Source: Thermoplasmata archaeon (GTDB lineage Archaea; Thermoplasmatota; Thermoplasmata; Lutacidiplasmatales; UBA184). From it: a DNA stretch of 56,363 bases. Made by a program: the position numbers and the translations under genes. Positions 1 to 56,363 of this stretch are shown in pieces. Location: NCBI GenBank assembly GCA_035297125.1, contig DATGZQ010000023.1, positions 1-56,363 on the forward strand, read 5' to 3'. Under the pieces are notes generated by a model. The model did not search any database and had not been told where the DNA came from. It saw only the letters and a program-made list of their open reading frames with translations. Within the stretch, counting starts at the first letter, position 1. Each line of letters opens with the position of its first letter.

Positions 1-1472
1 CACGAGTAGACCGAGTTCGTGATCAGCTCGTTCGTCTCGGGGTCGAGCCCGACGATCTCGGTGAGCGACTGGACCCGACGCGTCATCTTCGTGCCGACCT
101 TCACCTGGCGCTGAAGCAGGACGAGGTTCAGCGCGGAGACCAGGGACCGGGGCAGGGTGATCGGCGGGTTCTCCATCCGGTGGACCATCGCGCTCACGCT
201 CTCCGCGTGGAACGTCGTGTAGCAGGTCTTCCCCGTCGCCATCGCCTGGAAGACGATGAACGCCTCCGCGCCGCGGACCTCTCCGACCATCAGGTACTGG
301 GGGCGCTGCCGCAGCGCGGCCGCGAGGAGGTCGAACATGTCGATCTCGCCGGGCGCCTTCCCGCTGATGATGTTCTTCGAGCCGAACCCGGCGCGGGTCA
401 GCGACGGGACCCAGTTCTCGTGCGGGAGGTTGAGCTCGCGGGTGTCCTCGATGGAGACGATCTTCATCTGCGGCGGGATGAACAGGAGCGTCGCGTTCAG
501 GGTCGTGGTCTTCCCGCTCGCCGTGCCGCCGCAGACCATCATCGACTGTCCGGTCTCGATGGCCAGCCAGAGGTAGGCCATCATCTCCGAGCTCATCGTC
601 TTGAACTTGAGGAGGTCGACCGGCGTGAACGGGTTGTCGCGGAACCGCCGGATCGTGAACGAGCTGCCCCGCTTCGTCACGTACATCCCCAGGGTCGCCT
701 GAAGCCGGGACCCGTCGGGCACGGTGGCGTCCAGGATCGGGCTCGCGACGGAGATGTGCTTCCCCGAGCGCTGGGCGAGCCACGTGACGTAGTCGTCGAG
801 CTCCTTGTGGGACGTGAACTTGAGGTTCGACCGGATCGACCCGTACTTCCGGTGATAGATGTACAGCGGGATCCCGACCCCGTCGCAGGAGATGTCCTCG
901 ACCTCGGGGTCGGTCATGGGGGCGTCGACGATCCCGTAGCCGATGAAGTCCCGCGAGAGGTAGTAGACGAACCGGCCCTTCGAGGTCGGGCCCGGCGACA
1001 GCTGCCACTCTTTGAGCAGGTCGTCGATCATCCGCCGGAGCTCGTCCTTCCGCTCCTCCGGCTCGCGGCTGGCGAGCGGCTGGAACCCCGCGACCAGCGC
1101 GGTCCGCAGGCGTCCGATGAGCGCCTTCTCGAGGGGCGTGAGCGGCGGCTCGATCACCTCGTAGAGGTGCTCGTTCCGCTGGGTGTGGAGCGTGATGCGC
1201 ACGTAGGAGAACCCCGGCATGATCGGAGCGAGGTCGAGCTCCTTGAGCGCGGGGTCGCTGAGCGGCGGGATGGGCGTGACGTCGACGGCGGCGCCCTGGC
1301 CGGAGACGCCCAGCCGGGAGAGCTTCACCGGGCGGGGCTCGACCGACCCCTTGCGCATCGACGCGCCCAGCCGGAGCCACGGGGAGAACGAGGTGCGTCC
1401 CCGTCCCCTGCGGCGGTTCGTCTTGCCGTCCTCGGTCGCGTCGGTCTGGTAGTCGCTCGCCTCGCCCGCCAT
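1..1472 (-). CDS. Type II/IV secretion ATPase (VirB11/FlaI/PilB-like), paralog 2; 3' end runs off the window
   Basis: Absent from the ORF track because it is partial. My translation from ATG 1472 is MAGEASDYQTD...NEHLYEVIEPPLT. It has Walker A GGTASGKTTT (~499-530), IEDTRE, LRQRPQYLMVGEVRG and HAES, and a GGAGAGG SD-like motif upstream. Confidence 0.93.
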   Translation of the reverse strand, partial: MAGEASDYQTDATEDGKTNRRRGRGRTSFSPWLRLGASMRKGSVEPRPVKLSRLGVSGQGAAVDVTPIPPLSDPALKELDLAPIMPGFSYVRITLHTQRNEHLYEVIEPPLTPLEKALIGRLRTALVAGFQPLASREPEERKDELRRMIDDLLKEWQLSPGPTSKGRFVYYLSRDFIGYGIVDAPMTDPEVEDISCDGVGIPLYIYHRKYGSIRSNLKFTSHKELDDYVTWLAQRSGKHISVASPILDATVPDGSRLQATLGMYVTKRGSSFTIRRFRDNPFTPVDLLKFKTMSSEMMAYLWLAIETGQSMMVCGGTASGKTTTLNATLLFIPPQMKIVSIEDTRELNLPHENWVPSLTRAGFGSKNIISGKAPGEIDMFDLLAAALRQRPQYLMVGEVRGAEAFIVFQAMATGKTCYTTFHAESVSAMVHRMENPPITLPRSLVSALNLVLLQRQVKVGTKMTRRVQSLTEIVGLDPETNELITNSVYS

Positions 1473-1483
1473 CGTTCCTCTCC

Positions 1484-2467
1484 CTACCCGCTCGCCGGAA
1501 GGGCCAGGATGGGGACGACGTACCGCATGATGAGCCACCCCATCGTGAGCATGATGGTCGCGTGCTGGAGGCCCTCGGCGATTCGCCCGTTGTAGAGGAC
1601 GCCGGCCATGATCCCGTCCCCGACCGCGTGGACGATCACGGCGACCATGAACGCAAGGAAGAGGATGGGGATGAACGTGAACTGGAGCGACACCCCGCCC
1701 GCCCCCGAGAGCGACGAGGCGGCGATCCCCTCACCGGCCTTGATCATCTGCGGCAGGAACACCGCCGCCATGATGTAGATCGTGACGAGGAAGACAAAGA
1801 ACGAGATGTAGATGACCGTCACGTAGGTGAGCATCGAGATCCGGCGGGAGGCATCCCCGAGCTGCGCCTCCCGGGTGTCGCGCGCCACCATCGTCAGTAC
1901 GTCCGCGACGTTCCCACCGGCCTCGTTCGCGCGGGTGACGATGGAGACGACCCGCTGGACCAGTGGGGTCGGAACGCGTTCCTCGAACAGCTGCAGGGCG
2001 GTCGCCACGGGGACCCCCCACTCGAGCTGGCTGGCCATTTTCTTGATCTCGTCCGTGAGCAGCCCATACCGGCCCGCGCTGGCCACGATGATCGCGTCCG
2101 GCAGGGTCATGCCGAACCGGCCCGCTTCCGCCACGTCCCGGAGAAAATCGGGAAGGCGCTCCTCGATCTTCGAGATCCGCCGCAGCTTCTGGGTCATCGT
2201 GAAGCCGTACGGGGCCATCACGCACAGCAGCCCGATCACGAAGAAGTCAATCGCCGGGTTCGCCCCCGTCGGCTCGCCCGGGCGGATGATGATCGTCAGC
2301 TTGCCGATGTAGTTCAGGAGGCCGATCACCCAGAACGCCATCCCGGCGACCGAGCCGAGGATCAGGAGCAGCGTCTCGCGGGACAGCGCGGCGACCGGCG
2401 TCTTCGTGTCGGACTCGTGGAGGGTACTGACCGAGCGGGACGAGGCGTTCGCATTCGCGGTTGCCAT
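1484..2467 (-). CDS. Type IV pilus membrane platform protein (TadC/GspF/FlaJ-like)
   Basis: IEERLPDFLRDVAEAGRFGMTL and YGLLTDEIKKMASQLEWG give the GspF-fold pattern; several TM segments; operonic with the ATPases. Confidence 0.9.
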   Translation of the reverse strand: MATANANASSRSVSTLHESDTKTPVAALSRETLLLILGSVAGMAFWVIGLLNYIGKLTIIIRPGEPTGANPAIDFFVIGLLCVMAPYGFTMTQKLRRISKIEERLPDFLRDVAEAGRFGMTLPDAIIVASAGRYGLLTDEIKKMASQLEWGVPVATALQLFEERVPTPLVQRVVSIVTRANEAGGNVADVLTMVARDTREAQLGDASRRISMLTYVTVIYISFFVFLVTIYIMAAVFLPQMIKAGEGIAASSLSGAGGVSLQFTFIPILFLAFMVAVIVHAVGDGIMAGVLYNGRIAEGLQHATIMLTMGWLIMRYVVPILALPASG

Positions 2468-2468
2468 C

Positions 2469-3443
2469 CTAGTTCATCTCCTGAGCCAGCGAGTACATGA
2501 AGAAAATGAAGCCGAACTGAGACACCGGGATCATCCCGAGCACGATCCCCCACAGGACGTCCAGCATGAACGCCCCGCCCCCGCCGATGATGGCGAAGAT
2601 GGCGATGATGATCACGAGGAACAGCGGGAACGCGACCACGACCGTGACGAACGTCTCGGCCAGGAGCCCCATCGTTTCGACCCGCTCCTGCATCGCGAGT
2701 TTGTGCTCGCGCTCGTACTGCTCGGCCTTGAGCAGGAAGTAGGGCTTCAGCTGGCCCCCGCTCGTAGCGGTGGTCACGACGCCCTGCAGGAAGTCCTGGA
2801 ACTTCTTCGACGGGGTCCGCAGCGCACCCAGCCGGAGCGCGGTCAGGATATCGACGCCCAGGAGCTCCGTGTCGCGCGTGATCCACGCCGCTTCCTCCGC
2901 CACCTCGCCGTAGATCTTCTGGCGGCCCAGTTCCTTGAAGATCTGGTCGACGTTGACGTCCGCCGAGCTCATCGCGGAGACGAAGCTCATCGCCGAGCCG
3001 ATCTTCCGGTCGATCTTGCGGCCGCGGTCCTTCGCCTTCGAACTGGGCGCTCCCTGCAGCAGGAAGAACGTGCCTACGCAACCCATCAGCGGGAGCATGA
3101 TCATCGCGATGATCCCGAGGAAAGTGACCCCGTGGAGGATGAACAGGAGGCCGACCACGACCCCGGCGACCGTGGCCGCGATCCCTGCGACCAGGGTCGT
3201 CGCGTATACCGTGGCCAGGTACTCGTCCGCGCGGACCCGCATGTGGGCCTTGAGGAGGTTCTCCTCGAGCACCGGGTCGATCGGCTTCGCCTTCACGCGG
3301 GCGCCGAACGTCCGCCAGGCCCAGCGCTGGAAGCCGGAGAGGGTCGAGGGGGTAGGTTGCCCGCCCCGCTTGACTCGGACCGTCCGCGACGGCGCCTCAG
3401 GCCCTCCCGAGGGCAGGGCCCTGACGGTCGGGGTCGCGGCCAT
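2469..3443 (-). CDS. Type IV pilus membrane platform protein (TadB/TadC/FlaJ-like)
   Basis: LLKAHMRVRADEYL, IYGEVAEEAAWITRDTELLG, TPSKKFQDFLQG; N- and C-terminal TM pairs; 1-nt gaps to both neighbours. Confidence 0.9.
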   Translation of the reverse strand: MAATPTVRALPSGGPEAPSRTVRVKRGGQPTPSTLSGFQRWAWRTFGARVKAKPIDPVLEENLLKAHMRVRADEYLATVYATTLVAGIAATVAGVVVGLLFILHGVTFLGIIAMIMLPLMGCVGTFFLLQGAPSSKAKDRGRKIDRKIGSAMSFVSAMSSADVNVDQIFKELGRQKIYGEVAEEAAWITRDTELLGVDILTALRLGALRTPSKKFQDFLQGVVTTATSGGQLKPYFLLKAEQYEREHKLAMQERVETMGLLAETFVTVVVAFPLFLVIIIAIFAIIGGGGAFMLDVLWGIVLGMIPVSQFGFIFFMYSLAQEMN

Positions 3444-3444
3444 G

Positions 3445-5097
3445 CTAGCCGGTCGCCGGCGGCGACGGGGTCGCCTGGATCCGGGCCATCACCTCGTTCG
3501 GGTCCTTGTAGTACTGCGCGATCGTCTGCCAGAGCTGGCGGTAGTCGTTGATCTTGTTCGTGACGAGGTAGCGGATCACCTGCGTCCTCCGCTGGAACTC
3601 CGCGTCCATCTCGTCCGGACTGTAGTTCTTGAATTCCATGATCTTGTCGAAGAGGAAGGAGTGCCCTTTGAACACGAACGAATCGTTGCTCGGGTCCCAC
3701 TCGTAGACCGTGTTCGTGATCAGCTCGTTCGTCTCCGGCTCGAACCCGACGATCTCGAGGACCTGCTTCAACCGGCGGACGACCCCCTTCTCGGTGCGGG
3801 TTTGGAGCTGGATGACGACGTTGTTGAGCGCAGACAGGAGGATCCGTGGGGTGTTGATGGGGGGGTTCTCGAGCCGGTTCACCATCGATTTGACGCTGTC
3901 CGCGTGCATGGTCGAGTAGGTGGTGTGCCCCGTCGCCATCGCCTGGAACATCGTGTAGGTCTCCTTGCCGCGGACCTCTCCGACGATGATGTAGTTCGGC
4001 CGCTGCCTAAGGGCCGCCCGCACGAGGTCGAACATGTCTACCTCGCCGGCCGCCTTACCGTCGGGCCCGCGGTCGCCGGTCCCGCCCCGGGTGGCGCCGG
4101 GGATCCAGTTCTCGTGCGGCAGGTTGACCTCGCGCGTGTCCTCGATCGAGACGATCTTCGAGGTCGGGGGAATGAAGAGGGAGATGGCGTTCAGCGTGCT
4201 CGTCTTCCCGGAGGCGGGGCCCCCGCAGATGATCACCGACTCGCCCTGCTCGGCCGCGAACCAGAAGTACGCGACCATCTCCTCGCTCGCGCTTCCCATC
4301 ATCACGAGGTCGACCGGGGTGAACGGCCGTTCCTTGAACCGGCGGATGGTGAAGCTGGCACCGCGGGTCGTGATCTCCCGGGCGTACGTCGCCTGGACAC
4401 GGTGGCCCTCGGGCGTCGTGCCGTCCAGGATCGGCGAGGAGACGCTCACCGACTTCGAGCACCGCTGCCCGAGCATCACGATGAACGAGTTGAGGGCCTC
4501 TTCGTTCGCGAAGACGACGTTCGTCTTCACGGACTCGTACTTCCCGTGGAAGATGAACAGCGGGACGTCGACGCCGTCGCACGAGATGTCCTCGACCTCG
4601 AGGTCGAGGATGAGCGCGTCGACGGGGCCGTAGCCGACGAAGTCGCGGAGCAGGTAGTAGATGATCCTCTCGAGCGAGAGCGGGCTCAACGTGATCCGCC
4701 GGGACTTGAAGTAGCCCTCGGCCTCGCTGCGCAGGTACGCTCGTTTGTCGGGCGAGGAGAGGCTCACGATGTCCCCTCCGATGATCTTGGTCAGGGTCTC
4801 CTTGAGATGGGCGACCAGCTCCGTCTCGTGCTTCGATAGCTGGGGTTCGATGACCTCGTAGAGGTACTCCTTCGTCCGGTCGTTGTAGGTGACGCGCGAG
4901 TAGGAGTACGGCGGGTTCACCGGGCGCACCTGAAGCTCCTTCATGGCCGGCTCCGCGAGGGCGGGCATCGCCGTGATGAACGTGCCGGGCAGGTCCTCCG
5001 CCGTCCTCTCCGAGCCCGGCCCGCCGAGCGGGGACCCGGTCTCACCCTCGCCCGTGGGCCTCGGGATGCGGACCCTGAACGAGTTCGCGGACGCCAT
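3445..5097 (-). CDS. Type II/IV secretion ATPase (VirB11/FlaI/PilB-like), paralog 1
   Basis: EDISCDG, Walker A GGPASGKTS, SIEDTRE, LRQRPNYIIVGEVRG, TMHADS. Confidence 0.95.
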   Translation of the reverse strand: MASANSFRVRIPRPTGEGETGSPLGGPGSERTAEDLPGTFITAMPALAEPAMKELQVRPVNPPYSYSRVTYNDRTKEYLYEVIEPQLSKHETELVAHLKETLTKIIGGDIVSLSSPDKRAYLRSEAEGYFKSRRITLSPLSLERIIYYLLRDFVGYGPVDALILDLEVEDISCDGVDVPLFIFHGKYESVKTNVVFANEEALNSFIVMLGQRCSKSVSVSSPILDGTTPEGHRVQATYAREITTRGASFTIRRFKERPFTPVDLVMMGSASEEMVAYFWFAAEQGESVIICGGPASGKTSTLNAISLFIPPTSKIVSIEDTREVNLPHENWIPGATRGGTGDRGPDGKAAGEVDMFDLVRAALRQRPNYIIVGEVRGKETYTMFQAMATGHTTYSTMHADSVKSMVNRLENPPINTPRILLSALNNVVIQLQTRTEKGVVRRLKQVLEIVGFEPETNELITNTVYEWDPSNDSFVFKGHSFLFDKIMEFKNYSPDEMDAEFQRRTQVIRYLVTNKINDYRQLWQTIAQYYKDPNEVMARIQATPSPPATG

Positions 5098-5099
5098 GC

Positions 5100-6158
5100 T
5101 CAGGCGCCTCCCTGCGTGAAGCTGATCTCGACCCCGGCGTAGGCGGTGGTCGCATAGTTGATGTTCAGGAACTCAAGGCTGATGTCGTACGACGTTCCCC
5201 CCGAATCCTGACAAACGGACGTCGAGGGCGGGAACGCGACCGAGCCGGTAAGGGAGTACGCCGAGGAGACGAGCCCGCTCGTCGTGACGAGGGACTGGAG
5301 GAAGGTGTACCATCCGCAGACGTTGTGGGTCCCGACCTCGAACGTGAAGTTGAACGGAACCGGCGTTCCCGTCGTGGTGGCGAAGCGGCCCGAGGAGGAG
5401 TACGGCTGGGAGTAATCGTAGTGGGTGAAGACGTCCTTCGTACCCTGGCTAGTGTAGACCGAGGCGTTGCCGAACAGCTGCAGGTAGCTCGACTGCACGG
5501 TCGTGTTCGGCCCCACCTTGGTGACGTTGAGCGGCGGGGGAACGATCATCAGCTGGTGTCCTCCCGTCTGCGTCAGGAACACCGCGTCGTCCTCGAAGTA
5601 GTAGTTGACCGAGGGGTAGTACCGGTCCGGCAGCGTCCCCTGGAGCACGGAGACGGAACTGGTCTCGTTGAACGGATGGTTCGTGGCCGGGTGGATCGCG
5701 GTCCCGACGCCCATGAGGACGTGCTGGAAGATGCAGTTGTTAGGCTGCTCGGGCGTGCCGTTGGCAGGGAAGAAACCGGCCGGGCAGTTCGCCGGTATGA
5801 ACGTGAGCGTCGCCTGGGTCGGCTGGGAGAGGAGCGGAACCGCCTGCGAGGCCAGCGTGAACGGCGTGGCGTAGGTGGCCGGGCCCCCGAGGGAGTACTG
5901 CTCGTCGACCGCCGACTTGAGAAGGGCGAACGACGATTCGATCCCGTCGGCGAACTGCCGCTCGTTGTCGGTCATCCAGAGCGGCACGTACTGGGTTAGG
6001 AAGATGCCGAACAGCGCGAAGAAGACGAGCAGCGCGAGGAGCGTGCCCACGACCGCCACGACCCCCCGCTTGCCGCGGTCGAGCCGCCGGGCCCGGCGAT
6101 AGCGGCGGCCCGTGAGAACGATACCGGCTTCCCCCATTCGCATCGCCCGGGGCGTCAA
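5100..6158 (-). CDS. Large pilin-like protein with class III (prepilin) signal peptide
   Basis: Basic leader ...RRLDRGKRG followed by hydrophobic VVAVVGTLLALLVFFALFGIFL; Thr/Ser/Asn-rich secreted-type body; first gene of the pilus operon. Start uncertain (TTG 6158, ATG 6143 or ATG 6137). Confidence 0.75.
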   Translation of the reverse strand: MTPRAMRMGEAGIVLTGRRYRRARRLDRGKRGVVAVVGTLLALLVFFALFGIFLTQYVPLWMTDNERQFADGIESSFALLKSAVDEQYSLGGPATYATPFTLASQAVPLLSQPTQATLTFIPANCPAGFFPANGTPEQPNNCIFQHVLMGVGTAIHPATNHPFNETSSVSVLQGTLPDRYYPSVNYYFEDDAVFLTQTGGHQLMIVPPPLNVTKVGPNTTVQSSYLQLFGNASVYTSQGTKDVFTHYDYSQPYSSSGRFATTTGTPVPFNFTFEVGTHNVCGWYTFLQSLVTTSGLVSSAYSLTGSVAFPPSTSVCQDSGGTSYDISLEFLNINYATTAYAGVEISFTQGGA

Positions 6159-6281
6159 CTCCCGAGGTAACGAAAGTTAGGCCCGATTCGTCTATAAATA
6201 CATGTTCGGCCGAAAGCCATCTCTGCGCCGTCTCTCCGGCGATGAACCTAAAGTCCGCCTCGCGCTCCGGTGGCACGAACG

Positions 6282-6770
6282 ATGGCCCTCCGAGAGCTCT
6301 CCCTGACCCTCCCCAACCGCCCGGGTACTCTCGCGGGGGTCGCCCGCGCCCTCGCGAAGGAGCGGATCAACCTCGCGGCGATCACGGTCGATTCGACCTC
6401 CGGGAAGGGGAAGGTCCGCCTGATCGTGAGCGATCCAGACCGGGCGACGGCCCTGCTGGCCGCGGCCGGATACGACCCCGAGACGCGCGAGATGCTGGCC
6501 GTCCGCCTGGAGGACCGGGCCGGGAGCTTCCTCCGCGTCCTCGAGGTGCTCGCACGGGAGAAGGTCAACATCCAGAACGTGGCGATCCTCGTGGCCCGGG
6601 AGGGGAACCAGCCGCTCGTGGCCATCTCCACGAACGACCTCGCGCGGGCGAAGCGCCTTCTCCAGCGCTCCGGGTTCATGAGCCGGGCCGCGGAGGGGCT
6701 GGTCTCGAACAACGACCTTCTCGCGAGCGCCCCATCCATCCCGACGGAGTCGGTCGGCCTCCTGCTGTAG
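6282..6770 (+). CDS. Tandem ACT-domain protein (COG4747-like)
   Basis: Two ACT repeats, LPNRPGTLAGVARALAKERINL and LEDRAGSFLRVLEVLAREKVNI. Start is ATG 6282 or GTG 6270. Confidence 0.85.
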   Translation: MALRELSLTLPNRPGTLAGVARALAKERINLAAITVDSTSGKGKVRLIVSDPDRATALLAAAGYDPETREMLAVRLEDRAGSFLRVLEVLAREKVNIQNVAILVAREGNQPLVAISTNDLARAKRLLQRSGFMSRAAEGLVSNNDLLASAPSIPTESVGLLL

Positions 6771-6822
6771 CGGTGCGACCGCGCACAAACCGTATGAGCC
6801 GGGGACTCTCCCCTCCCGCCGC

Positions 6823-6894
6823 GCGGTTGTGGTCTAGCGGTTAGGACGGTAGCTTCCCAAGCTACCTACTCGGGTTCGAATCCCGACAACCGCA
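6823..6894 (+). tRNA. tRNA-Gly(CCC)
   Basis: Acceptor GCGGTTG/CAACCGC plus discriminator A; anticodon arm GTAGC-TTCCCAA-GCTAC; T-loop GGTTCGAATCC; CCA not encoded. Confidence 0.95.
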
Positions 6895-6954
6895 TCCCGG
6901 ATCGTCCCCGGCTCGCCGCCGGGGTGGCCGGTACCGGGCCACGTTTCCCTCAGG

Positions 6955-7062
6955 TCCCGGCTGCCTGACTCGAACAGGCGACCTGAGGATCTCCACGGGG
7001 GCCGCCGGTTTCACCGGCAGTCTCGCCTACAGTCCCCCGCTCTACCACTGAGCTAAGCCGGG
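6955..7062 (-). tRNA. tRNA-Tyr(GUA) with 36-nt intron at 37/38 (6991-7026)
   Basis: Acceptor CCCGGCT/AGCCGGG; removing GCGAGACTGCCGGTGAAACCGGCGGCCCCCGTGGAG restores GGGGA-CTGTAGA-TCCTC; T-loop TGTTCGAGTCA; CTTATA box 27 nt upstream. Confidence 0.92.
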
Positions 7063-7278
7063 ACGATTGCGAGGACGGGCGGACGACCTATAAGACCTCC
7101 GCGGCGCGACGCGCACCCTTCGGTACGGACCCCGCGGTGCCGCCGCCCCAACCCTCGTCCGAGGTGGCTGGCGTAATCGTGGCCCCCCGAGGATTCTCCG
7201 GGGGGGCGAGCACTCAAAGGAGGCGGCGCGCCCGTCCAATCCCTAACGGACGGGGGCGCTCCCAGACGCGGGGGTTCG

Positions 7279-7935
7279 CTACCCTGGGTCGACCGAACCC
7301 TCCGGTTTATCGAGGGCGGCACGGAGTCTCCGCGCGACGGCCTCCGCGGATCCGGTCGCGTCGATCGGATGGAGGAGACCCCGGCTACGGTAGTACTCGA
7401 GCAGCGGCGCGGTCTGCTCCGCATACACCTTCAGGCGGGTCGTAACCGCCTCGAGGCGATCGTCGGGCCGTTGGACGAGCGACTCTCCATCTCGGTCGCA
7501 GACCCCCACGTTCCGGGGCGGGTGACTCCTGACGTTGTAGACGGTGGCGCAGCGGGGACAGACCCGGCGATCCACGAGGCGGTCCACCAGCACTCGGGAG
7601 GGTACCTCGAAGGAGATGACCCGGTCGAGGGGAGTGATGGCGGCGAGGGCCTCGGCCTGCGGGAGGTTCCGGGGGAACCCGTCCAGGATGAACCCCGCCC
7701 GGGCATCGGGCAGGGAGATACGTTCGTGGAGGATCTTGAGGACGAGGGCGTCCGGAACGAGGCGTCCGGCCCGCATGTGTCCGTCCGCCTCCCGGCCTAG
7801 GGGCGTGTCGGCGGCCACGGCCGACCGGAGCAAATCCCCGGTCGAAACGTGGACGATCCCGAGTTGCCGGGAGAGGGTTGAGGCCTGGGTCCCCTTGCCC
7901 GCTCCCGGCGGTCCCAGGAAGACGACTCGGTACAC
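7279..7935 (-). CDS. adk: Adenylate kinase (bacterial-type, Zn-LID)
   Basis: LGPPGAGKGTQA, HVSTGDLLR, LDGFPRN, LID CPRC...CDRD, QRPDD. Confidence 0.95.
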   Translation of the reverse strand: MYRVVFLGPPGAGKGTQASTLSRQLGIVHVSTGDLLRSAVAADTPLGREADGHMRAGRLVPDALVLKILHERISLPDARAGFILDGFPRNLPQAEALAAITPLDRVISFEVPSRVLVDRLVDRRVCPRCATVYNVRSHPPRNVGVCDRDGESLVQRPDDRLEAVTTRLKVYAEQTAPLLEYYRSRGLLHPIDATGSAEAVARRLRAALDKPEGSVDPG

Positions 7936-7974
7936 GGTACCGGGACCGGAGTGCGTGTAATAGCCGTTCCCGGG

Positions 7975-8685
7975 CTAGTGCTCAATCCGGCTTCCGTCGA
8001 ACGGCCTTCCGAGGATCGCGGCCTCGAGGTTGGGTAGGTCGCGTCCGGCGACGACGTAGAGCGGGATCTCGGCGCGAGCGAGCGCGTCCGCACCCAGCCG
8101 GTCGAAAAGGAACATCTGGCCGGCCTCGCCCGTCGTGGCCGAGGCGACCATCCGCCGGAATTCGGTCCAGGTGAGCCGGTCGATGCGACGGGCGCTCCGG
8201 TTGGTCTTCGGGTCGGAATCGTAGACGCCCTTCACGTTCGTGGCGTTCACCAAGCAGGCGGCGCGGAGGCGCACGGCCACGAGCGCGGCGACCCCGTCGG
8301 TAGTGTGTCCCGGCTCGGTTCCGCCGAGCACGACCGGCGACGCATGACGCGCGGCATCCACGGCCTCGCGTACCGAGGCCGGAGGGTTGGAGGGGGTCGG
8401 TGGTCCGATGCGTCCGGCGAGCAGCCGGGCATGGAGCCGCGTCACGTCGATCCCAAGCTCGTCCAGCTCGAACTCGGTCAGTCCGAGCGAGCGGCCGAGG
8501 CGGATATAGTCCCGGGCCGTTCGGCCCCCACCAGTGGTCACGACTAGGGAGACCGACCGCCCGAGCCTACCCAGCATCTCCGCGAGCGCCTCGAGGTAGT
8601 CGGAGTCCCCGTCCCCCGTCAGGAGCACGGAGCCCCCGATCGACACGACAACGGGTCGACGGGACGTCGGAGGTGGAGTAGCCAT
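7975..8685 (-). CDS. pyrH: Uridylate kinase (archaeal type)
   Basis: VVSIGGSVL, TTGGGRTARDYI, GGTEPGHTTDGVAA, TNVKGVYDSDPK. Confidence 0.93.
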   Translation of the reverse strand: MATPPPTSRRPVVVSIGGSVLLTGDGDSDYLEALAEMLGRLGRSVSLVVTTGGGRTARDYIRLGRSLGLTEFELDELGIDVTRLHARLLAGRIGPPTPSNPPASVREAVDAARHASPVVLGGTEPGHTTDGVAALVAVRLRAACLVNATNVKGVYDSDPKTNRSARRIDRLTWTEFRRMVASATTGEAGQMFLFDRLGADALARAEIPLYVVAGRDLPNLEAAILGRPFDGSRIEH

Positions 8686-8774
8686 CGCCTCGGCCCCCGG
8701 GAGAGACCGCTCGACTTAGGCGTTCCGGTCGCGGCGAAGGGCCGGCCTCTTTAGGTCAGGCGCTTCCCCGGTGC

Positions 8775-9485
8775 GTGGGAGACGAGCTCGAGGTCGCCAA
8801 AGCGGCGGCGGCCCGGTCCGCGGCCGATAGGTTCGTCCGGCCCGGGCTCCTCCTTGCGCTGGGCACCGGCTCGACCGCGGCTCTCGCGGTTCGGGCCATC
8901 CATGAGCAGTACCCTGAGGAGGCGTTCGATTGCGTGGCGAGCTCCCGCGCCACCGAAGAGCTCGCTCGGTCGCTCGGGTTCAAGGTCCGTCCCCTGACGG
9001 CCGACGACCGGTTTGACGTCATGCTGGACGGAGCCGACGAGGTCGCCCCCAGCCTCGACCTTACGAAGGGCGGCGGCGGGGCCCTCTTCCGGGAGAAGTT
9101 CCTGGCCCGCCTCTCGGTCCAGCTGGTGATCCTCGTCGATCCTTCGAAGATCGTCACGGCGCTGGGCCAAAGGGCGGCGATCCCAGTTGAGACGGTGCCG
9201 TTCGCCGTACCGGTGCTGTCTCGACAGCTGGAGGACGACGGGTTCGACGTGCGCCTGCGGGCCGGTCCGGACGGCCACCCGTTCGTCACCGACAACGGGA
9301 ATCAGATCATCGACCTCCGCCCTCCCTCACCCGTGGACGATCCGGGGCGTCTCGACGACGAGCTCCGCGAACGACCCGGCGTCGTCGAGACCGGTCTCTT
9401 CGTGGGGCTGGCGGACCGCGTCCTGGTGGGGCACCCCGATGGACACGTGCGCGAGATGCTCGCCCCCGCCAAGCGGACCGAGTGA
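8775..9485 (+). CDS. rpiA: Ribose-5-phosphate isomerase A
   Basis: LGTGST, DGADEV, KGGGGALFREK, VTDNGN, PGVVETGLF. Confidence 0.96.
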   Translation: MGDELEVAKAAAARSAADRFVRPGLLLALGTGSTAALAVRAIHEQYPEEAFDCVASSRATEELARSLGFKVRPLTADDRFDVMLDGADEVAPSLDLTKGGGGALFREKFLARLSVQLVILVDPSKIVTALGQRAAIPVETVPFAVPVLSRQLEDDGFDVRLRAGPDGHPFVTDNGNQIIDLRPPSPVDDPGRLDDELRERPGVVETGLFVGLADRVLVGHPDGHVREMLAPAKRTE

Positions 9486-9563
9486 CGAACTTCATCTGCG
9501 CTCGAGCAGCGCCCGAGGCCGTATTCTCGACTCGGCGCTTCGCTCGACCGGGGTTGAACGATA

Positions 9564-10229
9564 ATGCTCAACGACCGGACCGAGGCCGGCGAGCGACTGG
9601 CCTCACGTCTTGAGAAGTATCGGGGCGAGCGGCCCATCGTCCTCGCGTTGCCAAGGGGCGGGGTCCCGGTCGCCGCCCCGATCGCCCGCCTCCTGGCCTC
9701 TCCTCTGGACGTGATCGTCGCCCGGAAGGTGGGGACGCCACGAAACCCCGAGTACGGGCTCGGGGCGGTCGTCGAGGACGGAACGGTGCTCCTGGACGAC
9801 GCCCGGGTCCGGGCCGCGGGGTACCGAGTGGAGGACCTAGCGGTAACGATTGCGAGGGAGCGCGAAGAGGCCGTGGAGCGGGCGCACCGGTATCGGGCCG
9901 GTCGGCCGCTTCCCGAGGTGTCGGGCCGGACCGTCGTCCTGGTCGACGACGGGATCGCCACGGGGGTGACCGTCCGCGCGGCGCTCAAGGCGCTTCGCCC
10001 GCGGGGCCCGCTTAGGATCCTGGTCGCTGCGGGGGTCGCTCCGGGAGACACGGTCCGGGAACTCGAGCGGGAGGCCGATGGGGTCGTCGTGCTCGAGAGC
10101 CCGGCAGAATTCTTCGCGGTCGGGGAGTTCTACCGTCGGTTCGAACCTGTGAGTGAGGACGAGGTGAGCCGCCTGCTCGCGCGCGGGACCGCTTCCTCGG
10201 GCCGCCAGTCCGACCCGCGAAACGGGTGA
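9564..10229 (+). CDS. Predicted phosphoribosyltransferase (COG1926-like)
   Basis: DRTEAGERLA, LPRGGVPVA, RKVGTPRNPEYGLGAV, PRPP-binding VLVDDGIATG, FAVGEFYRRF. Confidence 0.88.
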   Translation: MLNDRTEAGERLASRLEKYRGERPIVLALPRGGVPVAAPIARLLASPLDVIVARKVGTPRNPEYGLGAVVEDGTVLLDDARVRAAGYRVEDLAVTIAREREEAVERAHRYRAGRPLPEVSGRTVVLVDDGIATGVTVRAALKALRPRGPLRILVAAGVAPGDTVRELEREADGVVVLESPAEFFAVGEFYRRFEPVSEDEVSRLLARGTASSGRQSDPRNG

Positions 10230-10406
10230 GCCCGGTTCCGGCGGCCCCGCCGCGAGACCGTCCCTCTGCTCCCACGGGTCGCCGATCCAGGCCGGCCTGA
10301 CGCCCCCTTCCCCCGTTCGCGGCGACCCCCGCCCGCGGGAAGGGTGAGGTTTATCCGCTCCGAGGGGTGGCATCGGCCGGCCGCGATCGACCGCGGCCGA
10401 GGGAAG

Positions 10407-11189
10407 ATGCAGGGGAAATACCTCCGAACTCGGATCGACGACCACGTCGGCTACATCGAGATCGGGAAGCCGAAGGCGAACACCTACGACCTCGAGATGA
10501 TGCGAGAGGTCGACCAGGCGGTCGAGGAGCTCCGGTTCGACGAGAACGCGCGAGTGATTGTTCTGACGAGCTCGCTGCCGGGATTCTTCAGCGCCGGCGC
10601 GGACATCGAGATGCTCAAGGCGAGCCACCCCGACTTCAAGGCGATGTTCTGCCTCCACTGCCAGGAGACCCTCGACAAGTTCGCCTCGACTCCCAAGGTC
10701 GTCATCGCGGCGATCAACGGTCACTGCGTCGGCGGAGGGCTCGAGATCGCGCTCGCGTGCGACCTTAGGATGATGGCGAAGGACTCGGGCAAGATCGGAC
10801 TCCCCGAGGTCACGCTGGGCGTGCTTCCCGGGACCGGAGGCACGCAGCGGCTTCCCCGGCTCGTCGGGACGTCCCGCGCGCTCGACATGATGATCACCGG
10901 AAAGCTGCTCACCCCGGACGAAGCGCTGGCCATCGGGCTGGTGAACTACGTCTACCCGAAGGAGTCGTTCGCGAAGGACGTTCAGGCCTACGCGGTCGCC
11001 CTGGCCCACGGACCGGCCCGCGCGGTCAGCCTGATCAAGCGCTCGGTCGTGGAAGGGATCGAGGTTCCGTTGACGGCCGGTCTGGCCCTCGAGCGCGAGC
11101 TCCAGAACCGCCTGTTCATCACGGAAGACGCGAAGGAAGGGCTGGCGGCGTTCGTCGAGAAGCGGAAGCCCAGCTTTAAGGGCCGCTGA
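10407..11189 (+). CDS. Enoyl-CoA hydratase/isomerase (crotonase), aromatic-CoA catabolism-associated type
   Basis: FSAGADI, AINGHCVGGGLEIALACD, GLPEVTLGVLPGTGGTQRL, EDAKEGLAAFVEKRKP. ATG 10407 follows GAGGGAAG, and there is a TTTATC box at 10350. Confidence 0.92.
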   Translation: MQGKYLRTRIDDHVGYIEIGKPKANTYDLEMMREVDQAVEELRFDENARVIVLTSSLPGFFSAGADIEMLKASHPDFKAMFCLHCQETLDKFASTPKVVIAAINGHCVGGGLEIALACDLRMMAKDSGKIGLPEVTLGVLPGTGGTQRLPRLVGTSRALDMMITGKLLTPDEALAIGLVNYVYPKESFAKDVQAYAVALAHGPARAVSLIKRSVVEGIEVPLTAGLALERELQNRLFITEDAKEGLAAFVEKRKPSFKGR

Positions 11190-11215
11190 CGCCTTTCGAA
11201 CCCAACGGTCGCACG

Positions 11216-12043
11216 ATGACGGTTCCCGGAGCGGTCCAGGGGTCTCCCGTCGCGAAGAGCCTGAAGGACGGCGGGACGATCGAGCCCGTCCGCGAGATCC
11301 TGTGGGGCACCTCGCAGGGCGTCCGGAAGTACGAGACCCCCGAGGAGTTCCCGCCGGACATGCGGAAGCTCGTCGTGAAGCTCATGGTCGTCCAGGCGGA
11401 CACCGAGTTCGCCTCCATCCAGCAGCACCGCCCGTGGCTGGACAAGGCGCCGACGCTGGAGGACCGCTGGATCGAGTCCCGCATCATCGCGGACGAATCC
11501 CGCCACGGCCTCCAGGCCTGCCGGATTCTCCGAGAGTTCGGCGAAGAGGGCCAGCGGCTGATCGACGACCTGCTCGTTCGGCGCGAAGGGGATCACAAGC
11601 TGGACGCGTTCAACATGCCGTTCGACCGATGGTCGGACGTCGGGGCGTTCACGTGCTTCGTCGACCGGGTCGGGGTCTACCAGCTGCGTGCCTTTCAGGA
11701 GTGCTCGTTCGGCCCGCTGGCGAGGGCGATGCCGCTGATGCTGAGCGAGGAACAGCTCCACCTGAACTTCGGCGCGAGCGTCCTTCGACGGATGGTCCAG
11801 GACGGACCGAAGTACTATGGATCGAAGAAGGAGGCGCAGGAGTCCGTCCTGAAATGGTACCCCCGCGCGCTCGACATGTTCGGCCACTCGAACTCGGAGA
11901 CGAGCCGCCGCGCGATCGAGTTCGGCCTGAAGCGCTGGACGAACGAGGAAGCCCGCCACCGATACATCGAGGAGACGCGCGCGATCGTGTCGTCGATCGG
12001 GCTCGAGCTCCCTCCTGAGGAGTTCGACCGGCGGGTCCTCTAG
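11216..12043 (+). CDS. Ferritin-like diiron aryl-CoA epoxidase, short BoxB/PaaA-family protein
   Basis: QADTEFAS, DESRH (ExxH), FNMPFDRW, FVDRVG, SFGPLAR, EEQLH (ExxH), KWYPRALDMFG: a complete carboxylate/His diiron ligand set. Confidence 0.8.
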   Translation: MTVPGAVQGSPVAKSLKDGGTIEPVREILWGTSQGVRKYETPEEFPPDMRKLVVKLMVVQADTEFASIQQHRPWLDKAPTLEDRWIESRIIADESRHGLQACRILREFGEEGQRLIDDLLVRREGDHKLDAFNMPFDRWSDVGAFTCFVDRVGVYQLRAFQECSFGPLARAMPLMLSEEQLHLNFGASVLRRMVQDGPKYYGSKKEAQESVLKWYPRALDMFGHSNSETSRRAIEFGLKRWTNEEARHRYIEETRAIVSSIGLELPPEEFDRRVL

Positions 12044-12076
12044 GGGCCCGCTCCCGGCGGGGTTCCCCGTCGTGCG

Positions 12077-13048
12077 TCAGAACAGGTGGTCCTCGACCAG
12101 GCGGGCGGGGCCGCCGGGCGCGGACTCGATCACGGAGGAGACGCTCGCCAGACCCCCGAGCCTCTCCCTGACCGCGGTGACGTCCTGCTGTCGACAATTG
12201 ACGAACACGTTCTCGCCCGCATCGATCGAGAAGTAGGCCTGGGTCCCGGCCTCCCGGAGGGCGAGGACCGCACGGATCACGTCGAGGGTAGCGCCCGACC
12301 AGTAGACCAGGGGCGGGTCGGACGTGAGCATCGTGGCGTGCATGTTGAGCGTGTCCACCTCGGCGAGGCGCGCGACCTCGGTCCCGTTCCGGGCCCGGAG
12401 CGCAGCCCGCATCCGGTCGAGCGCGCCGACGAGGTACTCGAGGCGCGTCGCGAAGAACGGGGAGGTGGCGGTCGTGATCCGCATCCCCTCGGAACTTCCC
12501 ACCTTCTTAGGGCTCTCCCCCACGCCGACCGCTAGGGTCCGGAAGTCGAGGTCGTCCGGCCCGGCCAGGCGGACGGCCACGGAATGGAGATCGTCCCCCG
12601 CGAGCAGTTCCGCGAACCCTCCCGGGATGCTCCGGCTCGCCGACCCGGAGCCGAGCCTCGCGAGACGGGAGAGCTCGGGGAGAGGCATCGCGAGCCCTGC
12701 GGCGGCGACACCCGAGACCGTGAGAGCGGCGAAGCCGGACGCCGACGAGGCGAACCCGACGCCGGGCGGAAAGCCATTCTCGGAGACCACGCGGGCGCGC
12801 ATCTTCGAACCGGCAAGGGCACGGATCCGGTCGAGATGCTTGAACACCCGCGGGTCGTTGGAGGGCCGCTGGTTGAGGACCAAGGAATCGTGGGCGATCG
12901 CCTCCGAGAACTCGACCGTGGTCCGGGTGGTGAGGGCGGCGAGGCAGACGCTGATGCTCCCGTTCGAGGGTACGCGAAGGGCCTCGTCCGTCTTGCCCCA
13001 GTACTTGATCAGTCCCTGGTTGGCGCAGGCGATCGCGGTGGACTTCAG
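12077..13048 (-). CDS. mvaD: (Di)phosphomevalonate decarboxylase, GHMP family
   Basis: QGLIKYWGK, NGSIS, GFASSASGFAA, ARLGSGSASRS, SIDAGENV (catalytic Asp), C-terminal VEDHLF. Homology begins at LKSTAIA, so the start is probably CTG 13048 (see findings). Confidence 0.85.
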   Translation of the reverse strand: MKSTAIACANQGLIKYWGKTDEALRVPSNGSISVCLAALTTRTTVEFSEAIAHDSLVLNQRPSNDPRVFKHLDRIRALAGSKMRARVVSENGFPPGVGFASSASGFAALTVSGVAAAGLAMPLPELSRLARLGSGSASRSIPGGFAELLAGDDLHSVAVRLAGPDDLDFRTLAVGVGESPKKVGSSEGMRITTATSPFFATRLEYLVGALDRMRAALRARNGTEVARLAEVDTLNMHATMLTSDPPLVYWSGATLDVIRAVLALREAGTQAYFSIDAGENVFVNCRQQDVTAVRERLGGLASVSSVIESAPGGPARLVEDHLF

Positions 13049-13049
13049 C

Positions 13050-13574
13050 CTAGATCCCTCCGTTCGCCACGACGTCCACGAGTGGACGGACACGGTCGAC
13101 CATCGCGACCTCCTCCCGGTCCATCTTTTCCCAGCGGTCCTTCGCGACGACGTCCCAGCGGATAGGGTCTACGTCCCTGCGCCGGGCCATCGCCCGCTGC
13201 CGCCGGGTCGCCTCGTCCGTCCGAACCTCGACCACGAGGAGCCGGGCCCCGAGCTCCCGACGGAACCCCTCGACCTCCTCCTTGACCCGGAGACCGTCCA
13301 GCACGACGAGGTCCGACCCCGACCCGCGGATCTTCTCCAGCACCGGCGCGACCCGCCAGGTGGGGTTCTCGGCGACCAGCGAGGCGAACAGCGCCCAGGT
13401 CTCGTCCCGCGACACGGAGAGCCCGCGCTCCTTCGCGACCTCGCGGGTGAGGTCGCCGAGGTCGATGTGGGCGAACCCCTTCGTTCCCAGCAGCTTCGAG
13501 AGCTCGCTCTTTCCCGCGCACGTGTAGCCGGTGAGTCCGATCACGAGGCGGGAGCCTCCTTCGGAAGCGGTCAT
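13050..13574 (-). CDS. P-loop NMP-kinase-fold protein (archaeal dephospho-CoA-kinase-like family), substrate unknown
   Basis: IGLTGYTCAGKS, DLGDLTRE, VVLDGLRVKEE, EATRRQR...RRD. ATG 13574 is preferred over the track's 13730. Confidence 0.78.
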   Translation of the reverse strand: MTASEGGSRLVIGLTGYTCAGKSELSKLLGTKGFAHIDLGDLTREVAKERGLSVSRDETWALFASLVAENPTWRVAPVLEKIRGSGSDLVVLDGLRVKEEVEGFRRELGARLLVVEVRTDEATRRQRAMARRRDVDPIRWDVVAKDRWEKMDREEVAMVDRVRPLVDVVANGGI

Positions 13575-13719
13575 GCGGGTCAGCGTCTCTTCCTCTAGGG
13601 TCCTGAGGCAACCGAGGCGATAGCGTCTGCGAGGCGGAACGGTGGGCGGCTGCCCCCCCACGGCCCGCCCCGTCCGGGGACGGGACAAGCCGTTATGCCA
13701 CCGTCCTCTTCCTTGGGTC

Positions 13720-14217
13720 GTGACACGCAAGGCTTCGGCCGCCGAACCCCGCCCGACCCGCCCGCTGCCGGATCTGTACCACGCCGCCCGACGGGGCGGT
13801 TTTCACCAGACCGTCGGGTTCCGGGTCGTCGTTGCCCAGAGCGGACGCGGCTTCTGCACGGTCGCCGGTCGGGTGAAACGCCAGCACCTGAACATCAATG
13901 GGATTGTGCACGGGGGCGTCTACGCGACGATCCTCGATACCGCGATGGGCGCCGCGGTGCTCTCCTTGTTGACGGAGGAGGAGACGGCCGCGACCACATC
14001 CCTCTACGTGGAGTTCCTGAGCGCTGCCCGGGCCGGGGACACTCTCACCGCACGAGGGCACGTCCTCCGGCGGGGCCGGCACATCGCGTTCGCCGAGGGG
14101 GACCTGTTCGGCGCCGACGGGCACACGCTCAGCCAGGCGCGCGGGACGTGGTACATCTGGTCGGCGGCGGAGACCCCGCGGAGCGTCCGGGCGGCAACGC
14201 GCCGGCGTACGCGCTGA
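13720..14217 (+). CDS. PaaI-family (hotdog) acyl-CoA thioesterase
   Basis: HLNINGIVHGGVYATILDTAMG, TTSLYVEFL, VLRRGRHIAFAEG. Start approximate (GTG 13720). Confidence 0.88.
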   Translation: MTRKASAAEPRPTRPLPDLYHAARRGGFHQTVGFRVVVAQSGRGFCTVAGRVKRQHLNINGIVHGGVYATILDTAMGAAVLSLLTEEETAATTSLYVEFLSAARAGDTLTARGHVLRRGRHIAFAEGDLFGADGHTLSQARGTWYIWSAAETPRSVRAATRRRTR

Positions 14218-14259
14218 GGTCGACCGGCTCGCCCGGAGCGGTCACCGCCCGGGGCGCCG

Positions 14260-16698
14260 TCACGTCCGCGCCGTCTCGGCAAGGCGTCGGCCCAGCCGTT
14301 CGACGACCTCGAGGTGCTCGAGCCCTTTCACGACGCCTCGCGTGCCTTCGGGGTACGAATGGGTCCGGAAGAACGACCGGACGTCCTCGGGGTGGCTAAG
14401 CCCGAGGACGGGGAGCACGCCCTCGAGAACAAGGGCGAGGTAGCCGGACCCCCGGAACAGTTCGTCCAGCCGGTCGAGCCGCTGGGTGAGCCACGGCCAT
14501 ACGACCGGGCGCCCGGCCGGATTCATCGCGGCCTGCACGACCGCCCCGAGGATGTGGCTGCGGTTGACCGCGCCCGATATGGCGAACTCGAGCGCCTCGC
14601 GGACGAGGCCGGGTTCCGAGCACCATCCGAGGGCCCGGGCAAGCCGGAGGGCATCGCTGTCGAGGACCGGGCGCTCGAGGGCTCGCCGGATCTCGTGGTA
14701 TCCCGCCGCGCCGTCCTGGCGCGCCCGGGCGATCGCCACGGACTGGCGGAGGTCCGGGTCGAGCCGACCCCATTCGGGGAACAGGCTCGCAAGCTCCCGG
14801 GCGAACGTCGCGTCGACCCGAACGCGCGCGAAGGCAATACGGTCCCGTAGCACACCGTTCGCGCCCGGTTCGTCGGGCCGGCGCTGCGGCCCTACACGGG
14901 CGAACGCCTCGGCGAGGTAGGACCGTGCGAACTCCTGCACCGGTGCGATCGCGGGGTACAGGAGCGCGAAGCCCGCGAGCGAGGAGCAGATCGGCTCCAC
15001 CACGAGCCGGTCGTTCGTGGCGCCCAACGCCCGAACGAACCGGGTGTACGTCGACCAGTCGGCATCGCCCGACAGGACGAACGCGCTGAGGTCGGAGAGG
15101 ACGACCCACCGGTCGGAGGCCCTCATCGAAGGGAGCGCGACCAGAAGGCGGTCGTAGAGGGTCCGGTCGTAGAGGACCCGGTAGAAGCCGACCCCGTCCG
15201 GGTTGAGGTGGACGGTCGCGGTCGGGGAGACTGGCACGGTCCGCGTTCGGGTATCCCAGCGTAGCCGCTGTCGCTGGCCGTCGACGTCCAGGACCATCGT
15301 CATCGGCCACGGGTCCTCCTCGAGGGACCCCAGGTACGAGAACCGGCGCTGCTCCAGCTCGAGGCCCTTGGGGCCGATCCGGGCGGAAACGACCGGGAAG
15401 CCGGGCCGGTCGATCCACGGGCCGGCGATCGAGGTCACCGGTTCTCCCGACGCGCGCTCGAGGGCGGCCCACAGGTCGTCGGTCCGCGCGTTCCGGAACC
15501 GGAATCGCTGGAGGTACTCGGTCACGCCCGCGCGGAACCGGTCGTCGCCGAGGTGGCGGTTGAGCATCGCGAGGACGCTCGAGCCCTTCCCGTAACTGAT
15601 CTCGTCGAAGATCTGGCTCATCTCCTCGGGCCGGTGGACCGTCACCCGGATCGGGTGGGTCGCCCGGAGCGAATCGCCGCCCATCGCTTGGGCCATGCCC
15701 GCGGTGCGAAGGAAGAAGTCGGTCCACGGGTCCAGCGCCGGAGCGATCCGGTCGGTGATCACGGTCTCCATCAGCGAGGCGAAGCTCTCGTTGAGCCAGA
15801 TGTCGTCCCACCACGACATCGTCACCAGGTTCCCGAACCACTGGTGCGCGATCTCGTGCGCGACGGTCTCGAAGACATCGCTCTGGGCGAACGAACCGCT
15901 GGACGAATCCACTAGGAGGCGCGTCTCCTGGAAACTGATCGCACCCCAGTTCTCCATCGCTCCGAACGCGTGCTCCGCGACCGCGATCAGGTCGAGCTTC
16001 GACAGCGGGTAGGGAACGCCGTAGTACTCCTCGCACGCCCGCAGGATCCGAGTCCCCGCCTCCAGGGCGTACCGACCCGATTCCCGTCGACCCGGCGGAG
16101 TCAGCACGCGCACGACGACCCGGCCGGACCGGTCCTCGAGGCGGTCGAACTTCCCGAGCGCGAAGTAGAACAGATACGTCGCCATCGGAGGAGTGGGTCC
16201 GAACTCCCATTCGCGCGACCCGTCCACGACCCGGTTCGAGACCGGTTCGGTGTTCGCGACCACGTCGAGATCGGCCGCGGCCCGCACCGTGAGATGGACG
16301 CGGGCCTTGCGGTCCGGACGGTCGACGCAGGGGAATATCCGCCGCGCGCCGGACGGCTCGCAGTGGGTCGTGAGCAGGTAGCCGCTACCCTGCCGCGAGC
16401 GGTACAGGCCGAAGAGGGCGTTCGTGTCCACGGCTCCTTCGAAGTCTATCGAGACGCGCGCCGAGGAGCCCGGAGCGCACGTGATCGAGAGCTCCTGCTC
16501 GGCCCGGGTCACGGTATACGGCGCCGCCCTCCCGTCCACCCGGGCGGCCGTCACGGTCAGGCCGTCGGCATCCAGTCGGCACGCCGGCCCGTGCTCGGGA
16601 AGGTCGAACTCGACGGTCCCCTTCCACCGAAGGTTGGCGAAATCCACGTCCAGCCGAAGACGGTAATCGTTCGGAGCCGGGTCCTGTGCATCGGTCAC
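14260..16698 (-). CDS. M1 family aminopeptidase (tricorn-interacting factor F2/F3-like)
   Basis: THCEPSGARRIFPCVDRP, GAMENWG, HEIAHQWFGNLVT...WLNESFA, FDEISYGKG. Confidence 0.95.
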   Translation of the reverse strand: MTDAQDPAPNDYRLRLDVDFANLRWKGTVEFDLPEHGPACRLDADGLTVTAARVDGRAAPYTVTRAEQELSITCAPGSSARVSIDFEGAVDTNALFGLYRSRQGSGYLLTTHCEPSGARRIFPCVDRPDRKARVHLTVRAAADLDVVANTEPVSNRVVDGSREWEFGPTPPMATYLFYFALGKFDRLEDRSGRVVVRVLTPPGRRESGRYALEAGTRILRACEEYYGVPYPLSKLDLIAVAEHAFGAMENWGAISFQETRLLVDSSSGSFAQSDVFETVAHEIAHQWFGNLVTMSWWDDIWLNESFASLMETVITDRIAPALDPWTDFFLRTAGMAQAMGGDSLRATHPIRVTVHRPEEMSQIFDEISYGKGSSVLAMLNRHLGDDRFRAGVTEYLQRFRFRNARTDDLWAALERASGEPVTSIAGPWIDRPGFPVVSARIGPKGLELEQRRFSYLGSLEEDPWPMTMVLDVDGQRQRLRWDTRTRTVPVSPTATVHLNPDGVGFYRVLYDRTLYDRLLVALPSMRASDRWVVLSDLSAFVLSGDADWSTYTRFVRALGATNDRLVVEPICSSLAGFALLYPAIAPVQEFARSYLAEAFARVGPQRRPDEPGANGVLRDRIAFARVRVDATFARELASLFPEWGRLDPDLRQSVAIARARQDGAAGYHEIRRALERPVLDSDALRLARALGWCSEPGLVREALEFAISGAVNRSHILGAVVQAAMNPAGRPVVWPWLTQRLDRLDELFRGSGYLALVLEGVLPVLGLSHPEDVRSFFRTHSYPEGTRGVVKGLEHLEVVERLGRRLAETART

Positions 16699-16814
16699 AA
16701 AGGAAGGTCCGGTCCTCGTTGGGTCGGTCCCGGACTACGGCCCGACGACCGATGGGCCAAGATGAAGGTTTCTCGCCGGTGAGGCCGGAGGGCAGGTCGG
16801 CGGGAACCCCCGAA

Positions 16815-16827
16815 CCAAAGTTAAATA
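16815..16827 (+). promoter_or_regulatory. BRE/TATA promoter of 5S rRNA
   Basis: ccaaagTTAAATA lies about 24 nt upstream of the 5S 5' end in an otherwise GC-rich context. Confidence 0.75.
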
Positions 16828-16849
16828 GGACGGCTTGGTCGCCTCCGTC

Positions 16850-16972
16850 GGCTGACGGCCAAAGCGGTGGGGAAACACCCGGTCCCATCTCGAACCCGGC
16901 AGTTAAGCCCACTGGCGTTCCGCGCGGTACTGAAGTGCGCGAGCCTACGGGAAACGCGGAAAGCTGTCAGCC
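16850..16972 (+). rRNA. rrf: 5S rRNA (not linked to 16S/23S)
   Basis: Terminal helix GGCTGACGGC/GCTGTCAGCC; conserved CCCGGTCCCATCTCGAACCCGGCAGTTAAGCCC and GGTACTG...GGGAAAC; about 123 nt. Confidence 0.95.
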
Positions 16973-16977
16973 TCCCG

Positions 16978-16999
16978 CCCTCTCGGCCGGTCGAGAGGG
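16978..16999 (+). terminator. Hairpin downstream of 5S rRNA (processing or termination candidate)
   Basis: CCCTCTCG-gccggt-CGAGAGGG is an 8-bp perfect stem; there is no U-tract. Confidence 0.3.
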
Positions 17000-17034
17000 C
17001 ATAGGTTAATCCTCGCCGGGCGGTCCCGCCGCGG

Positions 17035-17952
17035 ATGTACCTGGGCGCGCATATCGGCATCACCGGGGGCTTTGACGGGGCCGTCCGCCAGGCTCGCGAG
17101 ATCGGGTGCGAGTCGCTGCAGGTGTTCTCGAAGAGCCCCCAGATGTGGGCAGGCCCCGCGATCCCCGCGGAGGCGGCCGAGAAGTTCCGGACCGCCGTCC
17201 GGTCGGAGGGACTCCGGGCCACGGCCGTCCACCACGGATACCTGCTGAACCTCGCGAACCCGAAGCCCGAGATGCTCGAACGCTCCCGCCGTGCGTTCCT
17301 GGACGAGATCCAGCGAGCGGAGCTGCTGGGCGTGGACGCGCTCGTCTTCCACCCGGGGGCTCACCTCGAGGCGACGAAGACCGAGGGGCTACGGACCCTG
17401 ACGGAGAGCCTCCGCGCGGCGCTGGAGGAGGTGCCCGACGGGAAGGTCCGGCTCGTCCTCGAGAACTCCGCGGGGCAGGGGACAACGCTCTGCTCTACGT
17501 TCGATGAGCTCGCCGAGGTCCTCAGAGCCGTGGGGGCCCCCGCGCGGCTCGGCGTGCTCCTCGATACGTGCCACCTGTTCGCCGCCGGGCTCGACTTCCG
17601 CACCGCGGAAGGCTACGGAGCCCTCGTAGACCGGGTGGACGGGACGTTCGGCACCGACGCGATCCGGGGGTTCCATCTCAATGACGCGAAGGCGCCCGTC
17701 GGCTCCCACCTCGACCGACACGAGAACATCGGACGTGGCGAGATCGGTGTCGAAGGGTTCCGGCATTTCGTGAACGACCGCCGATGGGCCGGCGTCCCCG
17801 CCTACCTCGAGACGCCGCTCGACGAGCGAGGGTACGCGCGGTACGCCGAGGATCTGGTGACGCTCCGCGACCTGATCGACAGTGGCCGAAAGCCCGCCGC
17901 GCGGCGTCGCGCCGCGGGTCCGGCCGCTCGCCGCGCCTCAACGGTCAAATAG
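17035..17952 (+). CDS. nfo: Endonuclease IV (AP endonuclease family 2)
   Basis: LGAHIG, HHGYLLNLA, VFHPG, LENSAGQG, LDTCHLFAAG, FHLNDAK, DRHENIGRG, YLETP; GTTAAT box 25 nt upstream. Confidence 0.95.
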   Translation: MYLGAHIGITGGFDGAVRQAREIGCESLQVFSKSPQMWAGPAIPAEAAEKFRTAVRSEGLRATAVHHGYLLNLANPKPEMLERSRRAFLDEIQRAELLGVDALVFHPGAHLEATKTEGLRTLTESLRAALEEVPDGKVRLVLENSAGQGTTLCSTFDELAEVLRAVGAPARLGVLLDTCHLFAAGLDFRTAEGYGALVDRVDGTFGTDAIRGFHLNDAKAPVGSHLDRHENIGRGEIGVEGFRHFVNDRRWAGVPAYLETPLDERGYARYAEDLVTLRDLIDSGRKPAARRRAAGPAARRASTVK

Positions 17953-17977
17953 CCCGGCCTTCCTCCGCGCGTCGCTC

Positions 17978-18832
17978 GTGACGGAGGACGTGCCGGCGGC
18001 GCAGATCGCGTCCCTCGAGGCCACCGCCCGTGAGATCCGGCGCGACGTGATCCGGATGACCTACGTCGCCGGGAGCGGCCACCCCGGTGGGAGCCTGTCG
18101 GCGACCGACCTGATCACGGCCCTCGTCTTCCACGAGATGAAGCTCGATCCTCGGAAGCCGGACCTTGCGGACCGCGACCGGCTCGTGCTCTCGAAGGGCC
18201 ATGCGGCACCGGCGCTCTACGCGGCGCTGGCCCACCGCGGGTTCTTCCCGACGGAGGAGCTGCTCACGCTCCGCCGTCTCGGAAGCCGGCTGCAGGGTCA
18301 CGTCGATCGTCACAAGCTGCCGGTGATCGAGGCGTCCACAGGATGCCTCGGACAGGGGATCGGCATGGCGGTCGGCATGGCCCTAGAGGCCCGCCTCTCG
18401 GGGCGGTCTAACCGGGTGTTCGCGATCCTCGGGGACGGCGAATGTCAGGCCGGACCCACGTGGGAGGCGCTGATGGCCGGGGGCCACTACCGGCTCCCCC
18501 GTCTCGTCCCCATCCTTGACCGGAACGGCTACGAGACCGACGGCTCGACCGAGGCGATCATGGGGATCGAGCCGATCGGTGACAAGTTCCGCGCGTTCCG
18601 CTACCGCACCCTCGAGATCGACGGGCACGACTTCCGGCAGATCCTGGGCGCGCTCGCCGAAGCGGGCCGCTCCACGGAGGGACCGACCGCGATCGTCGCG
18701 CGGACGGTGAAGGGGAAGGGCGTGTCGTTTATGGAGGGCAAGTCGTCCTGGCACGGGAAGGCCCCGTCGAAGGAGGAAGCGGAGAAGGCCCTCGTCGAGC
18801 TCGGAGCCCCCGGGGTGGTTCCTCCGCGATGA
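17978..18832 (+). CDS. tkt: Transketolase, N-terminal (TPP-binding) subunit
   Basis: [46 protein letters not shown]...WHG. Start is GTG 17978 or 17990. Confidence 0.93.
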
Positions 18833-19782
18833 CGGCCGCTCGGAAGACCGAGAGCCTGCGGGACGCTTACGGGAAGGGGCTTCTCGAGCTCGGGGAGCGC
18901 GACCCGTCGCTGGTCGTGCTGGATGCCGACCTCTCCGGGTCGACGCGGACCCAGCTGTTCGGACAGAAGTTTCCGGACCGGTTCTTCAACGTGGGCGTGA
19001 TGGAACCGACCATGATGTCGATCGCCGCGGGCCTCTCCCTCGAGGGGAGGACCGTCTTCGCCAGCACGTTCGCGGTGTTCGCGGCCGGCCAGGCATACAA
19101 CTTCGTCCGGCAATCGATCTGCTACAACCGGGCGAACGTCAAGATCGTAGCCACGCACGGGGGCGTCCTCGTCGGCGGCGACGGAGGCACCCACCAGATG
19201 CTCGAGGACATCGGGCTGATGCGCGGGCTGCCCGGGATGACCGTGATCGTGCCGGCCGACGCCCCGACCACGCGCGCCGCGACGCTCGAGGTCGCAGAGC
19301 GCAAGGGACCCGCGTACGTCCGGCTGACCCGCGAGAACCTTCCGGTCGTCACCGACGGCTCGTTCCGCATCGGACACGCCGCGGAACTCCGCGCGGGGAG
19401 CGATCTCACGATGGTAGCCGCGGGCGCCCTGGTCGCCCGGGCGCTCGACGTGGCCGAGGAGCTGGCGAAGGTCGGCGTCTCGACCCGCGTCCTGGATTTC
19501 GCTTCCATCAAGCCGTTCGACGAGGCGTCGCTCCTCCGCGCGGCCCGCGACACCGGCGCGATCCTCTCCCTCGAGGAGCATTCGGTCCTCACGGGCCTCG
19601 GCGCCCTGGTCGCCTCCACGACCTCCGAGAACTACCCGGTGCCGGTCCGTCGGATCGGCGTCCCCGACGTTTTCGGGGAGTCGGGGGAACCGTGGGCGCT
19701 GGTCGACCGCTTCGGGATGTCGGTCGAACGGATCCGGGACGAGGCTTGGGAGCTCCTCCGGCTTCGGGGGAAGGTTCAGTAG
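18829..19782 (+). CDS. tkt: Transketolase, C-terminal subunit
   Basis: [52 protein letters not shown]; ATGA overlap with the N-subunit. Confidence 0.93.
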
Positions 19783-19808
19783 CCCGGAGGAGTTCGGGGG
19801 GAGGGTCG

Positions 19809-20456
19809 ATGCAGCTGTTCCTCGATACGGCGAGCGTGAACGAGATACGGACTATGTGGGAGATCGGGATCCTCGACGGGGTCACGACGAACCCGACCCT
19901 CGTGGCCAAGGAGGGACGTCGCTTCGAAGACGTGCTCCGCGAGATCTGCGCCCTAGGCGTGCCCTCCGTCTCCGCAGAGGTCGTGGCCACCGACACCGAG
20001 GGGATGCTCCGGGAGGGCCGTCACCTCCGCGAGATCCACCCATCGATCTACGTCAAGGTCCCGATGACCCCGGCCGGCCTCCGGGCGACCCACACCCTCG
20101 GGAAGGAGGGGACCCGGGTGAACATGACCCTCGTCTTCAGCGCGAACCAGGCGCTCCTCGCGGCGAAGGTCGGCGCGGCCTACGTCAGCCCGTTCATCGG
20201 CCGTCTGGACGACCAGGGGCAGGACGGGATGTCGCTCGTGCGCGACATCGTGACGATCTACCGGAACTACCGCTTCCCCACGCGCGTGCTGGTCGCGAGC
20301 GTCCGGCACCCGATCCACGTGCTCGACGCCGCGAAGGTCGGGGCCGACATCGCGACGATGCCGTACTCCGTGATGGAGAAGCTCGTGCAGCACCCGCTTA
20401 CCGACTCGGGCTTGGCCCGGTTCCTCAAGGACTGGGAGAAGGTCCCGAAGGGATGA
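19809..20456 (+). CDS. tal: Transaldolase (short TalC/FSA family)
   Basis: FLDTA, GVTTNPT, SAEV (Glu), YVKVP (Schiff-base Lys), [10 protein letters not shown] (Phe). The Glu/Phe pair is the transaldolase rather than F6P-aldolase pattern. Confidence 0.9.
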
Positions 20457-20502
20457 GGCGTGAGGGACCGATGGCGGCCGGACGGGCCGGCGGGGCGAGC
20501 CC

Positions 20503-20787
20503 GTGAGCGAGGCGTCGCTCGCCGACAAGTACATGCGTCTCACCCGCGAGGCGTTGGCCAAGGTCAGCCCCGCGACCCCTGGGCGCTCGTTCCTCCGCGG
20601 GGCGTCGGACGATTTCCTCGCGATGGCCCGGTCCTACCTCGCCGACGCCGAGCACTTCTCCGAGTCGGGGGACTCCGAGCGCGCGCTCGCCGCGGCGAGC
20701 TACGCGCACGGCTGGCTGGATGCGGGCGTGCGGCTCGGCCTGCTGGACGGGGGGAACGATGACCAGCGATTCACCTTCTTCCGATAA
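20503..20787 (+). CDS. DUF357 family protein
   Basis: FLAMARSYLADAEHF...ALAAASYAHGWLDAGVRLGLL. Confidence 0.85.
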   Translation: MSEASLADKYMRLTREALAKVSPATPGRSFLRGASDDFLAMARSYLADAEHFSESGDSERALAAASYAHGWLDAGVRLGLLDGGNDDQRFTFFR

Positions 20788-21412
20788 ACGGTCGGAGCCC
20801 CCCTCGGGCCTACCGGACGGCGTGCTCGCCTCCATCGAGGCCCATCTCCGTCAGCGGGAGTTGCGTCGCGAGGACCTGTACGAGCAGGCGCGCCGGCTTC
20901 GTCGCCTCGCCCAGGCGACCATGGCGCGGCTGCACACCGACGGCGCCGCCGCGGCGGACCTCGAGAAGGTCCGGCGGATGCTGGCCGAGCTCTCCGATTG
21001 GCTGCGCCGCGAGGGACGCGGCGACGAACCGCTCGCGCTCGACGCGCTGCAGGAGGCGGTCGAGGCGAGCCTTCTCGGCGCGATCGTCGAAGGGACCCCG
21101 CTGCCCGGCCCCGCGGAGCTGTCGGTCGAACCGGAACCGTACCTCCTCGGCCTGGGGGACACGGTCGGGGAGGTCCGTCGGCTCGTCCTGGACCGTCTCG
21201 CCCACGACGACCTCGCCGGGGCCGACCGCCTCCTGAGGCTGATGGAGCGACTCACGCACGCGCTGCTCCGGTTCGATACGACGCGCGCGATCGTGCAGCT
21301 GAAGCCGAAGCAGGACGTCGCGCGGACGTTGCTCGAGCGCACCCGGGGCGAAGTGGTCATGGCCCGGTTCCTGGCCCGGGTCCGGCCCACGGGGGACTCC
21401 GAACCACGATGA
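20759..21412 (+). CDS. Translin/TRAX-family endoribonuclease
   Basis: RREDLYEQARRLRR, QEAVEA, YLLGLGDTVGEVRR, LKPKQDVAR; ATG 20759 overlaps the end of DUF357. Confidence 0.85.
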   Translation: MTSDSPSSDKRSEPPSGLPDGVLASIEAHLRQRELRREDLYEQARRLRRLAQATMARLHTDGAAAADLEKVRRMLAELSDWLRREGRGDEPLALDALQEAVEASLLGAIVEGTPLPGPAELSVEPEPYLLGLGDTVGEVRRLVLDRLAHDDLAGADRLLRLMERLTHALLRFDTTRAIVQLKPKQDVARTLLERTRGEVVMARFLARVRPTGDSEPR

Positions 21413-22203
21413 GCGCGGGAGCGCGTCGGACGATCGGCGTGATCGGCGGCTCGGGGATCACCGGGCTGTTCGAAGATGGGGCGCGGAAGACCCACCGGGT
21501 CTCCACGGCGTGGGGCTCCCCGTCCGCCCCGATCGAGGAGGGCGAAGTGGGAGGGATCCGCGTTTTGTTCGTTCCGCGTCACGGTCCGGGGCACACGATC
21601 CCGCCGCACCGGATCAACTACCGCGCGAACGTCGACGCGCTCTGCTCGCTGGGCGCCGACGCGATCGTGACCGTGAGCTCGGTCGGCTCGCTGCGGGAGG
21701 AGCTCCCTCCCGGAACTTTCGTCCTTCCGAGCCAGTTCGTCGATCTCACGAAGCAGCGACCGACCACGTTCTACGACGGCGGACGGGTCTTCCACGTCTC
21801 CCTGGCCGACCCGTTCTGCCCCGACCTCACCCGAGCCGCGGCCGACGTGGGACGGGAGACGGAGACGCCGTTCTCCCAGGGGAAGACGTACGTGTGCGTG
21901 GAGGGACCCCGGTTCAGCACGCGTGCGGAGTCGTCGTTCTTCCGGCAGTTCGCGGACGTCATCGGGATGACCCTCGTTCCCGAAGTGACTCTCGCACGCG
22001 AGCGTGCGGTGTGCTACCTCTGCCTCGCGATGGTGACGGACTTTGACGTCTGGGCCGACCGCCCGGTGGAGGCAAAGGAGATCCTCGAGACGATGCACCA
22101 AAACGCCGCGCGGATGAACCGCGTCCTCGTTCGGCTGTTGCCTCGGCTCGGTACGATTCCCACCTGCGCGTGCGCGCACGCGCTGGACGCTGCCAGCGTC
22201 TGA
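21409..22203 (+). CDS. mtnP: S-methyl-5'-thioadenosine/purine nucleoside phosphorylase
   Basis: GVIGGSG, PRHGPGHTIPPHRINYRAN, EGPRFSTRAES, DVIGMT, VTDFD; ATGA overlap with translin. Confidence 0.93.
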   Translation: MSAGARRTIGVIGGSGITGLFEDGARKTHRVSTAWGSPSAPIEEGEVGGIRVLFVPRHGPGHTIPPHRINYRANVDALCSLGADAIVTVSSVGSLREELPPGTFVLPSQFVDLTKQRPTTFYDGGRVFHVSLADPFCPDLTRAAADVGRETETPFSQGKTYVCVEGPRFSTRAESSFFRQFADVIGMTLVPEVTLARERAVCYLCLAMVTDFDVWADRPVEAKEILETMHQNAARMNRVLVRLLPRLGTIPTCACAHALDAASV

Positions 22204-22212
22204 AGCGCCGGG

Positions 22213-22428
22213 CTAGTCGACGGGGCCGCGTCGGACGGTGATCGGGATGCGGCCTGCCGCGAATTCTCGCTCGGCGATCTCTACGGGGTCTACGAGCGTG
22301 GAGGGAACATCGATCAGGATGGGGGCTCCCAGCGAGACCTGCAAGGCACGCGCCCCGAGGATGCGGGCCCGCTCGAATCGGGTGTACTCCTCCGGTCCCC
22401 GGAGCCGAGGCGGCGGGCGGTCGGTCAA
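22213..22428 (-). CDS. rpoK: RNA polymerase subunit Rpo6 (RpoK)
   Basis: [25 protein letters not shown]...[20 protein letters not shown]. Start uncertain (TTG 22428, TTG 22470 or ATG 22503). Confidence 0.92.
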
Positions 22429-22628
22429 GTGATCTTCCCCCGAGGCCGCTAGGCTCGCCGCGGCCGTCAAGGGCTCGGCGGACCGACGCACCCTACTTAG
22501 CATTTGCGTGGACGAAGGCCCGACCGCGCTGCCCCTGAGGGAGAACCATTCGGGCCGTCGCTCCGTGCCAGGACGTCGGACCTCGGGCCGCGAATGCCGG
22601 AGGATCGCGCGGCGAGGTCCGGCGTGTG

Positions 22629-23126
22629 CTACGAGCGAAGGTCCTTGACGAAGCAGACGCGGTCCTGGCCGATCCCGCTGTAGTTCGAGCGCACCGCGAT
22701 CCCGGCGGCCGTGACCGCGTCCCCCGGCTCCACCTTGAACCCCATCCGGCGGTGGAACTCGATCGAGGCTTGGTTGGTCGGCGTCGTGATGCATCGGACG
22801 TACCGACACCCGAACCCCCTGGCCGTTTCGAAGAAGCGGTCGTACAGGGCGCGGCCCAGGCCCCGCCCTCGGTACGACGGGTCGATCCCCACGAGATGGA
22901 TGTACGCCTGCTCGGGGTGCGTGGGCGAAACGAACCCGATCAGGAACCCGACGATCTGGGGCGGGGCACCGTCCGCTACGGCGGCGAACCCGGTGGTCTG
23001 GAAATGCTGGAAGAGGAACCGAGGCATCAGGTCGGCGATCTGCCGGCCGGCCCACCAATCGTTGACCACGGAACGGAGGTACGGGTAATCCTCCTCCCTC
23101 AGGTTTCGGATCTGGGGGTCGACCAC
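22629..23126 (-). CDS. GNAT family N-acetyltransferase
   Basis: [21 protein letters not shown] and [13 protein letters not shown]; GTG 23126 lies 26 nt below a CTTATC box. Confidence 0.88.
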
Positions 23127-23285
23127 GGGTCGTCCGAGGAACCTCGGGCCCGATAAGATGCCCCTCGCACCCCCTCTCTCGATCCCGGTCTTCGGGACCG
23201 GCACCAGAGACCCGCCTCCTCGCGGAGACGGACCCTGACGAACGGACGCGTCGCCCTGGGCGAAGGTCCTCGTGCGGGGTGCGAA

Positions 23286-24005
23286 CTACGCGTACCCGAA
23301 CTGGCGGCGGGCGAACTCGGTCATCCGTTCGGGCCCCCAGGGAGGCTCCCAGACGATGTCGACGCGGACCGCCTTCGCGCCCGATGCGGCGCGCCCAGCC
23401 TCCGTGACCTCGCGAACGATATCCTCCACGGAGGGGCAGCCGGGGCTGGTCATCGTCATCCGGATCGTCAGCTCGCCCGCGTCGCTCCACTGCATGTCGT
23501 ACACGAGGCCGAGGTCCACGATGTTCATCGGGATCTCGGGGTCGTAGATGTTCTTCAGCGCCTGCCGGACGCGTTCCTCCGCCTCGTCGTGACCCTTCGA
23601 GGTCCCCGATCTCGGAGCGTGGGACGTCGGCGCGGGTGCCTCGGATGCGCCGGCTCCCGCGGCGGTGCGGACCGGCAGGAACGGACCCACGACCTCGAAA
23701 CCGGCGGGATCCATGTCGGTCCTGTAGCGGACCTCGGCGTCTCGGAGAAAGTGCTCGCTCGTCTGGTCCACCAGGAGGAGCACGCCGTCGACCTCGATGG
23801 GGATGTCCCGGTGGGACGGAAGGTCGACCATCATCTGGGCGTGAGGGTGCATGCCCCGTTCGACCCACAGCCGAACTCCCGAGCCGGACGGCCGGCCATC
23901 CAGGGCGCCGAGCATCGCTTCGCGCGCGGGCGGCGTCAGCCGGATGCGGAGTTTAGCCGCCGGAACCGACGGGGGAGGCGTGTTGGAGGAGGCGGGACGC
24001 GGCAT
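23286..24005 (-). CDS. Fusion of a Cys-less HesB/IscA-like domain and a DUF59 (SufT/MIP18) domain
   Basis: The N-domain IRLTPPA...[17 protein letters not shown]...GFEV has the HesB pattern; a Pro/Ala linker follows; the C-domain has [24 protein letters not shown] and [10 protein letters not shown]. Confidence 0.82.
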
Positions 24006-24068
24006 CGGCGTTTCGGCGTAAGGAGGTCGGCGGAGGCATTTACGCCCTCCGGGCGGCCGGGCCGGGGG

Positions 24069-24941
24069 TCACCCGCCCGTTACGTCTCCGAGGAACTCGC
24101 GGATCGTGCCCAGGAACTCCTTCGGTTGTTCGAGGATGGGGAAGTGGCTCGAGCGGGCCAGAACGCGCAGGTGCGCCGGCTCGATCCGCTCGTTCATCTC
24201 GACCGACGGCTCGAAGAAGTAGTCGTACCGTCCCACGACGACCAAGGTCGGTGCCTCGATGCGGGAGTAGTACTTCCGGCCGTCCCATCGCGCGATCGTC
24301 CCGTCGACCACGAACCCGTCCCCCGAGCGGCTCATCATCGCCCGGTACACCGCCGGGTTGAGCTTCGTGGCTTTCCAGTCCGGATGAACCGACTTCAGGA
24401 ACCGGGACTGGAACGGCCGCTCGATCGCATCCGAGAGGGCGATGTATCCGGGGTCGGTGAACGCCCTCGCCCGCGTGAGCTCGCGGAGACGCGCACGCTG
24501 ACGCGGGGACGCGGCGGCGATCATCTGGCGGTGGGCGCCCCGCACCTCTTCGGCGCTCCCGGCGGTGGAGCATAGGAGGAGCGATGTGAGGTTCCGTTCG
24601 TACCGGTGGGCGTACTCGAGCGCCACGAAGCCCCCAGCCGAGTATCCGAGGAGGTGAAGCTCACGGATGTGCAGTGCCCGCCGGATCGCCTCCACGTCCT
24701 CGGCCATCTTCGGAATCGTGTACTCGGACGCTTTGCGGGGAGCCCAACTGTGCCCGACGCCCCGCGGGTTGAACAGGACCACCCGCAGGTTCGCGTTCGC
24801 GAGACGGAGCAGGCCGCGAAGGTAGTGGTACGTGAGGCCGGGGCCCCCGGGATGGACGAGCAACGTCGCAGGGCCGCCCCCTTGGGCGACGTACTCGAAC
24901 GACTTCCGGCCCGGAACGTGGACGCGACGGACCCTCGCCAT
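24069..24941 (-). CDS. Alpha/beta hydrolase, proline iminopeptidase (tricorn F1)-like
   Basis: HPGGPG, FNPRGVGHS, nucleophile GYSAGG, GRYD, SHFP triad; ATG 24941. Confidence 0.85.
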   Translation of the reverse strand: MARVRRVHVPGRKSFEYVAQGGGPATLLVHPGGPGLTYHYLRGLLRLANANLRVVLFNPRGVGHSWAPRKASEYTIPKMAEDVEAIRRALHIRELHLLGYSAGGFVALEYAHRYERNLTSLLLCSTAGSAEEVRGAHRQMIAAASPRQRARLRELTRARAFTDPGYIALSDAIERPFQSRFLKSVHPDWKATKLNPAVYRAMMSRSGDGFVVDGTIARWDGRKYYSRIEAPTLVVVGRYDYFFEPSVEMNERIEPAHLRVLARSSHFPILEQPKEFLGTIREFLGDVTGG

Positions 24942-25127
24942 CGACCCCCCGTAGCACGTACCACCCAAAAGTCTCGCGACCGGTCGAACGGAGCGGCTGC
25001 GCGGCGTTCCGACGCGGTTTCAGGGCCTCCACGGCCCCCACGGCACGACCCTCGCCGGCCATCCGAATGCCAGGCGCACCTCGTTGCTTCTCCTGGAGAG
25101 ACGTCCCCCCCGAGCAGGGCGAGGGAG

Positions 25128-25201
25128 TGCGGGCACCGGGATTTGAACCCGAGTTGCAGACTTGGCAAGCCTGCGTGATAACCAGACTACACTATGCCCG
25201 C
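25128..25201 (-). tRNA. tRNA-Gly(GCC)
   Basis: Acceptor GCGGGCA/TGCCCGC plus A; anticodon arm CAGGC-TTGCCAA-GTCTG; T-loop GGTTCAAATCC. Confidence 0.95.
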
Positions 25202-25448
25202 ACGAGGTGAATTTGTTCGGTACTCGCTCGGCTCGGGCCGCTCGCAAGCCTCAGGGCTCGCGAGCCGGTCCTGCGCCGACCCCCGAGCATCGTACCGCCC
25301 TTAAAGCCAACGCCGAACGACCTGTGGTCGCCCGCCCGACGCCCCTCGACACGTCGCCCGGCGGGCACGGCCGCACCCTTCCCGCCTCCCGGGCGCGGCG
25401 TTATTACCGAACGGTCGCCGTCACGAGTTCGAGGACAACCTCCGGCCG

Positions 25449-26219
25449 ATGACCGATGTCTGGCGCGAAGGGGACGTCGCGGTCCTCAAGCGCGCGGGGG
25501 CTCCCCCCCTCGTCCTCCGTGTCCTCCCCGGCGCCCAGCCCGTGGGCGTGGACGGGGTGATCGACCTCTCGGGCCAAATCGGCCAGGAACCCGGAGGACA
25601 GATCGTCTGGCTCGGCACGGGCCACCGGCTCCTCCGACCCTCCCTGTCCGACCTGTTCTCCACGCTCCGCCGCGGCGCCCAGATCGTGACCCCCAAGGAC
25701 GCAGCGTACCTCACCTATCTCGCGGGCGTCACGCCAGGGGCCCACGTCGCGGAGGCCGGCTCCGGCAGCGGCGCCCTCACGATCGCCCTCGCCACGGCCG
25801 TGGGACCCGACGGACGGGTGACGAGCTACGAGCGCCGCGGGGACTTCCTGGACGCCGCCCGCCAGAACGTACGGCGGGCCGGGCTCGAGAGCCGGGTCAC
25901 GTTCCGGGAACGGGACGTCGCCCAGGACGGACTGGACGTGAAGGGGGTCTCGAGCGTGCTCCTCGACCTGCCGGAGCCGTGGTCCGTCCTCGCTTCGGCG
26001 CGCGAGGCGCTCGCCTTCGGGGGCTCGGTCGCGACGTACACCCCGACGTACAACCAGCTCGAGCGGACCGTGCGCACGCTGCGCACACTCGGGTACGACG
26101 AGGTGCGCTCCCTGGAGCTGTTCGAACGCGCGATCCACGTCGGGGAGGGCGGGACGCGCCCCGAGTTCGACATGCTGGGGCATACCGGCTTTCTTGCGTC
26201 CGGGCGCAAGGTCGACTGA
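25449..26219 (+). CDS. trmI: tRNA (adenine-57/58 N1)-methyltransferase
   Basis: RRGAQIVTPKD, EAGSGSGALT, SYERR, LLDLPEPW, YTPTYNQ, MLGHTGFL. Confidence 0.94.
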   Translation: MTDVWREGDVAVLKRAGAPPLVLRVLPGAQPVGVDGVIDLSGQIGQEPGGQIVWLGTGHRLLRPSLSDLFSTLRRGAQIVTPKDAAYLTYLAGVTPGAHVAEAGSGSGALTIALATAVGPDGRVTSYERRGDFLDAARQNVRRAGLESRVTFRERDVAQDGLDVKGVSSVLLDLPEPWSVLASAREALAFGGSVATYTPTYNQLERTVRTLRTLGYDEVRSLELFERAIHVGEGGTRPEFDMLGHTGFLASGRKVD

Positions 26220-26221
26220 CG

Positions 26222-26998
26222 ATGGTCGTCCCTTCCCTGACCCTGGGCGGGCTGGTCGGAGTGGCCCTCTCGGGGGGGTTCGTCTACTGGGAGGTCGGGC
26301 GGTACTCGACGCCCCAGGTCCCCGAGACGCTGTTCGACGAGAGAAAGGAGGTCGCGGCTTACACGGTCGGGCTGTTCGTCGGCGTGCCGCTCGCCGTCGC
26401 GTACATACTGTTCGTGGACTCCATGGCGAACGGGGCGCTGCCGGGAGCGCTGACGTCGCTCGGGCTGCTCGTGGGCGGCACGGAGCTCGCCCAGTGGTGG
26501 CTCCTCAGGAGCCGGTACTGGGGCACCGGGCCGAGCGGACCGTTCTACGCCCTCGGCTTCCGCGCTGCCGTCGGAGGGATCCTCGCCCTGACGATCGTCG
26601 CGTCGTACCTGGGAGACCCGTCGGCGATCACTCCGGTCGGGCTTGTAGGGATGGCCGCCCAGTCGCTCGCGGTCGTGGCACTCGAGGTCGCCGGGGCCCT
26701 CGTTTCCCTACGGCGGCTCGGGAACCCCGACCGGCCCGGCGGCCCCCTGAGGGGAGCGTTGACCGGCCTCGTCGGGTTCTTCCTGCTCGGCCTCGGCCCC
26801 CTCGGTGGAGAGACCGCGGCCGTCGCGAGCGCGTTCCTGGTCTTCCTCATCGCCGGTTTCATCTACTACCGGTTCCGACCGCTCCTCGCGGAGATCCCGC
26901 CGCCCACCGGGGCGGCTCCTCCCCTACGGGAGGGGCCCACGCCCTACGGTCGCACCGTGTCGGAACCGGCCGACGAGGCGCCCCTGCCCAAGTCGTGA
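26222..26998 (+). CDS. Polytopic membrane protein, possibly a degenerate PrsW-like fold
   Basis: About 7-8 hydrophobic segments; ATG 2 nt after the trmI stop. TELAQ and FYALGF align only loosely with PrsW motifs. Confidence 0.7.
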   Translation: MVVPSLTLGGLVGVALSGGFVYWEVGRYSTPQVPETLFDERKEVAAYTVGLFVGVPLAVAYILFVDSMANGALPGALTSLGLLVGGTELAQWWLLRSRYWGTGPSGPFYALGFRAAVGGILALTIVASYLGDPSAITPVGLVGMAAQSLAVVALEVAGALVSLRRLGNPDRPGGPLRGALTGLVGFFLLGLGPLGGETAAVASAFLVFLIAGFIYYRFRPLLAEIPPPTGAAPPLREGPTPYGRTVSEPADEAPLPKS

Positions 26999-27021
26999 AC
27001 GCTCCGCCGCTCGGGCGGAGC

Positions 27022-27516
27022 TCAGACGTGGGAGGCCGTCGCGGTGGCCAGCGCGAGCGTGACCACGAGCAGGATCACAATGGCCACGATCAAGAGGATG
27101 AGCTCCGCGCGTCGCCGGTCGAGGTACCGGGCGGTGGCCTCCGCGGTGTTCGATCCCGGGTCGAGCAGCGTGAACTGTAGCTTGATCGCCGAGCCCACGG
27201 CGATCCCGAACGCGCCCACCGTCCAGAAGATCCCGGACGCGAGGATCCCGTACTGCACGCCGGCGGCGGTGCTCGTGGAACACGTGCTCGTGAAGCAGTC
27301 GGCCGGGAAGGAGCCGAACACGACCATGATGAGCGTGCCGAGGAAGAGCATGACCAGTCCGGCTCCCTGAGCCGCCACCGCGACAAGCCCCCACGGGACG
27401 GGTCGACCGGGATGCTGGCCAAACGATCCCGAGACCTGAGCGGGAACCCCGGCGATCGAGCCGGGTCGTTGCGGCGAAGTCGGCGCCTTTTCGTCCGGAT
27501 AAGACCCGCCCAGCAT
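27022..27516 (-). CDS. Hypothetical membrane protein (3 TM)
   Basis: Three hydrophobic helices and a CFTSTC loop; fills the gap between real genes. Confidence 0.65.
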   Translation of the reverse strand: MLGGSYPDEKAPTSPQRPGSIAGVPAQVSGSFGQHPGRPVPWGLVAVAAQGAGLVMLFLGTLIMVVFGSFPADCFTSTCSTSTAAGVQYGILASGIFWTVGAFGIAVGSAIKLQFTLLDPGSNTAEATARYLDRRRAELILLIVAIVILLVVTLALATATASHV

Positions 27517-27590
27517 CGCCTAACCCCTGTTCCTCTCCACACACCATGCGTCGGATAGGTTCTTAAGCGAAGCGGCGTGCCGCCGTCGGC

Positions 27591-28016
27591 ATGTCCCCCG
27601 AAGAGCCCCCGGTGCCTCTGGACCGTCGGCTAAAGCACGGCCTCAGGACCTACCGAGCCCTCGTCTCGGTGTTCGTGCTGGCGGTCGGGATCCTCCTCTC
27701 GATCCTTGCGGTGGGGTACTTTACGCCGGTCTCGAGCGTCGGGCCGTTCCCGGCGATCAATGCCGAGACGGCCCAGCCGACCGCGAACTACAATCTCGTG
27801 TTCATCGTCCTCGGACCGATCGTGGCGATCGTGGGAGGGTACATGGTCGGGGCCTACGCCATCGCACGCCGAAAGTTCGAGCACCTGATGCTGACCAAGA
27901 GCAAGGCCGAGTTCCTGCGGAACATACCGGAGATGGAGGACCTGCTCTGGGACCTCACTCCGAACGACGCGGTCCGCTACGAGGAGAAGAGCTCGGAACT
28001 CCACATCCGCCGGTAG
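27591..28016 (+). CDS. Small membrane protein, DUF3198-like
   Basis: Two TMs, then RRKFEHLMLTKSKAEFLRNIPEMEDLLWDL, which resembles the Thermoplasmata DUF3198 tail; CTTAAG box 24 nt upstream. Confidence 0.65.
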   Translation: MSPEEPPVPLDRRLKHGLRTYRALVSVFVLAVGILLSILAVGYFTPVSSVGPFPAINAETAQPTANYNLVFIVLGPIVAIVGGYMVGAYAIARRKFEHLMLTKSKAEFLRNIPEMEDLLWDLTPNDAVRYEEKSSELHIRR

Positions 28017-28071
28017 GCGAGCCGGGCGTTCCGTTCCGCCGGGTTAAGTACCGTATGCCCGTCGTCCGACC

Positions 28072-28956
28072 GTGACGGCGGCACGCGCGGAGGACCGGGT
28101 CCGAGGATTCCGTTTCCGCCGTCTCGAGAAGCCCGAGGAGTTCCGCCATGCCGAGGAGCTCCAGCGGGGCGCGCCGGACGCGGAATCCGCGGCGGCCGTC
28201 CCGGCCAGCCTCCAGCGGGCGCTCCAGGACAACGGCGGGTTGGCCGTGGGGGCGTTCGCCGACATCTACCTCGCCGGATGCTCCGTTTCGACCGTGGGGT
28301 GGGACGGGGCGGCGCTCTACTACTACTCGCACGCGACGGTGGTCCGGCCGGAGTACCAGAACCACCACGTCGGTTTCCGTCTGATGGCCTTCCAGCGGGA
28401 CGAGGTGCTCCGACTGGGGCTGGCCGAGATCCGGTGGGTGTACGACCCGCTCGTGTCCCGCGCGGCATGGCTCTCCGTCCGACGCCTGGGGGCCCTGCCG
28501 GATCGCTATCTCTCGCACTACTACGGCCGGCCTCAGGACGAGGCAAGCCGCGGACTCGAGACCGACCGGGTTCGGGTCCGCTGGGCGATCGCCAGCCCGA
28601 CCGTTGAACGACGGCTCTCGGGTGTCGCACCGACCCGGGAGGAAGACCTCGCGCGATGGACGTCCTCCTCGGCGATCGTGGAGACGGAAGCCGGGGAGAA
28701 CGGCCTCCGCCAGCCCACGGCGGTCGCCGAACCCAGCGGCGCGAGCGCCCACCTCGAGATCCCGTTCGACCTGGCGACCATCCGGGAGCACGAGGCAGTG
28801 TCGCTTCGCCGCTGGCGCCACGCCGTCAGGGACGCCTTCCGGGCGGCTCTTGACACCGGTTACGCGGTCGACGATTTCGTGGTGATCAACGCGGAGCACG
28901 AGCGTCGCAGCTTCTACCTGCTCTCGAAGGCCCCCGCCGAACCCCCCACCGCCTGA
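28072..28956 (+). CDS. GNAT-superfamily acyltransferase (COG3375-like)
   Basis: NGGLAVGAF, YSHATVVRPEYQNHHVGFRLMAFQR, IRWVYDPL, NAWL-like RAAWL...LGA, ETDRVRVRW, WRHAVRDAF. Confidence 0.8.
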   Translation: MTAARAEDRVRGFRFRRLEKPEEFRHAEELQRGAPDAESAAAVPASLQRALQDNGGLAVGAFADIYLAGCSVSTVGWDGAALYYYSHATVVRPEYQNHHVGFRLMAFQRDEVLRLGLAEIRWVYDPLVSRAAWLSVRRLGALPDRYLSHYYGRPQDEASRGLETDRVRVRWAIASPTVERRLSGVAPTREEDLARWTSSSAIVETEAGENGLRQPTAVAEPSGASAHLEIPFDLATIREHEAVSLRRWRHAVRDAFRAALDTGYAVDDFVVINAEHERRSFYLLSKAPAEPPTA

Positions 28957-29018
28957 AAGACGGGGCGGGGCCGTCCCCGGAAGGGATTATGCGTCAACTC
29001 GACCCTAGTCCCTGACGG

Positions 29019-29912
29019 ATGGCATTGGGTTCCCGGGCCCACCCCGCATTGCTCGCGCTCGTCGGCGTCGCCCTCGCTGCGGGGGCCGGTGCCGCGCTGC
29101 TGACCGGCGTGACTCCCCAGCCTGCCCCTACCGCCGGACCGGCGCCCGTCGTGCTGCCCAACTGGGTCTGGGGGATCCTCTTTCTCTCGCCACTGGTCGT
29201 CGGGTTCGTCGGGTTCATCCTCCAGCGGGGTCGTTCCGAGAACAAGAAGCGGAACGCGCTGGGCATCCTCGGTCCCGCTGCGGGGGTCTTCCTGTTCCTG
29301 CTCCTCTTCATCCTGGCGAGCCACTACATCGGAAGCGGGGGGTGCTTCGTCTACTGTTACGGTTCGACCACCACGGCGGCCAACAACACGACCGTGGGCC
29401 ACAACAACTCCACGCCGCCACCCCCCGGCACGACGTCGGTGGCGCCGCCCCTCAGTCTATCGAACGTTCTTCCTATCTTCATCGTGATCGCCGTGGCTTT
29501 CGTCGCGGCCGCGGTGGCCATACCGGTCCTCCTCTCCCGGTCCGCCCGCCGGAGAGGGGAAGGCGTGCTGGAGATCGACCGAGCGCGCGACGCCCGCGCG
29601 GCCCTCTCCGCGGCCGTTTCCGAGCTGGACGAAGGACGGGACCCGCGACGGGTGATCGTGCGGCTCTACGACCGTCTCCTTTCGCGGGTTAGCCCGCTCG
29701 GGGTCGGGGTGGAGTTCTCGACGGCCGAGGAGATCCGGGCCAACCAGCTCCTTCCGTTGGGAGTTCGGCGGCCGGCGGCGGACACGCTGACGCGGCTCTT
29801 CGAGGAGGCTCGGTACTCGACCCATCCGATGGGCGCCGACGCGGTCGGTCTGGCGCGCGACGCGATCCGTGCAGCGGAGGCCGACCTGACCCGGTTCGAG
29901 GCCGCGCCGTGA
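29019..29912 (+). CDS. DUF4129 domain membrane protein
   Basis: N-terminal TMs; C-terminal PRRVIVRLYDRL...TAEEI...LTRLFEEARYSTHP. Confidence 0.8.
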   Translation: MALGSRAHPALLALVGVALAAGAGAALLTGVTPQPAPTAGPAPVVLPNWVWGILFLSPLVVGFVGFILQRGRSENKKRNALGILGPAAGVFLFLLLFILASHYIGSGGCFVYCYGSTTTAANNTTVGHNNSTPPPPGTTSVAPPLSLSNVLPIFIVIAVAFVAAAVAIPVLLSRSARRRGEGVLEIDRARDARAALSAAVSELDEGRDPRRVIVRLYDRLLSRVSPLGVGVEFSTAEEIRANQLLPLGVRRPAADTLTRLFEEARYSTHPMGADAVGLARDAIRAAEADLTRFEAAP

Positions 29913-30313
29913 ACCTGCCGTTCCACTGGGGACTGATCGTACTCGCCGTGGCGGCGACCGCGGGTTCGATCTTCGCGCGAACCGAGCTCACGGCGTCGGT
30001 ACCGCTGGCGGCGATGGCCGTGGTCGCCGCGGGGCTGGCGCTCTGGGACGGCGTCCGCCAGGCGCCGCATGCGGCGCCGACCCGCCTAGCCGCACCCGAG
30101 GTCTCCGCAGGGGATGTCCGGTTGCTCTTCCGGGAGGGGCGGATCGGCAGGGAGGGGATCCTCTTCCGGCTGGACGCCCTCGAACGAAGGACCCTACGCC
30201 CCGACCTTCCCGTTCGGCCTCCCGCCGAGATCCGGGCCTTCTCGAACCTGCCCGATGTCGAGTTCCGCCGGCGGGTCGCCTCCCGGCTCGACGGGCTCGA
30301 GAAGGCGCCGTGA
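29909..30313 (+). CDS. Hypothetical membrane protein in the MoxR module
   Basis: Two TMs plus a soluble tail; GTGA overlaps on both sides. Confidence 0.7.
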   Translation: MNLPFHWGLIVLAVAATAGSIFARTELTASVPLAAMAVVAAGLALWDGVRQAPHAAPTRLAAPEVSAGDVRLLFREGRIGREGILFRLDALERRTLRPDLPVRPPAEIRAFSNLPDVEFRRRVASRLDGLEKAP

Positions 30314-31605
30314 GCTCACGTTCCGCTCCCGTATCCGAGATCCGCTGGACAGCGCGGACGGTTCTGCTCCTCGTCGCCGGGGTCGTCCTCATCCTCTTCG
30401 CGGTGACGACGCGCAACCCGGTGCCCGTGTTCGTTGGCCTGCCGTTCCTCGTGGCCCCGGTCGCCGCGGCGATGACCGGACCCGGAGCGCCGCTTCGAGC
30501 CTCGCTGTCGTGGCATTCCGAGGGGTCGGAGACCGAGGTCCGAGTCCGGGGGACCCTCCGGGCGGAGCCGGTGGGCCGAACGCCGGACCTTCATCTCGTG
30601 GTCGAACGGCCGGGCGATCTCGACGGCCCGCTCGAGCCGGAGATCCAGTGCGGTCCCGAAGGGGCCGACTTCACGTTCGAGTGGAACGCGCCCCGGCCCA
30701 CGGTCTCCGTGATCCCGTCCCCTCTGGTTGTCTGGCAGGACCCGACGGGGCTTGTCCAGCGGGTGGCGGAGGGGGATCGCCCCGAGCTCGTGGTCGAACG
30801 ATCGCCGCCGGACCTTCTACGTCTCGGGTCGGTTCGGCTGGAACGGACCCTGCCGCTTCCGGGCGAAACACGGTCGCGGCGGATCGGGACGAGCGGAGAG
30901 TTCTTCGGGATACGAGAAGCCCAACCGTCCGACCCGCCCCGACTCATCAACTGGGTCGCGACCGCCCGGGCGGGCCGCCCGCTCGCGAACGAGTTCGAAC
31001 TCGACCGGACGGGGGACGTCCTCGTTCTGCTCGATACCCGTCCGACTCCCCTCGGTCCGACGGTCGACGCTCGGCTCCTCGGAGTCTCTCGGGCCGCGGC
31101 GATCGGGATCGCCGACGCGTTCCTGCGGGAGAAGGACCGGGTTGGGTACGCGGCGTTCGGCGAGTTCGTGGACGCCGTCCCGCTCTCGAGCGGACGTCAT
31201 CAGCGGGCCCGGATCCAGCAGGCGGTCCTGAACACCCGGGGGGCGTCGGTCGCGGGCGTGCCCGAGCGGTGTCCGATCACCCTCGGGCGCTACTACCCGC
31301 CAGGGATCACGGTGATCCTCCTCTCCAGCCTTGTCGGGGAGTCCGCGACCGACCTCGTCCCGCACCTACGCCGCCGGGCGTACCCGGTCGTCGTCCTCAG
31401 CCCGTCGCCGCTCGCGGTCCGCTCGGCCTCGTTCCGGATGGACCCGATCGACGAGGCGCTGGCGGCGCGACTCGAGCACCTCGAGCGCGAGAACCTGCTC
31501 GCCGAGACGTGGGTCCATGCGCCGGTCGTCGACTGGGATGACTTCTGGTCGCTCGCGAACCTGGTGCGATTTCTGCGACAGCCGCAGCGTCGGAGGGCCG
31601 GGTGA
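30310..31605 (+). CDS. DUF58 domain protein
   Basis: GTSGEFFGIREAQPSDPPRLINWVATAR, NEFELDR, LLDTR, LREKDRVG. Confidence 0.88.
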   Translation: MSSRSAPVSEIRWTARTVLLLVAGVVLILFAVTTRNPVPVFVGLPFLVAPVAAAMTGPGAPLRASLSWHSEGSETEVRVRGTLRAEPVGRTPDLHLVVERPGDLDGPLEPEIQCGPEGADFTFEWNAPRPTVSVIPSPLVVWQDPTGLVQRVAEGDRPELVVERSPPDLLRLGSVRLERTLPLPGETRSRRIGTSGEFFGIREAQPSDPPRLINWVATARAGRPLANEFELDRTGDVLVLLDTRPTPLGPTVDARLLGVSRAAAIGIADAFLREKDRVGYAAFGEFVDAVPLSSGRHQRARIQQAVLNTRGASVAGVPERCPITLGRYYPPGITVILLSSLVGESATDLVPHLRRRAYPVVVLSPSPLAVRSASFRMDPIDEALAARLEHLERENLLAETWVHAPVVDWDDFWSLANLVRFLRQPQRRRAG

Positions 31606-32132
31606 CCGCCGCCGAGCCCCGCCCGCCGGTCCGGGGGTCCTACGGGATCCTCCCCGGAGTGGTCCTCGCAGGAGCGCTCGCCCTGTTCGCGACGGGGACC
31701 CCGATCCCCTGGTACCTCGATCTCGCGGTCGCGGTCGGGGTCGTCGCCGTGGCCACCGGAGTTCGGGCCAGAGCGCCGGAACCGTACCGGTCCTTCGCGG
31801 TCGCGCCCGTACTGGTCGCCCTGGTGCTCCTGGCCGCCGTTTCCGTCGCCGACCCGATTCCCGAGCTGTTCGGCGCCGTGGCGAGCCTCGGGGTCCTGCT
31901 GTGGCTCACGGCCGATCCCCGCGAGTCTCCCGGCGGGGTCGGGCGGGCGGGGATGTCCCTGCTCCTGGTCGCGTTCGTCGTCGTGATTGCATGGGCGAGC
32001 GCCATCGCCCTTCCGTCGCGGAACTCCGTCGTGGGGCTCGCCGGCGGCCTTCTGGTGCTCTCCCTCGTTGTGCTCGCGGTCTTCATCGGCCGACCGGAGT
32101 TCCTCGACCGAGGCCGCTCCGCAAACCCTTAG
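31602..32132 (+). CDS. Hypothetical membrane protein (about 6 TM)
   Basis: Strongly hydrophobic; GTGA-coupled to DUF58. Confidence 0.72.
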   Translation: MTAAEPRPPVRGSYGILPGVVLAGALALFATGTPIPWYLDLAVAVGVVAVATGVRARAPEPYRSFAVAPVLVALVLLAAVSVADPIPELFGAVASLGVLLWLTADPRESPGGVGRAGMSLLLVAFVVVIAWASAIALPSRNSVVGLAGGLLVLSLVVLAVFIGRPEFLDRGRSANP

Positions 32133-32397
32133 GACAGCGGCGGAGTACCGCCCTCGCCGCGGCCAAGCGCCGCGCCCGGGTATCGACGAAGGGTCCCTCT
32201 CGACTCAATGCGGACGGGTCGTCCGCCGAGAATGACGCGAGGACAACCCCGATGCCCGACATCCCCGACCGGGGTCAGACCGCTGAGAGGGCAGATGCCT
32301 ACGGTGACGCGGATCGTTACGGTCGGGGTACAGCCTCCTTCCGGCCGTGGGAGGGCCGACTTTATACCGGAACGCCTCCGGTCTCGGGGAGCGGACG

Positions 32398-33348
32398 ATG
32401 GAGGCACCCGAGGCACGCGCCCTCGCCGAACGCATCCGGACCGCGATCCACGTCGCGGTCGTCGGCCGTGTCCAGGCGGTCGAAACGATCCTCACGGGAC
32501 TGATCGCGGACGGTCACGTGCTCATTGAGGACCTTCCCGGCCTCGGGAAGACGCTGATGGCGAAGTCGTTCGCGCAGGCGCTCGGCCTCGAGTTCCAGCG
32601 GGTGCAATTCACCGCCGACCTCCTTCCGCACGACATCACTGGCGGCGAGATCCTCGATCAAGCGAAGGGCGGGTTCCAGTTCCGTAAAGGCCCGCTGTTC
32701 ACGAACATCCTTCTCGCGGACGAGATCAACCGCGCCCCTCCGAAGGTGCAGTCGGCCCTCCTCGAGGCGATGCAGGAGCACCAGGTGACGAGCGAGAGGA
32801 CCACGTACCCGCTGCCTACGCCGTTCCTGGTGATCGCGACCGAGAACCCGATCGAGCTCGAGGGGACGTACCCGCTCCCCGAGGCCCAGGTGGACCGGTT
32901 CCTCCTCCGGTTCAAGGTCGGCTACCCCGACGTCGAGGAGGAACGGACGATCCTCACGCGGCGACGCGCCCGCAAGGAGGACAATGTGACCGTCCCCCGG
33001 GTGGCGGACGTCGCCTCGTTCCGGGCGCTCCAGATGGCCGTGGAGGCGGTGGAGATCGACCCGTCGGTCGTCGGGTACATCGTCGACCTGGTACGGGCGA
33101 CCCGGGACGACCCGCGCGTCGAGGTCGGGTCGTCCCCGCGGGGCGCCCTCGCCCTGCAGAAGGTCGCCCGGGCCCGGGCGCTGCTCAGCGGCCGCGACTA
33201 CGTCTTGCCCGATGACGTCAAGCTGTTCGTCGAGCCCGCGCTCTCGCACCGGGTGATCGTGAAGGCCGAGCCGTGGATCCGCGGGGTCCGCGGCGAGGCG
33301 ATCGCCCGCTCCGCGCTCGAGCGGACCCCGGTCCCGAAGACCCGCTGA
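32398..33348 (+). CDS. moxR: MoxR family AAA+ ATPase
   Basis: EDLPGLGKT, RVQFTADLLPHDITG, LLADEINRAPPKVQSALLEAMQE, TENPIELEGTYPLPEAQVDRF, SPRG. Confidence 0.95.
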   Translation: MEAPEARALAERIRTAIHVAVVGRVQAVETILTGLIADGHVLIEDLPGLGKTLMAKSFAQALGLEFQRVQFTADLLPHDITGGEILDQAKGGFQFRKGPLFTNILLADEINRAPPKVQSALLEAMQEHQVTSERTTYPLPTPFLVIATENPIELEGTYPLPEAQVDRFLLRFKVGYPDVEEERTILTRRRARKEDNVTVPRVADVASFRALQMAVEAVEIDPSVVGYIVDLVRATRDDPRVEVGSSPRGALALQKVARARALLSGRDYVLPDDVKLFVEPALSHRVIVKAEPWIRGVRGEAIARSALERTPVPKTR

Positions 33349-33403
33349 AGGGCCGGGTCGGCGAGCCCAAGGGCTTTTTACAGCTCCCTCGCTCGCTCGA
33401 CCG

Positions 33404-34354
33404 ATGGCGCCGAAACCTCTCGTCGTCATCGCCGACCCGATCGACGCGACTGCCCTCGAGACGTTGCGTTCGGGGCCCTGCCGCGTCCTGGACGCGAGCG
33501 GAGCGCCCGCGGATCTCTCTCGCCACCTCGGGGAGGCATGGGGGCTCATCGTCCGCAGCCGCACGAAGGTGACCGCAGACCTGATCTCGAAGGCGCCTCA
33601 CCTGACGTTGGTCGCCCGCGCGGGCGTGGGCGTGGACAACATCGACCTCACGGCGACCGGGGCGCGCGGGATACGGGTCGTGAACGCCCCGGGCGCAGCC
33701 GCGACGAGCGTCGCCGAGCTGACGGTCGCGCTCTATCTACTACTCGTCCGCGGACTCTGGCCGTCCATCACCGCCACGCGGGCCGGCCGCTGGGAACGCG
33801 GGGCGCACGGCCACGAGCTCTCGGGCCGGACGGTGGGGTTCGTGGGCTACGGCCGCATCGCGCGCGAGGTCGCCCGCCGCATCGCCCCGTTCGGGGCGCG
33901 GGCGATCGCCTACGACCCGTTCGTCACCCGGGCCACGGACTCGACCGAGCTCGTGGGCCTCGACTCCCTGCTCGGGTCCTCGGATATCGTCAGTCTCCAC
34001 GCTGCGCTGACGGCGGAGAACCGCCATCTCCTGGACGCCCGCGCCTTCGAACGCATGCGCCCGGGCACCTTCCTGGTCAACGTCGCACGGGGAGCGCTCG
34101 TGGACGAGATCGCTCTGCTCGCCGCCCTCCGCTCCGGTCGCCTAGCCGGCGCCGCGCTCGACGTCTTCGAGGTGGAGCCGCCCACGAACCGCGAGCTGCT
34201 CGACGACCCGCGGGTCATCCCCACCCCTCACATCGGCGCCCTTACCGAGGAGGGGCAGCGCCGTGCCGGGACCGAGATCGTGAACGAGGTGCTGCGGGCC
34301 CTGAAGGGCGAGCCGCTCGCCTCCCTCGTGGCGCCGGCCGGAGGGGCCCGATGA
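33404..34354 (+). CDS. serA: D-3-phosphoglycerate dehydrogenase-like 2-hydroxyacid dehydrogenase (no ACT domain)
   Basis: IVRSRTKV, RAGVGVDNID, GYGRIAREV, NVARGALVD, LDVFEVEPP, TPHIGALT. Confidence 0.85.
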   Translation: MAPKPLVVIADPIDATALETLRSGPCRVLDASGAPADLSRHLGEAWGLIVRSRTKVTADLISKAPHLTLVARAGVGVDNIDLTATGARGIRVVNAPGAAATSVAELTVALYLLLVRGLWPSITATRAGRWERGAHGHELSGRTVGFVGYGRIAREVARRIAPFGARAIAYDPFVTRATDSTELVGLDSLLGSSDIVSLHAALTAENRHLLDARAFERMRPGTFLVNVARGALVDEIALLAALRSGRLAGAALDVFEVEPPTNRELLDDPRVIPTPHIGALTEEGQRRAGTEIVNEVLRALKGEPLASLVAPAGGAR

Positions 34355-35487
34355 CGTTCGACCCGGAGACCACAACGTTCCTGATCGCCGGGCCGGTCCG
34401 GATCCATCCCCGGGTCCTCCGCGCGATGTCGATGCCGTCGCTCAACCACCGGGGCGACTACTTCCACGGGGTCGTGCAGGAGATCCGCGAGCTCCTGCCG
34501 GTCCTCTTCGGCGTCAAGGGGCGCCAGGTGATCCTTTCCGGCAGCGGGACCGCCGGCCTCGAGGCCGTCTATTCGTCCCTCGTCCCAGCCGAAGGGCGCA
34601 CCCTCGTCGTCTCCAACGGATACTTCGGGCAGCGGACGGACGCGCTGGTCCGCCGCGCGTCGACTCACGTGACGACGCTCACCGCCCCGTGGGGCAAGCC
34701 CCTGCCCACGGAGGCTGTCCTGGCCGAGCTCGCGAAGGGAGACGTCCGCGCGGTCTGCGCGGTACATAACGAGACCAGCGCCGGGCTCGCGAACGACCTC
34801 GCCTCCATCGCGCCCGCCGTCCGGGCCTCGGGGGCCCTGTTCCTCGTGGACGGGATCAGCGCGGTCGCGGGGATCCCGGTTCCGATCGACGAGTGGGGTA
34901 TCGATGCCCTGGTCGCGGGGACCCAGAAGGGCCTCGCCGCCCCGGCAGGGCTCTCGCTGGTCCACCTCTCGGACCGGGCGGTCGCGGCCCTGAAGCCCCG
35001 GTCGTTCTACCTCGACCTCGTCGTGCACTTGAAGTCGATCGAGAAGAACGATACTCCGTGGACGCCGGCCGTGCCGCTCTTCCTCGCGCTCCGCGAGGCG
35101 CTCCTGATTCTCAAGGAGGAAGGGCTTGACCACCGTCTGGAGCGGACCCACCGGCTGGCAGAGGCGACCCGGGCGGCCGCCGACGCCATCGGGCTGGAGT
35201 TGTTCCCCGAGCGCCGGTACGCCTCGGACACCGTGACCGCCCTTCGGAACCCGCCGGGGATGGGCGACCCGGAGGTCCGCAAGGTGCTCGAGAAGACGTA
35301 CAACGTGCTCGTACAGGGTGGCCAAGAAGCGCTCGTCGGGAAGATCTTCCGGATCGGGCACATGGGGATCGCGGACTGGCCGGACCTGCTCGCCGTCTTC
35401 GCGGGCCTCGAGCGGATCCTCGCGAAAGCCGGGCGCCTCCCGTCCTCGGGCGCGTCCCTGCGCGCGATCGTAGAGCGGATGCCGTAG
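34351..35487 (+). CDS. Class V PLP aminotransferase (serine-pyruvate / archaeal phosphoserine aminotransferase-like)
   Basis: IAGPV, SGSGTAGLEA, VHNETSAG, VDGISA, GTQKGLAAPAG (PLP Lys), FRIGHMG; ATGA overlap with serA. Confidence 0.9.
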   Translation: MTFDPETTTFLIAGPVRIHPRVLRAMSMPSLNHRGDYFHGVVQEIRELLPVLFGVKGRQVILSGSGTAGLEAVYSSLVPAEGRTLVVSNGYFGQRTDALVRRASTHVTTLTAPWGKPLPTEAVLAELAKGDVRAVCAVHNETSAGLANDLASIAPAVRASGALFLVDGISAVAGIPVPIDEWGIDALVAGTQKGLAAPAGLSLVHLSDRAVAALKPRSFYLDLVVHLKSIEKNDTPWTPAVPLFLALREALLILKEEGLDHRLERTHRLAEATRAAADAIGLELFPERRYASDTVTALRNPPGMGDPEVRKVLEKTYNVLVQGGQEALVGKIFRIGHMGIADWPDLLAVFAGLERILAKAGRLPSSGASLRAIVERMP

Positions 35488-35497
35488 GTCCCGTCGA

Positions 35498-35956
35498 CTA
35501 GATGTCGACGATCACCCGGGCGCGCCCCCGGGCCGGGTCGAACACGAGCCGGTGCATCGTGATCGCCTTCACCTCGGTGCGGGCGACGTGCCGCGCCGGG
35601 TCGAACGGCTCGCCCCGCACCCGGGCGGTGACCCGCGTCGGAGCGCTTCCTGAGAGCTTGGCCCGGATCGACCGGCCGACGAACCCGTCGTCCTCCTCTA
35701 ACAGGAGCAGCTCTCCCAGGAACGCGACCACGAGGGCCTGGGCGTCGTCGCCCGAGGCCGTCACCGTGCGTTCCACGGCCGGCTTTACGCCGCGCAGGTC
35801 GGCCGTGAGCCCGTACAGCGCAAGGCCGAGCTCTTCGAGCAGGGATGCGGCTGTCGGGCCGGTCGCCCAGATGCCGACGTCCGCGGTCGTCGGGAAGCTC
35901 CCGTGACGACGTGAACGCCCTCGGACGGGCCGGCGGGTGGGTCCTGAGGAAGTCGT
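35498..35956 (-). CDS. Archease (RtcB activator); no canonical start codon
   Basis: TTADVGIWATG, FLGELLLL, RGEPFDPARH, EVKAITMH, terminal VIVDI. Best start candidate is ACG 35956. Confidence 0.85.
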   Translation of the reverse strand, partial: TTSSGPTRRPVRGRSRRHGSFPTTADVGIWATGPTAASLLEELGLALYGLTADLRGVKPAVERTVTASGDDAQALVVAFLGELLLLEEDDGFVGRSIRAKLSGSAPTRVTARVRGEPFDPARHVARTEVKAITMHRLVFDPARGRARVIVDI

Positions 35957-35980
35957 AGGGCCTCTGAGCCCCCGGAGGGG

Positions 35981-35986
35981 TTTAAG
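35981..35986. promoter_or_regulatory. Shared (bidirectional) TATA box for the archease and GT2 genes
   Basis: TTTAAG (+) lies 28 nt before the GT2 ATG; CTTAAA (-) lies 25 nt before the archease ACG. Confidence 0.65.
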
Positions 35987-36013
35987 TGGTCCTCGGCTCC
36001 GTTCCGACCGGCC

Positions 36014-36805
36014 ATGCGCGCGACGCTCGTCGTTCCGACCCTCAACGAGTCCGCCTCGATCGGGCAGGTGATCCGGGTCTTTCGGATGTCCGCCGACGAG
36101 GCGAACCGCACGATCTTCCGGGCCGACCCCCTCGAGTGGGAGATCCTGGTCGTGGACGGCGCGTCGACCGATGGGACGGGGGCGCTCGCGGCGGCCGAGG
36201 GTGCCCGGGTCATCGTGGAACGCCGGCGGGGCTACGGCCGAGCGTACAAGACCGGCTTCGCCGAGGCGAAGGGGGAGGTGATCGCGACCTCGGACGGCGA
36301 CGCGACGTACCCGGTCGCGACCGTTCCGGCGTTCGTCCGCCGCCTCCTGGACGAGAAGATCGATTTCATCACCGGCGATCGGATCGCCGGGGTCACCCGG
36401 CGGTCGATGACCACGGAGCACCGCATCGGAAACTGGGTGCTGAACCTGATGCTCCGCGTCCTTTACCACCGGTTCCTGAAGCAGCTCCCCGGCGGCACGA
36501 TCGCCGACAGCCAGAGCGGGTTCTGGGTGTTCCGGCGGGAGGTGCTCGACCGGGTCCATCTCTCCCAGGACGGCATGTCGTTCAGCGAGGAACTGAAAGT
36601 CGAGGCAGCCCTTCGGGGCCTCCGCTTCGTCGAGCTGCCGATCGAGTACGGGGAACGATCCGGGCCGCCCAAGCTCCAGAGCTGGCGCGACGGGATCCGG
36701 AACATGCTCTTCCTCCTGGAGAAGCGCCTCGCGGTCGCGAGGGAATCCCGGCAAGGGCCACCGACCCCGTTCAGCCGGGGGCTCGGTCCGGGCCCCGCCC
36801 CCTGA
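36014..36805 (+). CDS. Family 2 glycosyltransferase (dolichol-P-sugar synthase-like)
   Basis: VVPTLNE, VVDGASTDGT, GYGRAYKTG, SDGDATYP, DSQSGFW, PIEYGERSG. Confidence 0.92.
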   Translation: MRATLVVPTLNESASIGQVIRVFRMSADEANRTIFRADPLEWEILVVDGASTDGTGALAAAEGARVIVERRRGYGRAYKTGFAEAKGEVIATSDGDATYPVATVPAFVRRLLDEKIDFITGDRIAGVTRRSMTTEHRIGNWVLNLMLRVLYHRFLKQLPGGTIADSQSGFWVFRREVLDRVHLSQDGMSFSEELKVEAALRGLRFVELPIEYGERSGPPKLQSWRDGIRNMLFLLEKRLAVARESRQGPPTPFSRGLGPGPAP

Positions 36806-36812
36806 TGGGGGC

Positions 36813-36965
36813 CTAGGCCGTCTTCCCCGCGCGCTCGCGGGACTTCACGCGAAGCCCCTTGTATCCGCAGCGCCGGCACTGGACCGCCTTGGGCGGGTTC
36901 CGCGCCGAGCAGTTCATGCAGATCTTCTTGTTGAGCAGCCGGTCGATAGCCTCGGGGAACGGCAT
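36813..36965 (-). CDS. rpl40e: 50S ribosomal protein L40e
   Basis: Not in the track (50 aa): [50 protein letters not shown], a C4 Zn finger; TTTATA box 26 nt upstream. Confidence 0.95.
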
Positions 36966-37052
36966 GAGAGGAGCGACGACGGGACCCCGCTATAAAAGGT
37001 CTGATGGCCTGAGGGTCGAAGCGCCTTTGCGCGTGCGGGGCGTTCCTCGTTC

Positions 37053-37691
37053 GTGCTGGGCGACCACGAGGGCGAGGCCGCGGTCCGATTGGCCCGCCGG
37101 TCGGTAGAAAAGGCGCTCGGCGTCGGCCCTACCGGACCGTCGGTCGAGGTTCCCCGCAGCTTCGACCAGCCCCGCGGCGTCTTCGTCACGCTGAAGCGGC
37201 ACCCGGACGGACGCCTCCGCGGCTGCGTCGGGTACCCCCTAGCCGTCCTACCCCTTCGGTCGGCGGTCTCGGACGCGGCGGTGTCGGCGGCGTGCGACGA
37301 CCCCCGGTTCCCGTCCGTATCGCCGTCCGAACTCCCGCGCCTCACGTTCGAGGTCTCGATCCTGACCGTTCCGGTGCCCGTCCCCGGCCCTGGACCGGAG
37401 GCGATTGCCCGGGCGATCCATGTGGGCCGTGACGGCCTGATCATCGAGTCGGGAGGAAGGAGCGGTCTCCTTCTCCCTCAGGTGGCGCTCGAGCAAGGGT
37501 GGACTGCGGAGGAGTTTCTGGACGGGGCGTGCGAGAAGGCGGGTCTCTCCCCCGGAGCTTGGCGATCCCCTGCGGTCCGGGTTCGGCGGTTCGAGGCCGA
37601 GGTGTTCCACGAACGGGAACCGTCGGGACGGGTCGAGCGCTCGTCTGGGGGCGCCAGCCCTACGCGCGAACGACCCGGGCCGAGAAGGTGA
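37053..37691 (+). CDS. AMMECR1 (TIGR00296) family protein
   Basis: RGVFVTL, LRGCVG, DPRFPSV, EVSIL, GRDGLII, GLLLPQVA, FLDGACEKAG. Confidence 0.92.
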   Translation: MLGDHEGEAAVRLARRSVEKALGVGPTGPSVEVPRSFDQPRGVFVTLKRHPDGRLRGCVGYPLAVLPLRSAVSDAAVSAACDDPRFPSVSPSELPRLTFEVSILTVPVPVPGPGPEAIARAIHVGRDGLIIESGGRSGLLLPQVALEQGWTAEEFLDGACEKAGLSPGAWRSPAVRVRRFEAEVFHEREPSGRVERSSGGASPTRERPGPRR

Positions 37692-40620
37692 GCCCCTCGA
37701 ACTCCCAGGTCCGGACGTCGGGGCCCGCGGAGAGCGGAGCGTCGACGAGCTCGAAGGAGTCCGCGAGCAGCTCGCGCGCCAGGGATTCGCGTCGGGGCTC
37801 GACCGCGCGCTTCAAGGTCTCGTCCAGTGCGATGTCTACCCGGATCCGCTGGCTGTAGAGGAGACCGAGCTCCTTTCGGCGCTGCTGGAGCCGGCGCGCG
37901 ACCTCCCGGGCGAGGCCCTCCTCGAGGAGCTCGTCGGTCGGCCGGCTCGGCAACGCGGCGGTCGGGATTCCGTCGGACTCCCGGACGAACCACTCACCGT
38001 CCGGGTACTGGGCGCGGGTGGAGGCAGGGACCCGGACGACGCGGCGCACGTTGAGCTCGCTCGCGAGTAGGGTAGTCGCCTCCTCACCCAGCCCGGAGAG
38101 GTCGGGACCCGAGGCCCCGAACACCACGAGCTCGAGCAGGGGAACGCGGGCCTTCACCCCGGCGCGCTGCCGGAGCTCCCTGCCGACCTCGACCAGGGCG
38201 CGGAGCTCGTCCATCCCGCGCTCGAGTGGAAGGTCGCGGGTCGCGAGCTCAGACGGCCAAGGGGTGAGGTGCACCGAGAGGTCGGCGGTGGAGAACCCCG
38301 CCTCGCCCACTTCCTGGTGGACCCACTCCGCCGTGAACGGAAGCAACGGGGCGACGATCCGCGAGAGGCCGAGGAGGACGTACGACAGCGTCTCGTGAGC
38401 GTTCTGGCGGTCCGCCGGGGTCGTCTCGCCCCAGAAACGGGGGCGGGATCGCCGGAGGTACCAGGTCGAGAGGTCGTCCACGAACGTCCGGATCGCGATG
38501 GCCCCGGCGCGCGGGTCGTAGGATTCGAGCGACGCTTCCACGGCGGAGCGCGTCCCCTCCAGCCGGGAGAGGAGCCACCGGTCGAGGACCCTCGGGGGCG
38601 CCGGACGGTCGCGTTGCGGGGGCAGGTGATCGGCTCTGGCGTTGCCAAGATGGAAGGTGACGGCATGTCGCAGCGTCCCCAGGGTTCGCGCCGCCGACTT
38701 CTCGATCCCTGTCTCGCCGATCCTCATCGGTTCCGTGAAATCGATCGTGAGGAACGCCCAACGCGCGGCGTCACCGCCAAGCCGCTCGAGAAGGGCCAAC
38801 GGCTCCAGCGCGTTCCCCTTCGATTTCGACATCTTGCGCCCCGACTCGTCGAGGACGAGGCCTGTGGTGATGCACGTCCGGTACGCCGGGCGGTCGAACA
38901 ACGCCACCGCGATCACGAGGAGAGAGTAGAACCAGCCCCGGGTCTGGTCGAGCCCCTCGGCGACGTAGTCGAGGGGGGCTGCGGGGTCGAACGGACCGGG
39001 CTCGAACGGGTAGTGGAACTGCGCGAACGGGGCTGAGCCGCTGTCGTACCAGGCGTCGATCGTGTACGGCTCCCGGCGGGCGTCGTGGCCGCACACCGCG
39101 CAGCGGAGGGTAAGCCGGTCGACCATCACCCGGTGAGGATCGAGAGGGTCGGGGAGGGGCGTGGTCGAGCGTTTGGCCAGGTCAGCGAAGCTTCCCACGC
39201 AGGTCGCGTGCCCCGCTTCGCAGACCCAGATCGGGAGCGGCGTCCCCCAGTAACGGCTCCGCGAGAGCGCCCAATCCTTCGCTTCCGTTAGGAAGTTCCC
39301 GAACCGACCGTCCCGGTAGCTCTCGGGGATCCAGAGGACCGACCGGTTGTGCCGGACGAGGCCCTCCGTGACGCGCGAGGTGCGGACGAACCAGGAGTCG
39401 ATCGCGCGGTAGAGGAGCGCCGAGTCGCACCGCCAGCAGAACGGGTAGGTGTGGCGAAGCGACTCGGACCGGTACAGCAGGCCCCGTTCCTCGAGGTCCC
39501 GGACCAGGATCGGGTCGGCGACCTTGAACGCCTTGCCCACCACCTTCGGTACCCGGTCCGTGAAGTGACCGCGTCCGTCCAGGGGGTCGAACACCCCGAC
39601 GCGCTCGCGCTGTCCGATCCTCAGATCGTCCGGGCCGAAGCTCGGCGCCACATGGACGAATCCGGTCCCCTCCTCCACCGTGACGAAGTCGTCGAGCACG
39701 ACGCGGTACCGTCCCGCCGCCGGGCCGGGCGTGTCGAACGGGGGCTGGTACACCGCACCCGAAAGGTCTCGTCCGTGGAGGCGCGCGACGATGTCGGCGC
39801 CGTCCGGGAAGTAGCGGGGTACGGCTACCGACGCGAGGACGACCTCCGACCCTCCGGGCTCCCGGACGACGGAGTACTCGAGGCCCTCGCGCGCCGCGAC
39901 CAGCAGGTTCGCCGGCAGGGTCCACGGCGTCGTCGTCCAAACGAGGAGGTCTCGTCGGGTCGGGCCCGCGCCCGAGAGCGAGAATCGAATCGTGATGGAC
40001 GGGTCGGTCGTCTCGTGGTACCCTTGTGCGACCTCATGGGACGAGAGCGTGGTCTCGCAGCGAGGGCAGTACGGGAGGACGTAGTGGCCCTTCTCGAGCA
40101 TTCCCTTGTCGAACAGGGTCTTCAGGGACCACCAGACGCTCTCGATGTACGGCGGGTCCATCGTCCGGTACGCCCGGTCGTAATCGAGCCAGTACCCCAG
40201 CCCCCGGCTCATCGCCTGCCAGACCGACGCCACCCGGAGCGTGTCGGTCCGGCACGCCTCGCAGAACCGGTCCACGCCGAACGATTCGATGTCGTGGTGC
40301 GAACGGAGGCCATTGCGTTTCTCGATCTCTAGCTCGACCGGAAGCCCGTGGCAGTCCCAGCCGGCCATCGAGCTGACGATGCGGAAGCCGCGCATCCGGC
40401 GGTAGCGCAGCTGGAGGTCCTTGAGGACCCGCGCGACCAGGTGCCCCACGTGGGGCGGTCCGTTCGCGGTAGGAGGTCCTTCGGTGAACCGGAAGACCGG
40501 TCCGTCGGCGACGCCCGAGATGGCGCGCGCGGGCACCGCGGTCCGCTCCCAGTAGGCGAGCACCCGCTCCTGGACCGCGACCCCGGACGGAGCGCCCGCC
40601 TCTCCCTCCTCGGTCGGCAC
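37660..40620 (-). CDS. ileS: Isoleucyl-tRNA synthetase (archaeal/eukaryotic type)
   Basis: EGPPTANGPPHVGH, GWDCHGLPVE, WTTTPWTLPAN, GTGFVHVAP, DWALSRSRYWGTPLP, EGLDQTRGWFY, KMSKSKGN. GTG 40620 is preferred because the track's TTG 40656 overlaps the TATA box. Confidence 0.96.
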   Translation of the reverse strand: MPTEEGEAGAPSGVAVQERVLAYWERTAVPARAISGVADGPVFRFTEGPPTANGPPHVGHLVARVLKDLQLRYRRMRGFRIVSSMAGWDCHGLPVELEIEKRNGLRSHHDIESFGVDRFCEACRTDTLRVASVWQAMSRGLGYWLDYDRAYRTMDPPYIESVWWSLKTLFDKGMLEKGHYVLPYCPRCETTLSSHEVAQGYHETTDPSITIRFSLSGAGPTRRDLLVWTTTPWTLPANLLVAAREGLEYSVVREPGGSEVVLASVAVPRYFPDGADIVARLHGRDLSGAVYQPPFDTPGPAAGRYRVVLDDFVTVEEGTGFVHVAPSFGPDDLRIGQRERVGVFDPLDGRGHFTDRVPKVVGKAFKVADPILVRDLEERGLLYRSESLRHTYPFCWRCDSALLYRAIDSWFVRTSRVTEGLVRHNRSVLWIPESYRDGRFGNFLTEAKDWALSRSRYWGTPLPIWVCEAGHATCVGSFADLAKRSTTPLPDPLDPHRVMVDRLTLRCAVCGHDARREPYTIDAWYDSGSAPFAQFHYPFEPGPFDPAAPLDYVAEGLDQTRGWFYSLLVIAVALFDRPAYRTCITTGLVLDESGRKMSKSKGNALEPLALLERLGGDAARWAFLTIDFTEPMRIGETGIEKSAARTLGTLRHAVTFHLGNARADHLPPQRDRPAPPRVLDRWLLSRLEGTRSAVEASLESYDPRAGAIAIRTFVDDLSTWYLRRSRPRFWGETTPADRQNAHETLSYVLLGLSRIVAPLLPFTAEWVHQEVGEAGFSTADLSVHLTPWPSELATRDLPLERGMDELRALVEVGRELRQRAGVKARVPLLELVVFGASGPDLSGLGEEATTLLASELNVRRVVRVPASTRAQYPDGEWFVRESDGIPTAALPSRPTDELLEEGLAREVARRLQQRRKELGLLYSQRIRVDIALDETLKRAVEPRRESLARELLADSFELVDAPLSAGPDVRTWEFEGLTFSARVVRA

Positions 40621-40676
40621 GGACGGTCGCGACGCAGCGGGGGGAATAAAGGCCAACGTGCGCCGCCGGAGAGCTG

Positions 40677-41474
40677 CTACCGGGTGAGACCGGGGTGCGG
40701 GGGGCTCCGCGATTCGGGGCCGACGCGGCTGGAAGCATGGGCCCGGACGACCGTACCCTCGACCGTCCTCACATGACAGTCACGACCGAGGGTGATCGAC
40801 TTCCCGCGAACGAACTCGACGTCGATCCCTTCCAGATCGACCGTCTCTGCCTCGATCCTCTCCACGGTCACCGAGGTCCGCCCGCCCAGGATCCGTTGTA
40901 GGGGGTTCGACGCGCGCCTCCCCAGACGGACGGTCTGTGCCTCGATCGTGCCGATCGCCGAGCCCCCTTCCAGGGACGCCTCCACGCGAGGCGCTGCGAC
41001 CGCGCCCGGGACCCGTGCCTGGCCGCGCAGGGTCAGGTCCCCGGCCTTGACCGATGGCACGGCTATCGAACCGTGCATCCGGAGCGCGCCCGTGACTCGG
41101 ACTTCCCCGCTCGAACGGACCGTTCCGCTAAGGGTAGCCTCGGACGCGCGCACGCTCCCTCCGGCCTTGAAGGTACCCAACGTCGTCAGGGTTGAACGGA
41201 CCTCCACGGAGCCGGCGACATCGAGGATCCCCCGGGCGTCGAACGAGTCGGCGGAGAGGTTCCCCCCGACCACGGTGGTTCCCTTCGACCTACCCGCCCC
41301 TACGTCCACATCCCCCAGGACCTTCGCCGTGCCGGCGACGTCCCAGTGGAGCGCGTGGACGGTGTCACGCCGAACGACACCCCGGTCGGAGAGCGCGCCC
41401 GTGCGAGCGGGGGGCGGGGCGGACGAAGCCTTGGTAGGAGAAGGGGCGGCTGGAGCGGAAGGTGTCGCCGCCAC
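40677..41474 (-). CDS. Bactofilin-like beta-helical polymer-forming protein (YhbE/YhbF type)
   Basis: Repeating V/L-x-G-x-V/L beta-strand units; C-terminal VERIEAETVDLEGIDVEFVRGKSITLGRDCHV matches the YhbE/F-type ending; GAGGA SD before the GTG. Confidence 0.75.
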   Translation of the reverse strand: MAATPSAPAAPSPTKASSAPPPARTGALSDRGVVRRDTVHALHWDVAGTAKVLGDVDVGAGRSKGTTVVGGNLSADSFDARGILDVAGSVEVRSTLTTLGTFKAGGSVRASEATLSGTVRSSGEVRVTGALRMHGSIAVPSVKAGDLTLRGQARVPGAVAAPRVEASLEGGSAIGTIEAQTVRLGRRASNPLQRILGGRTSVTVERIEAETVDLEGIDVEFVRGKSITLGRDCHVRTVEGTVVRAHASSRVGPESRSPPHPGLTR

Positions 41475-41480
41475 AGTTCC

Positions 41481-41912
41481 TCAGTGGGTCCCCATGGCCG
41501 GGATGCCCAGTCGCCGATGCTGGACCATGATGCACAGGTTCTCGAAAACCGTCAGGCCCGCCCGGCGGCCCCGGGCCGACGCCTCCGCGTTCTCCACACC
41601 CAGCTGCATCCAGACCGTGGGCACAGGCCGTGCGATCGCCTCGTCGACGACCGGAGGGACCTGCTCGCTCTTGCGGAAGACGTCCACGATGTCGACCCGG
41701 ATATCGTGGGGAATCTCGGCGACCGAGGGGTACGATCGTTCCCCCAGCACTTCGCGGACCATCGGGTTCACCGGGACGATCCGGTATCCCTGGGATTGGA
41801 GGTACCGCGCGATCTCGTTCGAGTCGCGCGCCGGCTTGTCCGAGAGACCGACCACGGCGATGGTCCGCGCCCGCTCGAGGACGGAGCGCATCTCGCCGTC
41901 GGTGGGGGTCAT
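41481..41912 (-). CDS. CoA-binding protein (YccU-like)
   Basis: IAVVGLSDKPARDS, YRIVPVNP, VDIVDVFRKS, VWMQLGV, NLCIMVQH. Confidence 0.92.
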   Translation of the reverse strand: MTPTDGEMRSVLERARTIAVVGLSDKPARDSNEIARYLQSQGYRIVPVNPMVREVLGERSYPSVAEIPHDIRVDIVDVFRKSEQVPPVVDEAIARPVPTVWMQLGVENAEASARGRRAGLTVFENLCIMVQHRRLGIPAMGTH

Positions 41913-41998
41913 CGGGAGGGGAACGGCGACCCGTTCTTGATGCTGACGGCCCGGACCGGCCACCGAACCGCTATGACGGGGCGGGTCTCCACGGTGGC

Positions 41999-42385
41999 AT
42001 GCACCTCGACTACGCCGGTATCCGTGTCACGAACCTGTCGAAGGCGGTCCGGTTCTTCACCAAGGGGCTGGGGCTGAACGTGCTCCGCCGGGGACGCATG
42101 GCCCACGGCGGCGTCTGGGTCCTCCTCGGGGACCGGATCTCGGGTCAGCGGCTCGAGCTCAACTGGTACCCCAAGGGCTCGCGGTACGCGACGCCGTTCG
42201 TCCCGGGCGAGGGCCTCGACCACATCGGGGTCCGGGTCAACAGCATGGCAGCCGCCGGGAAGCAGCTGCGAAAGGCCGGCGCGCTCAAGGTCGACGAGTT
42301 TCGCTGGCGCGGCGAGCTCCAGATCGAGTACTATGAGGGGCCAGACGGACTCTGGATCGAGCTCATCAAGAGTCCGAGTCACTAG
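41999..42385 (+). CDS. VOC (glyoxalase/bleomycin-resistance) family protein
   Basis: GIRVTNLSKAVRFFTKGLG, LELNW, GLDHIGVRV, GPDGLWIELI. Confidence 0.85.
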   Translation: MHLDYAGIRVTNLSKAVRFFTKGLGLNVLRRGRMAHGGVWVLLGDRISGQRLELNWYPKGSRYATPFVPGEGLDHIGVRVNSMAAAGKQLRKAGALKVDEFRWRGELQIEYYEGPDGLWIELIKSPSH

Positions 42386-43241
42386 GCCGAGTGTCCGCCG
42401 CCAGGGCGACCGGCCCGGGCCAGTCCAGGTCTTCCGGCGGGTCCGGACCGGGGTTGCTCAGGCAGAAGATTCCGATCAGCACCCCGACGAGCACCGGGAG
42501 ATAGCGGAACAACGCGCCCCACTCGACCGAGATTATCGTCAGGAACGCCGAGGCGTCGAACGCACCGTGGAGGACCGCGGGGACCAGGAGGTTCCCGCCC
42601 GATAGCCGGTACGTCGCCGCGAACGCGAACCCCACCAGGAAGAGGCTGGGGAAGACGAGGATCGAGGCGATCCCGTAGGTCGATCCGTAGTAGAGGTGGA
42701 GCCCGGCGAACAGCACGCTCGTCCACGTCGCGGGGACCAGCCACGACCCCGGTCGGCCCCGCCAGAATCCGAAGATCCACCCTCGGAAGATCGTCTCCTC
42801 GATCGCACCGATGGCGAATGAGAGGCCGACGAAGAACCATGGGTCCCCCGCGGCCGCGACGAGCGGCGGTGGCGTGCTCTTGAGCGCCTGGAGCGCGCTC
42901 GGGTCGACGGCCAGGAAGATCACCGCCAGCACGAGCGTCACGAAGAGCCCGAGGACGGAGAGCAGCCCGTACCAGCGCAATCCCTGCCAGGTGGCGAGGC
43001 GCATCCGGCTCCGCCAGCGCCGTAGCGGACCGGCCCCCACGAGGATCGAGAAGGCGGCCACCGGGATCCCGTAGGCCACGAGGAGGTCCCCGACCAGGTT
43101 GCCGTAGACGACCCGGGTCGCGGGAATCGCGTCGGGGACGAAGTACTGACTCAGGATCGCGAGGACCGTGATCGCCACGCCGGTCGCGTACGCCGTCGTC
43201 GACGCCGAGGGGGGCGCGCCCGGTTCGGGTGACGCCGGCAT
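42366..43241 (-). CDS. CPBP/Abi (type II CAAX) intramembrane metalloprotease
   Basis: EETIFRG, FAGLH, HGAFD motifs intact; about 8 TM. Confidence 0.88.
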   Translation of the reverse strand: MPASPEPGAPPSASTTAYATGVAITVLAILSQYFVPDAIPATRVVYGNLVGDLLVAYGIPVAAFSILVGAGPLRRWRSRMRLATWQGLRWYGLLSVLGLFVTLVLAVIFLAVDPSALQALKSTPPPLVAAAGDPWFFVGLSFAIGAIEETIFRGWIFGFWRGRPGSWLVPATWTSVLFAGLHLYYGSTYGIASILVFPSLFLVGFAFAATYRLSGGNLLVPAVLHGAFDASAFLTIISVEWGALFRYLPVLVGVLIGIFCLSNPGPDPPEDLDWPGPVALAADTRPSDSDS

Positions 43242-43303
43242 GAGCCGTCCGCGATGAGGGGACGCGCCCTCATAGCCCCGTCCTCCTTCCGCCCGGTCCC
43301 GAC

Positions 43304-45118
43304 ATGGATTTCGTCGTTCTCGCGAAAGTGGTTCCGGCGTTGGAATCTATCCGGTACGATCCCGTCCGTCGCACGGTGATCCGCGACGGAGCCGAGCTGT
43401 ACCTGAACCCGTTCGATCAGCGTGCCCTCCGTGTTGCCCTCGAACTCCGACGGTCGGGGGAGACGGTCCGGGTCGTCTCGCTAGGTCCCCCGAGCGCGGC
43501 GGCCGCGTTGCGGGAAGCCCGCGCCCTCGGAGCGGACCAGGTCCGCCTTCTCTCCGACCCGGGCTTCGCGGGCTCGGACGTTCTTGCGACGGCGCGCGCG
43601 CTCGTCCAAGGCATCGGACCCCTCGGCAACGCCCTCGTGTTGGCGGGAGCCTGGGCCACCGACAGTGAGACCGGCCAGGTCGGGCCTGAGGTAGCGGGCC
43701 TCCTGGGGATCCCGGTGGTAAGCAATGCCCGGTCGATCGTCCGGAGCCCGGACGAATCGAGCTTCTCGATCGAGGCCGATACTCCGACGGGTTGGGTCAG
43801 GGTCCGTGCGGCCCCTCCCCTCGTCATCACCGTAGGGGAAAAGATCGCGAAGCCCCTGCGGCCGACCCCCGAGTCCCTTTCCGCTCTCCACGAACCCACC
43901 GTGGAGATCGTGGGCGTGCGAGAGCTCGAGATCGACCCCGCCTTGGTGGGAGTGCGGGGTTCGCCTACGGAGGTCGTGGCCATCGAAGAGGCGGCTCCGT
44001 CCCGCGCGCCTCGCGTCTTCGCCCAAGGCGCTCCGGAAGTCCGCGTCCGTGAGGCGGTGGAGGCGCTTCGACCGCTCCTCCGCCGTCCCGCGGACCCGCC
44101 GACCCCGCTCCCACCCGCACCATCCTCGCTGCTCGCGGACCGCGAGGTCGCGGTCCTCGTCACCGACAGCTCCGGCGCGCTCGACGTCGACGCGACTGGC
44201 GTGCTCTCCGAGGTTCGTCGGACGCTTCCCGGTCGTTGGCCCTCGGCGATATGGGTCGGCGCACCGCCCCCCGAGGGAGCGACGTACCGTCTCGAGCTCG
44301 CCGGCGCCCTCGGGGGGTACATCCTCGACCCAGCGGGGGTTCCGTTCGATTCCAGCTCGGTCGCCATCGCCGTCGGCGGCGTGCTGGACACCAGACCGGC
44401 GCTGGGTGCGGTCGTGTTCTCGGGAAGTCCGTTCGGCAAGGAGGTCGCCGGTCTACTGGCCGCACGCCGGGCGCTGGGGTTGGTCGGGGACGCGGTGACC
44501 GTGAGCGCGGGCACCGACGGCCGTCTTCTCTGGAAGAAACCGTCGTTCGGGGGACGGACCCTCGCCGCGATACGGACCAAGACTCGGCCGGGGCTGGCGA
44601 CCGTCCGACCCGGAACGTTCGCCCCGTCCACGGAAGCCGGCGGTCCGGGAGGGTTCCGTTGGAGGTCGATCCGCGTTCCCTGGCCGGCGCCGAGAGTGGT
44701 GCGGGAGGCCGAGGGGCGCGAGCTCGAGCCGGGCGTGTCGATCGAGCGGTCCGAGGTGGTGGTAGCCGTCGGGATGGGTGTGGGCGGCCCCGACGGGATC
44801 GCCCGCCTCCGTCCGACCCTTGCGACCTGGGGCGCGGCGCTCACGGCGACCCGTCGCGTGGTCGATGCCGGCTGGGTGCAGCGCCAGCTTCAGGTCGGAT
44901 TGACCGGGCGGGCCCTCGCGCCCCGGCTCGCGATCCTGCTCGGGGTCCGGGGGGCCCCGAACCACATGATCGGTTGGAAGCGGGCGGGGACGACCCTCGC
45001 CGTCAACCAGGACCCGGAGGCCCCGGTCTTTCACGACGTGGACGTGGGGATCGTCGGTTCGATCGAGGAGATCGTCCCCCTCCTAGAGCAGCCCGTCGCG
45101 AGCGCCCTGGGGCGGTGA
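43304..45118 (+). CDS. Fused electron transfer flavoprotein beta-alpha
   Basis: Beta: LNPFDQRALRVAL, SLGP, GSDVLATA, DSETGQVG, KPLRP. Alpha: GTDGRLLWKKPSFGG, VRPG, ATRRVVDAGW, QVGLTG, GVRGAPNH, VNQDPEAPVF. Confidence 0.9.
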   Translation: MDFVVLAKVVPALESIRYDPVRRTVIRDGAELYLNPFDQRALRVALELRRSGETVRVVSLGPPSAAAALREARALGADQVRLLSDPGFAGSDVLATARALVQGIGPLGNALVLAGAWATDSETGQVGPEVAGLLGIPVVSNARSIVRSPDESSFSIEADTPTGWVRVRAAPPLVITVGEKIAKPLRPTPESLSALHEPTVEIVGVRELEIDPALVGVRGSPTEVVAIEEAAPSRAPRVFAQGAPEVRVREAVEALRPLLRRPADPPTPLPPAPSSLLADREVAVLVTDSSGALDVDATGVLSEVRRTLPGRWPSAIWVGAPPPEGATYRLELAGALGGYILDPAGVPFDSSSVAIAVGGVLDTRPALGAVVFSGSPFGKEVAGLLAARRALGLVGDAVTVSAGTDGRLLWKKPSFGGRTLAAIRTKTRPGLATVRPGTFAPSTEAGGPGGFRWRSIRVPWPAPRVVREAEGRELEPGVSIERSEVVVAVGMGVGGPDGIARLRPTLATWGAALTATRRVVDAGWVQRQLQVGLTGRALAPRLAILLGVRGAPNHMIGWKRAGTTLAVNQDPEAPVFHDVDVGIVGSIEEIVPLLEQPVASALGR

Positions 45119-45340
45119 TCAGACCTCTTTCCCCGTGGCCCTCTCGGCGGCGCCGAGACATGCCATCAGGTCGTCCAGCGTGGCCCGGGCGCTCGCCGCG
45201 GAGGTGGCCGTGACGCGTACGGTGAGGGAGGAGCCCTGGACCCCGAGGCTCACGAAATCGGGAGTGTCGGCGACGACGGCATCCCGCAGCGCGCGCGCGG
45301 CGCGCGGCGAGCGACACGCCCGCCGCACGACGACGGTCAC
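45119..45340 (-). CDS. pcc1: KEOPS complex subunit Pcc1
   Basis: 73 aa: VTVVVRRAC...LRDAVVADTPDF...LTVRVTATSAASARATLDDLMACLGAAE; the GTG overlaps the DUF1028 stop (GTGA). Confidence 0.7.
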   Translation of the reverse strand: MTVVVRRACRSPRAARALRDAVVADTPDFVSLGVQGSSLTVRVTATSAASARATLDDLMACLGAAERATGKEV

Positions 45341-46338
45341 TCGGACCGAGGGCGCTTGGGAGCGGGCGGCGCCGATGCGGACCCTCCTCCGGGGGACGCC
45401 CCCGGGCCGCGGTCCAACGCTCCCGGAACGATAGGCGCCGCCCGCGTGCGGCGCTCGGTCTCCTGAGCGGCGCGTTCCCGCAGGTACGCGAGGATGGACG
45501 GCCAGACGGTCCCGTCGTCCCGTTGCTTGTTCTCGAAATTGTGCTCGCCGATGAACCGCGCGAACGCCGCCTGGCTCGCCGGGTCCCAGCTGCCGTTGAG
45601 CCGGCCGGTGTAGTATCCCAGGACGAGCAGGTCGTGCTGGAGCGCGGTCGCGGTCTCGCCCTGGATCCGGACGAGCGTGCCCGGGTCCTCGCGGGAGAGC
45701 ATCGTGAGGTCGTAGAGGTGGAAGACCCGCTTGAGCTCCTCGATCGGGTGGGGATGATCGTCGACGCGCACGTCGACCCAGCGATCGCTCGCCCCTCCGT
45801 AGCCGCCCCCCTTCTTCGCGACGAGAAGGGCCGCGGATTGCATCCCGCGGCGGTCGCCCCCCTCCCGCTGGCCGGCCGCAAGGGCGGCGAGCATCCGATC
45901 GAGGACGTCGCCGCTCGTGGTCTCGTAGGCTCGTGCCATCGAGTGCACGACCGCGGGCCCGACGAGGATGTTGCCCTGGCACGCAAACCCGTTCCCGACC
46001 TCGTGGCCGGCCCAGGCGTTGCACTTCGTGCCGGTGAACGACGCGGCGCCGCCCTTTGCGTCGACCACCCCGAGCTGCCGCTCGTCCCGGCCGTTGTCCG
46101 CGCTCGTGAGGCGCCGGACGACCTCGTCGGCCGACACGCCCTTTCGGAGCAGGGCCAGGCCGTCCGGGCCGTAGGCCGTGTTCGCCAGAGCTTGGGTCGC
46201 GACCGCCCCGGCGCCGGCCTCGACAAACGGAACGACGGCTCCCACCGCAATGAACTTCGACTGGACCGCGACCCCCCACGCGCCGGTCTCCGGGTCGTGA
46301 GCGACGATAGAGAAGGTCCCGAACCTCGGGGTCCGCAT
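45337..46338 (-). CDS. DUF1028 (Ntn-hydrolase-like) protein with C-terminal PG-binding-like domain
   Basis: GTFSIVAHD, GVAVQSKFIAVG, GAVATQA, RQLGVVD, QGNILVG, GGDRRGMQSAAL, DVRVDDHPHPIEEL. Confidence 0.88.
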   Translation of the reverse strand: MRTPRFGTFSIVAHDPETGAWGVAVQSKFIAVGAVVPFVEAGAGAVATQALANTAYGPDGLALLRKGVSADEVVRRLTSADNGRDERQLGVVDAKGGAASFTGTKCNAWAGHEVGNGFACQGNILVGPAVVHSMARAYETTSGDVLDRMLAALAAGQREGGDRRGMQSAALLVAKKGGGYGGASDRWVDVRVDDHPHPIEELKRVFHLYDLTMLSREDPGTLVRIQGETATALQHDLLVLGYYTGRLNGSWDPASQAAFARFIGEHNFENKQRDDGTVWPSILAYLRERAAQETERRTRAAPIVPGALDRGPGASPGGGSASAPPAPKRPRSE

Positions 46339-46446
46339 AGCAGGGACGCGACGCGGCCCGGCGGATTAAGCTCACGGCGTAGGGTCGGGTCCTCCCGCGA
46401 GTCGCGTCGCCCCGCCGACGGGCGCCCGCGTCCGCTCGGTCCGGTC

Positions 46447-47079
46447 CTAGGCTTCCTCGGGATCCTTCTCGACAGCTGCGGCGACCGGGGCCCGCGTTCC
46501 GGCGATCCTCGGGCGGGGGAGCCGCGGGCGGAGGGTCGTCCAGAGCGTGTCGATTCGGTCGTAGAACGCGGGCGCCACGCCGGTGGTCCCGAGCGCGGCC
46601 CGGGCCTCCTCGGCGAACGTCCCGAGGTCGTCCGCCCGGAGGCCGTGCTGGGAGGCCCAGGCCACGCAACCGAGCGCCAAGGCAAGCTGCACCTCTGCGT
46701 CCTTGCGGACACGGAGCACCTCGCGTTCCGGGGCAGGAAGGGCGTGCTCGGGGTTCCAGCTCGGAGGCATCGGGGCGAAGATCAGAACGCGGAGCTGACG
46801 GAACGGCTCGGGCAAGGTCGGCCAGCGGGGTTCGGCGAACCGGACCGAAAGCACGTCGAGGGCCGCGGACGCTCCCGAGAAGTCCGAGGCGTCGAACGCG
46901 GCCTCGGCCTTCTCGAGGGGGCCCGCGAGGTCAGGGGCGAGGGGCCCCTTCCACGTGTCGAGCAGCAGGGCGACATGGGACGGCACGAGCCGCCGTAGGG
47001 CCTTGCGGTCCGGCGCGACCGCGACCGGGGGCGGCGGAGGGGGCGTCGACTCTGGCGGTCGGTTGGGGGCTCCGGGCAT
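46447..47079 (-). CDS. Hypothetical protein (helical)
   Basis: Normal codon/amino-acid composition; fills the gap downstream of GGR. No family recognised. Confidence 0.6.
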   Translation of the reverse strand: MPGAPNRPPESTPPPPPPVAVAPDRKALRRLVPSHVALLLDTWKGPLAPDLAGPLEKAEAAFDASDFSGASAALDVLSVRFAEPRWPTLPEPFRQLRVLIFAPMPPSWNPEHALPAPEREVLRVRKDAEVQLALALGCVAWASQHGLRADDLGTFAEEARAALGTTGVAPAFYDRIDTLWTTLRPRLPRPRIAGTRAPVAAAVEKDPEEA

Positions 47080-47097
47080 ACGATTCCAACGAGGGGT

Positions 47098-48288
47098 TCA
47101 GAGGAACGCCTCGAACTCCTTCGTCACTTCCGGGTACTTCGAGTGGACGGCCCTCAGGATGTTGTGAACGTTGAGCTTCTCGAGCTTGGTGCCGGCGAGG
47201 GCGTCGATCAGCTTGTCGAACGTCTCGTCGCTGAGCGTGACGAGCTTCTCCTTCGCGAGCCAGTTGCGGTAGAGCTTCTCCTCGAGCCGCGCCCTCCAGC
47301 CCTTGTCGTACTTCAGGAGGAACTCCTTCGATACGTCTCCCGCCGCCACCGCCTCCGCGGCGACGGTGCCGCAGATCTTCCCGGCAATGCACCCGTTCGC
47401 GATGCCTCCACCGGTGAGCGGGTCGATCATCCGGGCCGCGTCCCCGACGATCATGATCCCGTCGGCGACCGTCTGCTTGAGGGGGGCGGAGATCGAGACC
47501 CCACCTCCGACCATGTCGATCTTCTTGCCCTTCGCGTAGCCGGGGTGCTTGTCGATCCACCGGTCGAGGTAGTTCCTCGCGTCCGCGGGGCTGGTGACCT
47601 GGCTCACCTGGACGCCGATCCCGACGTTGGCGAGCCCCTCCCCCTTGGGGAAGATCCAGACGTACCCTCCGGGCGCGACCTTGCCGAGATAGAAGTCGCA
47701 GTAGCGGACGTCGGAGTCCACGTTCGTCATCCGGTACTGAAGGCAGGTGTCCATGTCCCGCATCGCGATGTTCGTCGGGATGCCTGCCCAGCGTCCGACC
47801 TGGCTCTCGAACCCGTCGGCCCCGATCGTCACCGGGGCGCGGATCTCGAACGGCTCGCCGAACGCCTTCGCCTTCACGCCGACGACCCGACTGCCCTCCT
47901 TCAGGAGCGACACGGCAGCCGTCTTCAGCAGGACGTCCACGCCGGCGTTCGCGGCATCGATCGCGAGCTGCTTGTCGAACTCGTCGCGCTCGACGACATA
48001 GCCGACCTCGTTGCCCGCGTGCTTCTCGTTGATCTCGAAGACCTTCTCGCTCGGGGAGTAGATGCGCGCGCCCTCGACCTCGAGGTTGATCCACCGCCCG
48101 GGTTTGATCTCGACCTCGCGGAGCCAGTCCTTGCTCATGCCCTCGCCGCAGCGAACCGGGCTCCCGATCTCCTGGCGCTTCTCGATCATCACGACCTTCG
48201 CGCCGTGCTTGGCGGCCCACTTCGCGGTCATGCTGCCCGAGGGGCCGGCGCCGATGACCAGGACGTCGGTTTTGAGATTCTGGACCAT
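47098..48288 (-). CDS. Digeranylgeranylglycerophospholipid reductase (archaeal GGR)
   Basis: GAGPSG, PVRCGEG, ERDEFDK, GADGFES, GYVWIFPKG (YxWxFP), VGDAARMIDPLTGGGIANG. Confidence 0.92.
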   Translation of the reverse strand: MVQNLKTDVLVIGAGPSGSMTAKWAAKHGAKVVMIEKRQEIGSPVRCGEGMSKDWLREVEIKPGRWINLEVEGARIYSPSEKVFEINEKHAGNEVGYVVERDEFDKQLAIDAANAGVDVLLKTAAVSLLKEGSRVVGVKAKAFGEPFEIRAPVTIGADGFESQVGRWAGIPTNIAMRDMDTCLQYRMTNVDSDVRYCDFYLGKVAPGGYVWIFPKGEGLANVGIGVQVSQVTSPADARNYLDRWIDKHPGYAKGKKIDMVGGGVSISAPLKQTVADGIMIVGDAARMIDPLTGGGIANGCIAGKICGTVAAEAVAAGDVSKEFLLKYDKGWRARLEEKLYRNWLAKEKLVTLSDETFDKLIDALAGTKLEKLNVHNILRAVHSKYPEVTKEFEAFL

Positions 48289-48309
48289 GCGACTCCCCTC
48301 CCGGGTTCC

Positions 48310-48501
48310 TCAGTCGATCTCGATGGCGCCGACGGGGCAGGCCTTCACGCAGATCTCGCAGCGGGTGCAGACGCGTTCGTCGAACGTGATGCGCGTCTCG
48401 TCAAGGTAGATACAGTTCAGAGGGCAGATCCCGACGCACGCCCCGCAGTAGATGCAAAGCTGTCCCGAGGACTCGATGTGCAGGCTCTTTTTGCTCGGCA
48501 A
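48310..48501 (-). CDS. 2x[4Fe-4S] ferredoxin
   Basis: CIYCGACVGICP and CTRCEICVKACP. Confidence 0.93.
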   Translation of the reverse strand: MPSKKSLHIESSGQLCIYCGACVGICPLNCIYLDETRITFDERVCTRCEICVKACPVGAIEID

Positions 48502-48544
48502 GCCGCTGGCCCTGACGTGCCACCGAGCCGTACGTAATTAAAGC

Positions 48545-49510
48545 CTACCGAGGAGTCGTGGGACGGCCCGGATGAGGGGCCTGCTCGGAGAGCCATCGCT
48601 CGGCGTCGATCGCCGCCATGCAGCCGGCGCCGGCCGCGCTGACCGCCTGGCGGTATCGATGATCGTTGACGTCCCCGCCGGCGAACACTCCCTCGACGTT
48701 GGTCCGGGTGTGGTCCGCGACACGGAGGTATCCCTTTTCGTCGAGGTCGAGCGACCCCCGGAAGACCTCGGTCGCCGGGATGTGACCGATCGCCACGAAC
48801 AGGCCGCCGACCTTGAGCGCGCTCTCTGCGCCCGTGCGTGTGTTCCGAAGCTTGACGCCCTCGACTTTCTCTGCGCCCAGGACTTCCGTCACTTCCGTTT
48901 CGAGGAGAAGCGAGATCTTCGGGTGGCTTCTCGCGCGTTGTTGCATGATCGTGCTCGCCCGGAGCCGATCGCGGCGGTGCACGATCGTCACCTTCGTGGC
49001 GAAGTTCGTGAGGAAGAGCGCCTCCTCCATCGCGGTGTCGCCGCCGCCCACCACGGCCAGCTCGAGTCCCTTGAAGAAGAACCCGTCGCAGGTCGCGCAG
49101 GCGCTGATCCCGTGTCCCTTGAGGCGTGTTTCGGAAGGCAGGTCGAGCCATCGGGCGGTCGCGCCGGTGGTGACGATGACCGCGTCCGCTCGGAACGTCC
49201 CGTGGGTGCCGGTCCGCAGGACGAACGGGCGACGGGAGAAATCGACCTGGGTGACGTTGTCGTCGACGAACTCCGCGCCGAATCGCTCCGCCTGCTTCCG
49301 CATCCGGTCGACCAGTTCCGGGCCCTGGATCCCCTCGGGGAAACCGGGGTAGTTCTCCACGTCCGTCGTGATGAGCAACTGGCCCCCGGGGGGGATCCCT
49401 GCGATGACGACCGGTTTCAGTTCCGCCCGGGCGCAGTAGAGCGCGGCCGTGAGTCCCGCGGGACCGCTGCCCACGATCGCCACGCGGACCGCCCGGTCGC
49501 CCGTCGTCAT
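48545..49510 (-). CDS. trxB: Thioredoxin reductase (NADPH)
   Basis: GSGPAG, GGQL, VENYPG, CATCDG, GGGDTAMEEA, VHRRD, AIGH, FAGGDV. Confidence 0.96.
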   Translation of the reverse strand: MTTGDRAVRVAIVGSGPAGLTAALYCARAELKPVVIAGIPPGGQLLITTDVENYPGFPEGIQGPELVDRMRKQAERFGAEFVDDNVTQVDFSRRPFVLRTGTHGTFRADAVIVTTGATARWLDLPSETRLKGHGISACATCDGFFFKGLELAVVGGGDTAMEEALFLTNFATKVTIVHRRDRLRASTIMQQRARSHPKISLLLETEVTEVLGAEKVEGVKLRNTRTGAESALKVGGLFVAIGHIPATEVFRGSLDLDEKGYLRVADHTRTNVEGVFAGGDVNDHRYRQAVSAAGAGCMAAIDAERWLSEQAPHPGRPTTPR

Positions 49511-49609
49511 CGGCGGAACTAGGCCGGGCGGGGGTTAAAGCGCCGCGCCCCGCGGACGTCGGGAACCGTTCGAAAGGGTATCGCCCCTGCGGCGTGTGGT
49601 CGCGACGGG

Positions 49610-50143
49610 TCAGGGCTCGGTTGGCGGGAGGCGCAGCCGGCCGTCGGTGTCCGGTTCGCCGTATGCAGAGCGGAAGAACAGGAGCGGCGGGGCAGAGCGT
49701 CCCTGCTCCACGCGAACGACCTCGCCCGTCACGAGCACGTGGTCGAACAGCGGGGTGAGCGATACGACCCGGCATTCCGCGGCTCCGAGGGTCCGGTCCG
49801 GTAGAGCGACCCCCGTGACCCCGCGGTGGACGGCTAGGTCACGGAACTTCTCGGCCGCCGGGATGGCGCGGGCGAACCGTTCGCTGATCGCGCGTTGGTC
49901 GCTGGCGAGGAAGCTCACGGCGAAGGAACGGCTACGTTCGATGACCGGCAGGGTGTCGACGTCCCGCATCAGGCTGACCAGGAGGGCAGGCGGGGAGAGG
50001 GAAACGGAGAGGAACGCGTTCACCGTCAAGCCGGCGTCGTGCGGGCCGTCCCGGGAGGTCACGACCGAGATGCCGGTCGCCCACTCACCCATGAATTTGC
50101 GAAACGCCGCGGCGTCTACCGGTGGCTCGGGCGAGGGGCTCAT
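49610..50143 (-). CDS. Flavin reductase-like domain protein
   Basis: FRKFMGEWATGISVVT, GLTVNAFLSVSLSPP, FAVSFL, FDHVLVTGEV, PLLFFRS; ATGA overlap with the permease. Confidence 0.9.
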   Translation of the reverse strand: MSPSPEPPVDAAAFRKFMGEWATGISVVTSRDGPHDAGLTVNAFLSVSLSPPALLVSLMRDVDTLPVIERSRSFAVSFLASDQRAISERFARAIPAAEKFRDLAVHRGVTGVALPDRTLGAAECRVVSLTPLFDHVLVTGEVVRVEQGRSAPPLLFFRSAYGEPDTDGRLRLPPTEP

Positions 50144-51261
50144 CGCTCGTCCCGCCACTGGAACAGACGCACGGCGAGGGTGAAAACGATGACCGATGCC
50201 ACGAGGACGACAATGAGGTCCCCGAACGCCCGGCCCTCGTTCTGGAAGAGCATCACCTGGTTCAGCCCGTCGATCACGTAGTAGAGCGGTAGGACGTGCG
50301 CAACCGCCGCGAGGTCCGGCGGGAAGCTCGAGACTTGGAAGAACGTCCCCGACAGGAACATCATCGGGAACGTGACGATGTTCCCGATGAGAGCGGCGGC
50401 CTCCGGCGTCTTGGAGACCGTCCCGCAAAGCATCCCCAGCGAGACGAAGAAGAACGGGCCGACCACCAGGAAGGGGATCATGCCGAGAGTGAGCGTCACG
50501 TGGGCGTGGAACACGTACACCCCCATCCCGATCATGATACCGGCGGCGGCAAAGCAGAGCAGGATGTACCAGACGACGCGCGCCGTGAGCCACTCCGCGC
50601 GCGTCAGAGGCGTTAGGGAGAGCTGCCGGAAGATCCCCTCCTTCCGGTAGGACGAGGAGACGTCCACGAGCGAGAACATCGGGCTGGTCAGGATAGAGAA
50701 GCCGATCAGTCCCGGAATCAGGTAGTCGATGTAACTGTAGGTCTGGCTGCCCACGTTGTGGAGCGGAGCGAGCCCGATCTCGGGGGTGCAGTTGGTGAGG
50801 TGCGCGCACTTGGCCTCCAGATTGAAGCTCGCCGCGACGCCCTGGACGGCTCCAAGGACCTCCCCTTCCGTCGCGGAGTCCTGGGGATTGAGGTAGAGCG
50901 AAAGATTGGTCGTAATGTTTTCCGTCGAATTAGTCTCGAACCCCGTCGGAACGATCATGCCGGCCGAGTAGCCGTTCTGACCGAGCCAAGCGGCGAAATC
51001 GGACGGCGCGACGTTCTCGGTCTGCACCGTCACGATCTTCGTGTCGTTGAGCGCGGCCAGGAACTTCACGCTCAGGACCGAGTTGTGGTCTTCGTTCAGG
51101 ACGATCAGGGTCGTAGAGGTGGAACCGATGCTGGAAAAGATCAGGCCGAAGAGGCCGATCAGGATGATCGGGAAGATGAGCGAGAAGAACAGGGCAACGG
51201 GGTTCCGGGAGTAGGATCGAAAGACTACCTTGAAGTCCGCGCCGATGCGAGACGGCTTCAC
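50140..51261 (-). CDS. ABC-2 type exporter permease
   Basis: One N-terminal TM, a large N-glycosylation-site-rich loop, then YIDYLIPG...PMMFLSGTFF...LPLYYVIDGL; GTG overlaps the ATPase stop. Confidence 0.9.
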   Translation of the reverse strand: MKPSRIGADFKVVFRSYSRNPVALFFSLIFPIILIGLFGLIFSSIGSTSTTLIVLNEDHNSVLSVKFLAALNDTKIVTVQTENVAPSDFAAWLGQNGYSAGMIVPTGFETNSTENITTNLSLYLNPQDSATEGEVLGAVQGVAASFNLEAKCAHLTNCTPEIGLAPLHNVGSQTYSYIDYLIPGLIGFSILTSPMFSLVDVSSSYRKEGIFRQLSLTPLTRAEWLTARVVWYILLCFAAAGIMIGMGVYVFHAHVTLTLGMIPFLVVGPFFFVSLGMLCGTVSKTPEAAALIGNIVTFPMMFLSGTFFQVSSFPPDLAAVAHVLPLYYVIDGLNQVMLFQNEGRAFGDLIVVLVASVIVFTLAVRLFQWRDER

Positions 51262-52190
51262 GGAGGCGCCTCCGACTTGAGCGCCCCGTCGTCCATCTGG
51301 CCCACCAGGCGGACGAAGACGTCCTCGAGCGTGTCGTCCTGAGTGGTGAAGGAATCCCATGTGACGCCGCTCCGCTCGATCGCGGAAAGGACGCGCAGCG
51401 CGTCCCGCTTGTCCCTCAGTTCGACCTCTACGTGTCCGTCCTGGAAACGCGCCTCCGCACCCAGCTGCTTCTGCAGGATGCCGACAAGTTCGATCGGGGC
51501 CTTCACGCGCAAACGGGCCGGGCGGCCCTGGGTCCGGATGATCTCGTCGGGCGTGCCAGAGGCGATGATCTTTCCGCGATGGATGATCGCGACCTGGTCC
51601 GCGAGCAGCTGCGCCTCCTCCAGGTAGTGAGTGGTTAGGAAGACGGTGCGGCCTTCCTTCCTCAGGGAGCGGATCACGCTCCAGATCGCGCGGCGGGCGT
51701 GAGGGTCCAGCCCGGTTGTCGGCTCATCGAGGAAGCAGACCTCCGGGTTGTTCGCCAGGGAGAGGGCGAGCCCCAGCTTCTGTTTCTGGCCCCCGGAGAG
51801 CGTGTCGAAACGGGCGTTCGTCTTGTCGAGCAGCTCGACCCGCGCGAGTAGGTCGCCCGGCGAGACATCGGTCCCGAACAGAACACCGTAGTACTCGATC
51901 GCTTCCTTGGGAGTGATCTTATCGAAGAAGTGGAAGTCCTGGGGAATCACTCCAATCCTCCGGTGGAGCGCTGCCCCGTTGATCCACGGGTCCATCCCTA
52001 GGACGGTCACCGACCCGTCGGTGCGCCGGCGGAGCCCCTCGAGGATCTCCACGGTGGTCGTCTTTCCGGCTCCGTTCGGGCCTAGAAACGCAAAGACCGT
52101 CCCCGCAGGAACGTCAAACCCGATCCCCGCCACCGCCGCGAGGTCGCCGTACTGCTTGACCAGTCCGCGGACCTCGATGGCGGACGCCAT
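51258..52190 (-). CDS. ABC exporter ATP-binding protein
   Basis: GPNGAGKTT, LSGGQKQK, FLDEPTTGLD, LTTHYLEEA. Confidence 0.95.
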   Translation of the reverse strand: MASAIEVRGLVKQYGDLAAVAGIGFDVPAGTVFAFLGPNGAGKTTTVEILEGLRRRTDGSVTVLGMDPWINGAALHRRIGVIPQDFHFFDKITPKEAIEYYGVLFGTDVSPGDLLARVELLDKTNARFDTLSGGQKQKLGLALSLANNPEVCFLDEPTTGLDPHARRAIWSVIRSLRKEGRTVFLTTHYLEEAQLLADQVAIIHRGKIIASGTPDEIIRTQGRPARLRVKAPIELVGILQKQLGAEARFQDGHVEVELRDKRDALRVLSAIERSGVTWDSFTTQDDTLEDVFVRLVGQMDDGALKSEAPP

Positions 52191-52488
52191 TGGCTAGCCC
52201 TTAGGCCGCCGGTTTATGAAGGCTCCCGACACGAGCTTCCCGGGCAACCCGGTCGAGAGGGTCCCGCATCCGCCCGGCGCGACGTGCGCTGTGGCCGACG
52301 ACCCGCTGACCGTGAGGTGCCCGGGCGGAGAGCACGGCGCACCCGCCCTCACCGGGAGGCGATTGCTCGCGCTGCGGCCCGATTGCGTCTCGAGCAATGC
52401 GGGTCGTTTTCCGAAACGATTTATCGCGGAACTCGCCTCGTTGACCGTCGAACGCGGCGCATTCCGTGCCGCTGCGACGAGCACGAAC

Positions 52489-53421
52489 ATGACCCGATCC
52501 CTCGCACAGGCGCTGCTCGCCTACCCACTCTTCTTCGCCCCCGTTCCGCCCCCCAGTCGGACGCCACCCCACCGCGTCGCCGAACGGGTCGAAGAGGTCG
52601 CTCGCCTGATCGAGCAGACCCCCCGGATCGATGCAATCGATGTTCCCGAGCTCGTGGACGAGAATCACGAGGGACGACCGCGCTACCGCACGGACGACCC
52701 GAGGACCTACGGCCGTACGATCGCGGAGCGGACGGGGCTCGAGGTCATCGTCAACAAGGTGGTGGCCCACCTCGAGAGCCACGCGGCGCTCGAGGCATGG
52801 GCCCAGGAAACGGTCCGCCTCGGGGTGCGACACGCCGTGCTGGTTGGAGGAACGAGCCGTTTCATCCCGTACCCCGGACCGCCCGTCGCGGAAGCGAACC
52901 GAGTGGTCCGCCCCATTCTAGCGGGGTCGAATGGCCTTCTGGGGAACATCTCAATACCCCAGCGCCGAGGGGAAGCTCACCGAATGGTCTCGAAGACCCG
53001 CGCGGGGGCCTCGTTCTTCACCACCCAGCTCCTCTTCGCCCCCGAGGCGATCAGCGAGACCGTCGCGTCGTACGACAAGCTCTGCCGACAGGCGGAGATA
53101 TCCCCCGCGACCGTGATCCTGAGCTTCGCGCCCGTGGCCGACGAGACGGACATCGAGTTCGTTCGCTGGTTGGGAGCCGACGTCCCGGAGGAGTCGGAAC
53201 GACGACTCATGAACGGCGACGACCCGAATACCTCGGTGCGCTGTATCGCTCTGGCGCGCGAAGTGTGGGAGTTGGTGAGCCAGCGCGCGGCCGACGACCA
53301 GCTTCGGGTACCGTTGGGGATCAACATCGAACAGGTCTCCCCGCGGCACCTCGACGGGGCGCGCGAGATGCTCACGGCGTTCGTGGATTGCCTTCCCCGG
53401 ACCAACGGCACGGGGAACTAG
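52489..53421 (+). CDS. Methylenetetrahydrofolate reductase-like TIM barrel (short, mycobacterial-type)
   Basis: PVPP, AVLVGG, IPQRRGEAHRMVSKTRAGASFFTTQLLF, VILSFAP, FVRWLG; TTTATC box at 52420. ATG 52489 is preferred over 52216. Confidence 0.7.
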   Translation: MTRSLAQALLAYPLFFAPVPPPSRTPPHRVAERVEEVARLIEQTPRIDAIDVPELVDENHEGRPRYRTDDPRTYGRTIAERTGLEVIVNKVVAHLESHAALEAWAQETVRLGVRHAVLVGGTSRFIPYPGPPVAEANRVVRPILAGSNGLLGNISIPQRRGEAHRMVSKTRAGASFFTTQLLFAPEAISETVASYDKLCRQAEISPATVILSFAPVADETDIEFVRWLGADVPEESERRLMNGDDPNTSVRCIALAREVWELVSQRAADDQLRVPLGINIEQVSPRHLDGAREMLTAFVDCLPRTNGTGN

Positions 53422-53429
53422 ACTCGTCC

Positions 53430-54599
53430 TCATCCACGAGGAGATCGCCGAACCGCTCGCCTCGCACGGCTCGAGGCCGGTCGTCGGGGCGCCGTCTCCG
53501 CCCCCTCGACGAGCCACGGGACTCCGTCGAGATCGACTGACGCGTCCGAGAGGGTCGTCAGGTACGAGAACCGCGAGCGGTTCCGCCCACCGACCGCTCG
53601 GTTGTTCCCGAGGAGCAGGCTAACGCTTCCCAGGGCGATTTCCTCGAGCTCCGGAGCGTGAAGGATCGCCGGGTTGAGTCCAAAGATGAGTCCGCCGGGG
53701 AGGTCTCTCCCTGCCCCTCCGGACGCGTACGCGGATGCGAACGGTTCCCCTCCGCGGTCGAACGACACCTGCTGCAGTCGTCCCTCGAAGACCTCGAACC
53801 GCGGACCCAGCGCCACCGGTGGGTCTGCGAGTCGGTCGTAGACCGGCCGGTTGGCCTCCCAGGTGCCCTCCGCAAATCCGTCCCGCAGCGGTACGGCGAC
53901 CAGACCCGTGGGTATCTGCGTCCAGAAGCGTCCGGCGGCTAGATCGGTCCGGTCGACGCGACCGTCCTCGAGGATCATAGGTCCCTGTCGAAGCCGGACC
54001 GAGAGGTCGGTACCGTTCGCATGGCGGATCCGAACGGTCTTGGCACGGGTCAGGCGACGGACCCACCGTGCCCCTCTCCGCGCGAGGCGGTCCGGGATCA
54101 CTCGGCTGCCGGCGAGGATCTCCCGTTGCCACGATTCTAGGTCTACGCCGTACCGGGCAGCGGCGGTAGGCGTGGCCGCGCTGATGGCCAGTCGAGCGGC
54201 CCGAAGGCCGGCCCGTCTCGCGGCCCGCCACCACCCGGGACCGTGACGAACGACCACCGACTCCAGGTCCTGGCTCGGCAGGCCGAACAGGCGAGGGAAG
54301 TCCTCCGGACCTCCGAAGTAGACATAGACGTCGCTCGACCCAGCCGGGGCCACTGGGGCCTGAGCGGCCGTTCCGCCGCCCCGGGCGGCGAGCGACCGGA
54401 AGAACGTCTCCTCGTCCTCGACCACGAGCGCCGGTTCGGCCCCGATCCTTCGCGCTTCGGCGACGAACGGCAGAGCCCACGGAAGCGCGTGGGTCCACGT
54501 CTCGATCGTGATCGATTCGCCGCGGCGGACGGAGAGGCACCGGTCAAGCACGACCCGGGCCAGGGCGTCGCCGGCGGGCGGGGGTCGCTGCTTCGTCAT
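53430..54599 (-). CDS. M29 (thermophilic metalloaminopeptidase)-fold protein lacking most metal ligands
   Basis: Overall M29 layout: LSVRRGESITI, VRIRHANGTDL, IPTG, AEGTW, FGLNP, LLLGNN...GGRNRS, VDLDG. Confidence 0.72.
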   Translation of the reverse strand: MTKQRPPPAGDALARVVLDRCLSVRRGESITIETWTHALPWALPFVAEARRIGAEPALVVEDEETFFRSLAARGGGTAAQAPVAPAGSSDVYVYFGGPEDFPRLFGLPSQDLESVVVRHGPGWWRAARRAGLRAARLAISAATPTAAARYGVDLESWQREILAGSRVIPDRLARRGARWVRRLTRAKTVRIRHANGTDLSVRLRQGPMILEDGRVDRTDLAAGRFWTQIPTGLVAVPLRDGFAEGTWEANRPVYDRLADPPVALGPRFEVFEGRLQQVSFDRGGEPFASAYASGGAGRDLPGGLIFGLNPAILHAPELEEIALGSVSLLLGNNRAVGGRNRSRFSYLTTLSDASVDLDGVPWLVEGAETAPRRPASSRARRAVRRSPRG

Positions 54600-55071
54600 G
54601 GGGAGGCCCCCGAATCCGTGGGGGGTCGTGAGGGTGGCGGTGTCCCGTACGACCCCCGGCGACGGCCGGAGTGGTCACGAGCGACCCGCCTTCGAGGACG
54701 CCCTTCACGCCGCGTAGGTCCTGGGTGGCCCGGTCGATCTCGCGGCGCTTCCCGAGGAGCACGACGACCTCCGCGCAGGCATCCCCCTCGAGGTGGACGT
54801 GCGTTGTAGACCGGATGTGATCGCCCCAGCGGTGTTCCGCTGCGGTCAGTCGGCGAAGAACGTTTGGCGCCTCGTGGCGGTAGAGCAGCGCGACCACTCC
54901 CAGGGCGTCCGAGTCCGGGTTGGCGAGCGTGCGGTTCGAGAGCTCCTTGCGTATGAGGGCACGAATCGCGTCGGAGCGGCTCGGGCTGTTCCGCTGCTCG
55001 ACCCAGCGGTCGAGGAGCGCCAACAGCTCGGGTTCGAGCGAGAGGCCGAGACGTACGACCTTGACGGTCAC
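54544..55071 (-). CDS. nikR: Nickel-responsive regulator NikR
   Basis: RHH domain VRLGLSLEPELL...SRSDAIRALIR; Ni site EH...THVHLEGDACAEV (His, His-x-His, Cys); GTG overlaps the NiCoT stop. Confidence 0.9.
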   Translation of the reverse strand: MTVKVVRLGLSLEPELLALLDRWVEQRNSPSRSDAIRALIRKELSNRTLANPDSDALGVVALLYRHEAPNVLRRLTAAEHRWGDHIRSTTHVHLEGDACAEVVVLLGKRREIDRATQDLRGVKGVLEGGSLVTTPAVAGGRTGHRHPHDPPRIRGPPHDEAATPARRRRPGPGRA

Positions 55072-56225
55072 GGTCCCGATCCTGACGTGGGCCCGCTCGT
55101 CTCGGTAGTCGGGAACGGAGGTTTCGTCGGAGCGAACCCGATGTCCTCGTAGTGCTTGTACCGGTAGATGACCATCGCGATCAGCCAGGCGCCGATGAAG
55201 AGCGCCACAATCCCGAACCCGAGCGTCTCGAAGTCCAGGCCATCCAGCCAGCTCCAGAAGACCCCGCCCCACCCGAACTCCCCGGAGATCACCTGGAGCA
55301 GTTCGACCCCGCCGATGGCGAACGCCACCATGACCGAGATCACCGTCAGAGTGAGGTTGTAGTAGATCTTCCGGATCGGGCGAAGGAACGCCCACCCGTA
55401 GGCGTAGCGCATCGAGAACCCGTCGCTGGTGTCCGAGAGGACCATCCCGCAGGTGAACAGCAGCGGAAGAATCAGTACCGCCCAGAGCGGGAACGCGCCC
55501 GTGAACGCAAGGCCGGTGGCGAGCGCGATGAGGATAACCTCGGTCGCGGTGTCAAAACCCAGCCCGAACAGGACCCCTATGGGATAGATCTGCCACGGTT
55601 CGTTGACGACTCGGAAGAGCTTCCCGAAATACCGGTACAGGAACCCCCGCTTCTCCATCTGTTCGTCGAGGGCCTTCTGGTCGAGCTCCCCGTCGCGCAG
55701 CCCCTTGAAGATCCGATAGACCTCGAGGACGATGACCATGTTCACGAGGCCGATGACCACCAGGAAGACGCCGGAGATCAGCGTCCCGAGGATCGCGCCG
55801 ACGCTCGCGAAGTTCGCGATCTGGGTCTTGATGAAGTCGAACGCGACCACCAGCGCAAGGATCATCACGCAGACGATGGTCGAGTGGCCCAGCGAAAACC
55901 AGGTCCCCACGGTCAGCGGGCGTTTCCCGTCGTTCAGGAGCTTCCGTGTCGTGTTGTCGATGGCCGCGATGTGGTCCGCGTCAAAGCCGTGGCGCAGCCC
56001 GAGAACGTAAGCGGTGATCGCCAGCCCGGTGAAGATCAAGCCGCCCGGGACAACCTCTCCCGCAACGTGGTGGGGCAGGAACCGGAAGGCCGCTAGGAAG
56101 GAGATCAGTGTGACCCCGAGGATGGCTGCATACAGCAGCCCCATCGTAAGCTTCTCGCGTGGGGTGAGGTTGAGATCACCGGGGCCGGGCGCTGGGCCCA
56201 CGGCACCCGACTTGGCGCCCGCCAT
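55068..56225 (-). CDS. High-affinity Ni/Co permease (NiCoT, HoxN/NixA family)
   Basis: Signature GLRHGFDADHIAAIDNTTRK, FSLGHST, LFGLGFDTATE, LSDTSDG, RKIYYNLT. Confidence 0.95.
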   Translation of the reverse strand: MAGAKSGAVGPAPGPGDLNLTPREKLTMGLLYAAILGVTLISFLAAFRFLPHHVAGEVVPGGLIFTGLAITAYVLGLRHGFDADHIAAIDNTTRKLLNDGKRPLTVGTWFSLGHSTIVCVMILALVVAFDFIKTQIANFASVGAILGTLISGVFLVVIGLVNMVIVLEVYRIFKGLRDGELDQKALDEQMEKRGFLYRYFGKLFRVVNEPWQIYPIGVLFGLGFDTATEVILIALATGLAFTGAFPLWAVLILPLLFTCGMVLSDTSDGFSMRYAYGWAFLRPIRKIYYNLTLTVISVMVAFAIGGVELLQVISGEFGWGGVFWSWLDGLDFETLGFGIVALFIGAWLIAMVIYRYKHYEDIGFAPTKPPFPTTETSGPTSGSGP

Positions 56226-56248
56226 CCACGCGGCCCACTCCGGTGGGG

Positions 56249-56285
56249 GTTATAGTCTTATGTTGTATTTCAAAAACGTAATAAC
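56249..56285 (-). promoter_or_regulatory. NiCoT promoter (TATA) within an AT-rich patch, candidate NikR operator
   Basis: CTATAA lies 25 nt above the ATG; the 37-bp AT-rich stretch has imperfect dyads (GTTAT...ATAAC; TTATG-N14-CGTAA). Confidence 0.55.
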
Positions 56286-56363
56286 TCGTCCGCCCGGGAG
56301 TTCGGTTGCCCGTGACGAACGAACGGCCTTGACGGGGACCCCGGTCTCGGTCGGTGCGTCCTT

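Follow-up and report, generated by a model that had tools for sequence, protein, structure and literature searches.

The known CoA-dependent aerobic systems that attack aromatic rings have several components each. For phenylacetyl-CoA these are PaaABC(D)E together with PaaG and PaaZ, and for benzoyl-CoA the 475-aa BoxB, BoxA and the two-domain BoxC. BoxB is a monomer whose need for BoxA is only transient; it co-purifies with BoxC, and BoxC relieves its product inhibition (PMC4498308).

Here, we examined a crotonase gene and a diiron protein gene in a stretch of 56,363 nucleotides (the window) from an aerobic soil archaeon of the Lutacidiplasmatales (TMEG), whose genome encodes two heme-copper oxidases. 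We give an even chance to the reading that the two genes encode a minimal O2-dependent module of the Box-like kind, whose substrate would be a CoA thioester and most likely an aromatic acyl-CoA. Judged by sequence comparison, the pair probably carries out the oxidation and opening of an aromatic CoA-ester, and would do so with far fewer components than the bacterial systems described so far.

The crotonase gene (10407..11189, + strand, 260 aa) and the diiron gene (11216..12043, + strand, 275 aa) are separated by exactly 26 nt (11190..11215, + strand, TGA to ATG), just as the preliminary description had stated. This spacer, read directly, is devoid of an AT-rich box, which implies co-transcription of the two genes. 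The crotonase starts at ATG 10407 and not at GTG 10344, in agreement with its 260-aa orthologues. The putative promoter, a TATA-like box (GGTTTATCCGC, 10349..10359, + strand) with the element TTTATCC, lies about 50 nt 5′ of this start. A (T)TTATC-type box stands at an equal distance in nearly all of 12 sibling loci (clear in 10), within GC-rich intergenic DNA of about 70% GC background, so the unit appears to have its own TATA box as had been proposed.

The two genes are adjacent in every locus of the genus long enough to show both, and almost every genome in four genera of the family has the pair, its frames, ligands and catalytic Glu residues intact. Both genes are under purifying selection, with dN/dS of 0.08–0.19 for the crotonase and 0.13–0.27 for the diiron gene. 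The rest of the neighbourhood in the genus consists of housekeeping genes, which counts against a Box-like reading. A housekeeping role for the pair itself, considered from its high conservation, was dropped, as the >80% matches belong to closely related MAGs of a single family. A link to the adjacent mevalonate-pathway decarboxylase (MVD) was also rejected. The MVD gene runs convergently, some siblings have a VOC gene in between, and at one locus (L052) a thioesterase gene directly follows the diiron gene with no MVD between.

The diiron protein belongs to the Pfam family PF05138 (PaaA_PaaC) with 106.9 bits over residues 40–268 against a gathering threshold of 28.5 bits. Its putative diiron ligands E64, E94, H97, D150, E179 and H182 are all kept in conserved columns. 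They align to BoxB and to E. coli PaaA E42, E72/H75, D126 and E155/H158, the metal ligands reported there by Grishin et al. 2011. The best NCBIfam match is the PaaA model TIGR02156 with 112.9 bits, below its cut-off of 280 bits; the BoxB model TIGR03225 gives 83.2 bits against 499.1, with residues 41–197 on model positions 96–257. Thus, by the equivalog cut-offs the protein is a member of neither the PaaA nor the BoxB family. The JGI and NCBI databases name it PaaA, ‘phenylacetic acid catabolic protein’ or ‘1,2-phenylacetyl-CoA epoxidase subunit A’.

All the motifs listed in the preliminary description are present, namely QADTE (60–64), APTLED (78–83), DESRH (93–97), LLVRREGD (119–126), AFN (131–133), VDRVG (149–153) and SFGPLAR (164–170). 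In alignment with two verified BoxB proteins, that of Mycetohabitans and P0183 (672 bits on TIGR03225), and with E. coli PaaA, they are nearer to BoxB than to PaaA. The patterns QxDTExAS, FG..G...LL.RR.G...AFN, DRxGxxQL and PLAR...ML.EE..H are common to the diiron protein and BoxB, including their spacing, and are not in PaaA. For example, QADTEFAS corresponds to QGDTEPAS of BoxB, DRVGVYQL to DRDGKFQL, FGEEGQRLIDDLLVRREG..AFN to FGRDGREEAQALLERRSG..AFN at equal spacing, and PLARAMPLMLSEEQLH to PLARTTRFMLTEEAHH.

The AF2 model of the diiron protein (pLDDT 93) is ferritin-like with 4MUD, BoxB and PaaA as the best folds, and its query-normalised TM-score is 0.80 to BoxB vs 0.74 to PaaA. Its length of 275 aa is 58% of the 475 aa of BoxB, close to the 60% estimated before. 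However, the full-length HMM and PDB sequence scores of PaaA and 4MUD exceed those of BoxB since the alignment with BoxB is limited to the N-terminal two thirds, and this counts against a Box-like reading.

Phylogenetically, the diiron protein falls in a 99/96 clade with the other short forms, including 4MUD, and all the BoxB-like proteins, with PaaA outside. It is outside the 100/100 clade of the long BoxB-like proteins, and its position as sister to that clade is weak (57/23). Forcing it with PaaA costs 53.8 lnL with an AU p of 0.010 for a group named post hoc. The deep backbone is weak and counts against the Box-like reading: 4MUD was on the PaaA side in the first quick tree and on the BoxB side in the careful tree, so we do not rely on the deepest split.

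Therefore, the earlier claim that the protein is nearer to BoxB than to PaaA holds in the tree, the AU test, the motifs, the indel pattern and the TM-scores, and fails in the full-length scores. The HMM comparisons and the phylogeny that the preliminary description had proposed thus place it in a BoxB-allied clade below both family cut-offs. The combination of a place inside PaaA/PaaC with a paaABCD set elsewhere in the genome was looked for and not found.

The crotonase matches PF00378 (ECH_1) with 212.3 bits and keeps both hydratase-type catalytic Glu residues, in GGGLE113 and LPE134, presumably, by motif, the equivalents of rat ECH E144 and E164. It matches Geobacillus 2PPY with 295 bits and 54% identity and the BoxC N-domain (residues 39–278) with 38% identity, and it is the best BoxC match among the seven crotonases of the genome. 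A split of 100/99 separates it, together with 2PPY, the BoxC N-domain and those ECHs that are encoded beside an aldehyde dehydrogenase (ALDH), from PaaF, PaaG and the six other, beta-oxidation-type crotonases of the genome. The segment FKAMFCLHCQET (77–88) resembles WKVNFCKFTNET of BoxC and FKTQFCLFCNET of 2PPY. The likeness to the N-domain of BoxC and to crotonases from paa clusters of Bacillales, noticed before, is thus present both in this segment and in the tree.

On the other hand, the architecture of BoxC, two tandem crotonase-fold domains of about 555 aa, was not found here. The protein is a single domain of 260 aa, as had been described, and this and the two hydratase Glu residues count against a Box-like reading. 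NF046063, the oxepin-CoA hydrolase of the alternative type (cut-off 300 bits), is absent from the crotonase's 25 best families, the lowest of which scores 131 bits, and gives 117 bits with a 59% identical orthologue (L111). We also considered a MenB/DHNA-CoA thioesterase reading of the crotonase and the hotdog protein for menaquinone, and dropped it because the 25 best NCBIfam matches of the crotonase are all of enoyl-CoA hydratase/isomerase types.

A hotdog thioesterase ORF (13642..14217, + strand) has a 4HBT domain (Pfam, 63.5 bits) beginning some 1.8 kb past the stop codon of the diiron gene. As the orthologues have 155–168 aa, translation of this ORF probably begins downstream of 13642. 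It scores 64 bits with TIGR00369 but only 40.2 bits with the PaaI equivalog TIGR02286 (cut-off 118.9), so of the PaaI thioesterase reported about 1.7 kb away, the hotdog fold and the approximate distance stand and the PaaI identity does not. The gene follows the convergent MVD gene in most loci of the genus and directly follows the diiron gene in L052. It is a probable third member of the module, recycling CoA or releasing a product.

In the own genome, neither nearby nor elsewhere were PaaB, PaaC, PaaD, PaaE, PaaK, BoxA or a dedicated ligase found, so the lack of an adjacent reductase, PaaB/C/D or CoA ligase noted before extends to the whole genome, as does the search for benzoate-CoA ligase then suggested. 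PaaE gave only a 46.6-bit FNR-like match and PaaC and PaaD gave none; the genome has a single PF05138 gene, hence no PaaC. Among 31 genomes of the genus, PaaB, BoxA and the benzoate- and phenylacetate-CoA ligases were not found above cut-off, the best matches to the BoxA model TIGR03224 being ferredoxin or FNR fragments of at most 38 bits against a cut-off of 459. The genome encodes seven crotonases, three HADH, thiolases and small 2x[4Fe-4S] ferredoxins, one of which (75 aa) lies at 48319..48462 in the window. Nor were a PaaG orthologue and a clear BoxD/PacL-type ALDH orthologue found in it, and the ligases of the genus resemble fatty-acid ligases; both counts are against the Box-like reading.

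In bacteria, members of the crotonase subfamily are encoded beside ALDH, at the step of ring hydrolysis within paa/box-like clusters. The classical order is PaaA-PaaD-PaaC-ECH-ALDH-PaaJ-PaaG-PaaH-PaaF, and variant clusters hold a BoxB-like gene. As PaaG and PaaF are separately present, the subfamily ECH would fill the ring-hydrolase slot.

Such a crotonase is again partnered with a short or long BoxB-allied diiron protein in bacteria, in Crenarchaeota and in other Thermoplasmata, and in most cases PaaX, a CoA ligase or transferase, a thioesterase or an ALDH accompanies them. The order in GCA_044229145.1 is ALDH-ECH-diiron-diiron-CoA transferase, and its ECH has 53% identity to that of the window. 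The Crenarchaeota have an ECH (47% identical), two diiron genes, an AMP ligase and PaaX, and a Thermoplasmata family (f27) has a 470-aa diiron gene adjoining an ECH 59% identical. Other short diiron forms stand beside an AMP ligase or with PaaX, 4HBT and 3-hydroxyanthranilate genes, and all are aromatic-CoA contexts.

Separately, a cluster ECH-ALDH-PaaJ-PaaG-BoxB-like-PaaH/CoA-transferase without PaaABCE is widespread in Acidobacteriota and Gemmatimonadota.

The literature searched gave nothing on 4MUD with PaaA or on an archaeal BoxB or benzoyl-CoA epoxidase. This agrees with the earlier statement that such a pathway is undescribed in Thermoplasmata, with the qualification that other families of the class have a long BoxB-allied gene adjoining one of the same crotonase subtype.

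In the Box-like reading, the diiron protein would bind the acyl-CoA and use O2 and two electrons to epoxidise or otherwise oxygenate the ring. The electrons may come from a non-dedicated donor such as a small 2x[4Fe-4S] ferredoxin encoded in the genome. The oxygenase would act without a PaaB/PaaC-type structural subunit, as BoxB does on benzoyl-CoA. The crotonase would then add water onto the beta-carbon and open the oxygenated ring to an aldehyde-CoA, and by this opening the oxygenase would at once be freed from inhibition by its product. The hotdog thioesterase may recycle CoA from dead-end re-aromatised products or release the product, and generic ALDH and beta-oxidation enzymes encoded elsewhere would finish the route.

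We infer here which class of substrate is used, that it is epoxidised and its ring opened, where the electrons come from and what becomes of the product, and the substrate and the ring cleavage are read entirely from the gene contexts of the relatives. The stripped-down epoxidase with a ring-opening hydrolase, as first proposed, is thus partly supported by comparative evidence. The clade, the motifs, the crotonase grouping and the boxC-boxB gene order speak for it; the ligase, the BoxD-type ALDH and the reductase were not found in the genome.

It is unlikely, though worth weighing, that the module is non-aromatic and performs O2-dependent desaturation or hydroxylation of a fatty, branched, alicyclic or isoprenoid-derived acyl-CoA, with the crotonase hydrating the enoyl-CoA in connection with beta-oxidation. 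Aliphatic acyl-CoA is not a known substrate of any member of the PaaA/BoxB superfamily. The crotonase is clearly outside the clade of the six beta-oxidation-type ones of the genome. Moreover, all the informative contexts of either gene's relatives are aromatic or paa/box-like (PaaX, PaaA/C/D, PaaG, PaaJ, PaaH, BoxB-like, 3-HAO).

Conversely, the genome's complement of crotonases, HADH and thiolases would suit such a role, as would the fatty-acid-type ligases with no aromatic-acid ligase found among them. The two hydratase Glu residues and the best scores of the crotonase on generic enoyl-CoA hydratase models are consistent with it too. Lutacidiplasmatales are predicted fatty-acid oxidisers (PMC9287336), and the crotonase-type ring hydrolase compared here, ECH-Aa of Teufel 2011, is reportedly far more active on crotonyl-CoA, as far as its citation in PMC9007349 tells.

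Somewhat less likely still is an aryl-CoA hydroxylase, in which the epoxide re-aromatises to a hydroxyaryl-CoA (e.g. 2-aminobenzoyl-CoA to 3-hydroxy-2-aminobenzoyl-CoA), the thioesterase frees the hydroxy acid and the crotonase is auxiliary or different in role. The nearest relative outside the family (P0121, 47–49% identity) is encoded in the order PaaX-4HBT-diiron-3-hydroxyanthranilate dioxygenase-ACMSD-RidA, with a 4HBT gene adjoining it, and throughout the comparison within the genus the pair is accompanied by a conserved 4HBT thioesterase, which is directly downstream in L052. Two Bacillales loci (L087 and L088) also join the crotonase type and a 4HBT gene to PaaX or a ligase.

However, no 3-HAO or ACMSD homologue was found in the genome, and this scheme leaves the crotonase, the tightest-linked and most conserved partner, with no obvious role. 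Its orthologues adjoin ALDH at the ring-opening position.

That the protein is a canonical PaaA, the catalytic subunit of a phenylacetyl-CoA epoxidase PaaABC(D)E whose partners are encoded elsewhere, is effectively refuted already and most improbable. Its best NCBIfam match (113 bits), its database names and a fold match at TM 0.74 agree with it, but the score is far under 280 bits, the tree excludes it from the PaaA clade (AU p=0.010), and beside the lone PF05138 gene PaaD, PaaE and PaaK were not found in the genome nor PaaB in the 31 of the genus.

Equally hard to credit is that the pair is what is left of an aromatic cluster gained by horizontal transfer, decaying or non-catalytic and now without function. 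Its place alone among housekeeping genes, with no ligase, reductase or ALDH, and its patchiness in the class would suit this, but it is intact in almost every genome of four genera, with a dN/dS of 0.08–0.27 and a conserved promoter box.

More broadly and only tentatively, being rather doubtful of it, we suggest from these comparisons that the short (225–280 aa) BoxB-allied proteins may be minimal aryl-CoA epoxidases/hydroxylases and form a family that has so far gone unrecognised. Their partners would be a single-domain crotonase and general ferredoxins, with neither a dedicated reductase nor a structural subunit, and they would bring aerobic, CoA-dependent (‘hybrid’) dearomatisation to non-halophilic archaea (Lutacidiplasmatales and Sulfolobales-type Crenarchaeota). 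In some lineages, 2,3-epoxidation with re-aromatisation may convert anthraniloyl-CoA to 3-hydroxyanthranilate.

If the Box-like reading is true, a 275-aa oxygenase and a 260-aa crotonase would be the minimal catalytic core of this ring-attack chemistry. It would provide a function for the orphan structure 4MUD and account for hundreds of proteins annotated as ‘PaaA’ whose genes stand without partners. Aerobic aromatic-CoA catabolism would also reach abundant soil archaea (TMEG/Lutacidiplasmatales), whose predicted metabolism has so far been without aromatic substrates. If the substrate is aliphatic instead, the reaction would be a new class for the PaaA/BoxB superfamily.

Among the known systems, PaaABC(D)E (E. 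coli; 3PW1) shares with the window's module PF05138, all six ligands, a core of similar size, a similar C-terminal region, the CoA-thioester substrate logic and a PaaI-like thioesterase nearby. Unlike that system with PaaG/PaaZ, PaaB to PaaE, PaaK and a PaaG orthologue were not found in the genome here, and the oxygenase lies outside the PaaA clade.

The split-PaaZ crotonases (GK1992/2PPY-type ECH by a PacL-like ALDH), which would take the place of the PaaZ hydratase, have 52–62% identity to the window's, FKxxFC..ET and both catalytic Glu residues, and belong to the same clade. Theirs are flanked by ALDH and the full lower paa pathway, whereas ours is flanked by the diiron gene only. The alternative-type oxepin-CoA hydrolase NF046063 lacks the catalytic Glu residues, both of which our crotonase has.

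SSO1313 (4MUD, Sulfolobus solfataricus) is known from structural genomics as a ‘ring oxidation complex/phenylacetic acid degradation-related protein’ with no assigned function. It is likewise a short archaeal single-domain form (235 aa) and is the best match both in sequence (125 bits) and in fold (TMt 0.93). It falls in the same 99/96 clade, and the gene context of its clade includes the 47% identical ECH, AMP ligase and PaaX. The identity is only about 31%, however, and the Crenarchaeota 4MUD type comes with a second PaaA/C-like paralogue (likely a heterodimer), a ligase and a regulator, while the window's gene is single copy with none of those.

As to BoxB/BoxC (Azoarcus evansii, Burkholderia; 3PM5, 2W3P), the window's oxygenase has 275 aa in place of about 475, without the N-terminal extension of about 60–80 residues and the C-terminal insertions, and it is placed outside the clade of BoxB. 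With 260 aa, the crotonase is a single domain, where BoxC has two in 556 aa, and BoxA, BoxD and benzoate-CoA ligase were not found in the genome. Yet the oxygenase is, like BoxB, a diiron ferritin-like protein with BoxB-type motifs and an identical ligand set that would act without PaaB/PaaC-type subunits. As in boxC-boxB, a crotonase-family gene lies immediately upstream of the oxygenase gene, and its product groups with the BoxC N-domain.

The crotonase ORF (260 aa, 10407-11189, plus strand) and the diiron protein ORF (275 aa, 11216-12043, plus strand) are separated by exactly 26 nt in a window of ~70% GC. The crotonase start is assigned to ATG 10407 rather than GTG 10344, because the orthologues are 260 aa long. 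A TTTATCC element lies ~50 nt upstream of the crotonase gene, and almost all of the 12 sibling loci compared have a (T)TTATC-type box equally far upstream (clear in 10), within GC-rich intergenic DNA that is otherwise unconserved. The 26-nt spacer carries no such box, so the sequence indicates that both genes are probably co-transcribed. The two-gene unit with its gap and TATA box, as proposed in the preliminary description, is borne out by the ORFs, the spacing and the box kept in siblings.

Against 12 orthologues, pairwise dN/dS is 0.08-0.19 for the crotonase gene and 0.13-0.27 for the diiron gene. Two relatives in long-read-type MAG assemblies seem frameshifted. At L038:6816-7633 the diiron gene is spread over three HSPs that differ in frame, and at L058:6001-6781 the crotonase gene, 99% identical to the window's, falls into two HSPs. 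Both cases are more likely due to assembly indels than to pseudogenes.

The diiron protein belongs to Pfam PaaA_PaaC (107 bits) and keeps six of six diiron ligand positions (E64, E94/H97, D150 and E179/H182). It stays below the equivalog cut-offs of PaaA (113 vs 280 bits) and BoxB (83 vs 499 bits, with the alignment limited to residues 41-197). Its top solved sequence relative is 4MUD (125 bits), the 235-aa structural-genomics protein SSO1313 of Sulfolobus solfataricus, followed by PaaA (85 bits) and BoxB (70 bits). The AlphaFold model is confident (pLDDT 93, pTM 0.88) and matches 4MUD with TMq 0.76 and TMt 0.93. Among 1.84 billion representative proteins scanned, only 29 clusters reach E<1e-30, and the closest one beyond the window's family is 47-49% identical.

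Direct alignment upholds the suggestion of BoxB-like rather than PaaA-like motifs. QxDTExAS, DRxGxxQL and PLAR...ML.EE..H are common to the diiron protein and BoxB and absent from PaaA, and FG..G...LL.RR.G...AFN is equally spaced in the former two but has a 2-residue deletion in PaaA. Trees were anchored with E. coli PaaA and PaaC, Mycetohabitans BoxB and the NCBIfam-verified P0183 (BoxB, 672 bits), P0196 and P0239 (PaaA). In a quick tree (137 sequences), a 97% split leaves the diiron protein on the side of BoxB. The careful tree, with 65 sequences, unites the window's clade, P0121-P0123, P0126, P0130, the 4MUD clade and the long BoxB-like clade with support of 99/96. Nested within it, every long BoxB-like protein, true BoxB among them, falls into a 100/100 clade, and the PaaA clade falls elsewhere.

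A tree constrained to join the window clade with PaaA is worse by 53.8 log-likelihood units (AU p=0.010, for a constrained group chosen after the tree was seen). The deepest backbone branches are weakly supported, and 4MUD switched sides from run to run. The safe statement from these sequences is a BoxB-allied short form, neither PaaA nor BoxB proper. The expected BoxB affinity holds in the phylogeny but not at the TIGR03225 cut-off. By sequence, the protein is a new variant in the PaaA/BoxB superfamily with a BoxC-related crotonase partner.

That partner is a crotonase (ECH_1, 212 bits) whose top NCBIfam matches are generic enoyl-CoA hydratase models, and it keeps both hydratase-type glutamates (GGGLE113 and LPE134). 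Its top solved relative is the Geobacillus kaustophilus ECH 2PPY (295 bits, 54% identical); the unusual FKxxFC..C.ET segment occurs in both. The BoxC N-terminal domain is 37.5% identical (106 bits), against at most 60 bits for the others of the genome's seven crotonases. In the crotonase tree, a 100/99 split sets the window crotonase, together with 2PPY and further Bacillales ECHs, ALDH-adjacent bacterial ECHs, diiron-adjacent ECHs and, on a long branch, the BoxC N-domain, apart from PaaF, PaaG and the remaining six crotonases of the genome, which has no PaaG orthologue. The likeness to BoxC and Bacillales crotonases noticed earlier is supported.

Eighty named loci were gathered with the crotonase alignment and mapped with reference proteins. 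Both genes are adjacent in every one of at least 27 Thermoplasmata loci, usually with a convergent MVD-like gene 3′ of them and a hotdog thioesterase beyond it; in L052 the thioesterase directly follows the diiron gene. In the window, a P-loop NMP-kinase-fold ORF (AAA_18/AAA_17; 13050-13730, minus strand) runs into the 5′ end of the MVD-like decarboxylase gene (12077-13093, minus strand; TIGR01240 233 bits, above cut-off). Several sibling loci lack the kinase ORF at the corresponding position. In 7 of ~30 genus loci, a small co-directional VOC/glyoxalase-fold gene (157-193 aa, PF00903 22-26 bits) lies between the diiron and MVD genes (L033:8111-8584, L046:7604-8185, also L032, L039, L040, L045 and L056). 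It has no homologue anywhere in the window's genome and may be an optional third module enzyme, e.g. an isomerase or dioxygenase.

Among 301 surveyed genomes of the class, diiron orthologues occur in the window's family, in four genera. Thermoplasmata families other than this one have ~470-aa, very divergent BoxB-allied genes with at most 30 bits on the BoxB HMM (e.g. L110:8718-10130). In G155, from another family, such a gene directly precedes a window-type crotonase (59% identical) with an AMP ligase upstream (L111:8984-11261).

In bacteria, the crotonase subtype adjoins ALDH in two cluster kinds. In the classical PaaA-PaaD-PaaC-ECH-ALDH-PaaJ-PaaG-PaaH-PaaF (L060, L079), it takes the place of the ring hydrolase, which corresponds to the hydratase domain of PaaZ, because PaaG and PaaF are separately present. 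Many Acidobacteriota and Gemmatimonadota (L063-L106, e.g. L069, L074, L084, L090) have ECH-ALDH-(PaaJ)-PaaG-BoxB-like-PaaH/CoA-transferase. Their BoxB-like gene encodes ~330 aa (232 bits on TIGR03225) with neither PaaABCE nor a reductase within 6 kb, and the cluster looks like an undescribed box/paa hybrid. Bacillales show PaaH-PaaJ-ALDH-ECH-ligase or ALDH-ECH-PaaX-PaaA (L071, L086).

P0121, the closest diiron relative outside the window's family, lies in PaaX-4HBT-diiron-3-hydroxyanthranilate 3,4-dioxygenase-ACMSD-RidA (L012:82-4424). These neighbors suggest a CoA-dependent conversion of anthranilate to 3-hydroxyanthranilate via 2,3-epoxidation and re-aromatisation. At P0123, a binding protein comes first, then an AMP ligase gene that overlaps the one for the diiron protein; P0124 sits in ALDH-ECH-diiron-second diiron-CoA transferase, and its ECH shares 53% identity with the window's. 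The crenarchaeotal 4MUD clade has ECH (47% identical)-diiron / diiron-AMP ligase-PaaX (L108:6313-11179), with both PaaA/C-like genes short and divergent and an archaeal PaaX homologue. Here the module is compact and comes with a regulator, and the lineage has relatives in culture. None of these four contexts has a reductase gene.

In the window's genome (assembly 87% complete), a PF05138 search finds a single gene; PaaB, C, D, K, X and Y, 3-HAO, ACMSD and a clear BoxD/PacL orthologue were not found, the ALDHs being generic. PaaE and BoxA searches gave weak FNR or ferredoxin fragments only. Across 31 genus genomes, PaaB is absent, BoxA matches reach at most 38 bits and no benzoate-CoA-ligase family member reaches cut-off (best 252 vs 375). 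The claimed lack of a BoxA/PaaE reductase and PaaB/C/D next to the pair agrees with these searches. The genome encodes two heme-copper oxidases, three HADH, thiolases and three AMP ligases resembling fatty-acid ligases. The oxygenase, which has no reductase, could draw its electrons from one of several ~75-aa 2x[4Fe-4S] ferredoxins of the genome, similar ones being present in nearly every genus genome. A 75-aa open frame (48319-48462, minus strand) matches the 2x[4Fe-4S] part at the N-terminus of BoxA (25.8 bits).

We give about an even chance that the pair is a minimal Box-like module. It is favored because the closest characterised relatives of both genes belong to the box system, the gene order matches boxC-boxB, and aromatic-CoA contexts in different domains repeatedly show this partnership. 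BoxB is monomeric and requires no structural subunit, BoxA acts merely transiently, and BoxC co-purifies with BoxB, relieving product inhibition (summarised in PMC4498308); hence a reductase-less two-protein core is plausible. A general ferredoxin (e.g. 48319-48462) would supply the electrons with which the diiron enzyme oxygenates an aryl-CoA, the crotonase would open the oxygenated ring hydrolytically and the hotdog thioesterase would recycle CoA. Of the early epoxidase and ring-hydrolase reading, the evolutionary claims hold in trees, motifs and gene contexts, while the function is what we infer.

Counted against the minimal Box-like module, from gene content, are the genus's apparent lack of an aromatic-acid ligase and the genome's lack of a clear BoxD/PacL orthologue. 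So is the reported ~1000 times better activity of ECH-Aa on crotonyl-CoA, together with the different, Glu-less subfamily of the authors' own genetic candidate (Price et al. 2022). An aliphatic acyl-CoA function tied to β-oxidation is unlikely, though the window's lineage, Lutacidiplasmatales/TMEG, is described as aerobic, fatty-acid-oxidising soil archaea with no mention of aromatic catabolism (PMC9287336); the aromatic-CoA contexts of the relatives speak against it. Slightly less probable is an aryl-CoA hydroxylase with release by the neighboring thioesterase, a reading that leaves the recurrent crotonase without an evident role. A canonical PaaA, rejected by its score, clade and AU test for all its PaaA_PaaC membership, and a remnant, to be set against the dN/dS values and full ligand set, are both very improbable.

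The minimal catalytic core for aerobic, CoA-dependent dearomatisation may lie in this pair, a testable proposal which, if true, would carry the chemistry to abundant soil archaea; a 2026 survey of the PAA pathway places its archaeal cases in Halobacteria only (PMC13186573). It could also give the orphan structure 4MUD a function.

Compared with the known systems, the crotonase-diiron order is that of boxC-boxB. The diiron protein shares with BoxB the ligand-region motifs and the fold (TMq 0.80-0.81), yet misses its equivalog cut-off (83 vs 499). From PaaA it differs in lacking the 2-residue deletion in the FG..AFN stretch, and its model is less close to PaaA (TMq 0.73-0.75), with PaaC lower at 0.66.

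Follow-up and report, generated by a model that had tools for sequence, protein, structure and literature searches.

The window analysed here, a stretch of 56,363 nucleotides from a Thermoplasmata archaeon, contains two adjacent genes on the minus strand, named KIN and DEC in the following (Table 1). KIN probably encodes a non-GHMP phosphomevalonate kinase (PMK, EC 2.7.4.2), which would be derived from UPF0200-like kinases and would feed a true diphosphomevalonate decarboxylase (DMD, EC 4.1.1.33), the product of DEC. The initial annotation had proposed that the kinase makes the substrate of the decarboxylase. This proposal is supported by the linkage of both genes, by the lack of a canonical PMK and by the DMD-type residues of DEC. 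It is strengthened by the replacement of a resident decarboxylase at the same chromosomal slot, by decay or loss of isopentenyl phosphate kinase (IPK) in half of the KIN-containing genomes and by a degenerating native decarboxylase in one of them (G465). The substrates of KIN and DEC, and with them the exact reaction, we infer from the gene context, from the replacement pattern and from the way in which IPK and the native phosphomevalonate decarboxylase (PMD, EC 4.1.1.99) decay.

Table 1: Features of the KIN-DEC module and of its borders (positions counted from the first nucleotide of the window).
Feature	Position	Strand	Description
KIN	13053..13574	minus	174-aa P-loop kinase ORF; candidate phosphomevalonate kinase; stop codon TAG 13050-13052
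Walker A loop GLTGYTCAGKS	13506..13538	minus	KIN residues 13-23; from alignment
Segment with KIN-specific invariants	13350..13400	minus	T59, W60, F63, P71, W73, R74, V75; from alignment
Arg-rich lid RRQRAMARRRDVDP	13164..13205	minus	KIN residues 124-137; from alignment and model
Coupling junction	13046..13065	minus	GGAGGG (Shine-Dalgarno-like), KIN stop TAG, one G, CTG
DEC	12080..13048	minus	323-aa ATP-dependent mevalonate-family decarboxylase; stop codon 12077-12079; alternative annotated start GTG 13093
Lys19 of DEC in KYWGK	12992..12994	minus	equivalent to Lys21 of S. epidermidis MDD; conserved in DMDs, absent from PMDs
ASSASG loop of DEC	starting 12749-12751	minus	
Lys188 equivalent of DEC	12506-12508	minus	in SPKKVG
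SSEGM of DEC	12482..12496	minus	Ser192 and Met196 equivalents; Met in place of the His of Chloroflexi-type PMD
Catalytic Asp of DEC	12221..12223	minus	Asp283 equivalent, in SIDAGE
4HBT-type thioesterase gene	13642..14217	plus	divergent; left border of the slot, outside the module
BoxB/PaaA-like diiron oxygenase gene	11216..12043	plus	convergent; right border of the slot, outside the module

The P-loop kinase which had been placed upstream of the decarboxylase was confirmed as an open reading frame with a Walker A loop and with matches to AAA_18 (43 bits) and AAA_17 (36 bits). These generic P-loop kinase families are the only Pfam matches of KIN. The scores for the CoaE models PF01121 (16.9 bits, cut-off 27 bits, in a match to the P-loop region only, residues 10–49) and TIGR00152 (12.9 bits, cut-off 65.6) were below the cut-offs, and the score for the UPF0200 model PRK08356 (NF006226) was far below it (25.9 bits, cut-off 189). 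The host is a soil archaeon. The nearest solved structure to KIN is that of the UPF0200 protein SSO1041, with an E-value of 8e-10 for the single sequence and of 7e-15 for a profile. An AlphaFold2 model of KIN (pLDDT 86) exhibited a predicted NMP-kinase fold with a P-loop and an Arg-rich lid. Using this model, Foldseek gave a TM-score of 0.75 for SSO1041, and the top scores after it were those of the animal PMKs (0.67 for human PMK 3CH4 and 0.62–0.64 for silkworm PMK 7XND). Taken alone this likeness to animal PMK is weak, because many kinases have the NMP-kinase fold.

The UPF0200/SSO1041 proteins, designated “adenylate kinase-related” (3H0K, 3LW7), are the closest family to KIN by sequence and by fold and share with it the Gly and Lys of the P-loop, a DG-x-R motif and the lid arginines. 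However, KIN is only approximately 26–28% identical to them and forms a separate subfamily with its own invariants. This subfamily is tiny, since a search of 1.84 billion clusters yielded just 2 representatives at E ≤ 1e-30, and it is sharply set apart, with approximately 220 bits internally and at most 85 bits to anything outside. The genome of the window (G000) also encodes an ordinary UPF0200 paralogue beside KIN. Judged by these matches, KIN is a diverged paralogue of the UPF0200/SSO1041-type kinases. No assigned function for UPF0200 was found in the literature searched.

Residue conservation was determined from an alignment of 16 KIN sequences with 76 UPF0200-like kinases. G16, G21 and K22 of the Walker A loop as well as R124, R127, R131, R133 and D136 of the lid are common to both groups, whereas Y17-T18-C19 are invariant only in KIN. 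The lid is the lowest-confidence part of the model and is probably mobile. All phosphotransfer residues common to UPF0200-like kinases are retained in KIN, and the invariant set of KIN consists of Y17, T18, C19, W60, F63, W73, R74, R118, R161 and R163. Around the KIN-specific segment from T59 to V75 the model contains the helices 56–69 and 75–85, which in the general NMP-kinase fold would belong to the acceptor-binding lobe. The segment is presumed to be a remodelled acceptor site. From its sequence, KIN looks active and distinct.

As a counterpoint to our assignment, KIN does not match either of the two known PMK families by sequence. No GHMP domain was detected in KIN with Pfam and NCBIfam profiles (TIGR01220, TIGR01219 and NF040957). 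An animal-type PMK by sequence was rejected, since PF04275 matched none of 14 KIN sequences at E ≤ 10, and six-frame scans of eight genomes gave no PF04275 match at the KIN locus. Only P0138, a distant tandem-kinase relative, touches PF04275 (34.1 bits, without a significant stretch). Animal PMVK (PF04275; 3CH4, 7XND) resembles KIN in being a small single-domain P-loop kinase with an NMP-kinase fold, and the same reaction is proposed for KIN, which has no detectable sequence membership in that family. A shared function would be convergent, because KIN descends from archaeal UPF0200-like kinases. We also rejected an identity with the Thermoplasma mevalonate-3-phosphate 5-kinase Ta0762. This enzyme, from the same archaeal class, is likewise a non-GHMP kinase that was recruited to a mevalonate pathway, but it is a 2-phosphoglycerate kinase relative (PMC11052028), and neither mevalonate 3-kinase nor bisphosphomevalonate decarboxylase (BMD), with which it works, is present here. 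DEC scored 16 bits with the BMD model NF040847 (cut-off 560), G000 contains only one MDD-family gene, and an MDD-family search of this genome found no mevalonate 3-kinase paralogue.

The decarboxylase DEC consists of the domains MVD-like_N (PF22700, 168 bits) and MDD_C (PF18376, 64 bits). It reached 232.8 bits with the DMD model TIGR01240 (cut-off 171) and 214.6 bits with the PMD (MvaD) model NF040704, which was built for haloarchaeal enzymes and has a cut-off of 475. We rejected these NCBIfam models as discriminators, since they do not separate DMD and PMD activities. TIGR01240 cannot tell one from the other, because the Lys-less decarboxylase typical of the genus scores 238–241 bits, as high as DEC. 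All motifs named in the initial annotation (KYWGK, ASSASG, SSEGM and IDAG, the latter within SIDAGE) are present in DEC, and the marks given there, a Lys, and a Met versus a His, agree with the sequences of 6N0X and 6N0Z, with PMC11052028, which describes a conserved Lys of DMD and a conserved His of PMD, and with Dellas et al. 2013. Y16, K19, S134, S136, S185 and M189 of DEC correspond to Tyr18, Lys21, Ser139, Ser141, Ser192 and Met196. Table 4 of Dellas et al. 2013 gives an MDD set including Tyr18, Lys21, Ser139, Ser141 and Ser192, in which Lys21 is MDD-like and Leu, Met or Tyr is MPD-like. PMDs are marked by the lack of Lys at position 21 and, in the Chloroflexi type, by His196; DEC has Lys and Met. 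The wild-type Anaerolinea PMD in PDB entry 6N0X reads YWGN...GH and the variant 6N0Z reads YWGK...GM, like DEC. The specificity of Anaerolinea PMD was switched to DMD by mutagenesis (PMC9254496), and 6N0Z is presumably the enzyme so obtained. Both entries are the best PDB matches of DEC (6N0Z with 234.7 bits before 6N0X with 229.4 bits), and the solved protein most closely related to DEC is a PMD. Among the query and its 120 best homologues the combination K/M occurred 52 times and N/H 41 times. The position of DEC equivalent to residue 27 is an Arg, which is MPD-like in Table 4 of Dellas et al. 2013; the Lys/Met clade of P0056, which lies beside two GHMP kinases, also has Arg, and in DMDs this position is Ile or Asn in eukaryotes and Sulfolobales and variable in bacteria. 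Judged by residue comparison, DEC carries DMD-type substrate residues. The equivalents of Asp283, of the ASSASG loop and of Lys188, whose roles are described in PMC9254496, show both its kinase and its decarboxylase half-reaction as predicted to be intact.

According to the initial annotation the kinase ends 1 nt before the decarboxylase. This applies if DEC starts at CTG 13048 and does not apply with GTG 13093, the sole canonical in-frame start, from which DEC would share 44 nt with KIN. At the codon equivalent to CTG 13048, homologues have the starts ATG, GTG or TTG, and L086 has an in-frame stop 18 nt before the CTG and no canonical start in the stretch between them. The junctions of relatives are CTGA or GTGA stop/start overlaps, TAG-TTG, or an ATG which lies 2 nt after the kinase end or overlaps it. 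A fusion of KIN and DEC through a +1 frameshift is unlikely, as relatives carry two distinct ORFs with ATG, GTG or TTG at that codon. Judged by this arrangement, the two genes KIN and DEC constitute an operon with tight coupling. Five species-representative Thermoplasmata genomes (L016–L020) have a Lys-type decarboxylase after KIN, as do the metagenome contigs L042, L045/L046, L085 and L086; in seven further KIN/DEC pairs both members come from contigs of equal length and may thus lie on the same one. The linkage is conserved, with a Lys21/Met196 decarboxylase directly downstream of every KIN with visible downstream DNA, in at least five genomic neighbourhoods and with a gap of a few nucleotides or an overlap. 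The adjacency is not due to chance. P0031, the only member of the DEC clade with Asn at position 21, has no KIN upstream. Frameshifts in L018 and L020 are attributed to assembly errors, because KIN, an M1 peptidase, pyrH and other genes are equally affected.

The module occupies a slot with the gene order thioesterase / X / BoxB-like / crotonase / rpiA / pyrH, in which the flanking genes are 55–91% identical among genomes. The thioesterase at the left border (Pfam 4HBT in L086) is 57–78% identical and the BoxB/PaaA-like gene at the right border 75–86% identical to the genes at the same positions in 18 genomes with another decarboxylase. In all 18 of these same-genus or same-family genomes X is a single Lys-less decarboxylase, which is 36–43% identical to DEC and has V, L, M, I or Q after KYWG at the Lys21 position. 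The lineage of the window carries KIN and DEC at X in place of this enzyme. An AU test rejected the placement of both types of decarboxylase in a single clade (p=0.00012, the clade having been named after the tree was seen), which argues against DEC and the genus-majority decarboxylase being orthologues. G465 has retained the decarboxylase of the native slot, with degraded invariant motifs (KQWG, GGAASG) and a long branch, and also has an acquired KIN-DEC cassette with a transposase nearby. This genome is an intermediate in which the native decarboxylase degenerates beside the acquired cassette, or it could be a mixed bin.

The genes of the pathway were inventoried in six KIN-containing genomes (G000 and G462–G466). 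All genomes are metagenome-assembled, that of the window being 87% complete, so that absences could reflect gaps. No canonical PMK was detectable in G000 and the five other genomes: classification of the GHMP-family matches yielded no GHMP PMK in any of the six, and there was no PF04275 match either. The GHMP-family matches represent mevalonate kinase, shikimate kinase, pantoate kinase, an HddA-like sugar kinase or the decarboxylase. The HddA-like kinases were rejected as a hidden PMK on the basis of 277 bits for HddA versus 27 bits for Arch_PMK; they occur in other KIN-containing genomes and in the KIN-less control G010 and are missing from G000. Of the six genomes, G000, G462, G463, G464 and G465 have retained a GHMP mevalonate kinase. 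The archaeal dehydratase route was also rejected, as AcnX was not found in G000, where the sole match was weak (18.6 bits).

The state of IPK differs among the six genomes. The enzyme of G000 (C39) reached 167 bits with NF040647 (cut-off 120) and has intact catalytic residues, and IPK is intact in G464 and G466 as well. In G462 and G463 the Lys of KxGGS, the His60 equivalent and the Lys of DVTGG..K are lost, by which the protein is predicted to be catalytically dead. In G465 IPK was undetected. All 35 KIN-less relatives (30 relatives of G465 and five controls) have an IPK above the cut-off. For Lys/Met decarboxylases that do not belong to the KIN clade, only four contexts were sampled. P0038 adjoins a PMK (TIGR01220 233 bits, cut-off 166) and a mevalonate kinase, P0033 and P0056 each adjoin two mevalonate kinase-like kinases, and P0054 has no kinase within the visible part of its contig.

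We propose that KIN and DEC form a translationally coupled module which would convert mevalonate 5-phosphate via mevalonate 5-diphosphate to isopentenyl diphosphate and would be fed by a mevalonate kinase encoded elsewhere in the genome. KIN, as a small NMP-kinase-fold enzyme originating from UPF0200-type archaeal kinases, would phosphorylate phosphomevalonate at its 5-phosphate with the gamma-phosphate of ATP. DEC would phosphorylate the 3-OH group and then eliminate phosphate and CO2; it is predicted to perform its own 3-phosphorylation because the ATP loop, Lys188 and Asp283 are kept. The cassette would move horizontally and would have overwritten the resident phosphomevalonate decarboxylase in this genus. 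In this way a haloarchaea-type route would become a eukaryote-type route, and isopentenyl phosphate kinase would become dispensable.

With slightly less confidence we favour the wider reading that KIN is a third independent PMK class, derived from UPF0200 kinases and carried by a mobile cassette, and that the genomes represent successive stages of rewiring. G465, with the cassette, a degenerating native decarboxylase and an undetected IPK, would by a small margin of preference be one such stage. G000, G464 and G466, in which the native decarboxylase is replaced in place and IPK is intact, may somewhat preferably be read as another, and a similar slight leaning applies to G462 and G463 as the stage with a replaced native decarboxylase and a catalytically dead IPK. 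A PMD plus IPK route would still be complete in G000, G464 and G466, because IPK is apparently intact there.

The main rival explanation, which we consider unlikely, regards KIN as an analogue of isopentenyl phosphate kinase and DEC as a PMD, both forming a self-contained haloarchaea-type module from mevalonate 5-phosphate via isopentenyl phosphate to isopentenyl diphosphate. It would account equally for the replacement of the native decarboxylase and for the decay or loss of IPK in KIN-containing genomes, and it agrees with the Anaerolinea PMD as nearest solved relative and with the Arg at position 27. However, DEC has the DMD-marking Lys21 and Met196, as found in variant 6N0Z, and other Lys/Met decarboxylases are located with PMK-type kinases. 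Moreover, the strict co-transfer with a particular decarboxylase, the loss of the native PMD and the lack of KIN beside the Asn21 member would be unexpected, because any PMD could serve as the partner of an isopentenyl phosphate kinase.

It is quite improbable that KIN is a housekeeping kinase outside the pathway, acting on nucleotides, dephospho-CoA or another substrate, and that DEC is a PMD working together with the IPK of the genome. In favour of this reading, similarity-based annotation gives the KIN family as adenylate-kinase-like or dephospho-CoA-kinase-like, the crystals of SSO1041 contained AMP, G000 has an intact IPK, and operon neighbours are sometimes functionally unlinked. On the other hand, an ordinary UPF0200 paralogue already exists in G000, the presumed acceptor lobe of KIN is remodelled relative to UPF0200, and KIN is found only beside Lys-type decarboxylases, start/stop coupled and across different neighbourhoods. 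With only a PMD, the pathway would be interrupted in G462, G463 and G465, where IPK function has been lost. Still a little less probable is an action of KIN elsewhere in the pathway, either as a second mevalonate kinase, as a kinase for another phosphorylated mevalonate isomer or as a regulating or channelling partner of DEC. Linkage shows a functional tie and not a reaction, and the Thermoplasma-type route is a precedent for non-GHMP kinases acting on odd mevalonate phosphates. This explanation is opposed by the GHMP mevalonate kinase kept in five of the six genomes, by the single MDD-family gene of G000 without a mevalonate 3-kinase paralogue and by the low BMD score of DEC.

Under the preferred assignment as PMK and DMD, KIN and DEC would follow the chemistry and step order of the classical eukaryote-type pathway, which consists of mevalonate kinase, a GHMP PMK (ERG8/TIGR01220/NF040957) and DMD. 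DEC shares the DMD residue set with this pathway, and a GHMP mevalonate kinase is present. In contrast to it, the PMK step is proposed to be catalyzed by a non-GHMP enzyme, and the two genes form a mobile cassette, here in Thermoplasmata. Among archaea the classical lower mevalonate pathway is known in Sulfolobales. Thermoplasmata have been described as using haloarchaea-type or Thermoplasma-type routes. The haloarchaea-type route with PMD and IPK (H. volcanii, Chloroflexi; 6N0X), to which the nearest solved relative of DEC belongs, fits the rest of the genus with its Lys-less decarboxylase and IPK. The window lineage differs from it in the residues of DEC, with Lys21 where this route has Asn or a hydrophobic residue and with Met196 in place of His; moreover, the IPK of three of the six KIN-containing genomes is either decaying or absent.

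The plasticity of the lower mevalonate pathway is a textbook example, with four archaeal variants described since 2013. To our knowledge only two PMK families exist, the GHMP/ERG8 type and the animal PMVK type, which are unrelated. If the assignment of KIN is correct, a third PMK family would be added, and one branch of the archaea-conserved UPF0200-type kinases would receive its first function. We know of no demonstration of the Lys21/Met196 specificity switch other than by engineering, and DEC would then represent a natural test of it. With 174 amino acids KIN would be a very small PMK of possible use in pathway engineering. The cassette would also account for some of the “extra MPD homologues of unknown function” in Thermoplasmata (PMC6107057). 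Evolutionary schemes assume that the eukaryote-type route arose via duplication of mevalonate kinase (PMC9254496); if our reading is true, this route can also arise by cassette transfer, without such a duplication.

In the metagenome-assembled genome G000 (1.63 Mb, 68.5% G+C, 87% complete, 4% contaminated) the window represents contig C23. The P-loop kinase gene KIN and the adjoining mevalonate-family decarboxylase gene DEC are bordered there by a thioesterase and a BoxB-like oxygenase gene. The CTG of DEC occupies the codon at which homologues begin MK(A/S)(S/T)A via ATG, GTG or TTG. In the related locus L086 an in-frame stop is located 18 nt upstream of the decarboxylase CTG with no canonical start in between, so that only this CTG or re-initiation can account for the start. 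The junction forms found across the relatives (table) argue that KIN and DEC are a two-gene unit with a predicted tight translational coupling. The loci L018 and L020, both from MFD assemblies, carry frameshifts alike in KIN and in the M1 peptidase, pyrH and crotonase genes, which are probably indel errors of the assembly. The same probably applies to the homologous protein P0017 (341 aa), which starts in the kinase frame and continues into the decarboxylase.

Features of the KIN-DEC locus and of related loci (L, fetched loci; P, homologous proteins; G, genomes; C, contigs; 21/196, decarboxylase residues in S. epidermidis MDD-type numbering)
Feature	Location	Strand	Remarks
KIN	window 13053-13574	minus	174 aa; stop TAG 13050-13052
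DEC	window 12080-13048	minus	323 aa; MVD-like_N and MDD_C domains
Thioesterase gene	window 13642-14217	divergent	one border of the pair
BoxB-like oxygenase gene	window 11216-12043	convergent	other border of the pair
Crotonase and BoxB-like genes	window 10344-12043
Junction	window 13046-13065	minus	KIN TAG, 1 base, CTG; GGAGGG 7 nt upstream of CTG
Junction TAG-G-CTG	window, L018, L086 (L086 near 5526)
Junction CTGA	L016, L020 (near 8508-8528)		stop/start overlap
Junction GTGA	L017		stop/start overlap
Junction TAG, TTG	L019		no gap
Junction ATG	L085		2 nt past kinase stop
Junction ATG	L045		29-nt overlap with kinase end
KIN neighbourhood	L016-L018, L020, L086		window type
KIN neighbourhood	L019 (G465)		IS630-like transposase (DDE_3 and HTH domains), L019:5009-6067, ~2 kb upstream of cassette
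KIN neighbourhood	L042		NUDIX and HAD neighbours
KIN neighbourhood	L045/L046
KIN neighbourhood	L085
Ordinary UPF0200 gene	G000 C18, about 24138-24683
Mevalonate kinase (MVK) candidate	G000 C99		one; TIGR00549 152 bits; conserved in relatives
Isopentenyl phosphate kinase (IPK)	G000 C39		one; NF040647 167 bits, cut-off 120
Altered IPK	G462 C125 (L091); G463 C54 (L092)
Native-slot decarboxylase	G465 C153, L071:957-1925
P0033			21/196 K/M; two MVK-like GHMP kinases adjoining
P0032			21/196 C/M; one MVK-like kinase adjoining
P0031			21/196 N/M; no kinase upstream
P0038 clade			21/196 K/M; phosphomevalonate kinase above cut-off (TIGR01220 233 bits) and MVK adjoining
P0056			21/196 K/M; two GHMP kinases adjoining
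P0054			21/196 K/M; no kinase within visible part of contig
MVK-scoring kinases	L043:5080-5958, 6986-7867; L083:2920-4715
HD-domain protein gene	L082:4008-4598 (P0054)		stop/start overlap
HD-domain protein gene	L084:7009-7773 (P0038)

KIN, whose Walker A loop reads GLTGYTCAGKS, matched generic P-loop kinase families only; CoaE stayed below its cut-off and matched over the P-loop only. The nearest solved relative is SSO1041 (UPF0200), and a literature search found no functional study of UPF0200/SSO1041. The KIN subfamily is tiny, with two matches at E<=1e-30 in a search of 1.84 billion cluster representatives, in which no further full-length protein exceeded 85 bits. KIN looks catalytically competent and keeps the residues common to UPF0200-like kinases (G16, G21, K22, D41, R44, R56, D93, G94 and R96, and in the lid R124, R127, R131, R133 and D136). 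Residues invariant in KIN only (Y17, T18, C19, T59, W60, F63, W73, R74, R118, W148, R161 and R163) concentrate in helices 56-85, which we take to be the counterpart of the acceptor lobe of NMP kinases. Since G000 also contains an ordinary UPF0200 gene with 28% identity to KIN, the latter appears to be an extra, specialised copy. A UPF0200-type match (E<=1e-5) was present in 297 of the 401 Thermoplasmata genomes scanned.

The AlphaFold2 model of KIN (pLDDT 86, pTM 0.81) was closest to SSO1041 (TM-score 0.75), followed by human phosphomevalonate kinase (PMK; 0.67) and silkworm PMK (0.62-0.64), which both rank above most adenylate kinases (0.5-0.63). By sequence the KIN proteins showed no membership in the animal PMK family. 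In another homologue, P0138 (379 aa), a UPF0200-like kinase domain is duplicated in tandem, and the second copy reached 34.1 bits with the animal PMK family PF04275 (cut-off 33.8) with no single significant stretch.

The distribution of both genes was determined in related genomes. Among 121 family genomes scanned a decarboxylase 79-100% identical to DEC was found only in G000, G356 and G460, while 99 others contain one at about 33-50% identity. In 401 genomes of the class KIN (E<1e-80) was detected only in G000 and G356, the remaining genomes having a weak UPF0200-type paralogue at most; G460, which lies outside this sample, also carries KIN (L016/L021). All 18 majority loci analyzed share the gene order of the window (M1 peptidase, thioesterase, decarboxylase, BoxB-like, crotonase, rpiA, pyrH), and none has a kinase between the thioesterase and decarboxylase genes. 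Their flanking genes are 55-91% and their decarboxylases 36-43% identical to those of the window, and in all 18 decarboxylases the residue after KYWG is V, L, M, I or Q instead of lysine. In a maximum likelihood tree of 52 sequences the majority and the KIN-linked decarboxylases were far apart, and forcing both types into one clade cost 55 log-likelihood units (AU p=0.00012, for a group chosen a posteriori from the tree). Conserved gene order, diverged decarboxylase and separation in the tree together show an exchange at the same site, in which one gene of the phosphomevalonate decarboxylase (PMD) type was replaced by two, for a kinase and for a decarboxylase of the diphosphomevalonate decarboxylase (DMD) type. 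The crotonase and BoxB-like pair, 75-91% identical across the family, is the fixed right border of this decarboxylase slot.

DEC keeps the ATP loop ASSASG, the Lys188 equivalent and the catalytic Asp (SIDAGE). It scored 232.8 bits with TIGR01240 (cut-off 171), 214.6 bits with the haloarchaeal PMD model (cut-off 475) and 16 bits with the bisphosphomevalonate decarboxylase model; the family models leave DMD versus PMD activity undecided. The best solved match was the Anaerolinea thermophila PMD, with a higher score for the variant 6N0Z (YWGK/GM, 234.7 bits) than for the wild-type 6N0X (YWGN/GH, 229.4 bits). DEC itself has YWGK/GM. Mutagenesis turned the specificity of the A. thermophila PMD into that of a DMD (PMC9254496), and we infer that 6N0Z is this engineered enzyme. 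A conserved lysine has been described for DMD and a conserved histidine for PMD (PMC11052028). Tyr18, Lys21, Ser139, Ser141 and Ser192 are the MDD-like (DMD-like) set; MPD-like (PMD-like) enzymes have Leu, Met or Tyr in place of Lys21 (Dellas et al. 2013, Table 4). DEC has the full MDD-like set and Met196. Positions 21 and 196 co-vary among DEC and its 120 best homologues, with K/M 52 times and N/H 41 times.

At every locus with visible downstream DNA a Lys/Met decarboxylase follows KIN, with identities to DEC down to 54%. The IS630-like transposase of L019 fits a horizontal acquisition of the cassette. The next branches of the tree, sampled in few contexts, are without KIN. In L043 and L083 two MVK-scoring kinases flank Lys/Met decarboxylases and no TIGR01220-type PMK is present; one of the two copies may be an MVK-derived PMK. 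Directly downstream of Lys/Met decarboxylases of two unrelated lineages lies an HD-domain protein gene, followed in L082 by prenyltransferase, IDI2 and polyprenyl synthase genes.

DEC is the only MDD-family gene of G000. A pathway gene search of this genome (87% complete) revealed no AcnX dehydratase, and neither there nor in five other KIN-containing genomes, G462-G466, was a GHMP-type PMK found. The remaining GHMP genes of G000 encode shikimate kinase, pantoate kinase and HddA-like sugar kinases. An extra GHMP kinase group of G462-G466 was rejected as PMK, since it classifies as HddA-like.

IPK was above cut-off in all five control genomes lacking KIN and in each of the 30 G465 relatives examined (lowest score 161.6 bits). 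Of the six KIN-containing genomes, G000, G464 and G466 have an intact IPK. In G462 and G463 the IPK frame is open and scores 125-127 bits, but three invariant catalytic residues are replaced: Thr or Glu stands in place of the Lys of KxGGS, Arg or Gln in place of the His of GSFGH (His60 equivalent), and Thr or Arg in place of the Lys of DVTGG..K. GSFGH is common to all solved IPKs, and His60 is key to holding the terminal phosphate (PMC9654404). These replacements suggest that the protein is turning into a pseudo-enzyme. KIN was present in G465 alone out of 41 related genomes, and no IPK scored above 30 bits in G465. The invariant motifs of its native-slot decarboxylase are degraded, with KYWG changed to KQWG, ASSASG to GGAASG and the Lys188 equivalent to Arg, and the terminal branch of this decarboxylase has twice the length of the sister branch. 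The KIN-DEC cassette of G465, possibly a mixed bin, resides on a different contig.

All readings rest on comparative genomics of metagenome-assembled genomes. A module that renders IPK and the native PMD dispensable must take mevalonate 5-phosphate to IPP on its own, which is the strongest argument for KIN acting in the pathway. A role for KIN at some step of the lower mevalonate pathway is very probable. Its assignment as a PMK is less firm, but more likely than not. KIN as PMK and DEC as DMD would convert mevalonate 5-phosphate to IPP by classical chemistry. A PMD (DEC) combined with a new isopentenyl phosphate kinase (KIN) would also fit, but is less favoured for three reasons. The diagnostic residues of DEC are those of DMDs, PMK-type kinases are found next to other Lys/Met decarboxylases, and an isopentenyl phosphate kinase would not need to be transferred with, and translationally coupled to, a specific decarboxylase partner, nor to oust the resident PMD. 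The PMK assignment is limited by the intact IPK retained in G000 and by the Arg at position 27 of DEC, its sole MPD-like state.

PMKs described so far are of the GHMP and the animal type. Ta0762 is 2-phosphoglycerate-kinase-like (PMC11052028), and Thermoplasmata have been noted to possess 'a few more MPD homologs' without an assigned function (PMC6107057). The literature searched places no UPF0200-like kinase in this pathway. The proposed module would share the chemistry of the classical route, but its PMK would belong to a new enzyme family. The KIN-DEC unit as such is a mobile cassette, and it would rewire the mevalonate pathway.
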